Shown here: piece after piece, positions 1-64,000 of the stretch | How positions within the stretch are numbered: position 1 is the first letter of the stretch | Layout: each line of letters begins with the position of its first letter | Assembly (NCBI GenBank): GCA_963804165.1 | Contig: CAWDPO010000015.1 | Location: forward strand, 64,001-128,000 | DNA: 64,000 bases | Source of the DNA: an uncultured delta proteobacterium | GTDB lineage: Bacteria > Desulfobacterota > Binatia > UBA9968 | Reading direction: 5' to 3' | The notes under the pieces: model-generated | The model's database searches: none | The model's input: only the letters and a program-made list of their open reading frames with translations | Told to the model about the DNA's origin: nothing | Translations under genes and position numbers: made by a program

Positions 1-2
1 CC

Positions 3-275
3 GGCGATGAAGCGACGGCGCGTCTTAAAGCAGATCCGTCCACTAGAGACATTCCCGTGATTGTTAACACCGCCTTCAACAAGGGGACACTTGTGGATCG
101 CGCTATCGCCGTTGGTGCCGCGGAAATATTGCACAAGCCTATCAGTTTCGAAGCTCTTCATGCGGTCGTGCGTCGATATTTATTATCGGACGATATGCCC
201 AATACGTCGCATAGTCGTGCGAATCGCCAAGTTCTTCGATCGTCCGACCAAACAGTTCTATCTGCCCAGAAGTAA
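3..275 (+). CDS. Response regulator receiver (CheY-like), 5' end outside window
   Basis: Frame is open from the window edge: GDEATARLKADPSTRDIPVIVNTAF...GAAEILHKPISF, the C-terminal half of a REC domain including the KP motif. Confidence 0.8.
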   Translation, partial: GDEATARLKADPSTRDIPVIVNTAFNKGTLVDRAIAVGAAEILHKPISFEALHAVVRRYLLSDDMPNTSHSRANRQVLRSSDQTVLSAQK

Positions 276-602
276 GCCTCAATTTAATCCTGAGAATTTG
301 AGGATCCGAATCCTCGTCCCTGGCAATGCTGTGGCGGGAACGTGCTCGTTATTAGTGGGAAATCTATTAACGCAAGTTGCGGCGAATTGACGGAAGCGAA
401 TTGGTGTTGCTCAAGACCCAGTTTTCTGACGTTGCTTTAGCGCTTCGATCTTTGTCATATTTTCTTTGCCCACCATGATGCTGTTAAAAATTGATGGTGC
501 AGTCGGAGACTGAAACACGACACATCCGCAGCCACACCCGTTAGGTACGTGAGATTTTTCGCCATGCTTACACTTTTGACACTTTTCCATACTGTTCCCT
601 TG

Positions 603-902
603 TTATCTGCGTGACGCTCGACAACCGTCGGCGATAGCGTCAGCCGGACTTGCGTAGCATTTCTCCGGCTTCGACTTTTCGTAAAACCGGCCGCCCGGGG
701 CGTGGAAGATGCAACGTTCGCCACTAGCGGTTGTAAAATTGCCTTTGATCACGTGACTCGCCGGGCAATGAAACGGATCGATTGGAGCCAAGCTGCCCCG
801 TTGTTGCGCAATCGCTTGCGAGAATGCCGCTTCACTGGACCAGTACCGACTCAATCCCGCCGCAGCCACATAAAAAATGAGACAGACCAAAAACCATTTC
901 AT
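603..902 (-). CDS. Small exported protein with a 'sunset'-type domain (as at nuclease C-termini)
   Basis: N-terminal hydrophobic signal, then C..IKGN...IFHAPGGRFY...E.CY...A..DGCRASRR motif. Confidence 0.6.
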   Translation of the reverse strand: MKWFLVCLIFYVAAAGLSRYWSSEAAFSQAIAQQRGSLAPIDPFHCPASHVIKGNFTTASGERCIFHAPGGRFYEKSKPEKCYASPADAIADGCRASRR

Positions 903-1211
903 CGGACCCCCGCCTTTCTCGCACGTTTGTCACTGTGCTATTAGCGAAAGGCATGCCGTCCACGATATTCCCTTTAATACACCAAAGTGCGGTAAATTCT
1001 GTTTTGGAAGTACAAACGCCTGTCACGATCCGACAGATGGTTGTGCGGTGACGTAATCTAGCCGGTTAGGGTAGGGCGACGCAGCAGCAAATCTTATATG
1101 CCGTGTAGTCGGTAAAAGGCGGCCAAGGATAGACGCTCATTTGCTATTTGCACTCGTCCACCTCGCGTGCGCAAACATCCGCAAGTGTAGCAAAGGCCAG
1201 TTTCCTAATGC

Positions 1212-1469
1212 TTACAGCGTGCGTGGAGAGAGATCGCTGCCGCAGTGTTTGCATTCAAACGTGGTGTGCCTGATTCGTTTGGAGCATTGCGGACAGACCT
1301 TTGTCGAGCCAATCCAATAGATCGCTGCGCCAACTGCCATCAAAGTGACGCCAGGCATCGTCCTGCCGCCTGACGCTCCAAGCATCGACCCTACCACCCA
1401 TCCAACGACGGTGATCATCACGCCGAGACAAAAAATTAAACGACCAAAGAGTTTGACAAGAACGCTCAT
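1212..1469 (-). CDS. Small 2-TM membrane protein with C-terminal zinc ribbon (copy 1)
   Basis: Two hydrophobic segments, then CPQC...CKHC; near-identical paralog at 4579-4839. Confidence 0.7.
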   Translation of the reverse strand: MSVLVKLFGRLIFCLGVMITVVGWVVGSMLGASGGRTMPGVTLMAVGAAIYWIGSTKVCPQCSKRIRHTTFECKHCGSDLSPRTL

Positions 1470-1899
1470 TCTAGCAGTTTCCCCATTCTATCGCCGCCAC
1501 CACCGTGCGAGTACCAATCGACCGATGATCGTGAGGAGATAAGTAGCGGTGAACCGAAACGCCGACTGTTGCCCCGGCCGAATGGTTTAAACATGCCAGC
1601 CATTAGTGAATGAATCTCAAGACCCTCAAAGGGACACTTTTTTATTAATTCAGCTTGTCGATCAACGTTGACGGAGCAAAGTCACCGCCGTCATTTCGCT
1701 TTCATGTTCTTGTCCATATTTCGATCATTAGTCTTGTGCTGCGCTGCCATCCCCCTAGTCATTTTGGAAAACCGGCGATATAGTCAGCGCGGATCTTTAT
1801 CAGGGAAGAGTCAAAGCTCTGGATTTACCCACGGCCTTTAAAAGAAAGACTTAACCCTCCAAGCTTTGTTTGGCGTATGGATTTCGAGGAGACCCTCTG

Positions 1900-3015
1900 A
1901 TGAAAACTCACGTCGCCATCAATCTGCCATTTCTGCTTTCACTCATTTTTCTGACAGCGGACTTGCACGCCGACTGGAACAGCGACTGGAAGCAAACCGT
2001 CGCAGCGGCTAAGAAAGAGGGGCGGTTGAATCTCTACGTCGGCCGGTACGGACAAGCGGCGCTGCTCGACGAATTCAAAAAGGACTACCCGGAGATCAAG
2101 ATCGTCTCGGTCAACGGCACCGGCGATCAGCTCGCCACCCGGATCGCCGCGGAGGTGCGCGCCGGGAAAACCATCGCCGACATTTACAGCGGCGGGCCCA
2201 ACTCGAGCTATAGCTTGCTTTACCGCGGCAAGATTCTCGACTCGATCAAGTCCGCGTTTATACTTCCCGAAGTGCTCGACGAGTCCAAATGGTACGGCGG
2301 CAGGCATATCTTCACGGACAGCGAGAACCAATTCATCTTTGTCTACATTGCGCTGCCCGGCACCCGCGGCCTATCTTACAATTCCAACCTCGTCAACGCG
2401 AAAGAGTTTAAATCTTACTGGGACCTGACCAATCCAAAATGGAAAGGGAAAATCACCTCGCAGCGGCCCACCGAGACCGGGCTCAGCGTCAACTTGCAGT
2501 TCTATTACTACCAGCCCGAGCTCGGACCGGAGTTTGTCAAGCGCGCCTTCGGCGCGATGGAAGTCACGTTCGGCGATCGGCGCACGATCACCGACTGGCT
2601 GGCGGTGGGGAAGTTCGCCATCTGTCACGGCTGCCGCCAGATTGAGAAGGCCTCTGGTCAAGGATTGCCGGTGGAGGATTTTGAAACCGGGGATTGGAAA
2701 GAAGGGCAACCGCTGAGCACCGGCGGCGGTTCGATCAGCCTGATCAAAGGCGCGCCCCATTCCAACGCCGCGCGGGTGTTCATCAACTGGTTTCTCTCGC
2801 GCAAAGGACAGACTGCCATGCAAAAATCCAATGATCTTTACGGCGAGCTGCCGCCGAACTCTCGCAGAACAGACATTCCCAAGGACATGCTTCCCGCAGA
2901 AAACCGATTGGTCGAAGGAAGAAAGTATTTAGACGTAGCTCGCCATGAGTTTGCCGACATGACTCCCGTGCTCAACCTGGCGAAGGAAATTGTCAAAGCT
3001 CTGGAGCAGAAATGA
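1900..3015 (+). CDS. ABC transporter extracellular solute-binding protein (Fe3+/polyamine-type family)
   Basis: Signal peptide, AAAKKEG.L, DL.NPKWKGKI and APH.NAA..FINW.LS..GQ motifs; GAGGAG RBS before ATG 1900. Confidence 0.85.
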   Translation: MKTHVAINLPFLLSLIFLTADLHADWNSDWKQTVAAAKKEGRLNLYVGRYGQAALLDEFKKDYPEIKIVSVNGTGDQLATRIAAEVRAGKTIADIYSGGPNSSYSLLYRGKILDSIKSAFILPEVLDESKWYGGRHIFTDSENQFIFVYIALPGTRGLSYNSNLVNAKEFKSYWDLTNPKWKGKITSQRPTETGLSVNLQFYYYQPELGPEFVKRAFGAMEVTFGDRRTITDWLAVGKFAICHGCRQIEKASGQGLPVEDFETGDWKEGQPLSTGGGSISLIKGAPHSNAARVFINWFLSRKGQTAMQKSNDLYGELPPNSRRTDIPKDMLPAENRLVEGRKYLDVARHEFADMTPVLNLAKEIVKALEQK

Positions 3016-3230
3016 TACTGGAGAATTGAAGAGGTCCCGAGAAAGCTCGTGAGGAATAAAAATCCCATTGATGAAACCAGCGGGGCACTATTGAATCTCG
3101 CGATAATCCGACCCGAGCGACGGCACAATCGCTTAAAGCTTTGAGCAAGTTTAAGAATCAAGCGTCCTGACCCTCCAATGGCTTCTGTGCTGGACAATTA
3201 AAGTTATATGTATCTCGCAAAGGCGAGCTC

Positions 3231-4160
3231 ATGAAAACCCTTTACAAATATTTGCAATATGTCACGGTTGTGACGCTTCTTCTCATCGTCATTATTGCAG
3301 TTATTCATTTTCCCTATAGCGTCGACACTTCCCTCACTCAGCAGGAAATAGAGGCTGCGCGAAAATTCTACACAGAGGCATATCAGAAGCCGGTAATCAA
3401 AAACCAAGCAGAATCCGAATATGAGACAGAATATCTTCGAGTAGCTCAGACCGGAGCAGAAAAGTACCGCATTAAAGAACGGGTGAGTGCGTTTGTTAAG
3501 CAGTTTAATCTAAGCGATCGGCCTGTCCTCGAAATTGGTTCAGGCCGAGGCTATTTACAGGACGTGGCGCAAAACTATACCGGTTTGGATATCTCTCCAA
3601 ACGTGGCACGTTTTTACCATAAGAGATTTGTTCTGGGTTCGGCCACGGCGTTGCCATTTCCAGATGACAGCTTTGACGGGGTTTGGTCGATCTGGGTGTT
3701 CGAGCATGTACCTAATCCCGAGCAGGCGTTCCGCGAGGCTCGGCGGGTTACACGTGACAATGGACTACTTTTCCTCGTTCCGGCGTGGAATTGCGCGCCG
3801 TGGGCTGCCGAAGGGTACAATGTGAGACCCTATTCCGATTTCAACTTGCCGGGGAAAATCATCAAAGCGAGTATTCCCCTACGATCCTCCACTTTCTTTA
3901 TGACAATAACCCTGGTGCTAAATCGTATTGTCCGCAAGGTTTCAGCTCAATTCGGACCAACGAGATTACGATATCGCCGGTTGACTCCGAATTATCAAAA
4001 ATATTGGGAAGCGGACAGCGACGCAGTTAATTCGCTCGATCGTTATGAAGCGATGTTGTGGTTCGTGAGCCGAGGTGATGAATGCTTGAACTGCAAGAGA
4101 TCTGCGATAATTTCTCGTTGGGGACCGCTCATCATTCGCGTTCATAAACCGGCGGGCTAG
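3231..4160 (+). CDS. Membrane-anchored class I SAM-dependent methyltransferase
   Basis: VLEIGSGRG motif I, LPFPDDSFD, FEHVP; N-terminal TM helix; lower GC than flanks. Confidence 0.85.
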   Translation: MKTLYKYLQYVTVVTLLLIVIIAVIHFPYSVDTSLTQQEIEAARKFYTEAYQKPVIKNQAESEYETEYLRVAQTGAEKYRIKERVSAFVKQFNLSDRPVLEIGSGRGYLQDVAQNYTGLDISPNVARFYHKRFVLGSATALPFPDDSFDGVWSIWVFEHVPNPEQAFREARRVTRDNGLLFLVPAWNCAPWAAEGYNVRPYSDFNLPGKIIKASIPLRSSTFFMTITLVLNRIVRKVSAQFGPTRLRYRRLTPNYQKYWEADSDAVNSLDRYEAMLWFVSRGDECLNCKRSAIISRWGPLIIRVHKPAG

Positions 4161-4578
4161 CACAGCGTCCTAGGAGTATTACAAGCGCGGCAGATAACAT
4201 CCTTGACTCGAGTTTGCGAGAAAGCATCCCGACGCCTTTGGCCGGATTAACCTCACTTCCGATAGGTCGGCTGCTGGGGTCGAATCTTTTACTTTGGGAT
4301 CCTGCCCCTGCGCGGTAGCTTGGCCGTTCTCATCCCAGCGCACTTTGATCTGCCCGCTTGCGATCTGTAGTCCCGGCGCTTCTACCACCTGTTGACGTAC
4401 CATCAACCCCGCATCTTAGCCTCACCCATCCTCTCAAAACGAAATTATCCTCACTCTATCAGACGCTTGCACTCTTCCGATCGCGTGAATCGCTGTTTCT
4501 CGGGTTATAGAAATCTGACCCAGTCGGTTGTCGAAGGAGAGTTAGTAAAGATACGCAACTCTGACAGAAGTACGCGTG

Positions 4579-4839
4579 TTAAAGTGTGCGTGGGGATAGA
4601 TCGCTGCCGCAGTGTTTGCATTCGAGCGCAGCGTGTTTGACACGTTTGGAGCATTGCGGACAGACCTTTGTCGAGCCAATCCAATAGATCGCTGCGCCAA
4701 CTACCATCAAAGTGACACCAGGCATCGTCGTGCCGCCCGACGCTCCTCCAAGCATCGACCCTACCACGCATCCGACGACGGTGATCATCACGCCGAGACA
4801 AAAGATTAGACGACCGAAGAGTTTCGCAAGAAAAGGCAT
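4579..4839 (-). CDS. Small 2-TM membrane protein with C-terminal zinc ribbon (copy 2)
   Basis: Aligns end to end with 1212-1469. Confidence 0.7.
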   Translation of the reverse strand: MPFLAKLFGRLIFCLGVMITVVGCVVGSMLGGASGGTTMPGVTLMVVGAAIYWIGSTKVCPQCSKRVKHAALECKHCGSDLSPRTL

Positions 4840-5297
4840 TTTAACCGTTCAAATCTACAGCTTCTTCCTTCCGAGGCAAGACCCTTGGGATGAGACACGG
4901 ATAGGTAAGAAATCCCGATGAACACGGCAATCAGCAGTGCCAGATTTTGATCAAGTCAGCAAAATAGTCGAGTCGTAGAAGACCCTTCTGCGCTTGTTTG
5001 CTCGTCGCTAGTTTCGACTAACGATGGAAATGTTAAGTTTGGCGCCCCGGGACCAGAATAAGTGGGTTGAGCATTCCAACATCACTGTTTATCGTCAAGA
5101 TGTGCTACAACCCGCACACAGAGAACGACTAATAGAATTGAACACAATTTCTAAAACCGTCCAAATTTCACCGACTGGTATTGCATGCGTCGAGGATAGT
5201 ATCCGCTCTTCGTATAGATCAACGGATGAAGTTGTGCGACGGCTATCGATCCCCTTTTCCAATATCAATCCAAAACGTCGAACCTCATTCGGCAGAA

Positions 5298-6362
5298 CTA
5301 GTTCTCCCACACCGGTTTGACGGCGGTGTCGAGCCACTTTCGCGCGTCCTCGATATAAGACTTATTCGCAACCACGATGGGTTTTGTGTTGGGGCCCCAG
5401 CCATTTTCGATGGAAGTTTTGGATTTGAATCCCTTCCGGGAACTTGCTCTACCAACCGCGTCGATCGCCGCTTGCCCTTCGGGCGAGGTCAGCCATTCGG
5501 CAAATAGCTTGGCGGCCGTCGGATGGGGCGCTTTGGCATAGATCGCCGCCTGCTGGGGCGAGACCACCGGCGGAGCGCCTCTGGCGAAATCGAGAGGACT
5601 GCCGATTTCCTTTTCGCGCACGACGTCGTGGAAGAGCGCCGGCATCGCGATGGAGTATTCGCCGGCGACGGCAAGGCGAATCATCGCGCTCGTGCTTTTG
5701 TGAATCGAAACATTCAAAGCCTTGAGCCTCTTGATGAAATTGGCCCAGCGCGCGTCGTCCTTCCACTCATCTTTGAAGGCGGCCAGCATGGAGCTTAGCG
5801 GGCCCGCTCGCAAGGGATCGTCCAGCGCCACTATCCCTTTGTACTTTGGATTCGTCACGTCCTCCCAGCTCTTCGGCGCCTCTTCCTGTTTCAGTTTCCT
5901 GGTGTTGTAAGCGAGCGCTTGAATCTGCAGGCTGACCACTGGTGCGATAGCATCGTGCACGATCAAGGAATTGGCCTGCACGGTGGTGTAACCTTGCGAC
6001 GCGCCGGCGTTATGAAGAACCAGCGGCGCTTCGGTAAGAATCACATCGACGCTCGCCTGATTTCCCTGGTATTCAGTCAAGGTCCGGGTCGTCACTTCCG
6101 ATCTCGTCGCCTGCCAGTAGGAAGTGTTGATGCCGGGAAAGCGTTTGCTAAAGGCTTCCGTTAGCGAGCGAATGTGATCGACATCCCAAACGGTGTAGAC
6201 GACCAGCGCCCCTTCCTGTTTGGCCTTGGGATAGAACTCTTTCGCCAGTTTTTCGAAGCGGGGATCGGTTTCGGGTCGCGGCTGGGCAATCGCAAACTTG
6301 TTGGTCAACGCGAGGACGAAAATCACGGGGAGGAAAGACGAGAATAATAGTTTCTTCGCCAT
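5298..6362 (-). CDS. ABC transporter extracellular solute-binding protein
   Basis: Signal peptide, AKQEG.LVVY, AYNT, PKSWED..NPKYKG, APHP.AAKLF.EWL.S.EGQ. Confidence 0.85.
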   Translation of the reverse strand: MAKKLLFSSFLPVIFVLALTNKFAIAQPRPETDPRFEKLAKEFYPKAKQEGALVVYTVWDVDHIRSLTEAFSKRFPGINTSYWQATRSEVTTRTLTEYQGNQASVDVILTEAPLVLHNAGASQGYTTVQANSLIVHDAIAPVVSLQIQALAYNTRKLKQEEAPKSWEDVTNPKYKGIVALDDPLRAGPLSSMLAAFKDEWKDDARWANFIKRLKALNVSIHKSTSAMIRLAVAGEYSIAMPALFHDVVREKEIGSPLDFARGAPPVVSPQQAAIYAKAPHPTAAKLFAEWLTSPEGQAAIDAVGRASSRKGFKSKTSIENGWGPNTKPIVVANKSYIEDARKWLDTAVKPVWEN

Positions 6363-6838
6363 GCCAGACTCCTTTTTCTTCTGTTCGAGTGAAACAACCT
6401 GAACAGTTCAAACGGCTCAGAACCTTTCACGGCCCCAAACCGTCGCCGTTTGGTTTCGCCAAAGCGCAACCTAGTCGACTCTCAGTCTTTTAGTCAAGAA
6501 GTAACCAGTGATGCTAGGAAATGGAGCGACCCGCTGGAACTGGACAGGAAGGGAGGTGAATTTAGAACGCCGATCGTAGGGAAACGAGGAGGGAAGATGA
6601 GAGAGCGGCGGAGATTTTCCTTGGCTTCAGAAAGATCGGTGGTTTCATGCCTTTCACGAGTGACTTCTATGTTTGCCGCGTGTACCGGCAAAAAAAACCG
6701 ACTTGCAACTGGAGCCGATCCTTAGTCTATGAAAAAAAGTCCAGTATGGCTTCGTTCCGATGGCGCCGTCCGCAGTCAGCGAAACAGCCGATCGCAATCA
6801 AACCAATGGGGCGCCGAGTTACCTTAGACGGGGCACTC

Positions 6839-6919
6839 ATGTCGGGAGTCTTTGTCAGCTACCGGCGGGACGACAGTCTGACCGATGCCAGAAACCAGAA
6901 ATTGCACCAGCTTGACTGA
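6839..6919 (+). pseudogene. N-terminal remnant of a TIR-domain protein
   Basis: ATG then MSGVFVSYRRDDS, the typical first strand/helix of bacterial TIR domains; stops after 26 codons. Confidence 0.45.
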
Positions 6920-7068
6920 CAAGAAGTCTCGTCAGCGAGTTCAGACTTTGACAAGTCAACAAAGATAGTGGAGTTGTAGATACCTGACTTGATATAGTTG
7001 AGGTGGTCGCACGTCGGCACAGGTCGTGGAACCGGGCGAAAGGCTGAAACCGACGTAAAGGAGATAAA

Positions 7069-7665
7069 ATGCGCGAGATCCTGACGGATATCTTTACTTG
7101 GCCGTGGTTTTCGGAACCGCACGGATACAATTTTAACGGGCACTTTATTCGTTACGCTGGTGGTAATCTCTGCGTCGATCCGGTGGAGCCCAGTGACGAG
7201 GATCTGGCGGAGCTGGCGCGGCAAGGCGTCGCTCGCATTCTCATCACCAATCGCAATCACTCGCGGGCGGCGAACAAGATTCGTGCCCGCACGGGCGCGC
7301 GGACGGCGATCCATCCAGCCGATGCGCCCCACGCTCGCAAAGAGGGCGCGGAGCTGGATGACGAACTAAACCCAGGCGACAAGGTCGGTCCGTTCGTGGT
7401 GATCGACTCGCCGGGAAAATCGCTGGGAGAAGTTGTCCTTCACTGGCCGGAACGAAAAATTCTGCTCGTCGGGGACGCTGTGGTGGGCGATCCGCCTGGG
7501 AAGTGCAAGCTGTTGCCGGATAAGGTAGTGGACGATCCACCGCGATTTCGCGACAGCGCGCGAGAACTGCTTGCCCTCGACTTCGATATTTTATTGGTCG
7601 GCGACGGCGTGCCGATTCTCCAAGGGGCGAGGGAGCGGCTGCGGGAATTAGTCAATACGTTTTAG
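7069..7665 (+). CDS. MBL-fold metallo-hydrolase-like protein
   Basis: ITNRNHSR degenerate metal motif, IHPAD, PGK..GE, LLVGD; AAGGAG RBS. Confidence 0.8.
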   Translation: MREILTDIFTWPWFSEPHGYNFNGHFIRYAGGNLCVDPVEPSDEDLAELARQGVARILITNRNHSRAANKIRARTGARTAIHPADAPHARKEGAELDDELNPGDKVGPFVVIDSPGKSLGEVVLHWPERKILLVGDAVVGDPPGKCKLLPDKVVDDPPRFRDSARELLALDFDILLVGDGVPILQGARERLRELVNTF

Positions 7666-7982
7666 CATCCATAAAGGTTTCAATCGTTCCAGCCGTTCCA
7701 AGAGCTTCGTCACTGTCTTGGAACTGAACAACCCTCGGCTGCGAAGGGTTCTGCGTCTAGACGGAAAGTCCAGTGCTACTCGCGTCATTCCGACGGAAGC
7801 CGAAATGCAGTCGGTTTTGCGCTTGAACTCAAAACGAACCTGAATGCCGGCAGGAGTTTGGCGTGAGATCCGTCGAAGGGCCGGCAGTGACGAACATTCA
7901 CTCGCCTGAAAGCGAGGGATTCCAGCATCCCCGACAGAGACATTAAGCCCGCCGTGATTTACGTGGAATTGACCGGATTCCG

Positions 7983-8270
7983 CTATTTCTGCGGCTTGGC
8001 CGGTTTGGCGACGGGTTTCCGGGGATCTTCGGCATCGGGCAAGCAGAGATAGGTCATCGAGCTGTTGTTGCTGGTAAACGTCACGCTGTTACCCTCGAAC
8101 TTGGCGTCTTTGAATTGGCGCCACATGTCGAGCTTATCCTTCACACTGGCGTGGCATTTGTCTTGAGTCCCAAATCCCGGCGCCGGGGCCCAGGTATCGG
8201 ACGTCGGCGTTTGAGTTCTGGTCCACAAGGTCCAGGCAAGTAAGAGGCTTAAGCAACAGGCTTTCTTCAT
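7983..8270 (-). CDS. Small exported hypothetical protein
   Basis: Signal-like N-terminus, AW.LW...C...YLCLPD..DPR pattern. Confidence 0.6.
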   Translation of the reverse strand: MKKACCLSLLLAWTLWTRTQTPTSDTWAPAPGFGTQDKCHASVKDKLDMWRQFKDAKFEGNSVTFTSNNSSMTYLCLPDAEDPRKPVAKPAKPQK

Positions 8271-8493
8271 GAGATGAGTTTCCCCTTTTTGCGTTAGACG
8301 CTCGGCGCGCTAAAGTCTTCGTGCCCGTGAACTCCAGTCGATTCGTCATCGACTCGTTACCATCATTGGCGCCCGCAGCTCAAGTCCTTTTCTGTCAGAT
8401 CGGCTCTTACGAGCGCGAGATTGGTCCCTTGACACATAGCTCCGATGGGGCGTACACGAAGGACAAAGACCAAAAAGCCGGGAGGTAACGCAA

Positions 8494-9519
8494 ATGGCGA
8501 TAAATTTTGAAGTCATCGATGCCGACGGCCATATCACGGAAGAGGACGCGCAGCTCAAAAAATACATGCCGAAGGCGTACGTTAAACGCGCCGCGACGCT
8601 GACGCCGCGAGATAGTTGGGACCGTTCGTTCAGCGGCAAATTGGGCACGCGGGCGGGGGACGCCAAGAGCTGGCTCGATGCGATGGACAAGGGCAGCGTA
8701 TCCACCGCGGTGCTCTATCCGACCAACGGCCTGAGCGTCGGTTGGATCCGCGAGCCGGACGTAGCGGTGCAGTACTGCCAGGCGTGGAATGATTTCTGTT
8801 CGGAAGAGTTTCAAAAAGTCAGCCCGCGCCTCAAATGCGTCGCGTTGGTGCCGTTTCAGGATGTGCCCGAGGCTGTCAAAGAGCTGCGCCGGGCGGTTAC
8901 AGGAACTAAAACTTGTCGGCTTGATGCTGCCGGCAGTCGGCCTGCGCTTGCCGCTGGGCCACGAGAGCTTCTGGCCGATCTATGAAGAGGCGGAAAAACT
9001 CGGCTGCATGGTCGGCGTCCACGCTACCGTGCGCGGGCCGCATTATTTCGCCGGCGATATGTTCGACCAGTTCATCGAAGTGCACACCTTGTCGCATTCC
9101 TTCGCCCAGATGATGCAATGCTGCAGCTTCATGTTTCGCGGCGTCTTCGACCGATTTCCCAAGTTGCGCGTGGCTTTCATGGAAGCGGGCTGCAGTTGGG
9201 CGCCGTATTGGTTCGGCCGCATGAACGAGGAGTGGGAAAAACGCGGTGAAGTCGAGGCGCCCATGTGCAAAAGGAAGCCGACCGATTATTTGAAAGATGG
9301 GCGGATCTATTTTCCACGCCGAAGACTATGAGCCGATGATCGGCGCGACGACGGAGGTGTTGACCCATAAGGTGATCTATTATGCTTCCGATTACCCGCA
9401 CTGGGACACGGAGTTTCCGGAAAATATCGCGCATCTCGAGCAGGCGCGAAGATCTGAACGACGAAGCCAAGAAATGGCTGTTCGCCGAGACCGCGAAGAA
9501 ACTCTATAACCTGCAATGA
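8494..9519 (+). CDS. Amidohydrolase 2 family protein (split by indels)
   Basis: DADGH, VHAT, FMEAG and YASDYPHWD motifs across ORFs 8494, 8789 and 9297; GGAGG RBS. Confidence 0.85.
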
Positions 9520-9525
9520 GGGATT

Positions 9526-10549
9526 ATGCCAGCAAAACGCAAAGTCTGTTTTACCGGGCCGATGCGTGTCAACGTCGCCGAGCAGACTCTGCGCCACGCG
9601 GGTTGCGAGCTGGTGCTGGGAAAGCCGCAGGACGATTTTCGCAAGTTTCGCTATGAGCGCAAGGATTTAGTTAATCTGGTCGGCGATGCCCAATTGTCTT
9701 TCCATCTGGACGCGATGTTATCAGTGCGGAAATTTTGGACTCCTGTCCGGATCTCCAAGCCGTCGTGAAATCGAGCATCGGCATCGAGACCGTCGACGTC
9801 GATGCCGCGACCGACTTGGGGATTCTTTGCTGCAACAGCCCGACGCCGGAGAATTACATGGGCGTGGCCGAGGCGACCATGGGTTTGATGGTGGCGCTGT
9901 TCAAGCGGTTGAAGCTCAACGAAAGCACATGCGCACCGGCGGCTGGAAAGAACTGCATAACCGCGGCACGCTCATGCTGGGCAAAACGGTCGGCATCATC
10001 GGCGTCGGCCGCATCGGCCAGAACGTCGCCAAACGGCTGGGCGCGTGGGGCATGAAAGTGCTTGGCTACGATCCTTATGTCAAGCCGGAGACCGTCGCCG
10101 CCACTCGGCGTGAAGATGGTGTCGCTGGAAGAGTTGCTGCAGCAGTCCGATCTCGTCACGCTACACGTCGTCTTGACGCGGGAGACCCGCGGCATGATCG
10201 GCATGCGCGAGTTCAAGCTGATGAAGCCGACAGCGTTTATCGTCAATACCTCACGCGGGCCGGCGATCAAGGAAGCCGATTTAGTGCAAGCTTTGAATGA
10301 AAAAATCATCACCGGCGCGGCGTTGGATGTATTTGACGAAGAGCCGCTGCCCATGAGCGATTCGCTTCGCCAAGTCGATCCGCTGCGCCTGATCCTGACG
10401 CCGCATAATATCGGCGCCAATCCCGGCTCGGCGGAGGCAGGCCAGAGGATGGCGGCGCAGAGCATGCTGGCGATCCTCGACGGCAAAATCCCGATACCGT
10501 GGTCAATCCTCTGGCGATTCCGCGCTGGAAAGAGCGCTTTTCGACGTAG
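9526..10549 (+). CDS. D-isomer-specific 2-hydroxyacid dehydrogenase (split by indels)
   Basis: GIIGVGRIG Rossmann motif, VNTSRG, AALDVF.EEP, TPH across several frames. Confidence 0.85.
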
Positions 10550-10566
10550 GGCTTACACCCCTCTTT

Positions 10567-11589
10567 ATGCTCTTGATGGTCGCGGCGCGACACAAATTAT
10601 TCACCCTCGTGTTCGTGGGCGTGTTCGTGATCGTGGCGAACGGCACGGGCGCTCGACGAGATTCATTCGGCGCCGACGTTGCGCTGCGCGTCGGCTATCC
10701 GCAGCCAAGCGGGGCGATGCTGCCGCTCTGGCTAGTCAGTGAAGCCAAGCTCGATCGAAAATACGGCGTGCCGGTGCAGAATATTTTTATTTCCGGCGCC
10801 GCGCGGATGAATCAATCGATGGTCGCCGGCGATATCGATCTCGCCAGCATCGGCGGCGCCGTGGTGAATACCGTCTTGGCCGGCGGTGACTTGGTCGCCA
10901 TCGCCGTGGGCGTGCCGACCTACGGTTTTTCTCTTTACGCCCGACCCGAGGTGAAGGACATCGCCAGCCTGCACGGCAAAGTCGTCGGCATCATGAGCAA
11001 GGGTGCTTCCTCGGAGCACGCCGTCATCGCGCTGCTGCAGCGTCACAACCTGCAACCCGGCAAGGACGTGAAGTTTATCTATCTCGGCGGCGTGCGCGAA
11101 GTGCTGGCGGCCATCGAGCGCGGCATCGTTTCCGCCGGCGTATTGTCGTCGCCGACGACTCTGGCGGCTCGTCGCCTGGGTCAAAAAGAATTGGTGAACA
11201 TCGCATCGCTCAATTTGCCCTACATGCACAGCGGCGTGGCAACCCGGCGCGTCTTTACGCGCGCCAGCAACCGGAAGCCGTGAAGGCTTATCTGCGGGCC
11301 TATATCGCCGCGATCAAGATCGCCAATGAAGATGCCGAGACCAGCAAGCGCGCGCTGAGCCGCTATCTCGTGACCAGCGACAGCGCGATTCTGGACGAAG
11401 CTTATCAAACTTTTCGGGGAATTTTTCCGCGCGTGCCTTACGTCACCGAGGAGTACATCAAGTCGGTCATCGCTGTTGTCGGACAATCCCAAGGCGGCCG
11501 GCGCCAACCCCAAGGATTTTTTTGACAGCCGATTTTTGAAAGAGATCGAAGACAGCGGCTTTGTCCAGGATCTTTATGGCCGGCGTTAG
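10567..11589 (+). CDS. SsuA/NMT1-like ABC substrate-binding protein (split by indels)
   Basis: Signal peptide, RVGYPQPSG, L.GK.VG, C-terminal FFDSRFLKEIEDSGFV..LY. Confidence 0.8.
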
Positions 11590-11640
11590 CTTCTTCTCGG
11601 ATCGCTACAGCGCCGAGGTTCGCATAATTCCGAATTCGTT

Positions 11641-12619
11641 TTGGTGTTGTCGGATGGTTGGCAATCGCAGCGCATGTTTTGCCATTCGGTTTTTGCCTGC
11701 CGCGCCCAACGCACGGCTAACCGCGTCGGCTATCCGCAGCCGAGTGGCGCGATGCTGCCGATCTGGGTCATGGCTGAGGCCAAGCTCGACCAGAAATACG
11801 GCGTCGAGCTGCAAAATATTTATATTTCCGGCGGCGCGCGGCTGACTCAAACGGTCGTCTCCGGCGACATCGATATCGCCGCCACCGGCGGCGCAGTGGT
11901 CAACGCGGTGTTGAGCGGCGCCGAACTTGTTTACATCGCGTCCGGCGTGCCGACTTATGGTTTTTCTTTGTATGCCCGTGCCGATGTGAAGGATGTGCCG
12001 TCGCTTAAAGGCAAAGTCGTCGGTCTGATGACCAAGGGCGCTTCGACGGATCATGGCATGACGGCGCTGTTACGCCAGTACAACTTCGTTCCGGTCAGGA
12101 TGTCAAAGTTTTATATCTCGGTGGCGTGCGCGAGGGGTTGGCGGCGCTGGACCGCGGCATCGTCGCGGCGACGACGATTTCGGCGCCGACGACACTCATG
12201 GCGCGGCGGCTGGGCTACAAGGAGTTGGTGAATTTCGCGACTCTGAAAATTCCCTACATGCAGCTGGGCATGGTCGTCGCGCCGGTCGTTACTGCGCCAA
12301 CAGCCGGAGCGGATGAAAGCTTTTCTCAAAGCGTATGTCGCGGCGATCAAAGTGGTCAACGAAGATGCGACACCAGCAAGCGGGCGCTGGCGAAATATCT
12401 GGCGACGAACGATGGCGCGATCATCGAGGAGGCCTACCAGGCCTATCGCGGCATCTATCCGAAAGTACCCTATACCACCGAGGAGCAGATCGTTCGATCC
12501 TGGCGGTCGCCGATCACCCGAAGGCCGCCGCCGCCGACCCCAAAGAGTTCTTTGACAACCGCTTCATTAAAGAGTTAGAAGATACAGGATTCATCAAGGA
12601 ACTTTACGGTCAACGCTAA
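11641..12619 (+). CDS. SsuA/NMT1-like ABC substrate-binding protein, tandem paralog (split by indels; start uncertain)
   Basis: Highly similar to 10567 gene; ends FFDNRFIKELEDTGFIKELYGQR. Confidence 0.8.
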
Positions 12620-12636
12620 TCGAGAAAGCAAGGCCA

Positions 12637-13640
12637 ATGAGCAAGGCGAACCGCTCTGCGACGTCGATTTCATTGGCGCTGTTGATCGTCGTGGCCACTC
12701 ACATGTACAGGCGCGGCGGCGCCGGACAAGCTCGTCGGTATCCATTCCGCCCGCGTCATGTCGCAATCCTTTCCCTGGATGGCGCAGGAAGCGGGCTTGT
12801 TCAAGAAATACAATCTCGATTTCAATTTGGTGTTTATTTCCTCGTCGGGCATCGTTACCGCCGCATTGCTCGGCGGCGATGCCGAGATGACCATCACCGG
12901 CGGCATCGGCAACGTCGCGGCTTATGTCAGAGGCTCGACGGACATCGTTTTCACCGGCGGCATCAAAAACATCATGACGCAAACCCTGGTGGCCGGCGGC
13001 AATATCAAAAGGCCGGAAGATCTGAAGGGCAAGCGGATCGGCGTCAGCCGGATCGGCGGCAACTCGCATTATTTTACGATCCAGGCGCTGCGCCGCTTCG
13101 GCATGGAGCCCAACCGCGACTACAGTTTTCTCCAAACCGGCGGCGATCCCGAAACCTTCGCGGCGTTGATGAGCGGGCTCGCTTGAAGTGGCCAACTTGA
13201 CGCCGCCGACCGATGCCCAAGCGATTGCCAAGGGCTATCATTATGTAATTTACGGTCCGGATTTAAAGATTCCTTACGTCGGCAACGGCGTTTGTCACCA
13301 AGCGCTCGGTGATGGCCAAGCGGCCGCAATGGTCGCCAATTTCATGCGCGCCATGGCGGAGACTTCCAAGATGGTGCACACCGACCGCGAGTTTGTTTAC
13401 AAAGTGCTGGGCAAATATCTTCGCGTTACCGACCGCAGCCGTCCTCGATTCGGCTTACAACGCCGAGATCAAAGCGCTGGAACCGCGCTTGGTGATCAAG
13501 CTCGAATCCTTGCAAGCGATTCTCGACGAGCTGGCGCCCACCGAGCCGGCCAAGATGTCAACCGCAGGAAATGATCGATAACCGTTATCTGGATGAATGA
13601 AAAGAGCGGCTTCATGGATCAGCTGTGGAGCAGGAAGTGA
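12637..13640 (+). CDS. SsuA/NMT1-like ABC substrate-binding protein (split by indels)
   Basis: WMAQEAGLFKKYNLD, DLKGKRIGVSRIG motifs. Confidence 0.8.
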
Positions 13641-13773
13641 TGGGCTGTTAACCACGAGTGAATCCAGACCGATGAGCGGGCGAAGAACTGGAACCGATGC
13701 GGTTAAATGATATGGAAAAGAGTGGATTTTTCGATCAACTATGGGCTAAAAGATAAGATAAAGAGGAGGAGCT

Positions 13774-14916
13774 ATGGAACAATCAATTGTCTCGTCGGAT
13801 TCTCACGTGATCGAAGTGCCGGATCTTTGGGAAAAGGGTATGCCGCGTCGCTTCAAGGAGCGCGCGCCAAAGACGTTCTTCGACGAAAAGCGCGACGCCT
13901 GGATGTTCGGTTCGCCGGAAGTGCAGATTCAAGCCGTCGGCGGGTTGTTCATGGCCGGCCAGCAGCCCGAGAATCTAGAGAAGTTTCGCAAGGCGGGCTT
14001 CGCCGTGGCGCGCCCCGGCGGCTGGGATCCGATCGAACGCCAGGCCGACATGGTCACCGACGGCGTTGCGGCTGAAGTGCTCTATCCGAGCTTGGGCTCG
14101 GCTTGTTCTGCGTCGAGGATGCCGCACTGCAAGAAGGCCTGTTTCGAACTTACAACGACTGGATCATCGATTACTGCCAAAAAGTTCCGGATCGTTTGTT
14201 CGGCATCGCGCTGATCTCCATGTACAACGTCGATCACGCCATCGCCGAGATGGAACGCTGCAAGAAAGCAGGGGCATCGTCGGCACGATGATCTGGCAGG
14301 TGCCGCATCCGAAGTTTGCCGTTCACCTCGGATCATTATGAGCGCTTCTGGGCGGCGTCGCAGGATCTCGACTTGCCGGTGCATCTGCACATCTTGACCG
14401 GTTTCGGCGACAGCATGCACCGCCAGACCAGCCACGGCATCAAACGCTACCGCATCGGCGTGCAACAGACCCGCGAAATCGAAAACGCGCTGTTCGAAAT
14501 GATTTTTCCCGGTGTGCTCGAACGTTATCCCAAGACTGAAGATCGTCTCGGTGGAAAACGAAGATGGGCTGGATGCCGTTCTGGTTGGGCAAGTGCGACA
14601 AAGGCTTACAAACGCCATCGCCACTCGGAAAAAGTCCAGATGAGCAAGTTGCCGAGCGAGTATTTCGCCGAGCAGATTTACGCGACTTTTTTTAACGACC
14701 TGGTCGGCGGCAAGATGTTCTCCTGGTGGGGCGTGGACAACTGCATGTGGTCCAACGATTATCCGCATCAGAATTCCACTTGGCCGAACTCCCGCGCGGT
14801 CATCGAGCGCGATATGGCCGCAACTGTCCGCTGCGGACCGCGAGAAATTGCTCAATACCAACGTGCGCAAGCTATACAAATTGAACGCGCCGGCTTCGTT
14901 GCCGAAGGCGGCGTAA
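13774..14916 (+). CDS. Amidohydrolase 2 family protein (split by indels)
   Basis: SSDSHVIE, VHLH, MWSNDYPH motifs; GAGGAG RBS. Confidence 0.85.
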
Positions 14917-14960
14917 GATCGCGCAGCCGACTTCAGTGACCATTTCATCGAGGAACGTTT

Positions 14961-15981
14961 ATGGAATTACGTGATGCCATAAAAGTTTTGGATTCCGACG
15001 CCCATGCGCGCGATCTCGACAACGATATCAAACCCTATCTGCCCGAGCCCTATCGCAATCAAAAAGCGTCCTTAATTCCCGAGCGAGCATTACGATCGCA
15101 ATCTCGGCGGCACATTCGGCCGAGCCGCCGCGAAGGTCGAAGAGCGGTTGGCGGCGATGGACACCCAGCAGATCGACACCGCGGTGATGTTTCCCACCAG
15201 CGGTTTGGGCATCGGCCGGGTGCGCGAGCCGCAATTTCAAGCCGCGCTTTGCCGGGCCTACAACGATTTCATCTCGGACTACTGCAAGGCGTCGCCGCGC
15301 TTGAAAGCGGTGGCGAATCTGCCGGTGAACGATCCGGCCGAATGCGCCAAGGAGCTCAATCGCGCCGTCACCAAGCTGGGTTTATGCGGCGGCATGCTGG
15401 TGGCGCAGGCGCACCGCAAGAATCTCGGCAGCGCGGAATTCTATCCGCTCTACGAAGAGGCGCAGCGGTTGAACACGCCGGTGACCATTCATGCCTTCGG
15501 CGGCGACGAGCCGGGCAGCGAAATTTTCGATCAGTTTATTTGCCTGCATACCTGCGGCCATCCGTTTCCGGTGCTGCGCCAACTGACGGCGATGGTGTTC
15601 GGCGGCATTCCGGAGATGTTTCCCAAAGCTGAAGTCGGCTATCTCGAAGTCGGCTGCGGCTGGCTGCCCTATTGGGCCGAGCGCATGGACGAAGAGTGGG
15701 AGAAGCGCGGCAAGGTCGAAGCGCCGCTGTGCAAAAAGAAACCGAGCGAATATTTGTTCAGTGAGAACAGCTACTACGGCTGCGAGCCGGAAGAGAAGAT
15801 GATCAGCTACGTCGCCAATGAGATCGGCTCCAAGACGCTGATGTACGCGTCGGATTATCCGCACTGGGACATGAGCTGGCCGGAGTCCGGCAGCATTCTG
15901 TGGGCGCGGGAAGACATTTCCCTCGACGCGAAAAAGGATATCCTGCTCAACAACGCCAAGCGATTTTACAATTTGTCATAG
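14961..15981 (+). CDS. Amidohydrolase 2 family protein (indel near 5' end)
   Basis: DSDAH, IHA, LEVG.GW, YASDYPHWD; paralog of 8494 gene. Confidence 0.85.
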
Positions 15982-16007
15982 TCGCGCTTGGGCAACAGCT
16001 TAAGCTC

Positions 16008-16095
16008 TGTCATCCTGAGCGAAGCGAAGGATCTAGCACGCATCGGATGGAACGCGGATTAGATTCTTCGTCGCTTTCAGCTCCTCAGAATGACA
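16008..16095. repeat. REP-like palindromic element (TGTCATCCTGAG...CAGAATGACA)
   Basis: Imperfect inverted arms; related copy at 20432-20518. Confidence 0.75.
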
Positions 16096-16156
16096 AACGA
16101 GGGAGCCAGGGCATTTTCGCATATGATTTTAACTGCATAAGAAAGAGGAGTTGAAA

Positions 16157-17891
16157 ATGATTCAAACCAAAGGATTGACCGGAGCGCAGTCGATGCTGCG
16201 CGTGCTCGCAAAGATGGGCGTAGAGAAAATTTTCGCATCGCCGGGATCGGAATGGTCGCCGCTGTGGGAAGCGTTGGCGGAGCCGGGCGTCGAAGGCATG
16301 CCGCAATATTAAAGCACGCGCCATGAAGAGATCGCCGTCGGCATGGCGAGCGGTTATGCCAAGTCGACGGGCAAGCTGCCGGCGGTAATGATTCACACCA
16401 CGGTGGGTTCGCTGCATGCGACCATGGGGATGCGCGCCGCGATGCACGAGCAGGTGCCGATGGTGGTCTTTGGCGGCGAGTCGATCGGCTTTGGCGAAGA
16501 CGAAGGGCCGGATCCAGGGGCTCAGTGGCTGGGCCATCTCTCTAATATGGGCGGTCCGGCAAAGCTGGTCGATCAAACGGTCAAATGGAGCTTCGGCGTC
16601 AACACCAAGGCGATTTTGCCGGCGACCATGCAGCGCGCTTGCCGCCTGGCGATGGCGGACGCGCAAAGGGCCGACGTTCGTGTCGATGCCGATGGAATAT
16701 CTGTTCGACAACATGACCAAGGATGTGCCGTGGGATCTCGGATTCGCGCCCGGGCGACCGCCGATCCGAAAGGCATCGAAGAGCTCGCGAATTTGCTCGC
16801 CGGCGCGAAGAATCCGGTGATCGTCACCGAGGATGCCGGCCGCACGGAGAAATCGGTGAATTGCCTGGTCGAGATCGCCGAGCTGCTGGGCTGTGCGGTC
16901 GTCGAGACCCGCAGCACGGGTGCGCTCAACATTCCGCGCACCCATGCGCTGCACAGCGGCTACGATCCGCGCAAGGCCTTAGCGGGCGCGGACGTGATTT
17001 TTCTCTTGCGGTCATCGCGCCGTGGCATCCGGCTTCGATCACGCCTTCGCAGGGCGCGACGGTCGCGATTCTCGATGAGAATCCGCTGCGCCTCGATATG
17101 CCGTACTACGGCTATCAGGCGGATCTCTGCCTGACCGGCGAGATCGAGTGGTCGCTGGAGCATCTGCTCGCGGCGTTAAAGAAGAAAGTTTCGGCGGGAG
17201 ATTCGTCGCGCAAGCAGCGCGCGGAAGAAATCGGCAAGAAAAACAACGCGCAGAGAAAAGCGTGGCGCGATGAGGCGATCGCGCTCGCCAGTCAGAAGCC
17301 GATGGACACCCGCTGGGTGGCCCACGAGATGAGCCAGGTTTTGCCAAGCGACGCGATGGTGGTCGAAGAGACCATCACGCATCGTCTGGCGGTGCATCGC
17401 TACCTCGACAAGGTCACGCCAGGATCGTTTTTTGCCGGTTGCATCGGCGGTCTGGGCACCGGCCTTTCGACCGCGTTGGGAGTGAAATCGGCCAATCCGA
17501 AACGGCCGGTGATCTGCCTGATCGGCGACGGCTCGTTTAACTACGATCCGGTCCCCGCCGTGTACGGCGCGGCCCAGGAGCATAACCTGCCGTTCCTGAC
17601 GATCATGTTTAACAACCAGGGTTATCTGTCGCAGAAATCAGGTATTCCGAGATATTATCCGGAGGTTGGGCGGTCAAGTCCAAGAATTTTTCCGGGCTAC
17701 ACATCGCGCCGTGCCCGGAATACTCGCAGATGATCAAAGCCTTTGACGGCTACGGCGAGAAAGTCGAAGAGCCGGGTGAAGTGCGCAAAGCGATCGAGCG
17801 CGGCCTGCGCGCGGTGGCCGGCGGACAGTCGGCGCTGCTCGATATCCGGCTGAAACCGGTCGAGGAGATCGTCGAGCGGGGAGAAGGGTAG
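16157..17891 (+). CDS. Thiamine pyrophosphate-dependent enzyme (acetolactate synthase/benzoylformate decarboxylase-like; split by indels)
   Basis: PGSE, RHEE, GYAK.TGK, HTTVG, GDGSF..(N)NQGY TPP motif. Confidence 0.85.
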
Positions 17892-18068
17892 TTGGTCAAG
17901 AAAATTTGATTCGTAAGGCGACCGTGCCGGGCTATGTTCGATGTCAGAGTCGGACATCGCCCTTGTTGTTTCAAGTTAGGAATCTAGATCGCTATGTAAA
18001 AGTTATCCTTCTTTGACAACAACCCCACGTCATTCGATAGCATAGTGCCGGGCACTTGAGAGCAACCC

Positions 18069-18794
18069 ATGAATAAGACGTTTCACGATCAGTTGATCGC
18101 GACGCGCGACAAAAATCACAGCAAGAACCATCCGTTTTTCGATCTCTGGGCAGCCGGTAAGCTCACCAAGGAGCAGACGGCTTTTTATTGCACGCAGCAC
18201 TTTCATTATGTCGGCGAATATCTGAATTGGCTGGCCTATGAGGCGTCGCAGATTCCTCAGCGCGACGTAAGGCATTACCTGTTCGAAAATCTTGGCGACG
18301 AGGAGAACCCCGACGACCGCCACTTGGACATGTTGAAAGACTACGTCGCGGCGAGCGGCGTCGATCGCGATAGTGTCGAAACTTCGATCTTTTGCCGGGC
18401 ACGGATCAGTTGCAGAACTGGGGATGGCGGATGGTCTATCACAAACCCTGGCAGGCCGCGCTGGCGGGCATGTTCATCGGTTTGGAGTCCCAGTTCCTGG
18501 ATATTTGTAAAAAGATCGTGCCGGCGTTGCACAAACACTATGGCTACAAACCGCGCGCCCGCGAGATCCGTTTTTTCGAAGAACATATTTATGCCGATGA
18601 AATTCATGGCTCCAAAGGATTCGCGATCGTCGAGAAATATTGCGACTACGGCGGAGCTGCAGGCGCTCGCCATAAAGCAGATCGAAGAAGCGACGGTCCG
18701 GCGCTGGCGTTACATGAACAACATTTACTGGTATGCGTTGCACGGCAAGGTCGACGACACGCCGGCGTTGCCGCGTAGCTTTTTCTACGACTGA
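18069..18794 (+). CDS. Heme-oxygenase-like diiron enzyme (TenA/PqqC/CADD-like; two compensating indels)
   Basis: HPFF, ENLGDEE..H, GLESQ, FFEEH..ADE.H diiron ligand pattern. Confidence 0.8.
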   Translation: MNKTFHDQLIATRDKNHSKNHPFFDLWAAGKLTKEQTAFYCTQHFHYVGEYLNWLAYEASQIPQRDVRHYLFENLGDEENPDDRHLDMLKDYVAASGVDRDSVETSIFCRARISCRTGDGGWSITNPGRPRWRACSSVWSPSSWIFVKRSCRRCTNTMATNRAPARSVFSKNIFMPMKFMAPKDSRSSRNIATTAELQALAIKQIEEATVRRWRYMNNIYWYALHGKVDDTPALPRSFFYD

Positions 18795-18883
18795 ATGTGT
18801 TCGCCCTTCGGAGAGGGAAGAGTGAGGGCGCACGATAGACAGGTTTCCCTCACTGTGCAAGAAAATCAAAAAAGGACGTCATC

Positions 18884-20334
18884 ATGAGTATTCGCATTGA
18901 CGGTGGCGTAGTCGTGGGCTGGTCCGGCACGGGCCATGAGATATTCCTAACGGTTCGGTCTTGATCGACGGCAACAGGATTAAGTCAGTCGGCACCGATA
19001 AGTCACCAGCCGCCGACCGCGTCATCGACGCAGCGGGAAAGATCGTTTGCCCCGGTTTTATCAATCTGCATGTGCACTCGCAGCTCAATGTCGGCGATTA
19101 TCTGCTGACCGATGTCACCAAGAAAGATTATCTTGCCGCCAACTGGTTTGTCTTCGGCGCGCCGTTGAAAGAAAAAGTCGAACCACCAGCGCCGCCGGCG
19201 GTGGCGATGGGACGGAAGTATGCGCTTTACAGCGCGCTGCAGAAACGGCGCGACGACCGTCCTCGATCCCGGCGGCGGCCCGGGCGCGCTCGATGATTAT
19301 GTCGCCATCGTCGGACAAACCGGCGGGCGGGTATTTTTCAGCCCGCCGTTTCGCAGCCACGATATTTTCACCGACGCCGAGGGGCGGCACTACTATGAAG
19401 AGACGGCCCGACAAAGGACGGCCCGGATTGAAAGTGGCCGTCGACTTCATCAAGAAATTCCACGGCGCTCACAACGGCCGTCTGCAAGGCATTTTAAATC
19501 CGGCGCAGGCGGAAACCTGCGAGCCGTCGCTGTTGAAAGAAATCGGTGGCCGCGGCGAAAGAGTTGGACGTGCCGCTTCATATTCACGCCGGCGGCAACT
19601 TTCGCGAGTTCCTGGAGATTCTAAACAAGTATCGTAAACCGGTGGCCGAGTATCTCGCCGACGTCGGCATCCTCGGGCCGCGCACGACGCTCGGCCATAT
19701 GGCGATCACCGGCGGCCACTCGCGGGTCGATTATCCGCTCGGCGACGAAATGAAGATTCTCGCCGAGACCGGCGCCACCGTCGGCCACTGCCCGCATAAG
19801 TGCGCCAAGATGGCTTTTGCCATGGAATCATTTGACCGGTATCTGGAAGCCGGCGTGCGAATTGGCTTGGGCACGGATACTTATCCCCTCGATATCGTCT
19901 CGGAGATGCGCTACGCGTCGTTGATCTCGCGCCTCGTCGACAGAAAAGCTTCGGGCGCGCGCGCTGCGGATGTCTTTAACGCCGCGACCATCGGGGGCGC
20001 GAATGCGCTCGGCCGCGCCGATTTGGGTCGGCTCGCTGGCGGGGCAAAGGCTGACGTCGTGATTATCAATCTGCGCACCACTCGTTATGGTCCCGTGCGC
20101 GACCCGATCAATGCGCTGGTCGAGTACGGCAGCGGTGTCGACGTCGAAACGGTGATCGTCGACGGTGAGGTGGTGGTCGAGAACGGCCGCTCCACGCGGA
20201 TCAACGACGACGAGTTATTCACGCAGGCGCAAACCGGCGCTAATCGCGCCTGGGATGGTTGGTCGGCGCGCGATTGGAACGGCCGAAGCGTCGACCAAAT
20301 CATCCCGCCGGCGTTTCCGACGAGGAAGATCTGA
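18884..20334 (+). CDS. Amidohydrolase 1 family (chlorohydrolase/deaminase-like; split by indels)
   Basis: PGFINLHVH, LHIH, GLGTD, ATIGGA.ALGR..LG.L..G.KAD motifs. Confidence 0.85.
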
Positions 20335-20416
20335 TCCGCAAGTGCGATTGTTGCTTGCCTCATGCCAGTTCAACGACAGTTTGATACGAATCCAAATACC
20401 GATGCTCTCACCTCGA

Positions 20417-20551
20417 GAGACTGTGTCGCAATGTCATCCTGAGGCGATAGCCGAAGGATCCTGTCTGTCTATGTAAAGGACCACGATGCGAGATTCTTCG
20501 CTGACGCGCAGAATGACATCGAAGCGGCTTTTGCGGTTGCGACACAGCCTC
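20417..20551. mobile_element. 135-bp MITE with 15-bp terminal inverted repeats and CGA target duplication
   Basis: GAGACTGTGTCGCAA (20417-20431) and TTGCGACACAGCCTC (20537-20551), one mismatch; CGA at 20414-20416 and 20552-20554. Confidence 0.7.
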
Positions 20552-20840
20552 CGATGGAGGAGAGTTAGAGTTAGGGGTGATAGTTTCGCACCAAGGCATC
20601 ACCCCCATCTTCATCTTGCCACGTCGAGGGGGAAGAAAGTCTAACCTCGCTCAACGGCGGAACAAAAGGCGTTCCGCTTCTTGCTGCAAAGTCTTGCAAT
20701 TATTTCTGCGCAGAAAGTGAGTTCACTTTCCTTCCGGTCCAAATATTTTCGCAATTCAATTGACCCACCGTGAATTTTCCTGCTATCAGAGTCAAACTTT
20801 CAATTCAGATAGTTAAGTTACTTGACTGGAAAGGTATATA

Positions 20841-22390
20841 ATGCGTTACGGATTTCTCATCGATCAGAATCGTTGCATCGGCTGCCACGCCTGCACGGTG
20901 GCCTGCAAAGAAGAGCACAACATGGCGCTGGGCGTAAATCGGACCTGGGTCAAGTACATCGAGAAAGGCCGTCTATCCCGACACACGGCGCCATTTCGCC
21001 GTGCTGCGCTGCAATCACTGCGACGACGCTCCGTGTATCGAGATTTGCCCGACGGTCGCGCTTTTTCGCCGGCCTGATGGCATCGTCGATTTCGACAACG
21101 AACGCTGCATCGGTTGCAAATCCTGCATGCAGGCCTGTCCTTACGATGCCCTCTACATCGATCCCGACCGCAACACCGCCGCCAAATGTAACTTCGATGC
21201 CTCCCGCGTCGAGATGGGATACAAGCCAGCCTGCGAAGTAGTCTGTCCGACGCAGGCGATTCTTTCCGGCGATCTCGACGATGCGAACAGTCTATCAGCA
21301 AGCGATCGCGAGGAAAAAGTCAGCGTGCGCAAAGCCGGAGAAGGGGACCAAGCCAAAATTGTTCTATGTCGGCGTCGACGGCGACCTGTTGAACCCGACG
21401 ATGATGGAGCCGCAGGCGAGCGCACTTCTGGTCGGACAAATCGCCCGGCGAAGATCTCTATGCTTTAAAAAGCGCCGTTCAGAGCGCGCGATTCCCGGCG
21501 CGGCGCGCGAAGTTTACGACGTGCCGCACGCGACACCGTGGGGAAAGAAGATCGCATCCTATCTGTGGACCAAGTCGATCTCCGCGGGCGTGCTGCTTTT
21601 GTCGGCTTTGTTTTTAAATATGGGATTTGAGCAGGACGCCGTGCTGCTCAATGTGATCAGCCCGGCGCTGTCGCTGCTGTTTCTCGCCGCGACCATGATT
21701 CTTTTGGTTTTGGATCTAAAAAAGCCCGGCCGGTTTTTCTTTCTGCTCACCAAGCCGAATTTGGATTCTTGGCTGGTGTTGGGCGGTTACGTCCTGATGA
21801 TTTTCGGCTTCTTGTTGAGCGGTCTGGCTATTCCAGATTTACACGCGGGCATGGAGTATCGCCTTGGGTTATTTGGCCCGCGGCACCTTCGCCGATTGCG
21901 TCTGCCGGCTATTCGGCCTTTCTTTTCGCCCAGGCGCGCGGCCGCGATTTTTGGCAAAGCCCGATGTTATTTTGGCATCTGCTCGTCAAGGCCGTGCTCG
22001 CGGGCGCAGCGATGCTGATCTTGATCGGCTCATTGGAATTGTCACGCCATATCAATTTGTAAGTCCGCAGCTGTTCGCTTGGCTGGTCAATATTTTGGTG
22101 ATCTGCGCTGCTCGCTAGCGTGGCGATGATTTTCGGCGAGCTGTTCATGAAGCATGGCGCGGAGGATGCCGTGCGAGCCGGCGACCTCTTGCTGAGCGGC
22201 CCGTTGAGCAAATCGTTTTGGCTTTTCGCCGTCGGGCTTGGAATTGTGTTGCCCGTAGGAATTATCCTTCGTGCCCATCGGCTCGCTGATTCCCTTGTAT
22301 ATGGTCGCACGCCGGCCTGGCGCCTTTTCGGCTTATGGATTTACGAGCATCTCTGGATCAGAGCCAGGTCAGGCATTGCCGCTTAGCTGA
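20841..22390 (+). CDS. 4Fe-4S dicluster (DmsB/NrfC-like) fused to NrfD/PsrC-like membrane subunit (split by indels)
   Basis: CIGCHACTVAC, CNHCDDAPC..ICP, CIGCKSCMQACPY, then WG..I..YLW.K, DL.KP.RF and multiple TM helices. Confidence 0.8.
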
Positions 22391-22443
22391 TAAGGAATTA
22401 AGCAATTGAGTCGATAACAGATCCGCCACTCCATCCCGATGCG

Positions 22444-25237
22444 TTGCGCTTGGAAGCCGCGAGTGGCGGTTTGGCAAGTTATCCGCCCGTGGAAAAATGG
22501 GACGACTGGGTCGAGTACGACACCGCCCAGTGGCCGCGTAAAGTGGAAAAACATTGCCGGATTATTCCGACCATTTGTTTTAATTGCGAAGCGGCCTGCG
22601 GCCTGTTGGCTTTTGTCGAAAAGGACACCCATCGCATTCGGCGCTTCGAAGGCAATCCGGAACATCCCGGAAGCCGCGGTCGAAATTGCGCCAAAGGACC
22701 GGCGACACTCAATCAGGTTAACGATCCCGAGCGAATTCGTTATCCGCTGAAACGCGTCGGCAAACGCGGTGAAGGGAAGTGGGAACGGATCACTTGGGAC
22801 GAAGTGCTCGACGACATCGCTGCACGCGTACGCCAAGCGCTCCAGGAAGAACGGCGCAATGAGATCATGTATCACGTCGGCCGCCCGGGCCATGAGCTGC
22901 TTTATCACCAGCGGATTCTTCATTCTTGGGGCATCGACGGTCACAATAGCCACACCAACGTTTGTTCCGCCGGGGCGCGCGCCGGTTATGCGTTTTGGTC
23001 GGGAATCGACCGGCCTTCTCCGGACCACGCCAACGCCCGCTTCATTTTACTGCTGAGCTCCCACCTTGAAGCGGGGCACTATTTCAATCCACACGCGCAG
23101 CGGATCATCGAAGCGAAAAACGGCGGCACCAAGATCTGCGTGATCGACACGCGATTGTCGAATACCGCATCGAAAGCCGATTACTGGATTTCGTCGTGGC
23201 CGGGCAGTGAGGCGGCGATCCTCCTGGCGATGTGCAATATCATTTTGCAGGAAGATCTTATTGGACCGCCAGTTCGTGCGCCAGTGGGTTAACTGGGAGG
23301 ATTATCTGCGCGAGGAGCACGCCGACAAACCGCAGACGTTCCAAAGCTTCATCGCCGTTTTAAAGGAAACCTATGCCCAATACACGCCGGAGTTCGCCGC
23401 CAAAGAAGCCGGTATCGACGCCAAGGTCATCGTCGAAGTCGCGCATGAAGTCGCCAAAGCTGGCTCCGCTTTCTCGTCCCACGTCTGGCGCAACACGGCT
23501 GCGGGAAATCTCGGCGGCTGGCAAGTAGCGCGCGCGCTGCAATTTCTCGTCGTGCTGGTCGGCGCCGTGGGCACGCCCGGCGGCACGGCGCCCAACGCCG
23601 CGAATAAATACATTCCGGCGCCGCCGCTGATGCCGCCGCCGGCGAAAGTTTGGAATGAGCTGTTGATTCCGCCGGAATATCCGCTGGCGTTTTTCGAGAT
23701 GAGTTTTTTACTGCCGCATTTGATCAAAGAAGGTCGCGGCAAGCTGGCGATGTATTTCACGCGGGTTTACAACCCGGTGTGGACCAATCCTGACGGTATG
23801 AGCTGGATCGAGATGCTTTCCGACGAAAGTAAAGTGGAGCGCCATGCTTGTCTCACGCCGACATGGAGCGAGACCGCGTGGTTCGCCGATTACGTGCTGC
23901 CGATGGGTCACGCTTCGGAACGCCACGATCTGATGAGCCAGGAAACCCAAGCGGCGCGCTGGATCGGCTTTCGGCAGCCGATTCTGCGCGTTGCATTGGA
24001 AAAAGAAGGCAAGAAATTCAATACGACATATGAGGCGCACGAAGCGGCCGGTATCGGACAGGTTTGGGAAGAAGATGAGTTTTGGATTGAACTCTCGTGG
24101 CGGGTCGACCCGGACGGTTCGCTGGGCATTCGCAAATATTTCGAGTCGCCTTACGAGCCGGGCAAGAAGATGACTGTCGACGATTACTATCGCTGGATCT
24201 TTGAGAACAGCGTGCCCGGTCTGCCGGAAGCCGCGGCGAAGGAGGGTTTGAAGCCGCTCGCGTACATGCGCAAGTACGGCGCGTTCTTGGTCGAAGATAA
24301 TGTTTATAAGGTCCACGAAACCGGCATTAAGTCGAGCGAGCTGCACGATGCCGAGACCGATCCGAGCAGCAATCTAATCCTGAAAAATGGCAGCGCGATC
24401 GGCGTCGAGGTGGATGGCAAAGCCTGCGTCGGCTTTCCCACGCCGTCGCGCAAACTGGAATTCTTTTCGAAAACGTTGAAGGATTGGAAATGGCCGGAGC
24501 ACGCGATTCCCGGTTACATCAAGAGCCACGTGCATCCGGAGAATATCGATCTCAACGCCGGCGAAATGTTATTACTTCCCACTTTTCGCTTGCCGACTTT
24601 GATTCACACGAGATCCGGCAACGCCAAGTGGTTGTACGAAATTTCTAACCGCAACCCACTTTGGATCAATTCGAAAGACGCGCAAAACCTCGACGTTAAA
24701 ACCGGCGACCTTCTCAAGGTCCATACGGAAATCGGTTATTTTATCGACAAGGTGTGGGTGACTGAAGGGATCAAACCCGGCGTCGTTGCCTGCTCACACC
24801 ATATCGGCCGCTGGCGCTTGGCCGAAGATCAGGGAGGGGAGAGGTGGTCGACGGCGTTGGTCGATTTGAAACAATTGGGCGAGGGCAAATGGATGATGCG
24901 GCATGTGCACGGCATCAAACCGTTTAAAAGCGATGATCCCGACTCGGAGAGAATTTTCTGGCAAGACGGCGGCGTGCATCAAAATCTGACTTTCCCCGTG
25001 CAACCCGACTTCATCAGCGGACAACACTGCTGGCATCAGAAAGTGCACGTGACCAAACCAGGGCCGGATGAGAGATACGGCGACATATTTGTCGATACCA
25101 ACAAGTCGCACGAAGTTTATAAAAAGTGGCTCTTGAAAACCCGTCCGGCGCCGGGACCAGACAACTTGCGGCGACCGCTGTGGCTGCCAAGATCGTATAA
25201 GCCCGCGGCGGAAGCGTATTATTTGAAAAAGGTCTAA
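22444..25237 (+). CDS. Molybdopterin oxidoreductase catalytic subunit (DMSO reductase superfamily; one indel near 23260; true start probably ~22400)
   Basis: CFNCEAACG..C 4Fe-4S motif, CAKG, R..YPLKR.G.RGEGKW.RI.WDE, WSETA..ADYVLP, C-terminal Mo-bisPGD domain. Confidence 0.9.
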
Positions 25238-25317
25238 AATTCGCGGCGGTCGCGTTTTATTCGAGGTGGAAGGTCAGCCTTGCAATGTTCGAGTCGGACT
25301 TTCACTGATACTTCAAC

Positions 25318-27171
25318 TTACATGTCCAGCGGCAGCCGATTTTTACGACAATAAGTCTCGATGGTTTCGAGAAAACGCTGCCCGATATCAGCGAGTTTGC
25401 GTTCACCGACGCCGCGGATGCCGAGAAGCGCGCTCGGCGATCCCGGCCTGACTCGCGCCATGTCGCGCAGTGTGGCGTCGTTGAACAAGACGTACGCCGG
25501 CACGTGGCGCTCGTCCGCAAGTTGGCGACGTAGATTACGCAAGATTTCGAACAAACCCGAGTCGACACTTTCCCAGGATTTTTCGTCGAACCGAGTCTTT
25601 TTGACTTTGGTTTTCGGCTGCAGCAAGCGCACAGTGCGATTGCCCCGTAAGACTTCGCGCGAGGCGTCGTTCAGGCACAAGACGGGACGCTCATCGGTTG
25701 TGCGCTCCAGTAAGCCGTCGTCGATGAGCTGATAGATTATGTTGGTGAGAGCCGGCCTGGCCGTGTCCTTCATCAAGCCGTAGGTGCTGAGCGCTTCGTG
25801 ACCCCAGCGGCGAATTCGTTCGGTATGCGCTCCCACCAGAACGTCGACGATGTGCTCGGCGCCGAAGCGCTCCCCGGCGCGGGCAACGCAGGAGAGAATC
25901 TTTTGCGCGGTGACCGTGGCATCCGCCAAGCCTTCGACCTCGTTCAGACATACGTCGCAGGCCTCGCAATTTGGTTTGCTGTATGCCTGTCCGAAATATT
26001 CCGTCAGTTTGCGGTGGCGGCAATGCACACCGCTGCATATTCTGCGCATGTGCTCGAGGAGTTCGCGCGACGCGGTGATAACCTCAGCTGAAGCGTCGGC
26101 TTCCGCGGCGCTCTTTTCGATCAGCGATTCCCAGCGCAGAACGTCGGCGGCGGAATACAGCAGCACGCATTCGGCTTCCAACCCGTCGCGCCCGGCGCGG
26201 CCGGTTTCCTGTTGATAGTGTTCGATGGACTTCGGCATGGCGGCATGAATCACGCAGCGCACGTCGCTGCGGTCAATGCCCATGCCGAAGGCGACCGTCG
26301 CCGCCACGACGTCGAGCGCTTCCGATGCGAAATCATCCTGTGTTCGCCTTCTTTCATCAGCGTCCATGCCGGCGTGATAAAAAGCAGCGCGCAGCCCGTC
26401 AGCCTGAAGGAACGACGCCATGGATTCCGTGTCCTTGCGGCTGATGCAGTAGACAATGGCGGCCTGGCGGCGATGGCGTTGCAGAATTTCACGCACTTGC
26501 GCGCGCGCGTCGATACGGGGAACGATGCGATAGACAAGATTGGGCCGATCGAAAGTTCCGACCAGCACCGCCGGCTTGTTCAATTTCAATTGCTGGGCGA
26601 TATCGGCGCGCACGCGCTCCGTCGCCGTAGCTGTGTAGGCATGGATGCTGGCTTTGGGAAAGCGGCTCTTGATCTCTGCCAGGCGCCGATACTCGGGGCG
26701 GAAATCGTGCCCCCAGTGGCTGATGCAATGGGCTTCGTCAATGGCGAAGGCGCGTACTTGCACGTGCTCGATCAGCTGCAAGAAACGGGGCGCAAGCAGC
26801 CGCTCCGGCGCCACGAACAGCAGTCGATAGCGCCCGGCAAGGAACTGCTCTTCGGTCTCACGCAGGACGTACTCCGGGGGGCCGCTATATAGCGCTGCCG
26901 CCGGATAGCCGCATTCGCGCAGGCCATCGACCTGGTCCTTCATCAAAGAGATCAGCGGCGACACGACAATGTCAGTCCGATGTGCCAGTTCCGGCGGCAC
27001 TTGATAGCACAGCGATTTGCCGCCGCCCGTCGGTAAAACGACGAGCGAGTCCCGTTGTTCCAATCCTGCGTTAATGGCCTGCTCTTGCAGAGGCCGGAGC
27101 TCGGAATACCCCCAATAACGGCGGACGGTGGTGAGGATGTCGCTGATCGAAAAATCGTTCGATGCGGTCAT
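25318..27171 (-). CDS. recQ: ATP-dependent DNA helicase RecQ
   Basis: PTGGGKS, DEAHCISHWGHDFRPEY, ATVAFGMGID, QETGRAGRDG, Zn/RQC and HRDC domains. Confidence 0.95.
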   Translation of the reverse strand: MTASNDFSISDILTTVRRYWGYSELRPLQEQAINAGLEQRDSLVVLPTGGGKSLCYQVPPELAHRTDIVVSPLISLMKDQVDGLRECGYPAAALYSGPPEYVLRETEEQFLAGRYRLLFVAPERLLAPRFLQLIEHVQVRAFAIDEAHCISHWGHDFRPEYRRLAEIKSRFPKASIHAYTATATERVRADIAQQLKLNKPAVLVGTFDRPNLVYRIVPRIDARAQVREILQRHRRQAAIVYCISRKDTESMASFLQADGLRAAFYHAGMDADERRRTQDDFASEALDVVAATVAFGMGIDRSDVRCVIHAAMPKSIEHYQQETGRAGRDGLEAECVLLYSAADVLRWESLIEKSAAEADASAEVITASRELLEHMRRICSGVHCRHRKLTEYFGQAYSKPNCEACDVCLNEVEGLADATVTAQKILSCVARAGERFGAEHIVDVLVGAHTERIRRWGHEALSTYGLMKDTARPALTNIIYQLIDDGLLERTTDERPVLCLNDASREVLRGNRTVRLLQPKTKVKKTRFDEKSWESVDSGLFEILRNLRRQLADERHVPAYVLFNDATLRDMARVRPGSPSALLGIRGVGERKLADIGQRFLETIETYCRKNRLPLDM

Positions 27172-27229
27172 TGAGTTGTGATTGCGATGGAAATATCGAT
27201 ATGCCTAGCTAAGATACATAAATCGAGCA

Positions 27230-27547
27230 CTAAGATATTACTTCAACCAAGCTGAATGGCTTCGCTGTGTCGATGGCGGCGATGACGTCATTGATTTGCC
27301 CTTCGATCAACGGCCAACTGGTAGTGGCCAAGACCACGACCGTCAAGCGGTAGTTCGCAAGATTTTGCTGGTGTTTAAGGTTTTGGTCCGTTGTTACGAA
27401 TATCTCAAACGCCTCTTGCTCGGCAGCACGCAACAAGTCGCCGTTCTGCAATGTGCTCCAACCCTTCTCAAAGACGGTCGCGACGGAATGATGTGGGAGG
27501 TAACGGCGCAGAGGAACCGGGGTTCCCTGATCAAAGAGAACCCGCAT
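27230..27547 (-). CDS. PIN-like toxin (DUF5615/VapC45-type)
   Basis: MRVLFDQG.P, NGDLL..AE, VTTDQNL..QQNL; directly downstream of DUF433 gene. Confidence 0.8.
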   Translation of the reverse strand: MRVLFDQGTPVPLRRYLPHHSVATVFEKGWSTLQNGDLLRAAEQEAFEIFVTTDQNLKHQQNLANYRLTVVVLATTSWPLIEGQINDVIAAIDTAKPFSLVEVIS

Positions 27548-27552
27548 CGTTC

Positions 27553-27777
27553 TCAGGATCCGTCAATTTGGAGGCTGCGCTGGGCGTGCTCGAGAACCAC
27601 TTCGACTTGTTCTCGAGATACACCGGGAAACCATGCGAGAAAGTCATCTATGCGCGCACCACTTTCGAGATTCTCGAACAGCGCCGTCACCGGCACTCGC
27701 GTGCCGCGAAATGTCCATACGCCGCTTACTCTGCTCGGATCGCGTTCGACCGCCGAACATGTAGACCAGTCCAACAT
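27553..27777 (-). CDS. DUF433 family antitoxin
   Basis: DP..VSG...FRGTRVPV..LFENLE.G..IDDFL..FP. Confidence 0.85.
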   Translation of the reverse strand: MLDWSTCSAVERDPSRVSGVWTFRGTRVPVTALFENLESGARIDDFLAWFPGVSREQVEVVLEHAQRSLQIDGS

Positions 27778-27821
27778 CGCTACAAGGCTAACGTGGAACC
27801 GAGAAGTCGGCAAGTCATGAT

Positions 27822-28535
27822 CTAGATTCCCTCTCCCATACCTCGCTGCGTGCCTTGGATCGGCGTGCGGTTCCATTCGAGGGCTTCCTGGATTTTGCGG
27901 GGCAGGGGAGGCTTGCGCGAGGTCATGAAGTGGACGAATTCCTCTTTGCTGGCGATCAGCATGCGCGCATTATTTTGTTTCTCGTCGCCGAGGTTCGACA
28001 CGGCTTCACGGTAGTCATGGCCCGGATACACGCGGATTTGATCGCCGAGTGCTTTGAGTTTTGCCAGGCTCTCGTATTGCGACTCGGCGTTGCCGCCCGG
28101 CAGATCGGTTCGGCCGCAGCCGCCGATCAAAAGAGTATCGCCGGTAAAAATTCGATCTTTGGAAAGCAGGCACATGGCGTCCTGCGTATGGCCGGGAGTG
28201 TAGATGACCTTGAGAGATTGCTGGCCGAATTGGATCTCATCTCCGTCGTCGACGCGCAGATCAATATACGGCGCGTCCGTCGCCCGGTGCATAATGACCT
28301 TTGTGCCGTAGCGCTCGCGCATGATTTTGCATGCCGAATTATGGTCGGCGTGCGTGTGGGTATCGATAGCGTAAAGCAATTTCGCTTTAAGGAAATCCGC
28401 CAATCCGACGTAATCATCGGCTTTGTCGATCTCAGGGTCGATGACGACGCAGATTTTCTCCTTTGCGCATCCCAAAAGATAGGACAAGCAACCGGCTGAA
28501 CGAATCTGCTCGAAAAAAATTTCTTCACCGGCCAT
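27822..28535 (-). CDS. MBL-fold persulfide dioxygenase/ETHE1-like protein
   Basis: SYLLGC, IDTHTHADH, TPGHT, FTGDTLLIGGCGRTD, YPGHDY. Confidence 0.8.
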   Translation of the reverse strand: MAGEEIFFEQIRSAGCLSYLLGCAKEKICVVIDPEIDKADDYVGLADFLKAKLLYAIDTHTHADHNSACKIMRERYGTKVIMHRATDAPYIDLRVDDGDEIQFGQQSLKVIYTPGHTQDAMCLLSKDRIFTGDTLLIGGCGRTDLPGGNAESQYESLAKLKALGDQIRVYPGHDYREAVSNLGDEKQNNARMLIASKEEFVHFMTSRKPPLPRKIQEALEWNRTPIQGTQRGMGEGI

Positions 28536-28561
28536 AATTACGCATTCCGAATTCGCCCCCT

Positions 28562-29116
28562 TTAAACCTTCGCCACTGTGCCTTTTTCAGGGGAGTAGCG
28601 GTAGCGCTCGATCTTCTCCAAGTCATAACTCAGAAAACGAAACACAACTCCAGGACCTTCGACGGCGCTGGTCGAATGAATGTCGCCCGGCAGATAGGGC
28701 ATCACGACGCCGGGCGTTAGACGATCGAGTCTTTCTTTTTCCAAGGTGGCGATGCCGGGCTGCGAGCCGTCGTCGGTGCGTCTATATTTGGTAATCTCGG
28801 TCACGCCCTTGAAAGATCCGTAGACAACCCAACAGGGGCCGTGATCATGCGGCCTGTTGCCGTGGCCCTGTTTATGGATATGTCCCATTTGGATAAATCC
28901 CAGTTCCGGGTCGCGGTACAATTCCCGCGACGGTTTGCCGTCGTGAATCAGCTCGGCCATCCACGGATCGTCCGGGCTTGTCGATGCAAAGAGCTTTTCC
29001 ATCAACGCCGCCACTCTGAACGGCAACTGGGGGTCTTTGCCGTCGCCCCAAGCAGCGCGAACTTCGCCGATGTAGCGATCCAAGGAATTTTCCGCTTTGC
29101 GTTCCTGCACGGCCAT
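28562..29116 (-). CDS. Cupin, cysteine/thiol dioxygenase-like
   Basis: PHDHG..WVVYG...G......Y and PGDIH 3-His pattern. Confidence 0.6.
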   Translation of the reverse strand: MAVQERKAENSLDRYIGEVRAAWGDGKDPQLPFRVAALMEKLFASTSPDDPWMAELIHDGKPSRELYRDPELGFIQMGHIHKQGHGNRPHDHGPCWVVYGSFKGVTEITKYRRTDDGSQPGIATLEKERLDRLTPGVVMPYLPGDIHSTSAVEGPGVVFRFLSYDLEKIERYRYSPEKGTVAKV

Positions 29117-29257
29117 GTTTCACCTCCGTCCGTATGGCGATTTTTACCATGTTACGCGCGCGCGCGTCCAGCGCGATCAGAAAATAGCCATTGCATTGAC
29201 AGAGTGAGGCGGGCTCTGTTACCTGTTGTAAAACTTTCGAAGAGATCGAGAGGAGTC

Positions 29258-29734
29258 ATGGCAATCGAACCGCAGGAACTGCGCCGCGTGATGGGTCACT
29301 TCGCGACCGGAGTCACGGTGATCACCACCAAAGATCAAGGCGGCAACCCGAACGGCCTCACCGCCAACGCTTTTATGTCCCTTTCGCTAAATCCGCCGCT
29401 GGTGGTGATCAGCGTGGACAAAGGCGCAACCTGTTACGCCTGCTTTGAATTGCAAAATGGCTTTACGGTCAATTTTCTGAGCGAAGATCAAGAGGAGATT
29501 TCGCGGCGCTTTGCCACTAAAGGGGCGGACAAATTTGCGGATTTGAAATGGCACCCCGGCAGCAATGGCGCCGCGATCATCGACGGTGTCATGGGTTACG
29601 TGGAGTGCACCATTACCGAGTGCCACGATGGTGGCGATCACACTATCGTCGTCGGTGAGATCGTCAACGCCGGCGCTACGGGTGAACGCCCTCTGCTTTT
29701 CTTTAAGGGAAAATATCAGCGTCTGCCAGGGTAA
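29258..29734 (+). CDS. Flavin reductase (HpaC-like)
   Basis: R.VMGHFATGVTVIT, SLSLNPPLV, GGDH..VVG, PLLF..G.Y; AGGAG RBS. Confidence 0.9.
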   Translation: MAIEPQELRRVMGHFATGVTVITTKDQGGNPNGLTANAFMSLSLNPPLVVISVDKGATCYACFELQNGFTVNFLSEDQEEISRRFATKGADKFADLKWHPGSNGAAIIDGVMGYVECTITECHDGGDHTIVVGEIVNAGATGERPLLFFKGKYQRLPG

Positions 29735-29743
29735 GATAAACCC

Positions 29744-29825
29744 GTTTCGCGTTCCGTGTTTCGAGTTTCGGGTTAGGGAAAGCCCAAGGTGTGAATTCCG
29801 AAACTCAAACGCGAACCCTAAACCG
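29744..29825. repeat. Inverted cluster of degenerate heptamer repeats between convergent genes
   Basis: GTTTCGC/GTTCCGT/GTTTCGA/GTTTCGG followed by the complementary CCGAAAC/TCAAAC/GCGAAC. Confidence 0.55.
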
Positions 29826-29826
29826 A

Positions 29827-30804
29827 CTAAGCTCCCAGCGCCATCGCCGTGATGCACGGCAGTCCTTCGATGATCGTGCGTGTTTCGCCGGATGAGGTCA
29901 CGGTAACCACTTCGCCATCCGCGGTGGCGGCAAGGACGCCGTCGCCGTCCGGCGCGGCGCATACATCCATGACGCCGCCGGACATTTTTTCAGTAAGCAG
30001 TTCCCAGTTGGCGCCGTCGGTGGATTTGAAGATCGCGGTCTTCGCCCGTCCCGCGCGCGTCCACGTCCGTGGACGATCTCGCGTGATCCCTAGATAAATT
30101 GTCCCGTGATCATCTTCTGCGAGCGCGTTGCCGTACGTGCGCCCGCCTGGAGGCGTGACTTTTTGCCAATGATTGCCGCGATCGGTGCTGCGCGAAACAC
30201 CCTCACCGCAGGCCGTGACGACCAGGCCGGGGGTTTTCTTCGACGGTAAAATCTGGTGAATGTCCGGATCGGTCAAGCCATCGTTGGCAGCCTGCCAGCT
30301 TTGACCGTCATCGTCGCTCACGAGAATTCCCGCGACTTCGATGCCGGCAAAGAGGCGCCCGCCGTTGGTTTTCTCCTTGGTGAGCACTCGGGTGCGCGCG
30401 GGAAAATCCGGGTTCGGCGGAAACGTCCCGCCGGCCGCTCCCTGTCGCACGCCTTTGAGCTCCTGCCAGCCGCTGCCGTCAACGGTGCAATATAATGCCG
30501 CCGGCATGGTACCGACTAAAAGCTTCCCGGGCAAAGCGAGCATCGATGACATCGTCAAGCACGGCACATTGGGATTGGCGCGAAACCAATCCTTGCCGCC
30601 GTCGTTGGTGACAAACATGCCGGAGTGCTCCGTGCCTATATAAACGTGGTTCGGCTCGTCGGGATCGACTTGGATACAGGACATTTGCCAGAAGGTGAGC
30701 GCCCGATCGACCTGGCCCCAGTCCGCGCCGCGACGTTCGAATCGATACCACCCGGAATGGGTGGCGAGATGGAGAGCTTCCTTGGGTTTTTCGTTGATGC
30801 TCAT
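29827..30804 (-). CDS. BNR/Asp-box beta-propeller protein
   Basis: Repeated S/T.D.G..W Asp boxes (TNDGGKDW, SDDDGQSW, STDRGNHW, STDGANW); GAGGAGG RBS. Confidence 0.8.
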   Translation of the reverse strand: MSINEKPKEALHLATHSGWYRFERRGADWGQVDRALTFWQMSCIQVDPDEPNHVYIGTEHSGMFVTNDGGKDWFRANPNVPCLTMSSMLALPGKLLVGTMPAALYCTVDGSGWQELKGVRQGAAGGTFPPNPDFPARTRVLTKEKTNGGRLFAGIEVAGILVSDDDGQSWQAANDGLTDPDIHQILPSKKTPGLVVTACGEGVSRSTDRGNHWQKVTPPGGRTYGNALAEDDHGTIYLGITRDRPRTWTRAGRAKTAIFKSTDGANWELLTEKMSGGVMDVCAAPDGDGVLAATADGEVVTVTSSGETRTIIEGLPCITAMALGA

Positions 30805-30886
30805 GGCGGCACCTCCTCGGGTTTTCGCTCGATCGCGTAAAAAGATACGTCGACCGGGATCGTCGATGCAAGTCAAATTCGCCTTT

Positions 30887-31083
30887 TTATGCCGACCTGT
30901 CCCAAAGGTCTTCGAACTGTTTTACCGACCCCGGAGCGAAGCCGGCATAATGATTGTTGAAAACGCCCCCTTGTTGACGATCTTTTTAAGCTCGGCAATC
31001 CAAATATTCATCTCCGGGGTTTTGTTTTCGATCAGCTTATCCCATCTCTTAGTTTTCGCTTCGATGTCCTTACGATCGCCGAC
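30887..31083 (-). pseudogene. 3' remnant of a DUF72 family gene
   Basis: Manual translation GDRKDIEAKTKRWDKLIE...W / FNNHYAGFAPGS..., frameshifted, no 5' part. Confidence 0.6.
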
Positions 31084-31241
31084 AAATCAAACTCATTAGC
31101 GTTCTTCACCACAGTCCGACACAACGGTCAATAGTCGAGGGGGTTCGGTCTCAATTCGATAGCGCTGCGTCGTAGCGCGTCGCCCAAGAGCATGGCGACC
31201 AACTCATGAAAAACTGAAAACCCATCTGAAGGCCGGTTTCA

Positions 31242-31294
31242 TTGACAATCCGGGGTGGGCAGTTTACTTTAATGAAAACAGCATTGTTTTCATT
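31242..31294 (+). promoter_or_regulatory. Sigma70 promoter with downstream palindromic operator
   Basis: TTGACA-N17-TACTTT, then AATGAAAACA-gcat-TGTTTTCATT perfect 10-bp inverted repeat. Confidence 0.7.
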
Positions 31295-31311
31295 TTCTCA
31301 GAGGACCGCTA

Positions 31312-31788
31312 ATGGAGACGTTCGACAGCAAAACGGCGAGCCGGATCGTTGGTGTTAGCCTGCGCCAACTACAATACTGGGACGAGCAGAATTTTCTCCG
31401 TCCCTCGGTAAAGTCAGCTGAAGGGCGAGGAACCAAACGTCTTTACTCATTCAACGATCTCATTTGCCTCAAGGTCGTAAAGGATCTTACGCGCCACGGT
31501 TTCAACCTGCAAAAAATCCGCCGTTGCGTTAAGCCGCTGAAGGAAAACTCGGCGCAAACCGAGCGTCCGGCGGTGTCGCTAAAGTATTTGACGGACGGTG
31601 AAGATCTGTTTGTCATTACCAGCGATCGACAAAAGATTCTCGCTGCCATGGAGCACCAGTTCGTGCTGTCTTTGGGGATCGGTAATTTGGTGCGTGAATT
31701 GGGCCGTGAAGCCCGCCGCGCGGCGCTGACTCGTAAGTCTGGAAAGAAAACTCCGCAACTTGAGGAACGGAACACCGGATCTGCGTAG
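31312..31788 (+). CDS. MerR-family HTH transcriptional regulator
   Basis: A..IVGVSLRQLQYWD....L.PS.....G.G..RLYSF.DL. Confidence 0.85.
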   Translation: METFDSKTASRIVGVSLRQLQYWDEQNFLRPSVKSAEGRGTKRLYSFNDLICLKVVKDLTRHGFNLQKIRRCVKPLKENSAQTERPAVSLKYLTDGEDLFVITSDRQKILAAMEHQFVLSLGIGNLVRELGREARRAALTRKSGKKTPQLEERNTGSA

Positions 31789-31804
31789 GCGATTATAGGC
31801 GATT

Positions 31805-34387
31805 ATGGAAGCCGGCAAAGTAACCCCGATGATGCGGCAGTATCTGCAGATCAAGGATCGCTATCGCGATGCGATCCTGTTCTTTCGTCTCGGCGATTTT
31901 TACGAGATGTTCTTCGAAGATGCTCGTACCGCGTCGAAGATCCTCGATATCGCGCTGACGGCCCGCCACAAGACCGAAGACGGTTCGGTTCCCTTGTGCG
32001 GTGTGCCTTATCATGCGGCCGATCCGTATATTCAAAAATTGCTCGAGGCGGGTCACAAAGTGGCAGTTTGCGAGCAGATGGAAGATCCCGCGAGCGCGAA
32101 GGGCATCGTCAAACGGGAAGTGGTGCGGGTGATTACCCCCGGGACGATCACCGCCGCAGAAGCGCTCGATGCTCGAGGCAATAATTTCTTGGCTGCAATA
32201 TGCCATGGCCAAAGCGGCTTCGGATTGGCTTTCAGCGATGTCACCACTGGCGAATTTCGCTTTACAGAGGTCGCCGACGAAGTGGCGCTCTTGGACGAGC
32301 TCGGCCGCATCCATCCGAGCGAGCTTTTGATCGCGAACCGCGACGGCCGCCTGCGCGAGCGGCTCTACAAGGAATATCCGCTCATTCATTTCACTTCGGT
32401 GGGTGACGAGCTGTTCAGCGACACGGCGAGTAGGCGAGTGGCAGCGAAGAGCGCCGCCGGCACGCAAGAGTTAGTCGACGGTCTGGGTGCCGCATCGGCA
32501 ATCTTGGGCTACCTGGAGGCGAACGCGGCTGAGTCGCTGAAGCTGATCGGCGACCTAGAACCGTACCGGGTGTCCAACTACCTCGTATTGGATGAGACGA
32601 CACGGTCGAATCTCGAGCTCATCACCAATTATCAAGGTGATCGGCACGGCTCCTTGCTGACCATCCTCGATTGCACGTTGACTTCGATTGGCGCGCGCCG
32701 ACTGCGCCGTTGGCTATTGTATCCCTTGCTTGATCCGAAGGAGATCGGCGCGCGTTATGATGGCGTGCAAGAGCTGGTTGACGGCTTCTCCTTTCGTCAA
32801 GAATTGAAAGCCGGATTGGCGAAGATTCAAGATCTCGAAAGGCTGGCGGGTAGAGTTGTCTCCGGCAGCGCTCTACCCAAGGATCTGGTCGCCATCAAGG
32901 AAACGTTGCGTGCGGTAAATGAGATTCAAACGCAGCTCGCGGGCGTCCGGGCGGCACTTCTAGCGCGCATTCGCGGCGATTTGGCCAACCTTCCGGAGGT
33001 TGTCGATCTAATCGATCGCGCCATTGTCGATGATCCGCCGTTTTCGCTCAAAGACGGCGGCTTTATACGCACCGGGTTCAACGCCGAGTTGGATGAGATT
33101 CGCGCTATTCGCACGCATGCGAAGGAGTGGATCCGGCAATTTGAAGCCGGTGAGCGGCGGCGCACCGGCATAAATTCGCTCAAGGTGCGTTACAACCGCG
33201 TGTTCGGCTATTACCTCGAAGTGACTAATTCGCATCTGAAGTCGGTGCCGACAGATTATTTGCGCAAGCAAACGTTGGCCAATGGCGAGCGCTACATCAC
33301 GCCGGAGCTCAAAGAGTACGAAGCTAAAGTGCTCAACTCGGAAAGCCTGATGGAGAAACTCGAGGGCGCTATCCTAACGCGGGTGCGCGAACAAATCGCA
33401 GCCCACTATCCGGCATTGAAGAACGTCAGCGACGCATTGGCGGACTTGGATGTGTTGGTTTCTCTAGCGGAAGTCGCTGAGGCGCGCCATCTCGTCCGGC
33501 CCGAAATCGACGCCGGAGCGTGCTTATCGATTCGCGAAGGGCGCCATCCAGTCGTCGAAGCCGCTGTCGGCCGCGGCGCGTTTGTCCCCAATGACTGTTT
33601 GATCGATCCCGAGTCTCAACAGATCATCCTTCTCACCGGACCGAATATGGCCGGTAAATCGACGTATATGCGCCAGGTGGCGCTGATCGTGATCCTCGCG
33701 CAGATGGGCAGCTTCGTACCTTGCGCCGAGGCGCGCATCGGCATCGTCGATCGGATCTTTACGCGCATCGGCGCCAACGACTCGCTGGCGCGCGGCGAAT
33801 CCACTTTCATGGTGGAGATGAAGGAGACCGCGAATATTCTGCGCCATGCAACCGCCCGGAGCTTGATCCTGCTCGACGAAGTGGGCCGCGGCACCAGTAC
33901 TTTCGACGGTATTTCGATCGCGTGGGCCGTCGCCGAATCACTGCACGACGTCGAGTGTAGGCCCCGGACGCTTTTTGCCACGCACTATCACGAGCTCACC
34001 GATTTGGCGCAGTCGAAGGAGCGGCTCAAAAACTATAACTTCGCCGTCAAGGAATGGCGCGGTGAAATTATTTTTTTGCGCAATCTAGTCGAGGGAGCGG
34101 CGAGCCACAGCTACGGGATTCATGTGGCGCGCCTGGCCGGGATGCCAGCGAATATTATCGCCCGCGCCAAAGAGATCCTCGCTCGACTTGAAGGCAGTCA
34201 TGACCGCAAGGTGGACGATTTCGAGTTGGGCGGCCGAACCGCCAGCGGCGCGCCGACGCAAATGGGTCTATTCAATTCCGCTGACGATGTTTTGCGCGAC
34301 CGCTTGAGTCGTTTGGAGCTGTCCAGCATGACACCCATCGACGCGATGAACGTGCTTTATCAGTTGACCGAAGAGGCAAAAAAATGA
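31805..34387 (+). CDS. mutS: DNA mismatch repair protein MutS
   Basis: TPMMRQY, GDFYEMF, TGPNMAGKSTYMRQ, GESTFMVEM, DEVGRGTST, FATHYHEL. Confidence 0.97.
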   Translation: MEAGKVTPMMRQYLQIKDRYRDAILFFRLGDFYEMFFEDARTASKILDIALTARHKTEDGSVPLCGVPYHAADPYIQKLLEAGHKVAVCEQMEDPASAKGIVKREVVRVITPGTITAAEALDARGNNFLAAICHGQSGFGLAFSDVTTGEFRFTEVADEVALLDELGRIHPSELLIANRDGRLRERLYKEYPLIHFTSVGDELFSDTASRRVAAKSAAGTQELVDGLGAASAILGYLEANAAESLKLIGDLEPYRVSNYLVLDETTRSNLELITNYQGDRHGSLLTILDCTLTSIGARRLRRWLLYPLLDPKEIGARYDGVQELVDGFSFRQELKAGLAKIQDLERLAGRVVSGSALPKDLVAIKETLRAVNEIQTQLAGVRAALLARIRGDLANLPEVVDLIDRAIVDDPPFSLKDGGFIRTGFNAELDEIRAIRTHAKEWIRQFEAGERRRTGINSLKVRYNRVFGYYLEVTNSHLKSVPTDYLRKQTLANGERYITPELKEYEAKVLNSESLMEKLEGAILTRVREQIAAHYPALKNVSDALADLDVLVSLAEVAEARHLVRPEIDAGACLSIREGRHPVVEAAVGRGAFVPNDCLIDPESQQIILLTGPNMAGKSTYMRQVALIVILAQMGSFVPCAEARIGIVDRIFTRIGANDSLARGESTFMVEMKETANILRHATARSLILLDEVGRGTSTFDGISIAWAVAESLHDVECRPRTLFATHYHELTDLAQSKERLKNYNFAVKEWRGEIIFLRNLVEGAASHSYGIHVARLAGMPANIIARAKEILARLEGSHDRKVDDFELGGRTASGAPTQMGLFNSADDVLRDRLSRLELSSMTPIDAMNVLYQLTEEAKK

Positions 34388-35781
34388 TGTGTCCGAAGGC
34401 GGGTGCTCTGATGAAACAAAGAATGATTTATCATTTAGCTGGTTTGGGTCTGCTCGCGATGGCGACGTCGTCGCCGCTCATATTCCCAGTTTTGGCGCAG
34501 AATCAGAAGACGGGCCCGATGACAGAGCAGGGTGAAGCTGGAACTTCGACGATCCAGGCAAGACCGAACGACATGGAGCCGGTTGCAAACGGCGATCCTT
34601 CCAAGAGCGTAGAAGAAGAGAAACCAAGCCCCGGACCGTCTTCCGACAAGGTCCAAGTGACGGCCCTGCGTTTTTTATCCTGGAACGGTTACACGCGGAT
34701 CATGCTGGATCTGTCGCGGGAAACGCAATATCAAGTGCGCCGTCTAAAGGAGGATCCGGCGAAGGGAATGCCACCGCGAATTTATATCGACATCCTTGGC
34801 GCGCGGTTGGCGCTCACGTCCAAGGAACCGGTGCCGGTCGACGATGGACTTCTGCGTCAAGTCCGTCTGGGCCAGTACAGCGGCGACATCGTGCGTGTGG
34901 TGCTGGATATGAATAGCGTTCGCGATCACAATGCTTTCCTTCTCGCCGACCCTGATCGCCTGGTGATCGACGTTTACGGATCGAAGGCTCAAGAGCGCAT
35001 AGCGGTCAGGGAATTGTCTGCGACATCAGCATCGAGCGGACGCAAAGTTACGGCGAAAGTAAGCAATCCGAGCGCTCCGCCACAGGCGAGTTCTGGCCTG
35101 AGAAAGATCGTATTGGATCCGGGTCACGGCGGCAAAGATCCGGGCGCGGTGGGTCCGGGCGGGATAACGGAAAAAGACATCGCGCTCGCCGTCGCTAAAA
35201 AGTTAGCCGCGAAGCTGAAGAACGAAATGGGCATTCAGGTGGTCTTGACGCGCAAAGACGACCGCTTTATTGCGCTGGAAGATCGAACGGACCTGGCGAA
35301 TAAAGAAAACGCTGACCTGTTTATCTCGCTGCACGTGAACGCCAGCCCGAACGTCGAGGCCAAAGGCATCGAGACCTATTATCTCGACAATACGACTGAC
35401 GAAGCCGCGATCCGGCTGGCCGCCCGGGAGAACGCCACTTCACGCAAGAATATCTCTGATTTACAATTCATCTTGAGCGACATGACCCAAAATGTGAAGC
35501 TCGAGGACTCGATCACCTTGGCCCACCGCATACAAAATTCACTGGTGAGCGGGATGGCTAAAGTCATGGGCGACGTTAGAGACTTGGGCGTGAAGAAAGC
35601 GCTCTTTTACGTTCTTGTCGGCGCGCGCATGCCGAGCGTCTTGGTGGAGATGTTCTTTATCACCAACCGCAGCGAAGGCCGCGCCATGAGCCAGGGTAGC
35701 TATCAAGACGCCATGGTCGAGGCGCTTTTTGAAGGCATTCAAAAATTTAGTCAATCCAACCTGATCGCCAAGACGCTTTAG
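34384..35781 (+). CDS. N-acetylmuramoyl-L-alanine amidase with AMIN domains (AmiC-like)
   Basis: IVLDPGHGGKDPGA, FISLHVNA, PSVLVE; AMIN motifs RVVLD, RLVID. Confidence 0.92.
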   Translation: MMCPKAGALMKQRMIYHLAGLGLLAMATSSPLIFPVLAQNQKTGPMTEQGEAGTSTIQARPNDMEPVANGDPSKSVEEEKPSPGPSSDKVQVTALRFLSWNGYTRIMLDLSRETQYQVRRLKEDPAKGMPPRIYIDILGARLALTSKEPVPVDDGLLRQVRLGQYSGDIVRVVLDMNSVRDHNAFLLADPDRLVIDVYGSKAQERIAVRELSATSASSGRKVTAKVSNPSAPPQASSGLRKIVLDPGHGGKDPGAVGPGGITEKDIALAVAKKLAAKLKNEMGIQVVLTRKDDRFIALEDRTDLANKENADLFISLHVNASPNVEAKGIETYYLDNTTDEAAIRLAARENATSRKNISDLQFILSDMTQNVKLEDSITLAHRIQNSLVSGMAKVMGDVRDLGVKKALFYVLVGARMPSVLVEMFFITNRSEGRAMSQGSYQDAMVEALFEGIQKFSQSNLIAKTL

Positions 35782-35794
35782 GGACACCTTATCC

Positions 35795-38512
35795 ATGGAT
35801 GCGGTTGCCATCTCGCTTGCGCTGCTCGAAGAAGTACAGGCCGATCATCACCTCAAACGGGTGACACGCCAATACGTCGACCATGGCCGGCGAATGCTAT
35901 TTGACAGACACCGCGCGGGTGCGGCTGGGTTGGAGGTCGTCTCGGCCTGGTCCACTGTGATGGATCACTTGATTCGGCATTTGTTCGCAGCCATCAGTGC
36001 GGAATACAAAAATCAGTTTCCCGCGCCGAACCGGCGTTTTGCTCTTGTCGCCCAGGGAGGCTACGGGCGCGGCGAGCTCAACCCCCAATCGGACATCGAT
36101 CTGTTGTTTCTGTACGGCTGGAAAGTTTCACCGTTTGTCGAAACCGTCACCGAAAAGTTGCTTTATACGCTATGGGACGCGGCGCTGCAGGTAGGCCATG
36201 CCACCCGGAGCATCAGCGAATGCGTGAGGTTGGCGGCGAGTGACATGAAAGTACGTACGTCACTTCTGGATGCGCGATTTCTCTGCGGGGACTATGCGCT
36301 CTACGAAGACTTTGAAAAGAGGGTGGAGTCGCGCCTCGTTACAAAAGGGGTGAAACGGTTCATTCGCGAGAAGCTCGAAGAGAACCGCGCGCGCCACGAA
36401 CAGTTCGGCGGTTCGGTTTATCTGCTTGAGCCCGAAGTCAAAGAAGGAGAGGGAGGGCTTAGAGATATTCAGACGGCGCGGTGGATTGCGCGCGCTAAGC
36501 TCCGAGTCAAGGATTTGGACGCGCTCGCGCTCAGCGGCGTCGTCAGCGCGACGGATATCGCGCACGTGAAAGAGTCCCAGGATTTTTTGCTGCGGGTGCG
36601 CAACGAGCTGCACTTCTCGACCGGCAAACACCAGGACCAGTTGACCTTTGAACATCAAGAAAAGGTGAGTTCGGCGTTGGGTTTCGAAGGCGAGGGCACA
36701 TTGCGCGGGGTGGAGGTGTTTATGCGCAGCTATTATCTCCACGCAGCCCAGATCAACCGACTTTCCGAGCTTATCGTGCACCGCGTCACCGATTGCGACA
36801 AGCCGCGCTTCGGCGCTGCATACGTATTTGGCCGCACGCTACGCGAAGGGATTCGCCTCTCGAAAGGCCACCTGACGGTCACCAAGCCCGAGGTTCTCAG
36901 AACCAGTCCGGAAAACCTCATCCGCGTCTTCGACGACGCGCAGAAATACAACTGTCGACTCACCCATGAAACCCGCGAACTATTGCGCCAGAATTTAGAC
37001 TTGATCGACGATGATTTTCGCCGCTCGGCGGAGGCCAACGCGCCGTTCTTTAGTATCCTTAAATGGAAGGAATCGGTTTACGAAACGTTACTGGAAATGC
37101 ACCGCGCCGGCGTGTTGAGTGCGTTTATTCCGGAATTCGGCCGGCTTCTTTGCATGGTGCTGCACGACGCCTATCATATTTACACCGTCGATCAACATTC
37201 CCTGCGTCTGATCAAAGAGATCGAACAGCTCAAAGCCGGCGACTACGCCGAAACCTCGCCGTTGCTGACGCAGTTGGCGCGCGAAGCCGAAGAGATCGAG
37301 CTACTCTATCTCGGCCTGATGTTCCATGACATCGGCAAAGGCTTCGGCGGCGGCCATTCGGAAATCGGTGCGCGCATGGTGCGGACGATCGCGCGGCGCA
37401 TGCGCTTGAACGCCGACGCGGGTGCCTTGGTTGAGTTTCTCGTGCGCCACCACCTGCTGATGACCCACACGGCCTTTCGCCGCGATTTGGAGGATGAGAA
37501 AACAATTTTTGACTTCACTAAAGTCATGGGCAGCGTGGGCAATCTGAAAATGCTTTACTTGCTCACGTTTGCCGATGTCAAAGCCGTGGGCCCCGAAGTT
37601 TGGAATCCTTGGAAAGCGTCGCTGTTGGGTGAGCTCTATGTAAAAGCATTGCATCTCCTGGAGGAAGCGGAAAAGGGTGAAGTCCACCGCGAGGACGTCC
37701 GCGGCGCGTTGCGCCGCGTTCAGACGAGAGTGCGGCGCCAGTTATTGAAGGAGTATGAAGAAGACAAGGTTGATGAGTTTTTGGCAGTCATGCCGGAACG
37801 ATATTTTCTATCGACGCCCGAGGAGGACATCCCCGAACATTTTAAGTTGATGGACCGCTTCCGCGGCAAGAGGGCGGAATTGTCGGTCGAGCATTTTTCG
37901 GAGCGCGACTGCACTGCGGTCGTCATTTGCTGCCAGGACCGTCCGGGTTTGTTCGCGTCCATCACGGGCGTTTTTTCTGCGCTCAATTTCGATATTCTTA
38001 ACGCGAGGATTTTTACGGCCAGTGATGGGCGGATTCTTGACGTGTTTCGAATTTCCCATCACGGACGCGCTGAGATCGTCACGGCGGAACAAAAGTGGTT
38101 AAAATTTCGCGCTGTGTTGGACGGCGTGTTGGACGGCAAAATCGATATTGCTCGCTTGGTGGGATCGTTCAAGCCTTCGCTGTTATTTCAGAAACGGACC
38201 CCGAAGGTACCGACGGCAATCAATATCGACAATGACGCGTCCGATGATTTTACGATCGTCGAGGTGTTCACGGAGGATCGCATCGGCGTTCTGTTTACGA
38301 TTACCTACAGCTTACACCAGCTCGGATTGTCGATTCATGTGGCGAAAATCTCGACCAACGTGGATCAAGTGGCCGATGTATTCTACGTGACCGATGAAGC
38401 CGGCGGGAAGATTGCCGATCCCGAACAGGTCTCGATCATCCGTAAATCCCTGCATCAGAATTTGACGCCGCAAAATGAAACCAGCGAAAGACTTGCTGAG
38501 CCCCTCCATTGA
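35795..38512 (+). CDS. glnD: [protein-PII] uridylyltransferase
   Basis: GGYGRGEL.P.SDIDL, KEG.GGLRD, YHIYTVDQH, HDIGKG, two ACT domains (DRPGL, DRIGVL). Confidence 0.96.
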   Translation: MDAVAISLALLEEVQADHHLKRVTRQYVDHGRRMLFDRHRAGAAGLEVVSAWSTVMDHLIRHLFAAISAEYKNQFPAPNRRFALVAQGGYGRGELNPQSDIDLLFLYGWKVSPFVETVTEKLLYTLWDAALQVGHATRSISECVRLAASDMKVRTSLLDARFLCGDYALYEDFEKRVESRLVTKGVKRFIREKLEENRARHEQFGGSVYLLEPEVKEGEGGLRDIQTARWIARAKLRVKDLDALALSGVVSATDIAHVKESQDFLLRVRNELHFSTGKHQDQLTFEHQEKVSSALGFEGEGTLRGVEVFMRSYYLHAAQINRLSELIVHRVTDCDKPRFGAAYVFGRTLREGIRLSKGHLTVTKPEVLRTSPENLIRVFDDAQKYNCRLTHETRELLRQNLDLIDDDFRRSAEANAPFFSILKWKESVYETLLEMHRAGVLSAFIPEFGRLLCMVLHDAYHIYTVDQHSLRLIKEIEQLKAGDYAETSPLLTQLAREAEEIELLYLGLMFHDIGKGFGGGHSEIGARMVRTIARRMRLNADAGALVEFLVRHHLLMTHTAFRRDLEDEKTIFDFTKVMGSVGNLKMLYLLTFADVKAVGPEVWNPWKASLLGELYVKALHLLEEAEKGEVHREDVRGALRRVQTRVRRQLLKEYEEDKVDEFLAVMPERYFLSTPEEDIPEHFKLMDRFRGKRAELSVEHFSERDCTAVVICCQDRPGLFASITGVFSALNFDILNARIFTASDGRILDVFRISHHGRAEIVTAEQKWLKFRAVLDGVLDGKIDIARLVGSFKPSLLFQKRTPKVPTAINIDNDASDDFTIVEVFTEDRIGVLFTITYSLHQLGLSIHVAKISTNVDQVADVFYVTDEAGGKIADPEQVSIIRKSLHQNLTPQNETSERLAEPLH

Positions 38513-39407
38513 CCGCTTCCTCGCGATGGTGACCGTGGAAAAGGGCCTCGCCAGGAATACGGTCGAGGCTTACGGGCGCGATCTAGCCAAGCTGCTGGAC
38601 TACCTCGACTCGGCAAAAATATCGTGTTGGACTGATGTCGATTCGACCCGGATTCGCGCTTTTCTGGGCTCTCTTCGCGCCGCGGGCCTGAGTCCGCGAA
38701 GCATCGCCCGCCATGCGGTGACCGTGAGGCGGTTGTTCGCCTTTCTCGAAAGCGAAGGGCTGGCCAAAGAAAATTCCATGCCGCACGTTTTGTCGCCGAC
38801 GACGTCGAGAAAGCTACCGCACACATTATCCGGCGATGATGTTCGCAAATTGCTGGCCCAGCCGGATTCATCGGAGGTTCTGGGCGCCCGTGACCAGGCG
38901 ATGTTGGAACTGCTGTATGCCACAGGCTTGCGTGTGTCGGAACTCGTCGCAATCGAGACCCGGCAGATCAATTTCCAAGGGGATTACGTTACTGTTAGAG
39001 GAAAGGGCGCTAAAGTCAGGGCCGTGCCGTTCGGCAGATGGGCGCGGGAAAAACTGACGATGTATGTCAAGGACGTAAGGCCAAGACTTTTGAAGGGAAA
39101 AGTCAGCGCTTTTGTCTTTACGAACCGTTCGGGCAAACGTCTAAGCAGGCAAGGATTTTGGAAACTGATCCGCCGATACGCGCTCATGGCCGGGATCGAC
39201 AAGCCGGTAACACCGCATACGATGCGTCATTCGTTCGCAACGCACCTACTCGAGGGCGGTGCGGATCTGCGATCGGTGCAATCGATGTTGGGGCATGCAG
39301 ATATCTCAACGACGCAAATCTATACCCATGTCGACGGCGCGCGTCTTAAAAAGGTGCATCGAGAGCATCATCCGCGAGAACGAGGAACTATAAAAAAACA
39401 AGCGTAA
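38475..39407 (+). CDS. xerD: Tyrosine recombinase XerD
   Basis: LYATGLRVSEL, GKG.K.R.VP, SRQGFWK, TPH..RHSFATHLL.GGADLR.VQ.MLGHADISTTQIYTHV. Confidence 0.92.
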   Translation: MKPAKDLLSPSIDRFLAMVTVEKGLARNTVEAYGRDLAKLLDYLDSAKISCWTDVDSTRIRAFLGSLRAAGLSPRSIARHAVTVRRLFAFLESEGLAKENSMPHVLSPTTSRKLPHTLSGDDVRKLLAQPDSSEVLGARDQAMLELLYATGLRVSELVAIETRQINFQGDYVTVRGKGAKVRAVPFGRWAREKLTMYVKDVRPRLLKGKVSAFVFTNRSGKRLSRQGFWKLIRRYALMAGIDKPVTPHTMRHSFATHLLEGGADLRSVQSMLGHADISTTQIYTHVDGARLKKVHREHHPRERGTIKKQA

Positions 39408-39429
39408 GATGGAGGACTGGAGCGAGGGA

Positions 39430-39489
39430 GTAGGGGTGATCCCCCTGTGGTCGCCCCTAACGAGGGCACGCACAGGGGCGTGCCCCTAC
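39430..39489. repeat. GTAG-family REP doublet (REPIN-like)
   Basis: GTAGGGGTGATCCCCCTGTGGTCGCCC ... GGGCACGCACAGGGGCGTGCCCCTAC inverted pair. Confidence 0.7.
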
Positions 39490-39569
39490 ATTTATCCATT
39501 CCGTTTTCGCCTTGTCTTTTCTCCAACCTTGCCGTATTCATATCAAAGTAGCTCTCCCGCAGGACGCTT

Positions 39570-40241
39570 TTGGAAGATACAATCCGTCAAATCGCAATTT
39601 GGGCGCTGCCTGTCTTAGTGGCGGTCGTCTTTCACGAAGTTGCCCATGGGTGGGTGGCAAATTTGCTCGGCGATCCGACCGCCGCCCGGCTTGGCCGGCT
39701 GACGCTCAACCCCATCGCGCATATCGATCTATTCGGCACAATCCTGGTGCCCTTGATGCTGATCGTCGCAAACGCACCGTTCGTATTCGGCTACGCTAAA
39801 CCGGTGCCGGTAAATTTTAATAATTTGCGCCATCCCAAACGCGATATGATCTGGGTGGCGGCGGCCGGGCCCGCGATGAATCTCGTTTTGGCATTCGTTT
39901 GTACGCTTATCTGGAAGTCGCTCGCGCCCATGGTGACTGGGCACGCGGACCAGTCGGGATCGTCCGGCGCGGCCGGTTACCTCGGCGCCGTCGTTTTGAT
40001 GGCTCAGAGCGGGATTTTGATCAACATCGTCCTGGCAGTTTTCAATGCATTTCCGCTGCCTCCGCTCGACGGCGGCCGCGTAATGGTTGGCTTGTTGCCG
40101 CATCCGCTGTCGGTGAAATTGGCGAGAGTAGAGCCATTTGGATTCATCATCCTGATCGTACTCCTGATGACCCGTACTTTGGACTATATCATCGATCCGC
40201 CCACCGAGTTCTTGTTGAAGCTTTACTTAGGAGCATTTTAG
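39570..40241 (+). CDS. Site-2 protease (peptidase M50)
   Basis: HEVAH, AAAGP..N, FN.FP.PPLDGG. Confidence 0.92.
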   Translation: MEDTIRQIAIWALPVLVAVVFHEVAHGWVANLLGDPTAARLGRLTLNPIAHIDLFGTILVPLMLIVANAPFVFGYAKPVPVNFNNLRHPKRDMIWVAAAGPAMNLVLAFVCTLIWKSLAPMVTGHADQSGSSGAAGYLGAVVLMAQSGILINIVLAVFNAFPLPPLDGGRVMVGLLPHPLSVKLARVEPFGFIILIVLLMTRTLDYIIDPPTEFLLKLYLGAF

Positions 40242-40253
40242 TTTAGCCAAGTC

Positions 40254-41231
40254 ATGGAAACGATCGTTAGCGGCATGCGCCCGACGGGGCGGCTTCACTT
40301 GGGGCATTTGCATGGCGCGCTCAAGAATTGGTTGAGGCTTCAAGAGCAGTATCAATGTTATTTCTTCGTCGCCGACTGGCATGCGCTGACGACCGATTAC
40401 GCGACCCCGCAGGGCATTCAGCAGAGCACGATAGAAATGGTCATGGATTGGCTGAGCATTGGGCTCGATCCAGCGAAAGCAGTTTTGTTTCGTCAATCGC
40501 GCGTCAAGGAGCATGCCGAGCTCCATCTGCTGTATTCGATGATCACACCGGTGCCGTGGCTCGAACGCAATCCGACGTATAAAGAACAGATCAAAGAGGT
40601 CGTGGGCAAGGATCTCTCCACCTACGGATTTCTCGGCTATCCGGTCTTACAAGCCGCCGATATTACGATTTACAAAGCGAACAAAGTTCCGGTGGGCGTG
40701 GACCAGGCGCCGCATGTCGAGTTGACGCGCGAGATCGTCCGCCGCTTCAATCAGATTTATCAGCCGATTTTCCCGGAGCCGGAAGTATTATTGACGGAAA
40801 CGCAAAAAATGCCCGGCTTGGACGGCCGCAAGATGAGCAAGAGTTACGGCAATGCAGTGTTTCTCTCGGATACGCCGACGGAGATCGATCAGAAGTTGAG
40901 CCGTATGATGACGGATCCGGCGCGGGTAAGACGAAGCGATCCGGGTGAGCCGGAAAAATGTCCGGCGTTTCAACTGCACAAGGTCTACTGTACACCTCAG
41001 GAAATCGATGAGGTTTCGCAAGGCTGCCGGACCGCCGGCATCGGCTGCCTGGATTGCAAGAAAATCATGATCAAGCACGTCATCGATGAGCTCGCGCCGT
41101 TTCGCGAAAAGCGCGCGTATTATCAGGATAAGCCGGGTGAAGTTGAGGCTGTTTTGGCGGCGGGAAATCAGACGGCACAGAAAGCCGCCGCGGCGACGAT
41201 GGACGAAGTGAGAGGAACCTTAGGGCTGTGA
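40254..41231 (+). CDS. trpS: Tryptophan--tRNA ligase
   Basis: SGMRPTG.LHLGH, YPVLQAADI, VPVG.DQ, KMSKS. Confidence 0.96.
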   Translation: METIVSGMRPTGRLHLGHLHGALKNWLRLQEQYQCYFFVADWHALTTDYATPQGIQQSTIEMVMDWLSIGLDPAKAVLFRQSRVKEHAELHLLYSMITPVPWLERNPTYKEQIKEVVGKDLSTYGFLGYPVLQAADITIYKANKVPVGVDQAPHVELTREIVRRFNQIYQPIFPEPEVLLTETQKMPGLDGRKMSKSYGNAVFLSDTPTEIDQKLSRMMTDPARVRRSDPGEPEKCPAFQLHKVYCTPQEIDEVSQGCRTAGIGCLDCKKIMIKHVIDELAPFREKRAYYQDKPGEVEAVLAAGNQTAQKAAAATMDEVRGTLGL

Positions 41232-41998
41232 GCACTCACGTTCAGTTGGAAATTTTCGAGGGGCCGTTGGATCTCTTGCTCCATCTGATCAAGAAGAACG
41301 AAGTCAACATCACCGACATTCCGATCGCGACGATCACCGAGCAGTATTTGGCGACGCTCGATCTCATGCAGACTCTCAGTCTCGACGTCGCCGGCGAGTT
41401 CCTTGTCATGGCGGCGACGCTGATTCACATCAAGTCGCGCATGTTGTTACCTGCGGGGGACGACGAAGCCGATGAAGACGAGGGTGTCGATCCGCGCGAC
41501 GAGCTCGTGCGGCGATTATTGGAGTACCAGCGCTATAAAGACGCGGCCACGGAACTGGAACAGCGCGAGATCCTCACTCGCGACGTGTTTGTTCGTGCCG
41601 CGCCTTCGGTGGAGGAAACCGGCCCGCGTGGATTTCGTGAGGTATCGATTTTTGAATTGCTCGGCGCCTTGAAGCGGGTCATCGAACGATTGCCGAAAGA
41701 CGTCTTCCACGAAGTGACCCTGGACAAAATAACCGTGCGCGAAAAGATGACGCTGCTGCTCGATAAATTGCGCAGCCAGAGTCAAATCCTATTTGAAGCG
41801 CTCTTCGACGACGTGAAAACTCGCATGGAAGTCGTGGTGACGTTTCTCGCCATGCTGGAGCTGGTCAAAGTGCGGGCGGTGCGAATTGTGCAAGAAGAAA
41901 TGGCCGGACCGATTATGATCGAGGCCGCGGCGGGCATGGATGAAGCGGCCGAGCGCGTGGTGCTGGACGAAACCGAGGAAAAACAAGATGGAGCGTGA
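41228..41998 (+). CDS. scpA: Segregation/condensation protein A
   Basis: FEGPLDLLLHLI, EFLVMAATL..IKSRMLLP, VTFLAMLEL. Confidence 0.95.
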   Translation: MSTHVQLEIFEGPLDLLLHLIKKNEVNITDIPIATITEQYLATLDLMQTLSLDVAGEFLVMAATLIHIKSRMLLPAGDDEADEDEGVDPRDELVRRLLEYQRYKDAATELEQREILTRDVFVRAAPSVEETGPRGFREVSIFELLGALKRVIERLPKDVFHEVTLDKITVREKMTLLLDKLRSQSQILFEALFDDVKTRMEVVVTFLAMLELVKVRAVRIVQEEMAGPIMIEAAAGMDEAAERVVLDETEEKQDGA

Positions 41999-42563
41999 TG
42001 AAATAAAATCCGTCCTGGAGAGTCTTCTGTTTGTCGCGGACGGGCCGCAGTCAATTCAGCGTCTCGCCGAGGTGCTCGATCAAGTCGACCGAGAAACCAT
42101 TGAGATACTGCTTAGGGAATTACAGAATGACTCCAAAGCGCAGAACCGCGGGATTCGTTTGGTGGAGGTCGCCGGTGGATATCAGTTGCGTACGCCGAAA
42201 TCGAATTCGGAGGCGGTCAAAAAATTTCTCGGCGGGCGGCCCGCCCGGATGGGTAAAGCGACGCTCGAAACCCTGGCGATCATCGCCTATCGCCAGCCGA
42301 TCACTAAGGCCGAAATCGAAGCCATCCGCGGCGTTGACGTCGACGGCGTGATCACTACCTTATTGGAACGTAATTTGATCCGCGCGGTGGCGCGTAAAGA
42401 TGTTCCGGGCCGGCCTTTTCTCTACGGCACGACGCCCGAGTTCCTACAGCTTTTTAATATGAAGGATCTCTCTCAATTGCCCACCCTCAAAGAGATGGAT
42501 GAAATCTCGCTGCCAGAAATTCCCGGCGACACGATTGCCATCGACCAGCTCGAAGAAAGCTGA
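41988..42563 (+). CDS. scpB: SMC-Scp complex subunit ScpB
   Basis: LETLAIIAYRQPITKAEIE.IRGV, GRP.LYGTT..FL. Confidence 0.95.
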   Translation: MERDEIKSVLESLLFVADGPQSIQRLAEVLDQVDRETIEILLRELQNDSKAQNRGIRLVEVAGGYQLRTPKSNSEAVKKFLGGRPARMGKATLETLAIIAYRQPITKAEIEAIRGVDVDGVITTLLERNLIRAVARKDVPGRPFLYGTTPEFLQLFNMKDLSQLPTLKEMDEISLPEIPGDTIAIDQLEES

Positions 42564-42575
42564 TGGCGCTGAGCT

Positions 42576-43310
42576 ATGGAACGGCTACAGAAGATTCTCG
42601 CCCGGGCGGGCTTGGCGTCCCGGCGCGAGGCAGAACGTTGGATTGTCGAAGGGCGCATCACGGTCAATGGCAGCGTTGTCCGCAAACTGGGCTCCCAGGC
42701 AGATCCGGCGAAAGACAGCATTAAAGTCGATGGCAAACGCATCAGACCGGCAGCGTCGCCGCTCTACTATGCGTTGCACAAACCGCCCGGCGTTATCACC
42801 ACGCTGAACGATCCCGAACACCGTCCCGATCTCACTCCATACCTGGCGCGCCTCGGCGAAAAAAAGCGGGTTTTTCCCGTCGGCCGCCTCGATTACAACA
42901 CGACCGGACTCTTGCTCCTAACCAACGACGGAGACTTGGCGCTACGGCTTGCCCATCCGCGCTATGGCGTCAAGAAACTTTATCGCGCAAAGTTAAGCGC
43001 CTGTCCAAGCGAAGATGATCTTGCCCGATTGCGCAAAGGGATTCGCCTGGAGGACGGTATGAGCGCACCAGCGCGAGCGCGAATCGTCGATAAGCTCAAA
43101 AAAAACGCTTGGGTAGAGATCGAAGTTCAAGAAGGACGCAAGCGCGAAGTGCGCCGCATGTTCGAGGCGTTGGGATTCTTTGTCGAGAAACTGATACGCA
43201 TTCGGATCGGTTCGGTTTCGCTCGGTCCCTTGCCACAAGGAGAACTGCGGCCGCTAAGCCAGATTGAAGTCAAATCGCTCAAGCGGGACGTCGGCCTCCA
43301 GCGCTCTTGA
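42576..43310 (+). CDS. rluB: rRNA pseudouridine synthase (RluB/RsuA family)
   Basis: ERLQK.LA.AG.ASRR S4 domain, PVGRLD catalytic motif, EGR.REVRRM. Confidence 0.85.
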   Translation: MERLQKILARAGLASRREAERWIVEGRITVNGSVVRKLGSQADPAKDSIKVDGKRIRPAASPLYYALHKPPGVITTLNDPEHRPDLTPYLARLGEKKRVFPVGRLDYNTTGLLLLTNDGDLALRLAHPRYGVKKLYRAKLSACPSEDDLARLRKGIRLEDGMSAPARARIVDKLKKNAWVEIEVQEGRKREVRRMFEALGFFVEKLIRIRIGSVSLGPLPQGELRPLSQIEVKSLKRDVGLQRS

Positions 43311-43343
43311 GTTCGATTGTCACCTGGTTGTTCACTAAAAACG

Positions 43344-43373
43344 AAAAGGGCGGTTTTTTGAACCGCCCTTTTT
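43344..43373. terminator. Bidirectional rho-independent terminator
   Basis: AAAAGGGCGGTT-ttttg-AACCGCCCTTTTT between convergent genes. Confidence 0.85.
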
Positions 43374-43398
43374 ATTCTTCGAAAAAACATTTCTCGGC

Positions 43399-44570
43399 TT
43401 AATGCCGCAAGCTGCAGAACTCTTCGTAATCGATTAGCTCCTTGATCGTCGGGTGATCGCCGCACATCGGGCAATTGGGATCGCGGCGCAGATTAAGAGT
43501 GTTGATCTCCATCGTCAGCGTGTTGAAGCAGAGCAAGCGGCCGATGAGATGATCGCCTTTACCCAGGATCAGCTTGATTGCTTCCAATGCTTCGATGACA
43601 CCGATCAGCCCCGGCAGGACGCCCAAGCACGCCCGCTTCGGCGCAGCTCGGCGCTAGCTCCGCCGGCGGCGGTTCCGGATAAAGACAACGATAGCAAGGA
43701 CCTTTTCCCGGGTAGAAAACCGACGCCTGGCCTTCAAACTGAAAGATGCTGCCGTGCACATTGGGCTTCCCTGTGAGCACGCAAGCGTCGTTCACTAGAT
43801 AACGCGTCGGGAAGTTGTCGCAGCCGTCGACCACAAAGTCGTAGTCTTTGATGATCTCCATGATGTTTTCTGACGTCAGCTTGGCTTGATAGGGGATCAC
43901 TCTAACGTCTGGATTCAACGCCTCGAGGGTTTTCTTGGCCGACTCGACCTTGGGCATGCCCACACGATCGTTGGCGTGCAGAATTTGCCTCTGTAAGTTG
44001 GAAACATCGACCACGTCATTGTCGATGATTCCTATCGTGCCTACTCCGGCGGCAGCCAAATAATAAGCCGACGGCGAACCGAGACCACCCGCGCCCACCA
44101 TAAGGACTTTCGCTTGCAGCAGTTTGGCCTGGCCCTCTTCGCCGACTTCAGGCAAGGAGAAAATGGCGGCTGTATCGGATCAATTGGTCCGGCGTGTATT
44201 GAAAATCCTGAACCCACTTGAAGCCGCCGTTCTTCCAGGCCGCATAGCCGCCGGCCATCGATGAAACGTTCTGGTAACCCATTTCCTTCATGACCTTGGC
44301 TGCGAGTAGCGAGCGCACGCCACCGGCGCAGTATGCAATGATCGGGGAATTTTTGTCGGGAACGGTGCTTTCTACTTTGATTTCAAGAAAACCTCGAGGC
44401 AGCGGCAGGGCTCCTTCCAGATGCCCCTGCCGCCATTCATCGCTTTCTCTAACATCAAGTAAGACAGGTGATTTCCCGTTATTTTTAAGTAACTCGTTTA
44501 CTTGTTGGGCGCTGACTTCCGGCACTTCCTTGCGTGCCTCGGCCATTATTTCTTGAAAGTTTTTGGCCAT
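43399..44570 (-). CDS. moeB: Rhodanese-MoeB fusion (molybdopterin-synthase adenylyltransferase; two indels)
   Basis: N-terminal rhodanese (DVRE..EW..GH, YCAGGVRS), RYSRH, GAGGLG, SNLQRQ, PCYRC, CAEAGVLG, C-terminal CPMC. Confidence 0.9.
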
Positions 44571-44871
44571 AGTTCCTCCGAGATGGACCTTATGAGTCCA
44601 AGTTATGCACCGGCCCGATGAATGTCAAGACGAGTGCCCGATATCCGTGAATGAGCGATGTCCAGCGGCGATGCGCAGCGCGGCAACCGTACGCCCATCT
44701 GGAGCCCCTGGTATGTTTGTAAACAACGTGATCAATTTACCGTCGCATCCCGGATTTCACAGGTGATCTCGCCGTCTTTTGTCTCTGAGTGAGATCCGAA
44801 TTCAAGGGCTGATTGTCTTGAGATTAGCTGGAAACTTTTGTCCACGTCAAGCTACCGTCGACAGTCCACCC

Positions 44872-45177
44872 TTATTTCTGCCGGACGAAGCCGCGCGATT
44901 CCAACTGCCTTGCGCAACCTTCGACCGCACCGGCAAGCACCGAAGGGTCGCTCCGCGCCAGCTGATCGCTCGCATTGCAAGCGAGTGTCTGGTTGGTTTC
45001 CGGATTGTACATTTTAATCGACAGCGGCCCTGTCGCTGAACTACAGCCGTGCAGAAATATTTCGATCGCTGCAGATAAACAGAAGAATAAGGCGGCTTGG
45101 CACGAGCCTCTGCGCGGGTGCGGCCGGCGGTCCGAGCTCATCGTTCTTGAAGGCAATTGCCGAGATAAATAAATCAT
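44872..45177 (-). CDS. Putative small lipoprotein (start uncertain)
   Basis: Hydrophobic stretch with LHGC lipobox, then M.NP.T.Q...C...C..QLE..GF. Confidence 0.5.
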   Translation of the reverse strand: MIYLSRQLPSRTMSSDRRPHPRRGSCQAALFFCLSAAIEIFLHGCSSATGPLSIKMYNPETNQTLACNASDQLARSDPSVLAGAVEGCARQLESRGFVRQK

Positions 45178-45258
45178 CGTTGATTGACCCCACTTTGTGA
45201 TTGATGGTAACAAATAGTGGAGTCTTCGACAAAGCAAATCGCATTGGACTGGCGTTGT

Positions 45259-45299
45259 GCGCCCCCGTAGCTCAGGTGGATAGAGCGCAGGATTCCTAA
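45259..45299 (+). repeat. att site: 41-bp direct repeat, 5' half of tRNA-Arg
   Basis: GCGCCCCCGTAGCTCAGGTGGATAGAGCGCAGGATTCCTAA identical to 50015-50055; ends at the anticodon loop. Confidence 0.92.
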
Positions 45300-46330
45300 A
45301 AGTGCTCACCCGTTCAACTGAGTTCCTTTCCGTTCATATCAGCTAGAAAAATCAAGGTTTAAGTGAGTGCTGATTCAAGTCAGTTGACTTGTCTCAGGCA
45401 CAGCCTTGGCACAACTCACGGTGATTTTTCATGGCTGCTTTTCCAACACTCCAACAGACCGAATCGAGATGGCGCATAAAGAGGTTCGTAGAGAGAAGCC
45501 AGCGACCGGCATACTCGGCGCTCAGCGGCAAATCTTTTTCGAAGGCGAGGCTGAGTATCAAGAGCATTTGCGTTTCGGGCGCTGGCCGCGGACCGCGCCG
45601 AACTGGACGAAGTGACGCGGCGCGCCTTTCGTGAAGGTATGGCGGTAATCAAGAAAATCGATTTACCCGGAACCCGTATATCCGTGCCGAATAAAAGTTT
45701 GCCTTAGCTAGAAAAGCCAAGGCGCCCAGAGGCAAAGACCCCGGAGCGCCTTTGATCTTGTGCAACCGCGCCGACCAGAGCGCGATCAATGGAAAGGAGC
45801 AGGACGAATGCAACATCAACCGAAACCCCGTCCCACGTCAACAATCGCGAAATCTGCGGCCATCACCGAGCAGCTTCAATCGAGGCTTCTTGGTAATGGC
45901 CGTTTTTTTTGCGGCCATTCGCTCATGGAAAGAGCCCCCGGAGGATACCCGACTGATGGGACTGCGACGCGGAGCACCGCGCAGTGTTCGTGGAGTCGAT
46001 GCGAACCAGAACCCGTGAGTGTGATTGTGAATTGGCTGATGCGAAGCGTTTTGATGGCTGAATTTTTTAATTCCCGTGGTGTCTCGGCGTAAGCCGGGGT
46101 CACCGTCCAAAGGGCGCCGGTCGAAACGAGATTCCGGCTGCTAACTTTCCAAGTTTTCCACCCATAGGAAACCTCTGGAGGGAACGAAACAAGGACGGTG
46201 GTTGGGGCCGGTGGGTGAGGTGGAGCCAGCCAGGAGCGAGCGCGGGGGGGTGGGGCAGAGGGTACCCGTTTATCCAGAATTCAGAAAATGGGGGACTTCT
46301 CCAGTGGAAAAAAAAGTTGAAGCCGAGATC

Positions 46331-46522
46331 ATGTCGAAGCAAACCCTGCGCGGTGGGTGGACTCGTGGGCAGTTGGCCGAATGGGGAATTTGCTGGCCGC
46401 CACCGTCGCGATGGAAGGAATTGATGATCAAACACAACACGCTCGATTACGTGGAAGCGATGCATCGAGAACTCGATGCGGAATGCGACAACGCCAGGGA
46501 CAACGACCGATGGCAAAAATAG
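46331..46522 (+). CDS. Small phage-type hypothetical protein
   Basis: T.RGGWTR.QLA.WG..WPPP..W motif; inside the element, overlaps next ORF start. Confidence 0.5.
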   Translation: MSKQTLRGGWTRGQLAEWGICWPPPSRWKELMIKHNTLDYVEAMHRELDAECDNARDNDRWQK

Positions 46523-46833
46523 TGATCAATAAAGTCCAAGAAGTTTTTGGCGGTGGCAGGGTCTGCGTCGAGGACAAGCCGTTATTTTGCCCGCACTGCG
46601 ATAGAGATCTGTTGAAGGAATATCGTCGCCTATACGACACAGCACCGGTAAGCGAACTGATCGCGCTCATAAAAAAACGCACGACAAGAATCGTAGAGCG
46701 GAAATGGCCGGATGGCCGGCGCGAGTGGCAATGTCACGGCTGCGGGCGATTAAGACAAATCTTGATACGGTATCAAAGGAAGGGAAGCGAAAATGAAAAA
46801 CGAGCCGATAGAGAAGTTGAAGTCATGGCGTGA
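46510..46833 (+). CDS. Putative zinc-binding hypothetical protein
   Basis: CPHC...CHGC pairs. Confidence 0.45.
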   Translation: MAKIVINKVQEVFGGGRVCVEDKPLFCPHCDRDLLKEYRRLYDTAPVSELIALIKKRTTRIVERKWPDGRREWQCHGCGRLRQILIRYQRKGSENEKRADREVEVMA

Positions 46834-47147
46834 CGTTTACAAAGTCCACCCAGCGGCGAGAACGGCAAGCCCGCTGCACTGGATCGGATTGAAGATGCTT
46901 TTGTTGTTTAACGCGGCGTAGCGGTAATGGCCGTTTAGTTGGCCGCCGAAATGATCCAAAGCAGCATAAGAATGCCAAATCCAGCTATTAGCAACAGGGA
47001 AATATCGAAATTATCTTTCATAAAATATCCCTCTGAGCCTGTGAAAACGCAACGTTTATGCCAGAAGACTTTCGGTGACAAATGAAGATAACCTGCGCTA
47101 CCGCGGGTAAACTTCGGGAAAGAAACTTGTTGAGTGAACCGGCAAAA

Positions 47148-47417
47148 ATGAGCGATCCGGCAAAAAACCCGTTTGATTTACTGCTCGATCAAATCCGCAA
47201 AGTGGTGCGTGAGGAGCTCGCGGCGGGAAACGGAAACGGTCATGGAAAACTGCTTACGGCGGAAGAGCTCGCGAAAGCTCTACAGGTTAATAAAGCGACT
47301 ATTTACGAATGGGTGAAGGCGGGAACGATTCCTTACTATCAATCGGGACGTTTCATTCGATTCAATTTGCATGAGGTATTGGAGAGCCAAAGAAACAAAC
47401 CGGAGAATCCCTCTTGA
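47148..47417 (+). CDS. Excisionase-like helix-turn-helix protein
   Basis: LLTAEELA..LQV.KATIYEWV..G.IP....GR.IRF. Confidence 0.85.
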   Translation: MSDPAKNPFDLLLDQIRKVVREELAAGNGNGHGKLLTAEELAKALQVNKATIYEWVKAGTIPYYQSGRFIRFNLHEVLESQRNKPENPS

Positions 47418-47443
47418 CGTGCTATAGACATTTTGCATATAGT
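47414..47443 (+). promoter_or_regulatory. Putative sigma70 promoter with embedded palindrome, upstream of XRE-integrase
   Basis: TTGACG-N18-TATAGT; CTATA...TATAG inverted arms overlap spacer and -10. Confidence 0.5.
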
Positions 47444-47451
47444 CGGTTTGC

Positions 47452-47637
47452 ATGTCAGCACGTGACTTTAAGAAGATGCGCTTAGCAAAAGGTTACAGCC
47501 AATCGCAGTTGGCCCGCGAGCTCGACGTGGCGGTTATGACCGTCTCTCGTTGGGAGCGTGGAGCAGTGCCAATCCCGCGCATGGCCGAGCTTGCGCTATC
47601 CGCATTGAAGCGAAAACCGAAAGGGAAGGGGGATTAA
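47452..47637 (+). CDS. XRE-family HTH regulator
   Basis: R...GYSQSQLARELDV...TVSRWERG. Confidence 0.8.
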   Translation: MSARDFKKMRLAKGYSQSQLARELDVAVMTVSRWERGAVPIPRMAELALSALKRKPKGKGD

Positions 47638-48440
47638 ATCATGGCGGCTGTTTACAGGGTGGGTAAGAAGTGGCGGGCGGATTGGATCGATAATGAGGGC
47701 GTTAGGCATCGCCAACGATTCGAGACTAAAGGAGCGGCCGACGAACATCTTGATAGCATCAAGGCGAAGCTTCGGAACGGCACCTATGTTGCGCCGCAAA
47801 AGGTCTGGCTCTTTGGCGCCTTGGCCGATTCGTGGATAGCCAACCGGATTGAGCAGTCACGCACACCCGGCGCCGGCTATCGTCCCTCGAGCCTCGCACA
47901 GTGGCAAAGCCACGTCGCTCACATGAAGGTTTGCTTTGAGAACGAAAGGTAAACGCGCTCGATGCTAAGGCAATCGAACGAGCTATTGCAGTGTTTCAGT
48001 TGCCAAAAGAGCAGGGCGGCCGCGGACTGTCGCCGCGAACCGTCGCCAAAGTGCTCACCACCATGAGCCGGGTTTTTAGGTTCGGGATACGTAACCGTTG
48101 CGGCATTGAAGCGGATCCGACAAAACTAATCGAGCGGGTCAAGGAAAGTTCGGGCGAGCAGAACGAAACCGGCGAGGCTCTTTACAGCGGACTTCATGAA
48201 GTCACGGAAAAAGAGGTTTTGACTCCGCAGGAAACGAAGCAGGTTGTACTTGCAGCGAAGCCCGGGCTTTACCGGACTATCATTCAGACGGCAATCTATA
48301 CCGGCGCTAGAATCAGCGAACTACTTGCCCTCAGGTGGGCGGACGTGGATCTTGACCGCGGAATGGTCGCAATCCGGCGCACAGTGTCGACGGCGCGGGT
48401 AAAAGGGGAGACGGCAGGGGAGAGGCACCGCTGGTTTAAT

Positions 48441-48958
48441 CGCTGCGGGTTAATTCCCCGCAGCTTGCTGCGATATAGTGGCTCGTATGAGCCGATATAT
48501 CCATAAGAGTCATAATGTTTCAGTACTGCTGTATCACATTGTTTGTCCGGCTAAGTACCGCAGAGTGGTTTTTACACCACCGGTGGACCAAAAGGTCAAA
48601 GAGACCTGTCTGGAGATCAGCAAACGGTACGAGATGGCGTTTATTGAGATAGGGACAGACGAAGACCACGTGCACTTTTTGGTGCAGTCGGTGCCAGTGT
48701 ACAGTCCGAAGAAGATCGTGCAGATCATCAAGAGCATCACCGCCCGAGAAATCTTTAGGCTGTGCCCGGAAGTGAAGAAGAAGCTGTGGGGAGGAGAGTT
48801 TTGGAGTGACGGGTATTTCATGAGCACGGTAGGGCAGCATGGCAATGAACAGAGCATTAAAAAGTACATTGAGGGTCAAGGTTCACAGTACACGCAGCTG
48901 CACCGCCAACAACTCAGTCTTTTCTGATACCCCGCAGCTTGCTGCGGGGTAGTTCATT
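48441..48958 (+). mobile_element. IS200/IS605-family element, tnpA only (ends +/-1 nt)
   Basis: CCCCGCAGCTTGCTGCG hairpins at both ends; removal rejoins integrase as HRWFN|PKTKKG; no target duplication. Confidence 0.88.
48487..48927 (+). CDS. tnpA: IS200 Y1 HUH transposase
   Basis: YHIV.PAKYRR, DHVH (HUH), KS.TAR, LWGGEFW..GYF, IKKYI..Q. Confidence 0.95.
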   Translation: MSRYIHKSHNVSVLLYHIVCPAKYRRVVFTPPVDQKVKETCLEISKRYEMAFIEIGTDEDHVHFLVQSVPVYSPKKIVQIIKSITAREIFRLCPEVKKKLWGGEFWSDGYFMSTVGQHGNEQSIKKYIEGQGSQYTQLHRQQLSLF

Positions 48959-49349
48959 CCCAAGACAAAGAAGGGGACCAGGGAAATTCCGGTCGCGGGT
49001 GAACCGATAACCGCACTCCGGCGTGGAAAGAGAAATGCCCAAAGAGCCGGCTGGATCTAGTGTTCTGCAACGAATTCGGCGAACCGTGCGACCGGACCGG
49101 AATCGGGCGTTACGGCTTGGCGCCGGCGCTCGAACAAGCAAATATCGAAAAGGCAGTCACCATGCATGGACTCAGGCATAGCTACGCGAGTATGTTGATT
49201 CTGCTCAAGCGGCCCATCACGGAGATTTCGGAATACTTGGGCCATGCGGATGTTTCAATCACGATGAGAGTCTACGCGCACTTCCTGAAGCAGAAGAAAC
49301 AGGATGCGATGAGCGATTTGGAAAGGTTGATTCAGAACGGTTAGATTAA

Positions 49350-49874
49350 ATGCCACAGCCGCTGATGGTGGGAAACCGTGTCGGGACCGGTCCAAATATT
49401 CTGTTGAAGCGAGCCGAGCTTGCGGCAGAAATCGGAAATATATGCGTAAACTGGAACCTGATCGAGAATACATTGATGCACCTGTATGCTCTAGTAATGG
49501 GAGATTACCAGCCTAAGTTGTCGGCGGACGTTATAGCGCAACTCGAACGCGAGGCCGGGACAAAATTGTATTTTCTCCCGTCGACGCACCCGGTAGGTCT
49601 CCAGATCTTTGAGGCATTAAATGCGTTTAATCCGAGACTTCAGTTTTTGGAAAAACTGCTCGTCTGGAGGGTTTCAAAGGAAAGGGTCAAATATTTCAGG
49701 GAAACCATCATGCCGCGTCTAAGAAAGCGCTTCGCCGAGAGGAGTCTCATAGCTCACGGACGCTGGGGTATCTGCGACAAGTACCCAGACGAGCTTATAC
49801 TCATGGCTACCTTTGGGACAAGCATGAGATATAAGAAGCGTGATCCAAGATGTGTCGAAACGGATCGTAGCTGA
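49350..49874 (+). CDS. Hypothetical cargo protein of the element (3' end may be frameshifted)
   Basis: 174-aa ORF; IG.I...W..IE and R..IAHG.W (HEPN-like R-x4-H) patterns. Confidence 0.55.
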   Translation: MPQPLMVGNRVGTGPNILLKRAELAAEIGNICVNWNLIENTLMHLYALVMGDYQPKLSADVIAQLEREAGTKLYFLPSTHPVGLQIFEALNAFNPRLQFLEKLLVWRVSKERVKYFRETIMPRLRKRFAERSLIAHGRWGICDKYPDELILMATFGTSMRYKKRDPRCVETDRS

Positions 49875-50016
49875 TTATCAAATTCTTACTAAGTATAGCC
49901 AGGAACTTTATCAAAGCCGCATGCCCGCCCAGTCCGACGAAAAGTGTTAGGCACGCTAAGGCACAGTTTGACACGGGAGGAAAAAAATAGTTTGGTAACT
50001 AGCTGATATTACGCGC

Positions 50017-50090
50017 GCCCCCGTAGCTCAGGTGGATAGAGCGCAGGATTCCTAATCCTGAGGCCACGCGTTCGAATCGCGTCGGGGGCA
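50017..50090 (+). tRNA. tRNA-Arg (anticodon CCT)
   Basis: Acceptor GCCCCCG/CGGGGGC, D arm GCTC/GAGC, anticodon stem CAGGA/TCCTG with loop TTCCTAA, T loop TTCGAAT; CCA not encoded. Confidence 0.95.
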
Positions 50091-50141
50091 TTTTTCGGTC
50101 AACATGGCGTAGCGAAGAGTATTACGCAGGGAGTAGGCGAG

Positions 50142-50882
50142 ATGGCACTGTCGAGCAAAGATTTCGTTTTCGAGATACAGCGCATGGTGCGCGCTAAACA
50201 CTCCAAGGATCACCCCATTATTGGCATGATCGAAGAGGGCAAGCTCGACCGCGCGCAGCTCAAGGGCTTCGTCGGCCAATTCTATCTGTTTTTCCCCAAG
50301 CCGTTTCCGAAGCCAATCGCGGCGATGTTGAGCCGCTGCCCGGACGATCCGGAGATGGAAAAAATGTGGATCGAGAACGTCGTCGAAGAAGGGACGGGCG
50401 AGATCACGGGAACGGATAGCCACAAGGGACTGTTTATTCGGTTTGCCAAAGGCTGCGGATACAGCAAGGAAGAACTGGATCGCGTCGAACCGCTGCCGGA
50501 GACGGAGGCATTTCTCGACTGGCGCGAGCTATTGATGTATCAGCGAAGCTGGTTGGAGCTTTACGCCTGCCAAGGGTTTTGTCTCGAAGGCACCGCCGGC
50601 GAGCGCATGACGCGCATCGTCAACGGTCTAACGAAACATTACGGATTTGACCGGGAGTCGGACGATATTCGTTACTGGACGCTGCACATGGGGGTCGACG
50701 AAGAGCATATGAAGGTCGGTCCCTTCGCGGTGGAACGTTACGCCGTGAGCGAGCCCCAACAAGCGACGGTGCGCGCTTCGGTACAAAAAACCCTCGACCA
50801 GTTTTGGCTTGCTTTTGACGGCATCAAACGCGCCTTTGTCGACAAGGATCCAGTTTATGCCCGCTGGCGCAACGGCAAGTAA
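50142..50882 (+). CDS. Heme-oxygenase-like diiron enzyme (TenA/PqqC/CADD-like)
   Basis: ENVVEE..H, CLEG, YWTLH..VDEEH ligand pattern. Confidence 0.82.
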   Translation: MALSSKDFVFEIQRMVRAKHSKDHPIIGMIEEGKLDRAQLKGFVGQFYLFFPKPFPKPIAAMLSRCPDDPEMEKMWIENVVEEGTGEITGTDSHKGLFIRFAKGCGYSKEELDRVEPLPETEAFLDWRELLMYQRSWLELYACQGFCLEGTAGERMTRIVNGLTKHYGFDRESDDIRYWTLHMGVDEEHMKVGPFAVERYAVSEPQQATVRASVQKTLDQFWLAFDGIKRAFVDKDPVYARWRNGK

Positions 50883-50897
50883 CCAAGGAGTCAAAGT

Positions 50898-51554
50898 ATG
50901 GAAATGGTCGATCTATCGCGGCTGATTTACGACGGCATGCCGAAAATTCCCATCTTGCCGGAAGTTCACGTACAAAAGTTTTTGAGTCTGGAAAAAGGCC
51001 ATCCATTAAACGTCACCGAATTGTCGCTGCCGTGTCACGCCGGCACTCACGTCGACGCGCCCATTCACATCGTGCCCAATGGAAAGTCCATCGAACAGCT
51101 GCCGCTCGATGCGTTCGTGGGGCCGGGCGCGGTGATCGGCGTTAAAAAAAACGGCGGTGAAGAAGTGACGGCAAAAGATCTTGAAACGTCCGGCGTGCCG
51201 GTAAACCGCGGTGATATTCTGATGCTCTACACCGGCTGGGACGAGAAATTCGACGGCCCGGAGTACAATCTACATCCATATTTATCCGTCGATGCCGCCG
51301 AATGGATGGTGCGAAAGGGCATCAAGTTGTTCGGCATCGACTGCATCACGGTGGATTTGCCGACACCGCTTCGACCGAAAGGATTCGATTTTCCAGTGCA
51401 CAAAACGTTGCTCGGCAATGAAGTCTTGATCGCCGAGAACGTCGCCAATCTTGGCAGCATCGTCGGCAAGCGCACGCGCATCATGGCGTTGCCGTTGCGC
51501 GTGAAGGGCAGCGATGCCGGCCACGCGCGCATCATTGCGGAGATCTTGAACTGA
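50898..51554 (+). CDS. Cyclase family metallohydrolase (kynurenine formamidase-like)
   Basis: HAGTHVDAP.H, GID..T.D, H..LL...V.I.EN. Confidence 0.9.
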   Translation: MEMVDLSRLIYDGMPKIPILPEVHVQKFLSLEKGHPLNVTELSLPCHAGTHVDAPIHIVPNGKSIEQLPLDAFVGPGAVIGVKKNGGEEVTAKDLETSGVPVNRGDILMLYTGWDEKFDGPEYNLHPYLSVDAAEWMVRKGIKLFGIDCITVDLPTPLRPKGFDFPVHKTLLGNEVLIAENVANLGSIVGKRTRIMALPLRVKGSDAGHARIIAEILN

Positions 51555-51558
51555 TCCC

Positions 51559-52527
51559 ATGGCGCTCACGAAGCCGATCAAAGGAATCATCGGTGCTTGT
51601 CTGACCCCGTTCGATGAGAACGACCGGGTAAATTACAAAGCCCTCGAGAAAGAAATCGATTTCATCGTTGCCGATTGCGATGCGATTACGATCGCCGCCG
51701 TGGAAGCCGCGGAGTACACCATGCTCTCGCGCGACGAGCGTAAAGAAGTCCTAAAAGTCGCCACGGAGATGGTGAACAGACGAGTGCCTGTGATTCTCGG
51801 CTGCTCGAGCCCGTCGCCCAAAGAGGTGTTAGAATTGGCGGAGTATTCGGCAAAAGTGGGCGGCGATCTGGTTCAGGTGTTGATGCCGCTACGGCCGTGG
51901 GGTGGCCAGCCGACCATCGCCGAGTTGATGGAATTTTATACTCAAGTCGCTTCGGCGAGCCCATTGCCGGTGACTTGTTACCATAACCCCGGGCCCGGCG
52001 CGGACCCACCGCAAGACGCTTTCGTTAAGATCAGCGAGATCGACAACATCCGCTATTTCAAGGAGAGCTCAAGAGACATCACGAAAATCTCGCGGTTGAT
52101 CGAACAGATAGATCTTGCGGGACGCGGTCATTATTTCACCACGATGCAGCCGCTTCTGGTTACGTTGATGCTCGGCGGTTCGGGCGCGACGATGCCGCCG
52201 CCGGGAACACGCATCGGTTCGCAGATTGTAAAAGCATTCAGGGCAGGGGATTTAGACAGGGCGCGCTTCTGGGCGCGTTGCTACGCGCTGTTTCCCGGCA
52301 AGTGGGCAGCCTATGGCCTGCCGCCGGTGATGAAGTCGGCGATGAAGCATTTCGGCGTCGACATCGGCAATCCTTGCCGGCCCTACGCGCCGGTGAGCCC
52401 GCGCGACCACGCGCAGATCGGTCAATTTCTGCGACAAGTGGGTTTGATCGGTGAAGCGGGACCGACGCCTCAAGCCTTGCTCGATGCCCAGGATACACTC
52501 CGGCAGGAAGATACCTTTCTGCGTTAG
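51559..52527 (+). CDS. DHDPS/NAL-family class I aldolase-like protein
   Basis: LTPFD, YHNP, Schiff-base FKESS motif. Confidence 0.85.
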   Translation: MALTKPIKGIIGACLTPFDENDRVNYKALEKEIDFIVADCDAITIAAVEAAEYTMLSRDERKEVLKVATEMVNRRVPVILGCSSPSPKEVLELAEYSAKVGGDLVQVLMPLRPWGGQPTIAELMEFYTQVASASPLPVTCYHNPGPGADPPQDAFVKISEIDNIRYFKESSRDITKISRLIEQIDLAGRGHYFTTMQPLLVTLMLGGSGATMPPPGTRIGSQIVKAFRAGDLDRARFWARCYALFPGKWAAYGLPPVMKSAMKHFGVDIGNPCRPYAPVSPRDHAQIGQFLRQVGLIGEAGPTPQALLDAQDTLRQEDTFLR

Positions 52528-52592
52528 CGAATCAGAATCGGAGAGTTGCAGAATCACCTGCGCACCCACAGCGCGCGACGGCGTAGTGATTT

Positions 52593-52775
52593 ATGGAATG
52601 GATCAAAGATCTGTCGGATAGATTGGTCATCTGGTTATTGCGAGCGTCTTCGGGATTCGGCAAAGAGCTGACAGCGGATGGCAAACGAGAACAGGAGCTC
52701 TGGCGCGAACAGCGGCTGCGCAATTTGCGCGGTTTGACCTTGCGCGCGCGGCAAGGCTTCGAACGCAAAGATTAG
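52593..52775 (+). CDS. Small hypothetical protein
   Basis: 60-aa ORF filling the gap between co-oriented genes. Confidence 0.4.
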   Translation: MEWIKDLSDRLVIWLLRASSGFGKELTADGKREQELWREQRLRNLRGLTLRARQGFERKD

Positions 52776-52797
52776 CCTCACCTCGCGTAAAGTTTTC

Positions 52798-53955
52798 ATG
52801 CAATTCTCAATCGGGCGCAAGAAAATCGTCATTCTCGGCGGCGGCTGCGGCGGCGTCGTCGCGGCGACCCACCTGGGCCGCAAGCTCGGCCGGGACCACG
52901 ATGTGATTCTTATCGACCGGCGCGCCGAGCATCTTTTCATGCCGGCATTTCTTTTTATCATGCTCGGTGAACGCCAGCCGCGCGATATCACCAGGAGCTT
53001 AGCATCGTTGGAGAAGCGCAACGTAAAAGTCATTCAGTCGGAAGTACTCGGCATCGATCCTGTTCGCCAGGAAGTTTCGTTTGAGAAAGAAAAAATCAAT
53101 TACGATTATCTGATCGTTTCTCTGGGTCTGCAAACGAGGCCTGATTTAGTTCCAGGTTTCGCCGAATCATCGCAGCACCCTTGGGAAATGGAATCTGCAG
53201 TGCGATTGCGTGACACGCTCGCGTCCTTTCGCGGCGGCAGAGTCGTCGTTGGGGTTCCGCTCGGGCCGTACCGCTGCCCGCCGGCGCCGTATGAAGCGCA
53301 ATGGATGCTCGACGGGTATTTCCGGCAAAGAGGCATTCGCGAGCGGGTCGAGATCGAATACTTCACGCGCGAAGCCGAACCCACCGGCGAGGCTCACGAT
53401 CCGGTGGTTTGGATGGACGCCGAAAGCAAACGGCGCGGCATCAAGCAAAACTACGAGTTCGTGGTTCGCTCCATCGATCCGGAACGAAGATTGGTCCAAG
53501 GCTTGTACAATTACAAAATACCTTACGACCTGCTGGTCATGGTGCCGCCGCACCGGCCGGCGCAGGTGTTGCTCGACAGCGGCCTAGCCGACACTGAAAC
53601 CGGTATTAGAGTGGATTACGACACGTTGGAAACCAAATGGGAAAACGTCTTCGCCATCGGCGACTGTGCCGACATGCCTGCGTCCAAAGCCGGCGGTGTG
53701 GCGCACCAGGAGGCCGACGTTCTGGCGCATAACTTGGCCGTTCAGATCACCGGCAAAGGTCGGCCGGTGGATCTCTGGCTGCACACGATATGACTGCTGG
53801 CGTTCGGCGCTGGACGCGCCGCCGCGAATCGAACGACTTATCCCACCGGCTGGCCGCCATTCGGCGTCACGGACCCAAAAACCTGGGGTCCGTCAAGAAT
53901 GATCTATTGGGCGAAAATCGGTTTCGAGAAATGGTGGCTCTGGCGTTACTTCTGA
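52798..53955 (+). CDS. SQR/FCSD-family FAD-dependent oxidoreductase with in-frame TGA at 53791 (candidate selenocysteine)
   Basis: ILGGGCGG, YRCPPAPYE, VFAIGD, SKAG..A; same frame continues 53 codons after TGA, ending PSRMIYWAKIGFEKWWLWRYF, a typical SQR C-terminus. Confidence 0.88.
53805..53821 (+). promoter_or_regulatory. Candidate bacterial SECIS hairpin
   Basis: CGGCGC-TGGAC-GCGCCG stem-loop starting 11 nt after the in-frame TGA. Confidence 0.6.
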
Positions 53956-54090
53956 TCTTGGACTCTCATTGAAAACTAGAATCTCAATGCTCTCGGTTCG
54001 CACGCTAATTCTTGCTGTGCAGCGGAGGGGAGAAGGCGATGTTCGGTCTTTGCCTTAGGACGGGTGGATCGAAAATCACCTTGGATATAA

Positions 54091-54118
54091 AGTTTACATA
54101 ATATCTCTTATCAGACGT
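54091..54118 (-). other. dif-like XerCD recombination site
   Basis: Minus strand ACGTCTGATAA-GAGATA-TTATGTAAACT, 11-6-11 layout with XerD-type arm; intergenic between convergent genes. Confidence 0.8.
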
Positions 54119-54140
54119 TCTCGATACTAATAAAATTGCT

Positions 54141-54824
54141 CTATTTTGCCGGTGCCGGCACCGAACTCCTCGCTTCCAATTCCGCCACTTTTACAGCCAA
54201 CGGTGAGCCGGGGTTCTCCTTCACATAATCCTTGTAAGCTTGCACCGCTGTCTTCGTGTCACCCAGCTGCTCGGCGCAGCGCGCCTTGCCGAGCACAGCA
54301 CGGGACTGTAACGCGCCGACGATTTTTTCCGCCTCGGCAAAGTGTTCGATGGCCGCTTTACACTGTTTCAACTGTTCTTCGGTCTCCGCTCGCGTGACGA
54401 GCGCTATCTGCCGATACAGGCTGTCGGGTTTGGTGGCGACCACGGAGCGCTCGGCTGCGTTGAGCGCCTTGTCAAGTTGATTCGTCGCCAAATAACTGTT
54501 GGCGAGATAAATATGCGCTAGCACTGAATAGCGGGACCATCGGAAGGTTTGGGTTTTTTCGAAGCCGGCAATCGCGTCGCTATATTTTTGATTCTGGTAC
54601 AATGACAATGCTCGGGTGAATTCGCGTGACGCCGAGACGTTCTGGGATTCCTTAAATGACTGCCAAGCCCACAATGCCAAGGCTAATATAATGATAGCAG
54701 CCGTTGCCGCGAGGACGGCCGTTTTGTGCCCGCCGAGGTACTCCAAAGCGGAGTCGGAGCCGACCTGAAACCAGTCGGGTTGACGCAATTGTTTTCTGCT
54801 GATGCGTCTGCTTGCAGTTGCCAT
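54141..54824 (-). CDS. Membrane-anchored TPR protein (YfgM-like)
   Basis: RK.L..PD.F N-terminus, single TM, helical TPR-like repeats. Confidence 0.8.
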   Translation of the reverse strand: MATASRRISRKQLRQPDWFQVGSDSALEYLGGHKTAVLAATAAIIILALALWAWQSFKESQNVSASREFTRALSLYQNQKYSDAIAGFEKTQTFRWSRYSVLAHIYLANSYLATNQLDKALNAAERSVVATKPDSLYRQIALVTRAETEEQLKQCKAAIEHFAEAEKIVGALQSRAVLGKARCAEQLGDTKTAVQAYKDYVKENPGSPLAVKVAELEARSSVPAPAK

Positions 54825-54910
54825 GAGTCTATTGACGTGCGGCAGACAGAGTAAAACTACACTTCTGCTTGGGTATGACGGGCAGTGTAATTTGCCAGAG
54901 AACGATAAGT

Positions 54911-55438
54911 CTACTGCTTATACTTAAAATCGTCCGGCCCCATTTTTTCTAAAATTTCCGCCCATTTTTCCTTGGAGACGTTGGAGACGTTTTCAACTCC
55001 GCGCTCGTTGGCGTCCTCGTTTTGCTGTAGCATGCTCGAGGCCTCGAGCACGGCCTTAGCGACATAGATCGGGCTTTTCGTGCGTAGTGCCAACGCGATC
55101 GCATCGCTTGGACGCGAATCGATCATCACCTCGCGGCCAGCCAATTTAAGATTGACGGCGGCGTAGTAGGTATTTTCCTTGAGCTCGGTGATCTCCACGC
55201 TTTCGACGGAGCAACCGACTTCCCCAAGAATCGATTTGAGTAGATCGTGGGTCATCGGGCGCGCCATCTTGATCCCTTCGATTTCAGTGGCCATGGCGGT
55301 GGCTTCTAAAAGACCGATCCAGATCGGCAGATTGAGCTTGTTTTCGGTATCCTTAAGGATAACGATGGGCGTCTTGGTGACCGGGTCCAGCGTCAAGCCG
55401 CCGACTGCCATTTGGATGGTATCTTCTCTTTTCATCAT
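54911..55438 (-). CDS. Bifunctional nuclease family protein (DUF151)
   Basis: LPIWIG..EA, RPMTHDL, IDSRPSDAIALALR. Confidence 0.92.
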   Translation of the reverse strand: MMKREDTIQMAVGGLTLDPVTKTPIVILKDTENKLNLPIWIGLLEATAMATEIEGIKMARPMTHDLLKSILGEVGCSVESVEITELKENTYYAAVNLKLAGREVMIDSRPSDAIALALRTKSPIYVAKAVLEASSMLQQNEDANERGVENVSNVSKEKWAEILEKMGPDDFKYKQ

Positions 55439-56805
55439 GCCATGTCCCCTTTTAATAACTGGGAGTTCAAATAAGGTGTATCCGAGAAAGCGTCGCCAAT
55501 CAACGAGTTCGCCGTCGCGCCGGTAATTCTCACCGGTAACATTCTACCGACGAAATTCTCCGGTCCGATCACGTTGACGATTCGATTGCCGCGCGTGCGG
55601 CCCATCACTTGCCCGTTCCTCAATTTCGACCGCCCGTCGACCAATATTTCCTCCAGCTTGCCGATCCGTTGGCGATTCTTTACCAGTGATGTTTGCCGTT
55701 GCAGCGCTTGCACGGTCTGTAGACGGTGACTCTTTATTTCACTGGGAATGTCATCGTCGTAAAGTTTTCCTGATACCGTTTGCGGCCGTGGCGAATAACA
55801 GAACGAATAAATTTCATCATACTGCACTTGCTTCAGCAATTCTAGGGTTTGTTGGAATTCCGCGTCGCTTTCGCCGGGAAATCCAACGATGATGTCGGTG
55901 CTGAGCGCGACGTCGGAGCGGCGCTCACGCAGGCGCTCGATGCGGCTTAAATATTCGTCGCGCGTATAACCGCGCCGCATGCGCGCCAGGACGCTGTCGG
56001 CGCCTGACTGGACGGGTAAATGCAGATGCTCGCAAAGATGGTCAAGCGTGGCGAACGCCTCGATCAGTTCCGGCGAGAGATCCTGCGGATGGGAAGTCGT
56101 AAAACGAATCCTGCGCAGGCCGTCGATCGCATCGATACGAGCTAAAAGTTGTGCAAAGCTCAACTCGCCCTGTGTGAGCTTGCCGTACGAGTTAACATTT
56201 TGTCCCAATAGCATCACTTCGATGAAGCCCTTGGCGACTAACGATTCGACTTCAGCGATAATCTTGGCGCTCGGCCGGCTGAGTTCACGGCCGCGCACAT
56301 GGGGCACGATGCAAAAGCTGCAAACCTTGTTGCATCCTTGCATGATGGTCACGAAGGCTTTGACGCCGTGCACTTCCGTTTGCCCGTCGGTGTCCTCCAT
56401 ATACGCCGGATCGCGGTAGAACGCGATTTCCACCGGCCGTGCCTGCGATTCCTGGACTTGCTCGACCATTTGCGGAAGCTTATGAATATTATGCGTGCCA
56501 AACACCAAATCGAGGTGCGGCACCCGTTTCAGCAGATTCGCGCCCTCTTGCTGCGCGACGCAGCCGCCGACGCCGATAATCACGCCGTCGCGATTGTTCT
56601 TGTATTCCTTCCAGCTGCCGAGCGCGCTGTAAACTTTTTGTTCCGCTTTATCCCGTACGCTGCAGGTGTTGAGCAAAATCAGGTCAGCCGCGTCGATCCG
56701 CTCGGTTTGGTCATAGCCGTGGCGCGCCATGACTTGTACGATTCGTTCCGAATCATACTGATTCATCTGACAGCCATAGGTTTGGATAAAGACCGTCTTA
56801 TTCAT
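55435..56805 (-). CDS. miaB: tRNA-2-methylthio-N6-isopentenyladenosine synthase
   Basis: TYGCQMN.YDS, NTCSVR.KAE, GCVAQ, CNKVCSFC, RFTTSHP, C-terminal TRAM. Confidence 0.95.
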   Translation of the reverse strand: MNKTVFIQTYGCQMNQYDSERIVQVMARHGYDQTERIDAADLILLNTCSVRDKAEQKVYSALGSWKEYKNNRDGVIIGVGGCVAQQEGANLLKRVPHLDLVFGTHNIHKLPQMVEQVQESQARPVEIAFYRDPAYMEDTDGQTEVHGVKAFVTIMQGCNKVCSFCIVPHVRGRELSRPSAKIIAEVESLVAKGFIEVMLLGQNVNSYGKLTQGELSFAQLLARIDAIDGLRRIRFTTSHPQDLSPELIEAFATLDHLCEHLHLPVQSGADSVLARMRRGYTRDEYLSRIERLRERRSDVALSTDIIVGFPGESDAEFQQTLELLKQVQYDEIYSFCYSPRPQTVSGKLYDDDIPSEIKSHRLQTVQALQRQTSLVKNRQRIGKLEEILVDGRSKLRNGQVMGRTRGNRIVNVIGPENFVGRMLPVRITGATANSLIGDAFSDTPYLNSQLLKGDMA

Positions 56806-58208
56806 GGGGCAATCAAATCGACGATTTTATAAAGCTGAGTAATGCTCCGGCACTCTTCGGCGACGTGACAATGGGGCGCGTAGCGCGGCATTTCACTGTC
56901 GCCGATGCCCCAGGTCATGCGGCTTTCGGGATTCAACCAGATCAGTTGCTTGGCTTTCTGCTGGATCTCGCGCAGCACCCAATCGTTGGGACGATTGTAG
57001 TTATTGCGCCCGTCACCGATGATCAGCACCGTCGTCTTGCTATTTACCGCCGAGAAAAAGTTCTTGTAGAACTGTTCGAAGGCGCGGCCAAAATTAGAGT
57101 GGGAAAAAACGTCGATGACGTCGCCTTTCAGGGCCGCTTCGACCGCCGCCTGAATATCATTTTCTTCGAACAACTTCGTGACCTCGCCGATCTCCGCGAC
57201 GAACACGAAACTGCGCACCTTGGAATAGAGATCCTGCACCGAGTAGACAAACTGCAGCATGAAACGCGACGCGTTGAGCACCGAATCAGAAATGTCGCAT
57301 AGGACCATCACCTGCGGTTTGGTTTTCTTGCGCCGGTCGAGCCGGATATGAAACGGCACGCCGCCGTACTGCAGATTCGAGCGCAGCGTTTTTTTGACGT
57401 CGAAGCGGCCGCGTGCAGCCTTCTTGCGCCGCACCGACAAGCGATTTTTCAGCCGCTGTGCCAGACGGGCGACTGCGTCGTTCATGCGCCGGATATCGTC
57501 TTCGGTGTAGAACGCGAAGCTCTTGTCGGCCAGCGAACTGCGCTGGGAAAAGTCCCTCGGTTCTACGCCTTTTTTGCGCTGCTCCTGCTGGATAACTTCC
57601 CGCAACAGCCGGTTCAAGTCGCGCATGCGCTCGTCGAGGTAGCGCAAAACATTTGGCAAATCCTCGCCGTTTTCGCCGAGCATTTGCAGCATGCCCTTGA
57701 AGCGCTCGATCTCGCTTTGCACCCGGTCGAGCTGCAAGCGCGCCGCCATTCGGGTATAAGGCGTAAAACGAAAACTATCCGGCGTACCTTGCTCCATTTC
57801 CTGCTGGATTGCGTCTCGAAGCAACCGTTCGAGCTCGCCGCGATTGTTGTTCAGTAATGCGCGCGTCAGCTCGGAAAGATCCCCTTCCATTTCCTTGAGC
57901 AAGCGCTGGATCTGTTCGAGCATCTGTTGAAACTGTTCGGGCGATAACCCGAGTTCCTCCATAATGCGCCGGTCGATCGTATCGAGTGCTTGACCGATGC
58001 CCAAGAAAAAATAATCGAACAGCTCTTCGAAGGGCTTGACGTCGCTGACGCGTTTGACCAGCGTGGTGCGCAACGTGTGGCGAAAAAGCAATGGATCTTC
58101 GATGCCGATCAACTCGAGAGCACGAAACGCGTCCATGTTTTCGGACGGTGACACGTGGATGCCGTTGCGTCGCAATACACCGGCAAATTCGATAAGACGC
58201 TCTTCCAT
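56802..58208 (-). CDS. VWA-domain protein (CoxE-like)
   Basis: CDISDSV MIDAS, IIGDGRNN, WLNPE...W..GDS.M. Confidence 0.88.
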   Translation of the reverse strand: MEERLIEFAGVLRRNGIHVSPSENMDAFRALELIGIEDPLLFRHTLRTTLVKRVSDVKPFEELFDYFFLGIGQALDTIDRRIMEELGLSPEQFQQMLEQIQRLLKEMEGDLSELTRALLNNNRGELERLLRDAIQQEMEQGTPDSFRFTPYTRMAARLQLDRVQSEIERFKGMLQMLGENGEDLPNVLRYLDERMRDLNRLLREVIQQEQRKKGVEPRDFSQRSSLADKSFAFYTEDDIRRMNDAVARLAQRLKNRLSVRRKKAARGRFDVKKTLRSNLQYGGVPFHIRLDRRKKTKPQVMVLCDISDSVLNASRFMLQFVYSVQDLYSKVRSFVFVAEIGEVTKLFEENDIQAAVEAALKGDVIDVFSHSNFGRAFEQFYKNFFSAVNSKTTVLIIGDGRNNYNRPNDWVLREIQQKAKQLIWLNPESRMTWGIGDSEMPRYAPHCHVAEECRSITQLYKIVDLIAP

Positions 58209-58222
58209 GCGAAACCAGCCGG

Positions 58223-59182
58223 TTAGTGCAGATGATCTTTGTCGCTGCCGGCGACTCCGGGACGTTGCGCCTGCTTTTCGGCGAGGTAAGCTTTCAACTC
58301 CTGATGCGCCTTGCGGATGTCGGCCTCGTATTTCATCAACGTGGAAAGAGTCTCTTCTACCAGGTCATGGTCGAGCTCTTTGATATTGAGCAAAGTCAAC
58401 GCACGCACCCAGTCGAGGGTTTCGCTGATGCTCGGAGTTTTCTTCAAATCCAATTTTCGCAGACGGTGCAGCAGCCGTACAACTTCATCGGCGAGCTGAT
58501 TGCCGACATCGGGTACTTTGAGCTTGATAATTTCCATTTCGCGCTGAGAATCGGGGAAATCTATATAAAGGTGCAGACAGCGCCTCTTGAGAGCGTCCGA
58601 CATTTCACGGCTGTTGTTACTGGTTAATATGACCAGTGGAACCTGCTTTGCCTTGAGGGTGCCGATCTCCGGGACTGAAATTTGAAAATCGCTCAAGATC
58701 TCCAGGAGAAACGCTTCAAACTCCGCGTCGGATTTATCAACCTCATCAATCAGCAACACGCAGCGTTTTTCCGAGAGCAAGGCCCGTAGCAACGGGCGCG
58801 GCAACAAAAATCGATCGGAAAAAAACACGCCGTCCTGATTGGCGACGCAATCGACCGCTTCCTGCAGCGTCTGCGAACCTTGCAAAATGTCGCCGATCTT
58901 TTCCTTGAGAATCTGCGTGTAGAGAAGCTGCTTGGCGTATTCCCACTCGTAAAGCGCCTTGGCTTCGTCGAGGCCTTCGTAGCACTGCAAGCGTATGAGC
59001 TCCATGCCGAGCGTCTCGGCTAGCACTTTACCCAGCTCCGTCTTGCCCACTCCAGCCGGCCCTTCGACCAGTATCGGTTTTTGCAAAGTCGTGCCGAGGT
59101 AAACGACGGTCGCAACATTCTTGTTGCAGATATATTTTTGCGTGCCGAAACCCGCGATGACATCATTGACGGATTGAAACAT
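58223..59182 (-). CDS. MoxR-family AAA+ ATPase (CoxD-like)
   Basis: EGPAGVGKT, RLQCYEGLD, LIDEVDK, DALKRRC. Confidence 0.9.
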   Translation of the reverse strand: MFQSVNDVIAGFGTQKYICNKNVATVVYLGTTLQKPILVEGPAGVGKTELGKVLAETLGMELIRLQCYEGLDEAKALYEWEYAKQLLYTQILKEKIGDILQGSQTLQEAVDCVANQDGVFFSDRFLLPRPLLRALLSEKRCVLLIDEVDKSDAEFEAFLLEILSDFQISVPEIGTLKAKQVPLVILTSNNSREMSDALKRRCLHLYIDFPDSQREMEIIKLKVPDVGNQLADEVVRLLHRLRKLDLKKTPSISETLDWVRALTLLNIKELDHDLVEETLSTLMKYEADIRKAHQELKAYLAEKQAQRPGVAGSDKDHLH

Positions 59183-59282
59183 GGCGTCCCTTTCCAATTT
59201 TTTCAAGCTAACACAAAGCCTCATTGACGACAATCAAGCGGCACGTTTGCAGATACGCGACCATTCTGCAAAGCTTGGTCGC

Positions 59283-60047
59283 GTGTGTACTCTGGCATTG
59301 TATTTTCGCATGTTTGAGGATTATCCACTGGTGGTCGCCGCCAACCGGGACGAACAATATGACCGGCCGTCGTTGCCGCCGACCTTGTTGGCGACGACGC
59401 CAAAGATTATTGCGGGAAAAGATCTTCGCGCTGGCGGCACTTGGCTGGGTGTCAACGAAACGGGCTTGGTGACGGGTATTCTTAACCGCCATTTCGATGG
59501 GCAGAATTCCGTTGCCGCGGGCGCCCGCTCCCGCGGCTTGCTCTGTATGGACCTACTCGAGCGCTCGTCGGTCGTCGGGGCGAATGAATTAATTCAAACT
59601 GATCGATTCCGTTACAATCCGTTTACCCTGCTTTTCGCGGACAGAACCGATGCTTTCGTTGCCTACAATGACGAGCAAAGAATTATCACCCAGAAACTCG
59701 ATCGAGGGCTTCACGTGTTCAGCAGCGCTGGCGCTTTTGATTTGCATTCGGCAAAGGCAGAGCGCGCCTACGCGCTTTTCGGGCGGCCGGAAATCCGCAC
59801 GAGTGTTGCGCGCGGCGATTTGAGCGACTCAGTCGCCGCGCTGCAAGCGGTGCTGGCCGATCATTCGCTTGCGCCAGGCTCGGACAATCCAGGCGACGCC
59901 ATCTGTGTTCATCGCGACGGCTCGGGAACGGTCTCGTCGAACATTCTGATCTATTCCCAATCGCAGTCTCGTTTTGAGAGTTTCTTCTGCGCCGGTCCGC
60001 CTTGTCGCAACCGTTTCGGCGACGCCATGACTCTTACCGTCCGGTGA
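59283..60047 (+). CDS. NRDE (TANGO2) family protein
   Basis: Start (V/M)CTL, AANRDE, D..AGGTWLGVN, SRG.L, C.H....GT.S. Confidence 0.9.
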   Translation: MCTLALYFRMFEDYPLVVAANRDEQYDRPSLPPTLLATTPKIIAGKDLRAGGTWLGVNETGLVTGILNRHFDGQNSVAAGARSRGLLCMDLLERSSVVGANELIQTDRFRYNPFTLLFADRTDAFVAYNDEQRIITQKLDRGLHVFSSAGAFDLHSAKAERAYALFGRPEIRTSVARGDLSDSVAALQAVLADHSLAPGSDNPGDAICVHRDGSGTVSSNILIYSQSQSRFESFFCAGPPCRNRFGDAMTLTVR

Positions 60048-60760
60048 GCAATCAAACGAAAGTAAAACAAGCGGCGACCGTAATCCTGCTGCGACGGGCG
60101 GCGCCGAAAGGGTTCGAAGTATTCCTTACTCGGCGTCCCGACACGATGCCGTTTCTTGGCGGCATGTATTGTTACCCCGGCGGCGCCGTGATCAAGGAAG
60201 ATTATGGCTCTCGAGTGATCGAACGGTCTTGGGGAGTGACCGGTGATCAAGCGCGTAAGCGTATCGGGGCGCACTTCAGTCCACAAAAGGCCCTCGGGTT
60301 TTGGATTGCCGGGATTCGCGAACTGTTCGAAGAGGTCGGAGTATTACTGGCCGTCGATCCCTCCGGCGCGCGCGTTCTGATGAGTCGAACGCGAGCAAAG
60401 CGACTGGCGCAAAATCGCCACGCGCTGCTCAACAAATCGCTGAGTTTCGTTGCACTGCTCGAAAACGAAGATCTATGCTGCGATCTATCGAGCCTGGCAT
60501 ACTTGTCTCATTGGCAGACGCCGGCGCACACTTCACTGCGTTTTGACACGCGATTCTTTCTGGTCGCGTTGCCCGAAGACCAAACTCCAATGTCGACTTC
60601 CTACGAGGTTGCCCACAGTCTCTGGCTTACTCCCGACCGTGCGATCCAGCTCTTTGAGCGTGGCGAGTTGCCGTTGATATTTCCAACTTTCGCGACCCTC
60701 CGAATGTTGGCAGATTTCGAAACTCTGGAGAGCGTGTTCAAAGATTTTGACGGTCGTTGA
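60044..60760 (+). CDS. NUDIX hydrolase (Nudt19-like)
   Basis: AATVILLR, PGG, RELFEEVG, HW.TP....RFDTRFF. Confidence 0.88.
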   Translation: MSNQTKVKQAATVILLRRAAPKGFEVFLTRRPDTMPFLGGMYCYPGGAVIKEDYGSRVIERSWGVTGDQARKRIGAHFSPQKALGFWIAGIRELFEEVGVLLAVDPSGARVLMSRTRAKRLAQNRHALLNKSLSFVALLENEDLCCDLSSLAYLSHWQTPAHTSLRFDTRFFLVALPEDQTPMSTSYEVAHSLWLTPDRAIQLFERGELPLIFPTFATLRMLADFETLESVFKDFDGR

Positions 60761-61003
60761 ATCGGGCCGAATTCGGCGGACGCTGCCGCGTCAATGATTT
60801 CGGGAGTGATACTGAGGGATCGTCCCTTCGAACGCGCACGCATGTTAGTTTGCTCGTAAAGTCATTTGCCGACATAATTCCGCTCGCTTCGAGCGTTGTC
60901 ATTGAATTGGCACGGCTAGTCGGTTAATTTGAAAGCTCTCACGCGGGTTGTCGCCCCTTGGGATTTTCCTGTTGCGCTACATTCAACTGCTAGAACGAAC
61001 GAC

Positions 61004-62266
61004 GTGATTCACTCTTTGCGCGGACGCTTGTCCGATCTCTACTACGGCTGGCGCATGATCGCAGTCGGCGCGACGCTGCGGATTTTGGGCGGCGGACTCT
61101 ACTTTTACGGCTTCTCGGTTTTCTTTCTTCCGTTAAGTCAGGATCTTAATCTCAGCCGCGCGTCGACATCTCTCGTGTTTTCTTTGGCGCGCGCTCAGGG
61201 CGCATTCGAAGGTCCCATTGCCGGTTATTTCATGGATCGTCACGGTCCGCGGCCTCTCATGATTATGGCGCTCGTGATGACCGGCGTCGGCCACATGCTG
61301 CTCTCGGGCGTCACCAGTTACGTCATGCTGCTCATCGTTTACATGGGCGTGGTGTCGCTTTCCTTTCATGCCGGCTTCATGGATGCGCCGATGTTAATCG
61401 CCAACACTTGGTTTATTCGCAAGCGAACCATGGCGATGGCATTGGTGAGTGGCTCGATCGGTATCGGTGGGTTTATTTTTACGCCGATATTGTCGGCGGC
61501 GGTTCACGCGTATGGTTGGCGCCAAACGGCTTTCGGTTGCGGCATCGCATTTATCGTCATCGGCATGCCGTTGGCCCTTCTGGTTCGCCGCTCGCCGGAA
61601 AGCATCGGCTTGCTTCCCGATGGCGACCAGATCAGCGGCGCCAACACGGCTCGTTCCGGAGGAGTACAAGCGAACGAAGAGGTGAATTTTACAGTCGCGC
61701 AGGCGCTGCGCACATCGTCATTTTGGTTCATCACCAGCGCGACCGCCATACGCGTCATTATTCTCAGCGCGATCAATGTGCACTATGTCGCGCTCATGGT
61801 CTGGAAAGGTGTCAGCGAGCAGCGCGCGGCGTTTTTCCTGGCCGCGCAGGCGTTCATGTCCGTAGCTGCACATCTCTTGTTCGGCTGGATTGGCGATCGA
61901 CTGAACAAGCCCCGGCTCATGGCGGCGTGTATGCTGCTTGCGATGATTTCCATGTTCGTCCTCGCGCGCGTGCATACGGAATACGCGATTTTGATTTTCA
62001 TCGCGCTATTCAGCGTGGTGGAGTCGACTTTTCCCGTCAACTGGTCGACCGTCGGAGAATATTTCGGGCGGAAAAATTTTGCCAAGATCCGCGGTTCGAT
62101 GGGATTCGTATCGACCTGGGGCAGCGTTATCGGCCCGGTTATTGCCGGCATGATTTACGACCGAACCCAGAGCTATGAAATCGTGATTTGGTCCTCGGCG
62201 GTTTTACTGCTGTTGGCAAGCGTGCTCTACGCGTCAGTCAAAAAGCCGTTACCGCCCGTCCATTGA
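61004..62266 (+). CDS. MFS transporter (OFA/MCT-like)
   Basis: YYGW start, G...DRHGPR motif A, ~12 TM segments, GWIGDR. Confidence 0.9.
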   Translation: MIHSLRGRLSDLYYGWRMIAVGATLRILGGGLYFYGFSVFFLPLSQDLNLSRASTSLVFSLARAQGAFEGPIAGYFMDRHGPRPLMIMALVMTGVGHMLLSGVTSYVMLLIVYMGVVSLSFHAGFMDAPMLIANTWFIRKRTMAMALVSGSIGIGGFIFTPILSAAVHAYGWRQTAFGCGIAFIVIGMPLALLVRRSPESIGLLPDGDQISGANTARSGGVQANEEVNFTVAQALRTSSFWFITSATAIRVIILSAINVHYVALMVWKGVSEQRAAFFLAAQAFMSVAAHLLFGWIGDRLNKPRLMAACMLLAMISMFVLARVHTEYAILIFIALFSVVESTFPVNWSTVGEYFGRKNFAKIRGSMGFVSTWGSVIGPVIAGMIYDRTQSYEIVIWSSAVLLLLASVLYASVKKPLPPVH

Positions 62267-62287
62267 CCGAGCGCTGTATTTTGGCTT

Positions 62288-63214
62288 TTACACTTTCCAC
62301 GAGTCACAATAGCGCACCGCGACAACTTGATCATAAGCGACTGCCCCCGAAAGATGTCCCACGGATAGCGCGAAGCGGTTCATTTTAATAATCGCATCTT
62401 CAGTGATTACAGGATTGTAGAACTCGGTGTCGCGGGCGACGACGTTCGAAATCAGTTCCGCCGCGTCTTGGGGAAATTTCCGCCTGCCGACTTCGCGTGC
62501 CAATGACGGATCCGCGCGCAGCGCTTTCTGCGCCTTGACGATCGCTCGCACTGCTGCGGCGACGGCTTCCGGTTCCTCAGCGATAAATCTATCGGTCGTC
62601 GCCATTCCGGCGAAAGTGAAGAAGCGCACTTCGTCGGGATCGTCGCCGCGGCGCACGTCAATCAGAATTTTGCCGACTCCGCGACTGACCGCAGTCTCTG
62701 CGCCCATGGCGTTGGCCCAGAATCCGTCTATCTTCCCTGCCTCCAATGCCCGCGCGGCGAACACGCCGAAAGAAACATTGCGCGACTTAGCGCCGGACAG
62801 TTCGACCATGTGCAAGTCGCGAGCGGGATCGATGCCTGCGCCGCTGAGCATTCTTTTGAGCGCCAGGTCCGGTCCTTGCGCCGCAGTCAGACGAAGACCG
62901 CGAAGCGCATTGAGATCTCCGCGCTTCGCCGGCAAATCGGCTCTCACCGTCACGAGCCACGGTGTTCCTTGCGACAGCGCCACGACGATCTTGACGCCCT
63001 GCCAATCCGGAAATTCCGTCAAGACATCGTGCACCGAGCCGGCGATCATCGCGTCGGCGTTGCCGTCACGCAGCGCCTTAGTCGCTCCTAACATTGCGGC
63101 CAGCTCGATGCGCGCGTCCAATCCTTCTGCTTTGAAGTAGCCCAACTCATCCGCGGCGAGAGCGGGGAAACACGTGTTGCTGACCAAATCGACGGCTGCG
63201 ATCCGAAATTGCAC
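62288..63214 (-). CDS. SsuA/NMT1-like ABC substrate-binding protein
   Basis: A.ELGYFKAEGLD motif; no obvious signal peptide from the called start. Confidence 0.8.
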   Translation of the reverse strand: MQFRIAAVDLVSNTCFPALAADELGYFKAEGLDARIELAAMLGATKALRDGNADAMIAGSVHDVLTEFPDWQGVKIVVALSQGTPWLVTVRADLPAKRGDLNALRGLRLTAAQGPDLALKRMLSGAGIDPARDLHMVELSGAKSRNVSFGVFAARALEAGKIDGFWANAMGAETAVSRGVGKILIDVRRGDDPDEVRFFTFAGMATTDRFIAEEPEAVAAAVRAIVKAQKALRADPSLAREVGRRKFPQDAAELISNVVARDTEFYNPVITEDAIIKMNRFALSVGHLSGAVAYDQVVAVRYCDSWKV

Positions 63215-63348
63215 GAAAACCTCACGATCGAAATTTAGAAAGCGACTATGCGTGATTCAAAGAGTTTGTTCAAACTCGATTGGGTCAAGCACTAGTTGGA
63301 ATGTCTTGTTCGTGCTATAGGCGAGATCATCAAAAAAGGAGTCGACCC

Positions 63349-64000
63349 ATGGCAACAACCAGCTCGGTGCAAATTGGCATTCTCTCGCCCGCAACCCCCA
63401 ATCGCCCGCACTTCAAGTCGCTCGATGGTATATTGCCGGCCGGCGTGTCAATCGCGCATGAAGGTCTCGGTTTGCTCGGCGAATCCTATCAAGATCTTGC
63501 CGGCAAGGAAGACGTGATCATCAGTCGCGCGCGCGACCTCGTCGAAAAACATAAAGTGTTTGGTCTGATGCTCACGGGCGGTTTCGTCACGCTATTCAAT
63601 CCCGGTATAGAAGCGAAGGTCGCCAACGCTATAGGTTTACCCGTCGTCAGCGCAATTTCATCGGCTGTCGCCGCTCTATCGGCGTTCGAAGCCAAATCCG
63701 TACTGCTCATGACTCCTTTCGATCGCGCGTCGAATGAAGGCATCAAAACCCATGTCGATAGACTCGGCTTCACGCTTTATCTCGGCCCCTCGTTCGACAA
63801 CCGTATACCCGGCACGTCTTTGAACCTGAGTCAGGATCAGCTTTTTGGTCTGGTCGAAGAAACATTCCGCAAAATTCCGGCACAAGCAATCTACTTTCAG
63901 GGCGCAACCATGGACCCGCTGCCGATCATTCAACGTATAGAGGATCGCCTTGGTGTGCCGGTCGTTACCAGTAACACTGCTATGATATGGAATCTGTTGT
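63349..64000 (+). CDS. Asp/Glu racemase superfamily (maleate isomerase/arylmalonate decarboxylase-like), runs off window
   Basis: Manual translation, absent from ORF track: IGILSP..., GLPVVS, LMTPF, IE.RLGVPVVTSNTAMIW; AAGGAG RBS. Confidence 0.8.
   Translation, partial: MATTSSVQIGILSPATPNRPHFKSLDGILPAGVSIAHEGLGLLGESYQDLAGKEDVIISRARDLVEKHKVFGLMLTGGFVTLFNPGIEAKVANAIGLPVVSAISSAVAALSAFEAKSVLLMTPFDRASNEGIKTHVDRLGFTLYLGPSFDNRIPGTSLNLSQDQLFGLVEETFRKIPAQAIYFQGATMDPLPIIQRIEDRLGVPVVTSNTAMIWNLL

Follow-up and report, generated by a model that had tools for sequence, protein, structure and literature searches.

A predicted selenocysteine at the second redox position of a sulfide:quinone oxidoreductase-like flavoprotein lineage in Binatia

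Introduction

A flavoprotein gene resembling sulfide:quinone oxidoreductases (SQRs) is interrupted by an in-frame TGA in the stretch of Binatia DNA analyzed here (64,000 nucleotides in its whole length, hereafter the window). Does this codon end the protein, or is it read as an amino acid? The preliminary description of the locus, made from the sequence alone, had proposed that the TGA is decoded as selenocysteine (Sec) and that the product is a Cys/Sec enzyme. This proposal is supported by the conservation of the codon itself, of a hairpin next to it, and of the tail behind it, as well as by the selenocysteine machinery of the host genome. On this comparative evidence, decoding of the in-frame TGA as selenocysteine, at a catalytic Cys position of an SQR-like flavoprotein, is almost certain. 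Below we consider, along with this reading, the possibilities that the TGA is a true stop, that it is read through as another amino acid, and that it is an error of sequencing, and we then turn to the relation of the protein to the known selenoprotein SQRs and to its probable substrate.

Results

Gene Structure and Reading Frame

The list of open reading frames contains a gene of 331 aa at 52798..53793, and the raw letters at its end (53788–53796) are ATA TGA CTG. As had been described initially, the same frame continues beyond this point: starting from the ATG at 52798, it passes the TGA at 53791–53793 and stays open up to a second TGA at 53953–53955, that is, for 385 codons. Translation of 52798–53955 with TGA read as U yields a protein with a single internal U, residue 332, followed by 53 residues (...LWLHTI-U-LLAFGAGRAAANRTTYPTGWPPFGVTDPKTWGPSRMIYWAKIGFEKWWLWRYF). 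The features of the locus are collected in Table 1.

Table 1. Features of the SQR-like locus, third-position counts at four-fold degenerate sites in and around the hairpin, and genes of the selenocysteine machinery. Positions are those of the window, except for the machinery genes, which are given on contigs C16 and C24 of the same genome.
Feature	Position	Strand	Evidence or score
60-aa ORF, ends 22 nt before the SQR start	52593..52775	+	tblastn match in 79/80 genome loci
Full CDS, SQR-like flavoprotein, 385 aa, predicted Sec at 332	52798..53955	+	frame; Pfam Pyr_redox_2 and FCSD_central; AlphaFold
FAD-binding Rossmann motif GGGCGG, residues 14–19	52837..52854	+	G14 and G19 invariant, G16 nearly so (55-sequence alignment A2)
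Cys160 (TGC), first redox Cys, in YRCPPAPYE	53275..53277	+	aligns with the Cys of human SQOR VKCAGAP
In-frame TGA, predicted Sec332, motif HTIU	53791..53793	+	TGA in 189/189 covering loci; Cys-aligned
Candidate SECIS core, 6-bp stem CGGCGC/GCGCCG, loop UGGAC	53805..53821	+	energy, conservation, bSECIS criteria
Four-fold site Gly +5	stem		third position C142 / T3
Four-fold site Arg +8	stem		third position C144 / T1
Four-fold site Ala +9	stem		third position C135 / T9 / A1
Four-fold site Ala +6	loop		third position G69 / T55 / A9 / C12
Four-fold site Gly +7	loop		third position A85 / C25 / G25 / T10
Four-fold site Ala +10	flank		third position C82 / T27 / G23 / A13
Four-fold site Ala +11	flank		third position A81 / C33 / G19 / T12
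Predicted translated tail, residues 333–385, ends in Trp/Phe-rich helix	53794..53952 (helix 53896–53949)	+	pN/pS; model
True stop, TGA in the window	53953..53955	+	orthologs end at the same position
selA	C16:143011–144339		610 bits
selB	C16:141779–142867		357 bits
selD	C16:139949–140875		385 bits, one in-frame TGA
tRNA-Sec	C24:201780–201870		76 bits

Gene calls in public databases end at 53793 as well, and 331 aa is the length of 116 of the best 120 public homologs. The sole full-length sequence among these 120 matches, P0024, has 385 aa, is 74% identical to the window protein, and carries Cys at the site of the TGA. No second full-length SQR-like gene was found in the window's genome (E up to 1e-10), the other SQR-like matches there being two flavoproteins aligned over approximately 100–135 N-terminal residues.

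The public records are what one would expect if the TGA were a genuine stop, so that the product has 331 aa and the frame behind it is either a relic or left untranslated; the uniform length comes, at that, from automatic calls. An open extension of this size is also easily obtained by chance: among the 117 TGA-ended frames of at least 100 codons in the window, whose G+C content is 55.5%, 21 (about 18%) have the next 53 codons open. Neither the open frame alone nor the hairpin alone is beyond chance. What takes the locus beyond chance is the presence of the TGA in all 189 loci that cover the site, together with the preservation of the hairpin stem at synonymous sites and purifying selection on the tail. 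Moreover, a 331-aa product would be devoid of the second catalytic residue and of the strands and helix that complete the fold at its C terminus.

Conservation of the TGA and of the Tail

A six-frame search of 41 related genomes recovered the gene in 35 of them, the window's own genome counted, and did not find it in six (G002, G010, G011, G016, G017, and G040; 60–97% complete). Residue 332 is spanned by 36 of the matched stretches, each of them with exactly one TGA, and the three stretches with no stop do not reach this residue. A codon-by-codon check of 29 loci placed the TGA at the same codon in all 29, the context being HTI-U-LL(A/S)xGAGRAAANRT. Left out of the latter set was one locus (L046 from G019) that tblastn splits into two frames, the second piece having the TGA; another locus (L035) comes from a genome flagged as unpublished (G005), and no result rests on it. 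Of 80 loci in named GTDB genome records, 79 have the TGA and one (L097) lies on a contig that ends at residue 325; of 80 loci in metagenome contigs, all 80 have it.

Among the 190 loci examined when the sets are pooled, 189 cover the site, every one of them with TGA, at protein identities down to 65%. The preliminary description had asked whether the TGA stays TGA in relatives, and it clearly does. As the first two sets of loci come partly from the same genomes, a fair count is given by the 145 distinct 120-nt segments contained in the pool. These also settle the matter of a sequencing or assembly error, or of a recent pseudogene in one genome. The window's genome is in draft form (46 contigs, with completeness of 81% and contamination of 5%), which could have invited such an explanation, but the same TGA is present in 145 distinct sequences of independent assemblies, so that a base-call error, named beforehand as a possible refutation, is excluded.

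The surroundings of the codon are conserved as well. Of the 145 distinct sequences, 141 have ATA as the codon before the TGA and 143 have C as the base after it; UGA-C is a weak termination signal. The gene itself, in the 28 orthologs with the end present, is terminated by TGA (7), TAA (10), or TAG (11). With the terminator varying in this way, TGA included, this lineage still uses the codon for termination, and it is the internal TGA alone that is frozen.

Selection on the tail was assessed by Nei-Gojobori counts over 19 ungapped full-length genes, 12 from the genus of the window and seven from another family. For tail codons 345–385, the within-genus pN/pS is 0.11 and the between-family value 0.21, compared with 0.14 and 0.30, respectively, for the upstream codons 1–331. 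Given these ratios and the synonymous divergence (pS) of the tail, 0.58–0.70, the tail protein is at least as constrained as the rest of the gene. Judged by its pattern of substitutions, the tail after the TGA is translated and under purifying selection.

These observations bear directly on the genuine stop. Selection in the tail is as strong as in the gene body; a relic would not keep its frame, its length, and the position of its true stop across orthologs that are 65–92% identical; and the internal codon is never TAA or TAG, though the terminal stop varies. We consider termination at the internal TGA extremely improbable.

A Candidate SECIS Hairpin within the Coding Region

The hairpin reported in the preliminary description, with its G-containing loop, consists of the arms CGGCGC (53805–53810) and GCGCCG (53816–53821) and the loop TGGAC (53811–53815). 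With its start 11 nt after the TGA, it leaves a spacing of 17 nt between the TGA and the loop; the SECIS of E. coli fdhF also begins 11 nt after the UGA. An outer GCG/CGC helix extends the hairpin to 53800–53825, the folding energy being −10.6 kcal/mol for the core and −15.8 kcal/mol for the extended form. The bacterial SECIS (bSECIS) model, as given in a 2026 review, comprises an apical loop of 3–9 nt, an upper stem of 4–16 bp, G in the first two loop positions, a UGA-to-loop distance of 16–37 nt, and a minimum free energy of at most −7.5 kcal/mol (PMC13188914). The hairpin falls within all of these published limits, having a loop of 5 nt, a stem of 6 bp, G at loop position 2, a distance of 17 nt, and an energy of −10.6 kcal/mol.

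In the alignment of the 145 distinct sequences, only 2 of 870 stem cells are unpaired and 19 form wobble (G-U) pairs, and the loop is NGGNN in 145 of 145. The four-fold degenerate sites (Table 1) are nearly frozen within the stem, the rare changes being from C to T opposite G; in the loop and the flank, all four bases are in use. Synonymous divergence of codons 333–344 is 0.35–0.43, versus 0.58–0.70 elsewhere. The hairpin that the preliminary description had taken for a SECIS, and whose lack of conservation it had named as a possible refutation, is conserved at the synonymous sites of the stem and agrees with the published model.

Covariation is absent: compensatory double substitutions were seen in none of seven pairs, and all changes are one-sided wobble changes. 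The GAGR residues encoded in this region could be kept for protein reasons. For these two reasons, the argument for a functional RNA rests on the synonymous sites.

Stability alone is no evidence, since the 76-nt stretch folds no better than its shuffles (z = +1.42; 193 of 200 shuffles are at least as stable). An Rfam scan of 52500–54200 produced no match at E up to 1. A genome-wide scan gave 17 occurrences of the hairpin motif, two of which have a TGA 8–16 nt upstream; the second of these two, on contig C16, was dismissed as a chance match, its frame being full of stops. Considered across the relatives, the UGA together with the hairpin is under selection, as far as comparative evidence can tell.

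In P0024, the Cys form, EPGK stands in place of the GAGR of the Sec forms, and such a sequence cannot encode the 5' arm of the hairpin. Argued from amino acids, it would represent a natural control in which the hairpin has been lost together with the Sec codon's site becoming Cys. A metagenome scan with P0024 did not find its own contig, the best identity being 76%, and all 80 loci returned were TGA forms.

Selenocysteine Machinery of the Host

A search of the window's genome for sel genes, proposed as a check at the outset, detected selA, selB, selD, and tRNA-Sec, all above the curated cut-offs; selA, selB, and selD lie in a row on one contig. In related genomes, selA scores above the cut-off in 38 of 41, and the other three are 60–93% complete. 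No hairpin similar to that of the SQR-like gene was found after the TGA of selD in the window's genome.

The machinery is of importance for a further explanation, namely, that the TGA is read through, though not as Sec, owing to near-cognate suppression (with insertion of Trp, Cys, or Arg) or to reassignment of the codon. The near-invariant UGA-C could be cited in its favor, as this weak context also favors ordinary read-through. However, the gene itself ends in TGA in 7 of 28 orthologs, complete and conserved Sec machinery is present, and the hairpin lies at the distance that SelB-type decoding requires. Besides, the site is a redox Cys position for which a Cys form exists, and Sec/Cys exchange at such sites is the rule for selenoproteins. 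Read-through with a standard amino acid is therefore, in our judgment, very improbable. A true stop, non-Sec read-through, and sequencing error were all rejected as readings of the TGA.

Protein Family, Fold, and Redox Site

Pfam assigns to the window protein the domains Pyr_redox_2 and the FCSD central domain (FCSD_central). The solved structures closest in sequence are human SQOR (E ~1e-34), the Acidianus SQR, FCSD, and the SQRs of Aquifex and Acidithiobacillus. In the alignment with human SQOR, the query segment pyrCppap is placed over pvkCagap, and lhtiC(U)llafgagraa over ytsCplvtgynrv. As both Cys of human SQOR are aligned, both SQR redox positions are filled, the second one by the TGA. 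The CP.A.YE motif of the first redox Cys, noted initially, is indeed present (YRCPPAPYE, with Cys160), and its column reads PYKCPxAPYE in the family consensus.

The column of residue 332 is Cys in at least 90% of the 55 rows of alignment A2, and nearly all relatives at 30–40% identity have Cys at the TGA column. The claim that the TGA stands at the second redox Cys position, and the proposed comparison with homologs, thus agree with human SQOR, with P0024, and with nearly all of these distant relatives. The alignments support the replacement of the second redox Cys by a predicted Sec332 in an SQR-like enzyme.

The AlphaFold model based on the 55-sequence alignment has pLDDT 94.5 and pTM 0.92, and its top structural matches are the Aquifex, human, and Acidithiobacillus SQRs and FCSD (TM 0.79–0.85). 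Pfam domains, the model, and the structure matches all indicate a two-Rossmann-domain FAD fold of the SQR/FCSD type. The C-terminal end of the model is predicted to be one Trp/Phe-rich helix, residues 367–384, a candidate monotopic, amphipathic membrane anchor.

With human SQOR (PDB 6oi5, 6oi6, 8dhk) the window protein shares both aligned redox positions at E = 1e-34, and with human SQOR and the bacterial SQRs (Aquifex 3hyv, Acidithiobacillus 3t31) the fold at TM 0.79–0.85. It differs from them in having a predicted Sec for the second Cys, in its length (385 aa vs. 405–430), and in its single predicted C-terminal helix. In type I SQRs, a third Cys links the FAD; the window protein probably has no Cys at that position. 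Similarity to the FCSD flavoprotein (PDB 1fcd, 3vrd, 5n1t) is manifested in the FCSD_central match and TM of 0.81–0.84. Unlike FCSD, however, the window gene is adjoined by no cytochrome c gene, and there is no room for an export signal, as the Rossmann fold starts at residue 9. Other Sec-bearing members of the flavoprotein disulfide-reductase superfamily also have Sec in the redox pair, but they belong to different families and have it elsewhere in the fold.

Relation to Known Selenoprotein SQRs

The preliminary description did not count SQR among the classic selenoprotein families. This part of it no longer holds, since such proteins are listed by an NCBIfam model, NF049943 (type III SQR, selenoprotein subtype), by a deep-Sep study of 2025, and by the 2026 review; the reading of the TGA as Sec stands. 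In the deep-Sep report, the selenoprotein SQR family was predicted in Desulfosediminicola (Xiao & Zhang, 2025, PMC12013277), and the review of the prokaryotic selenoproteome lists selenoprotein SQR with the motif HxxU, citing deep-Sep (PMC13188914). Literature searches on Sec-containing sulfide quinone enzymes matched only this review, and those on selenocysteine in Binatia yielded no relevant title or abstract.

NF049943 is the best family match of the window protein, but the score of 262 bits is below its threshold (cut-off 525). Members of the window clade score 226–262 bits, close to unrelated Cys clades at 237–255 bits; scores of 525–588 bits are reached by the truncated true member P0168 and by the type III Cys forms P0163 and P0179. 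When 1.84 billion representatives were searched exhaustively, the window clade remained isolated. Its own representatives are 48–87% identical and all end before the Sec column, and the next full-length relatives outside the clade are at most 39% identical and nearly all have Cys at this column.

In a maximum likelihood tree of 64 sequences, the window clade has 100% support and a branch of 0.79, a split supported at 99% parts it from the type III group, and the Sec groups are placed among Cys forms. Forcing the window clade and P0168 together, a grouping named after the tree had been seen, makes the tree worse by 118 lnL (p-AU 4e-12). P0024 is nested inside the Sec-bearing window clade, which suggests a reversion to Cys.

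The low score (262 vs. 525 bits) and the separate clade point to a second, independent Sec-bearing SQR-like lineage. The simplest reading of the tree is that two separate Cys-to-Sec replacements would have occurred at the same site; to the extent that the two Sec predictions hold, Sec has taken the place of this catalytic Cys at least twice within the superfamily. Representatives of three further clades (P0164, P0182, P0245) end exactly before the Cys column, which hints that Cys-to-Sec replacement at this site may be recurrent across the superfamily.

The NF049943 type III selenoprotein SQRs resemble the window protein in superfamily, fold, position of the Sec column, the HxxU motif (HTIU here), and the existence of Cys homologs, and both are known by prediction only. 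They differ in score, in place in the tree, and in host, the window lineage being made up of Binatia and Acidobacteriota metagenome-assembled genomes (MAGs). A selenium kind of SQR has thus been known as a prediction since 2025, in a different branch, and the lineage described here is a separate, near-fixed Sec form.

Hosts, Genomic Neighbors, and Substrate

By the titles of their records, relatives come mostly from "Candidatus Binatia" MAGs, with older Deltaproteobacteria and Thermodesulfobacteriota labels also in use; four MAGs at 65–66% identity are labeled Acidobacteriota. Metagenome matches and the run listing are mainly from soil, the DNA shares being small (at most 0.12), and the run listing contains no RNA run.

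The genes adjoining the SQR-like gene encode a CADD/PqqC-like iron enzyme, an arylformamidase-like cyclase, a DHDPS-family aldolase, the 60-aa ORF, and a TPR protein. Of 80 loci, 77 have the DHDPS-like gene upstream, 67 have the cyclase-like gene, and 61 have the CADD/PqqC-like gene. The 60-aa ORF has 11 invariant residues in 28 sequences, and no Pfam or NCBIfam family matched it. It may be a partner of the SQR-like gene or be co-transcribed with it.

No sulfur-oxidation genes were found among the neighbors, so that the assignment as a sulfide oxidase is based on homology only. Sulfide is, by homology, the default substrate, and the substrate is the least certain part of the prediction. The Sec may be real and the substrate other than free sulfide, e.g., a persulfide, polysulfide, selenide, or pathway intermediate, with the enzyme acting together with the upstream genes. 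The conserved upstream genes, including the small ORF, and their lack of a link to sulfur oxidation are in line with this alternative, as are the long branch of the clade and its low identity to other full-length representatives. On the other hand, both redox positions, the FAD motifs, and the SQR fold are kept, the Trp-rich C-terminal helix of the model resembles a monotopic membrane anchor, and a gene order common to relatives of a single class is not necessarily a sign of shared function. We regard a different substrate as possible, though rather doubtful.

A still more specific proposal, which we offer as tentative and on the whole unlikely, is that this second, independently evolved, near-fixed Sec SQR-like lineage of soil Binatia and some Acidobacteriota would function with the 60-aa protein and the conserved three-gene cluster that precede it in a chalcogen redox process other than ordinary detoxification of sulfide, acting, e.g., on persulfide, polysulfide, or selenide.

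Proposed Mechanism

Leaving the substrate aside, we are highly confident in the explanation as a whole: the gene would encode an FAD enzyme of the SQR/FCSD fold with a Sec-decoded, hairpin-directed UGA, in a lineage apart from the type III family. By the comparative evidence, SelB would bind the hairpin at 53805–53821 within the coding region and bring Sec-tRNA to the UGA. By homology, Sec332 would pair with Cys160 beside the flavin to form the redox centre. With Sec332 in place of the C-terminal redox Cys, a selenenylsulfide or Se-S(n)-S bridge would be formed instead of the disulfide or trisulfide of the Cys type. Electrons would be transferred to FAD and then probably to quinone, via a site near the C-terminal helix.

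Implications

The whole lineage is mis-annotated, as public proteins cut at the TGA lack the catalytic residue and the C-terminal helix. Since the records end at 331 aa, the "sulfide:quinone oxidoreductase" that enters metabolic reconstructions from Binatia and soil metagenomes is a truncated one. The NCBIfam selenoprotein model is of no help to the lineage, because the protein is below its cut-off; a second model or a lower threshold would mend hundreds of records. To our knowledge, the persulfide and trisulfide chemistry of SQRs has been studied only with Cys enzymes. The window protein and P0024 constitute a natural Sec/Cys pair within one clade and hence a ready comparison for the role of selenium.

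Selenocysteine genes and the UGA context

The window's own genome encodes selD, selB, and selA in a row. Its selD carries an in-frame TGA of its own (KAAG-U-AAKL), after which no hairpin like that of the SQR-like gene was found, and the match to the selB model falls into two segments (positions 2–346 and 527–580).

In the SQR-like gene itself, the rare ATA codon precedes the UGA in 141 of the 145 distinct sequences from pooled orthologous loci, and the base immediately 3' of the UGA is C in 143/145. The fixed ATA and C reflect a nucleotide-level constraint on the immediate context of the UGA.

Features near the SQR-like gene and the sel genes of the same genome
Feature	Location	Strand	Remarks
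171-aa ORF	window 47991–48506	+	partial phage-integrase domain match (PF00589, E = 3e-7)
Three-gene set 5' of the selenoprotein gene	window 50142–52527	+	
60-aa ORF	window 52593–52775	+	22 nt between ORF end and SQR start
ATA, UGA and following base	window 53788–53794		
selD, selB, selA	contig C16:139949–144339 (G000, the window's own genome)	-	in a row

Other clades and disrupted copies

In three other SQR-like clades, the representatives P0164, P0182, and P0245 have their last residue immediately ahead of the column of the conserved Cys, and these may be further unrecognised selenocysteine forms or may have been cut off by contig ends. At two loci in related genomes, L046 in G019 and that on contig C449 of G020, the match to the SQR gene is broken in two, near residues 320 and 274–299, with a change of frame or a gap between the parts; these breaks are frameshifts, which are either assembly errors or pseudogenes.

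Genomic neighbourhood

Among the 80 loci in named genome records, with flanks limited to 3 kb, the upstream genes encode a DHDPS-family aldolase (77 loci), a cyclase/arylformamidase-like protein (PF04199; 67 loci), and a CADD/PqqC-like iron enzyme (PF14518; 61 loci). The aldolase gene is also retained at the loci labelled Acidobacteriota. The 171-aa ORF lies a few kb 5' of this gene cluster.

The 60-aa ORF has a tblastn match at 79/80 loci, one of them labelled Acidobacteriota, and 11 of its residues are invariant among 28 sequences. Searches of Pfam and NCBIfam assigned its product to no family. This small protein may act together with the selenoenzyme as its partner, or the two may share an operon.
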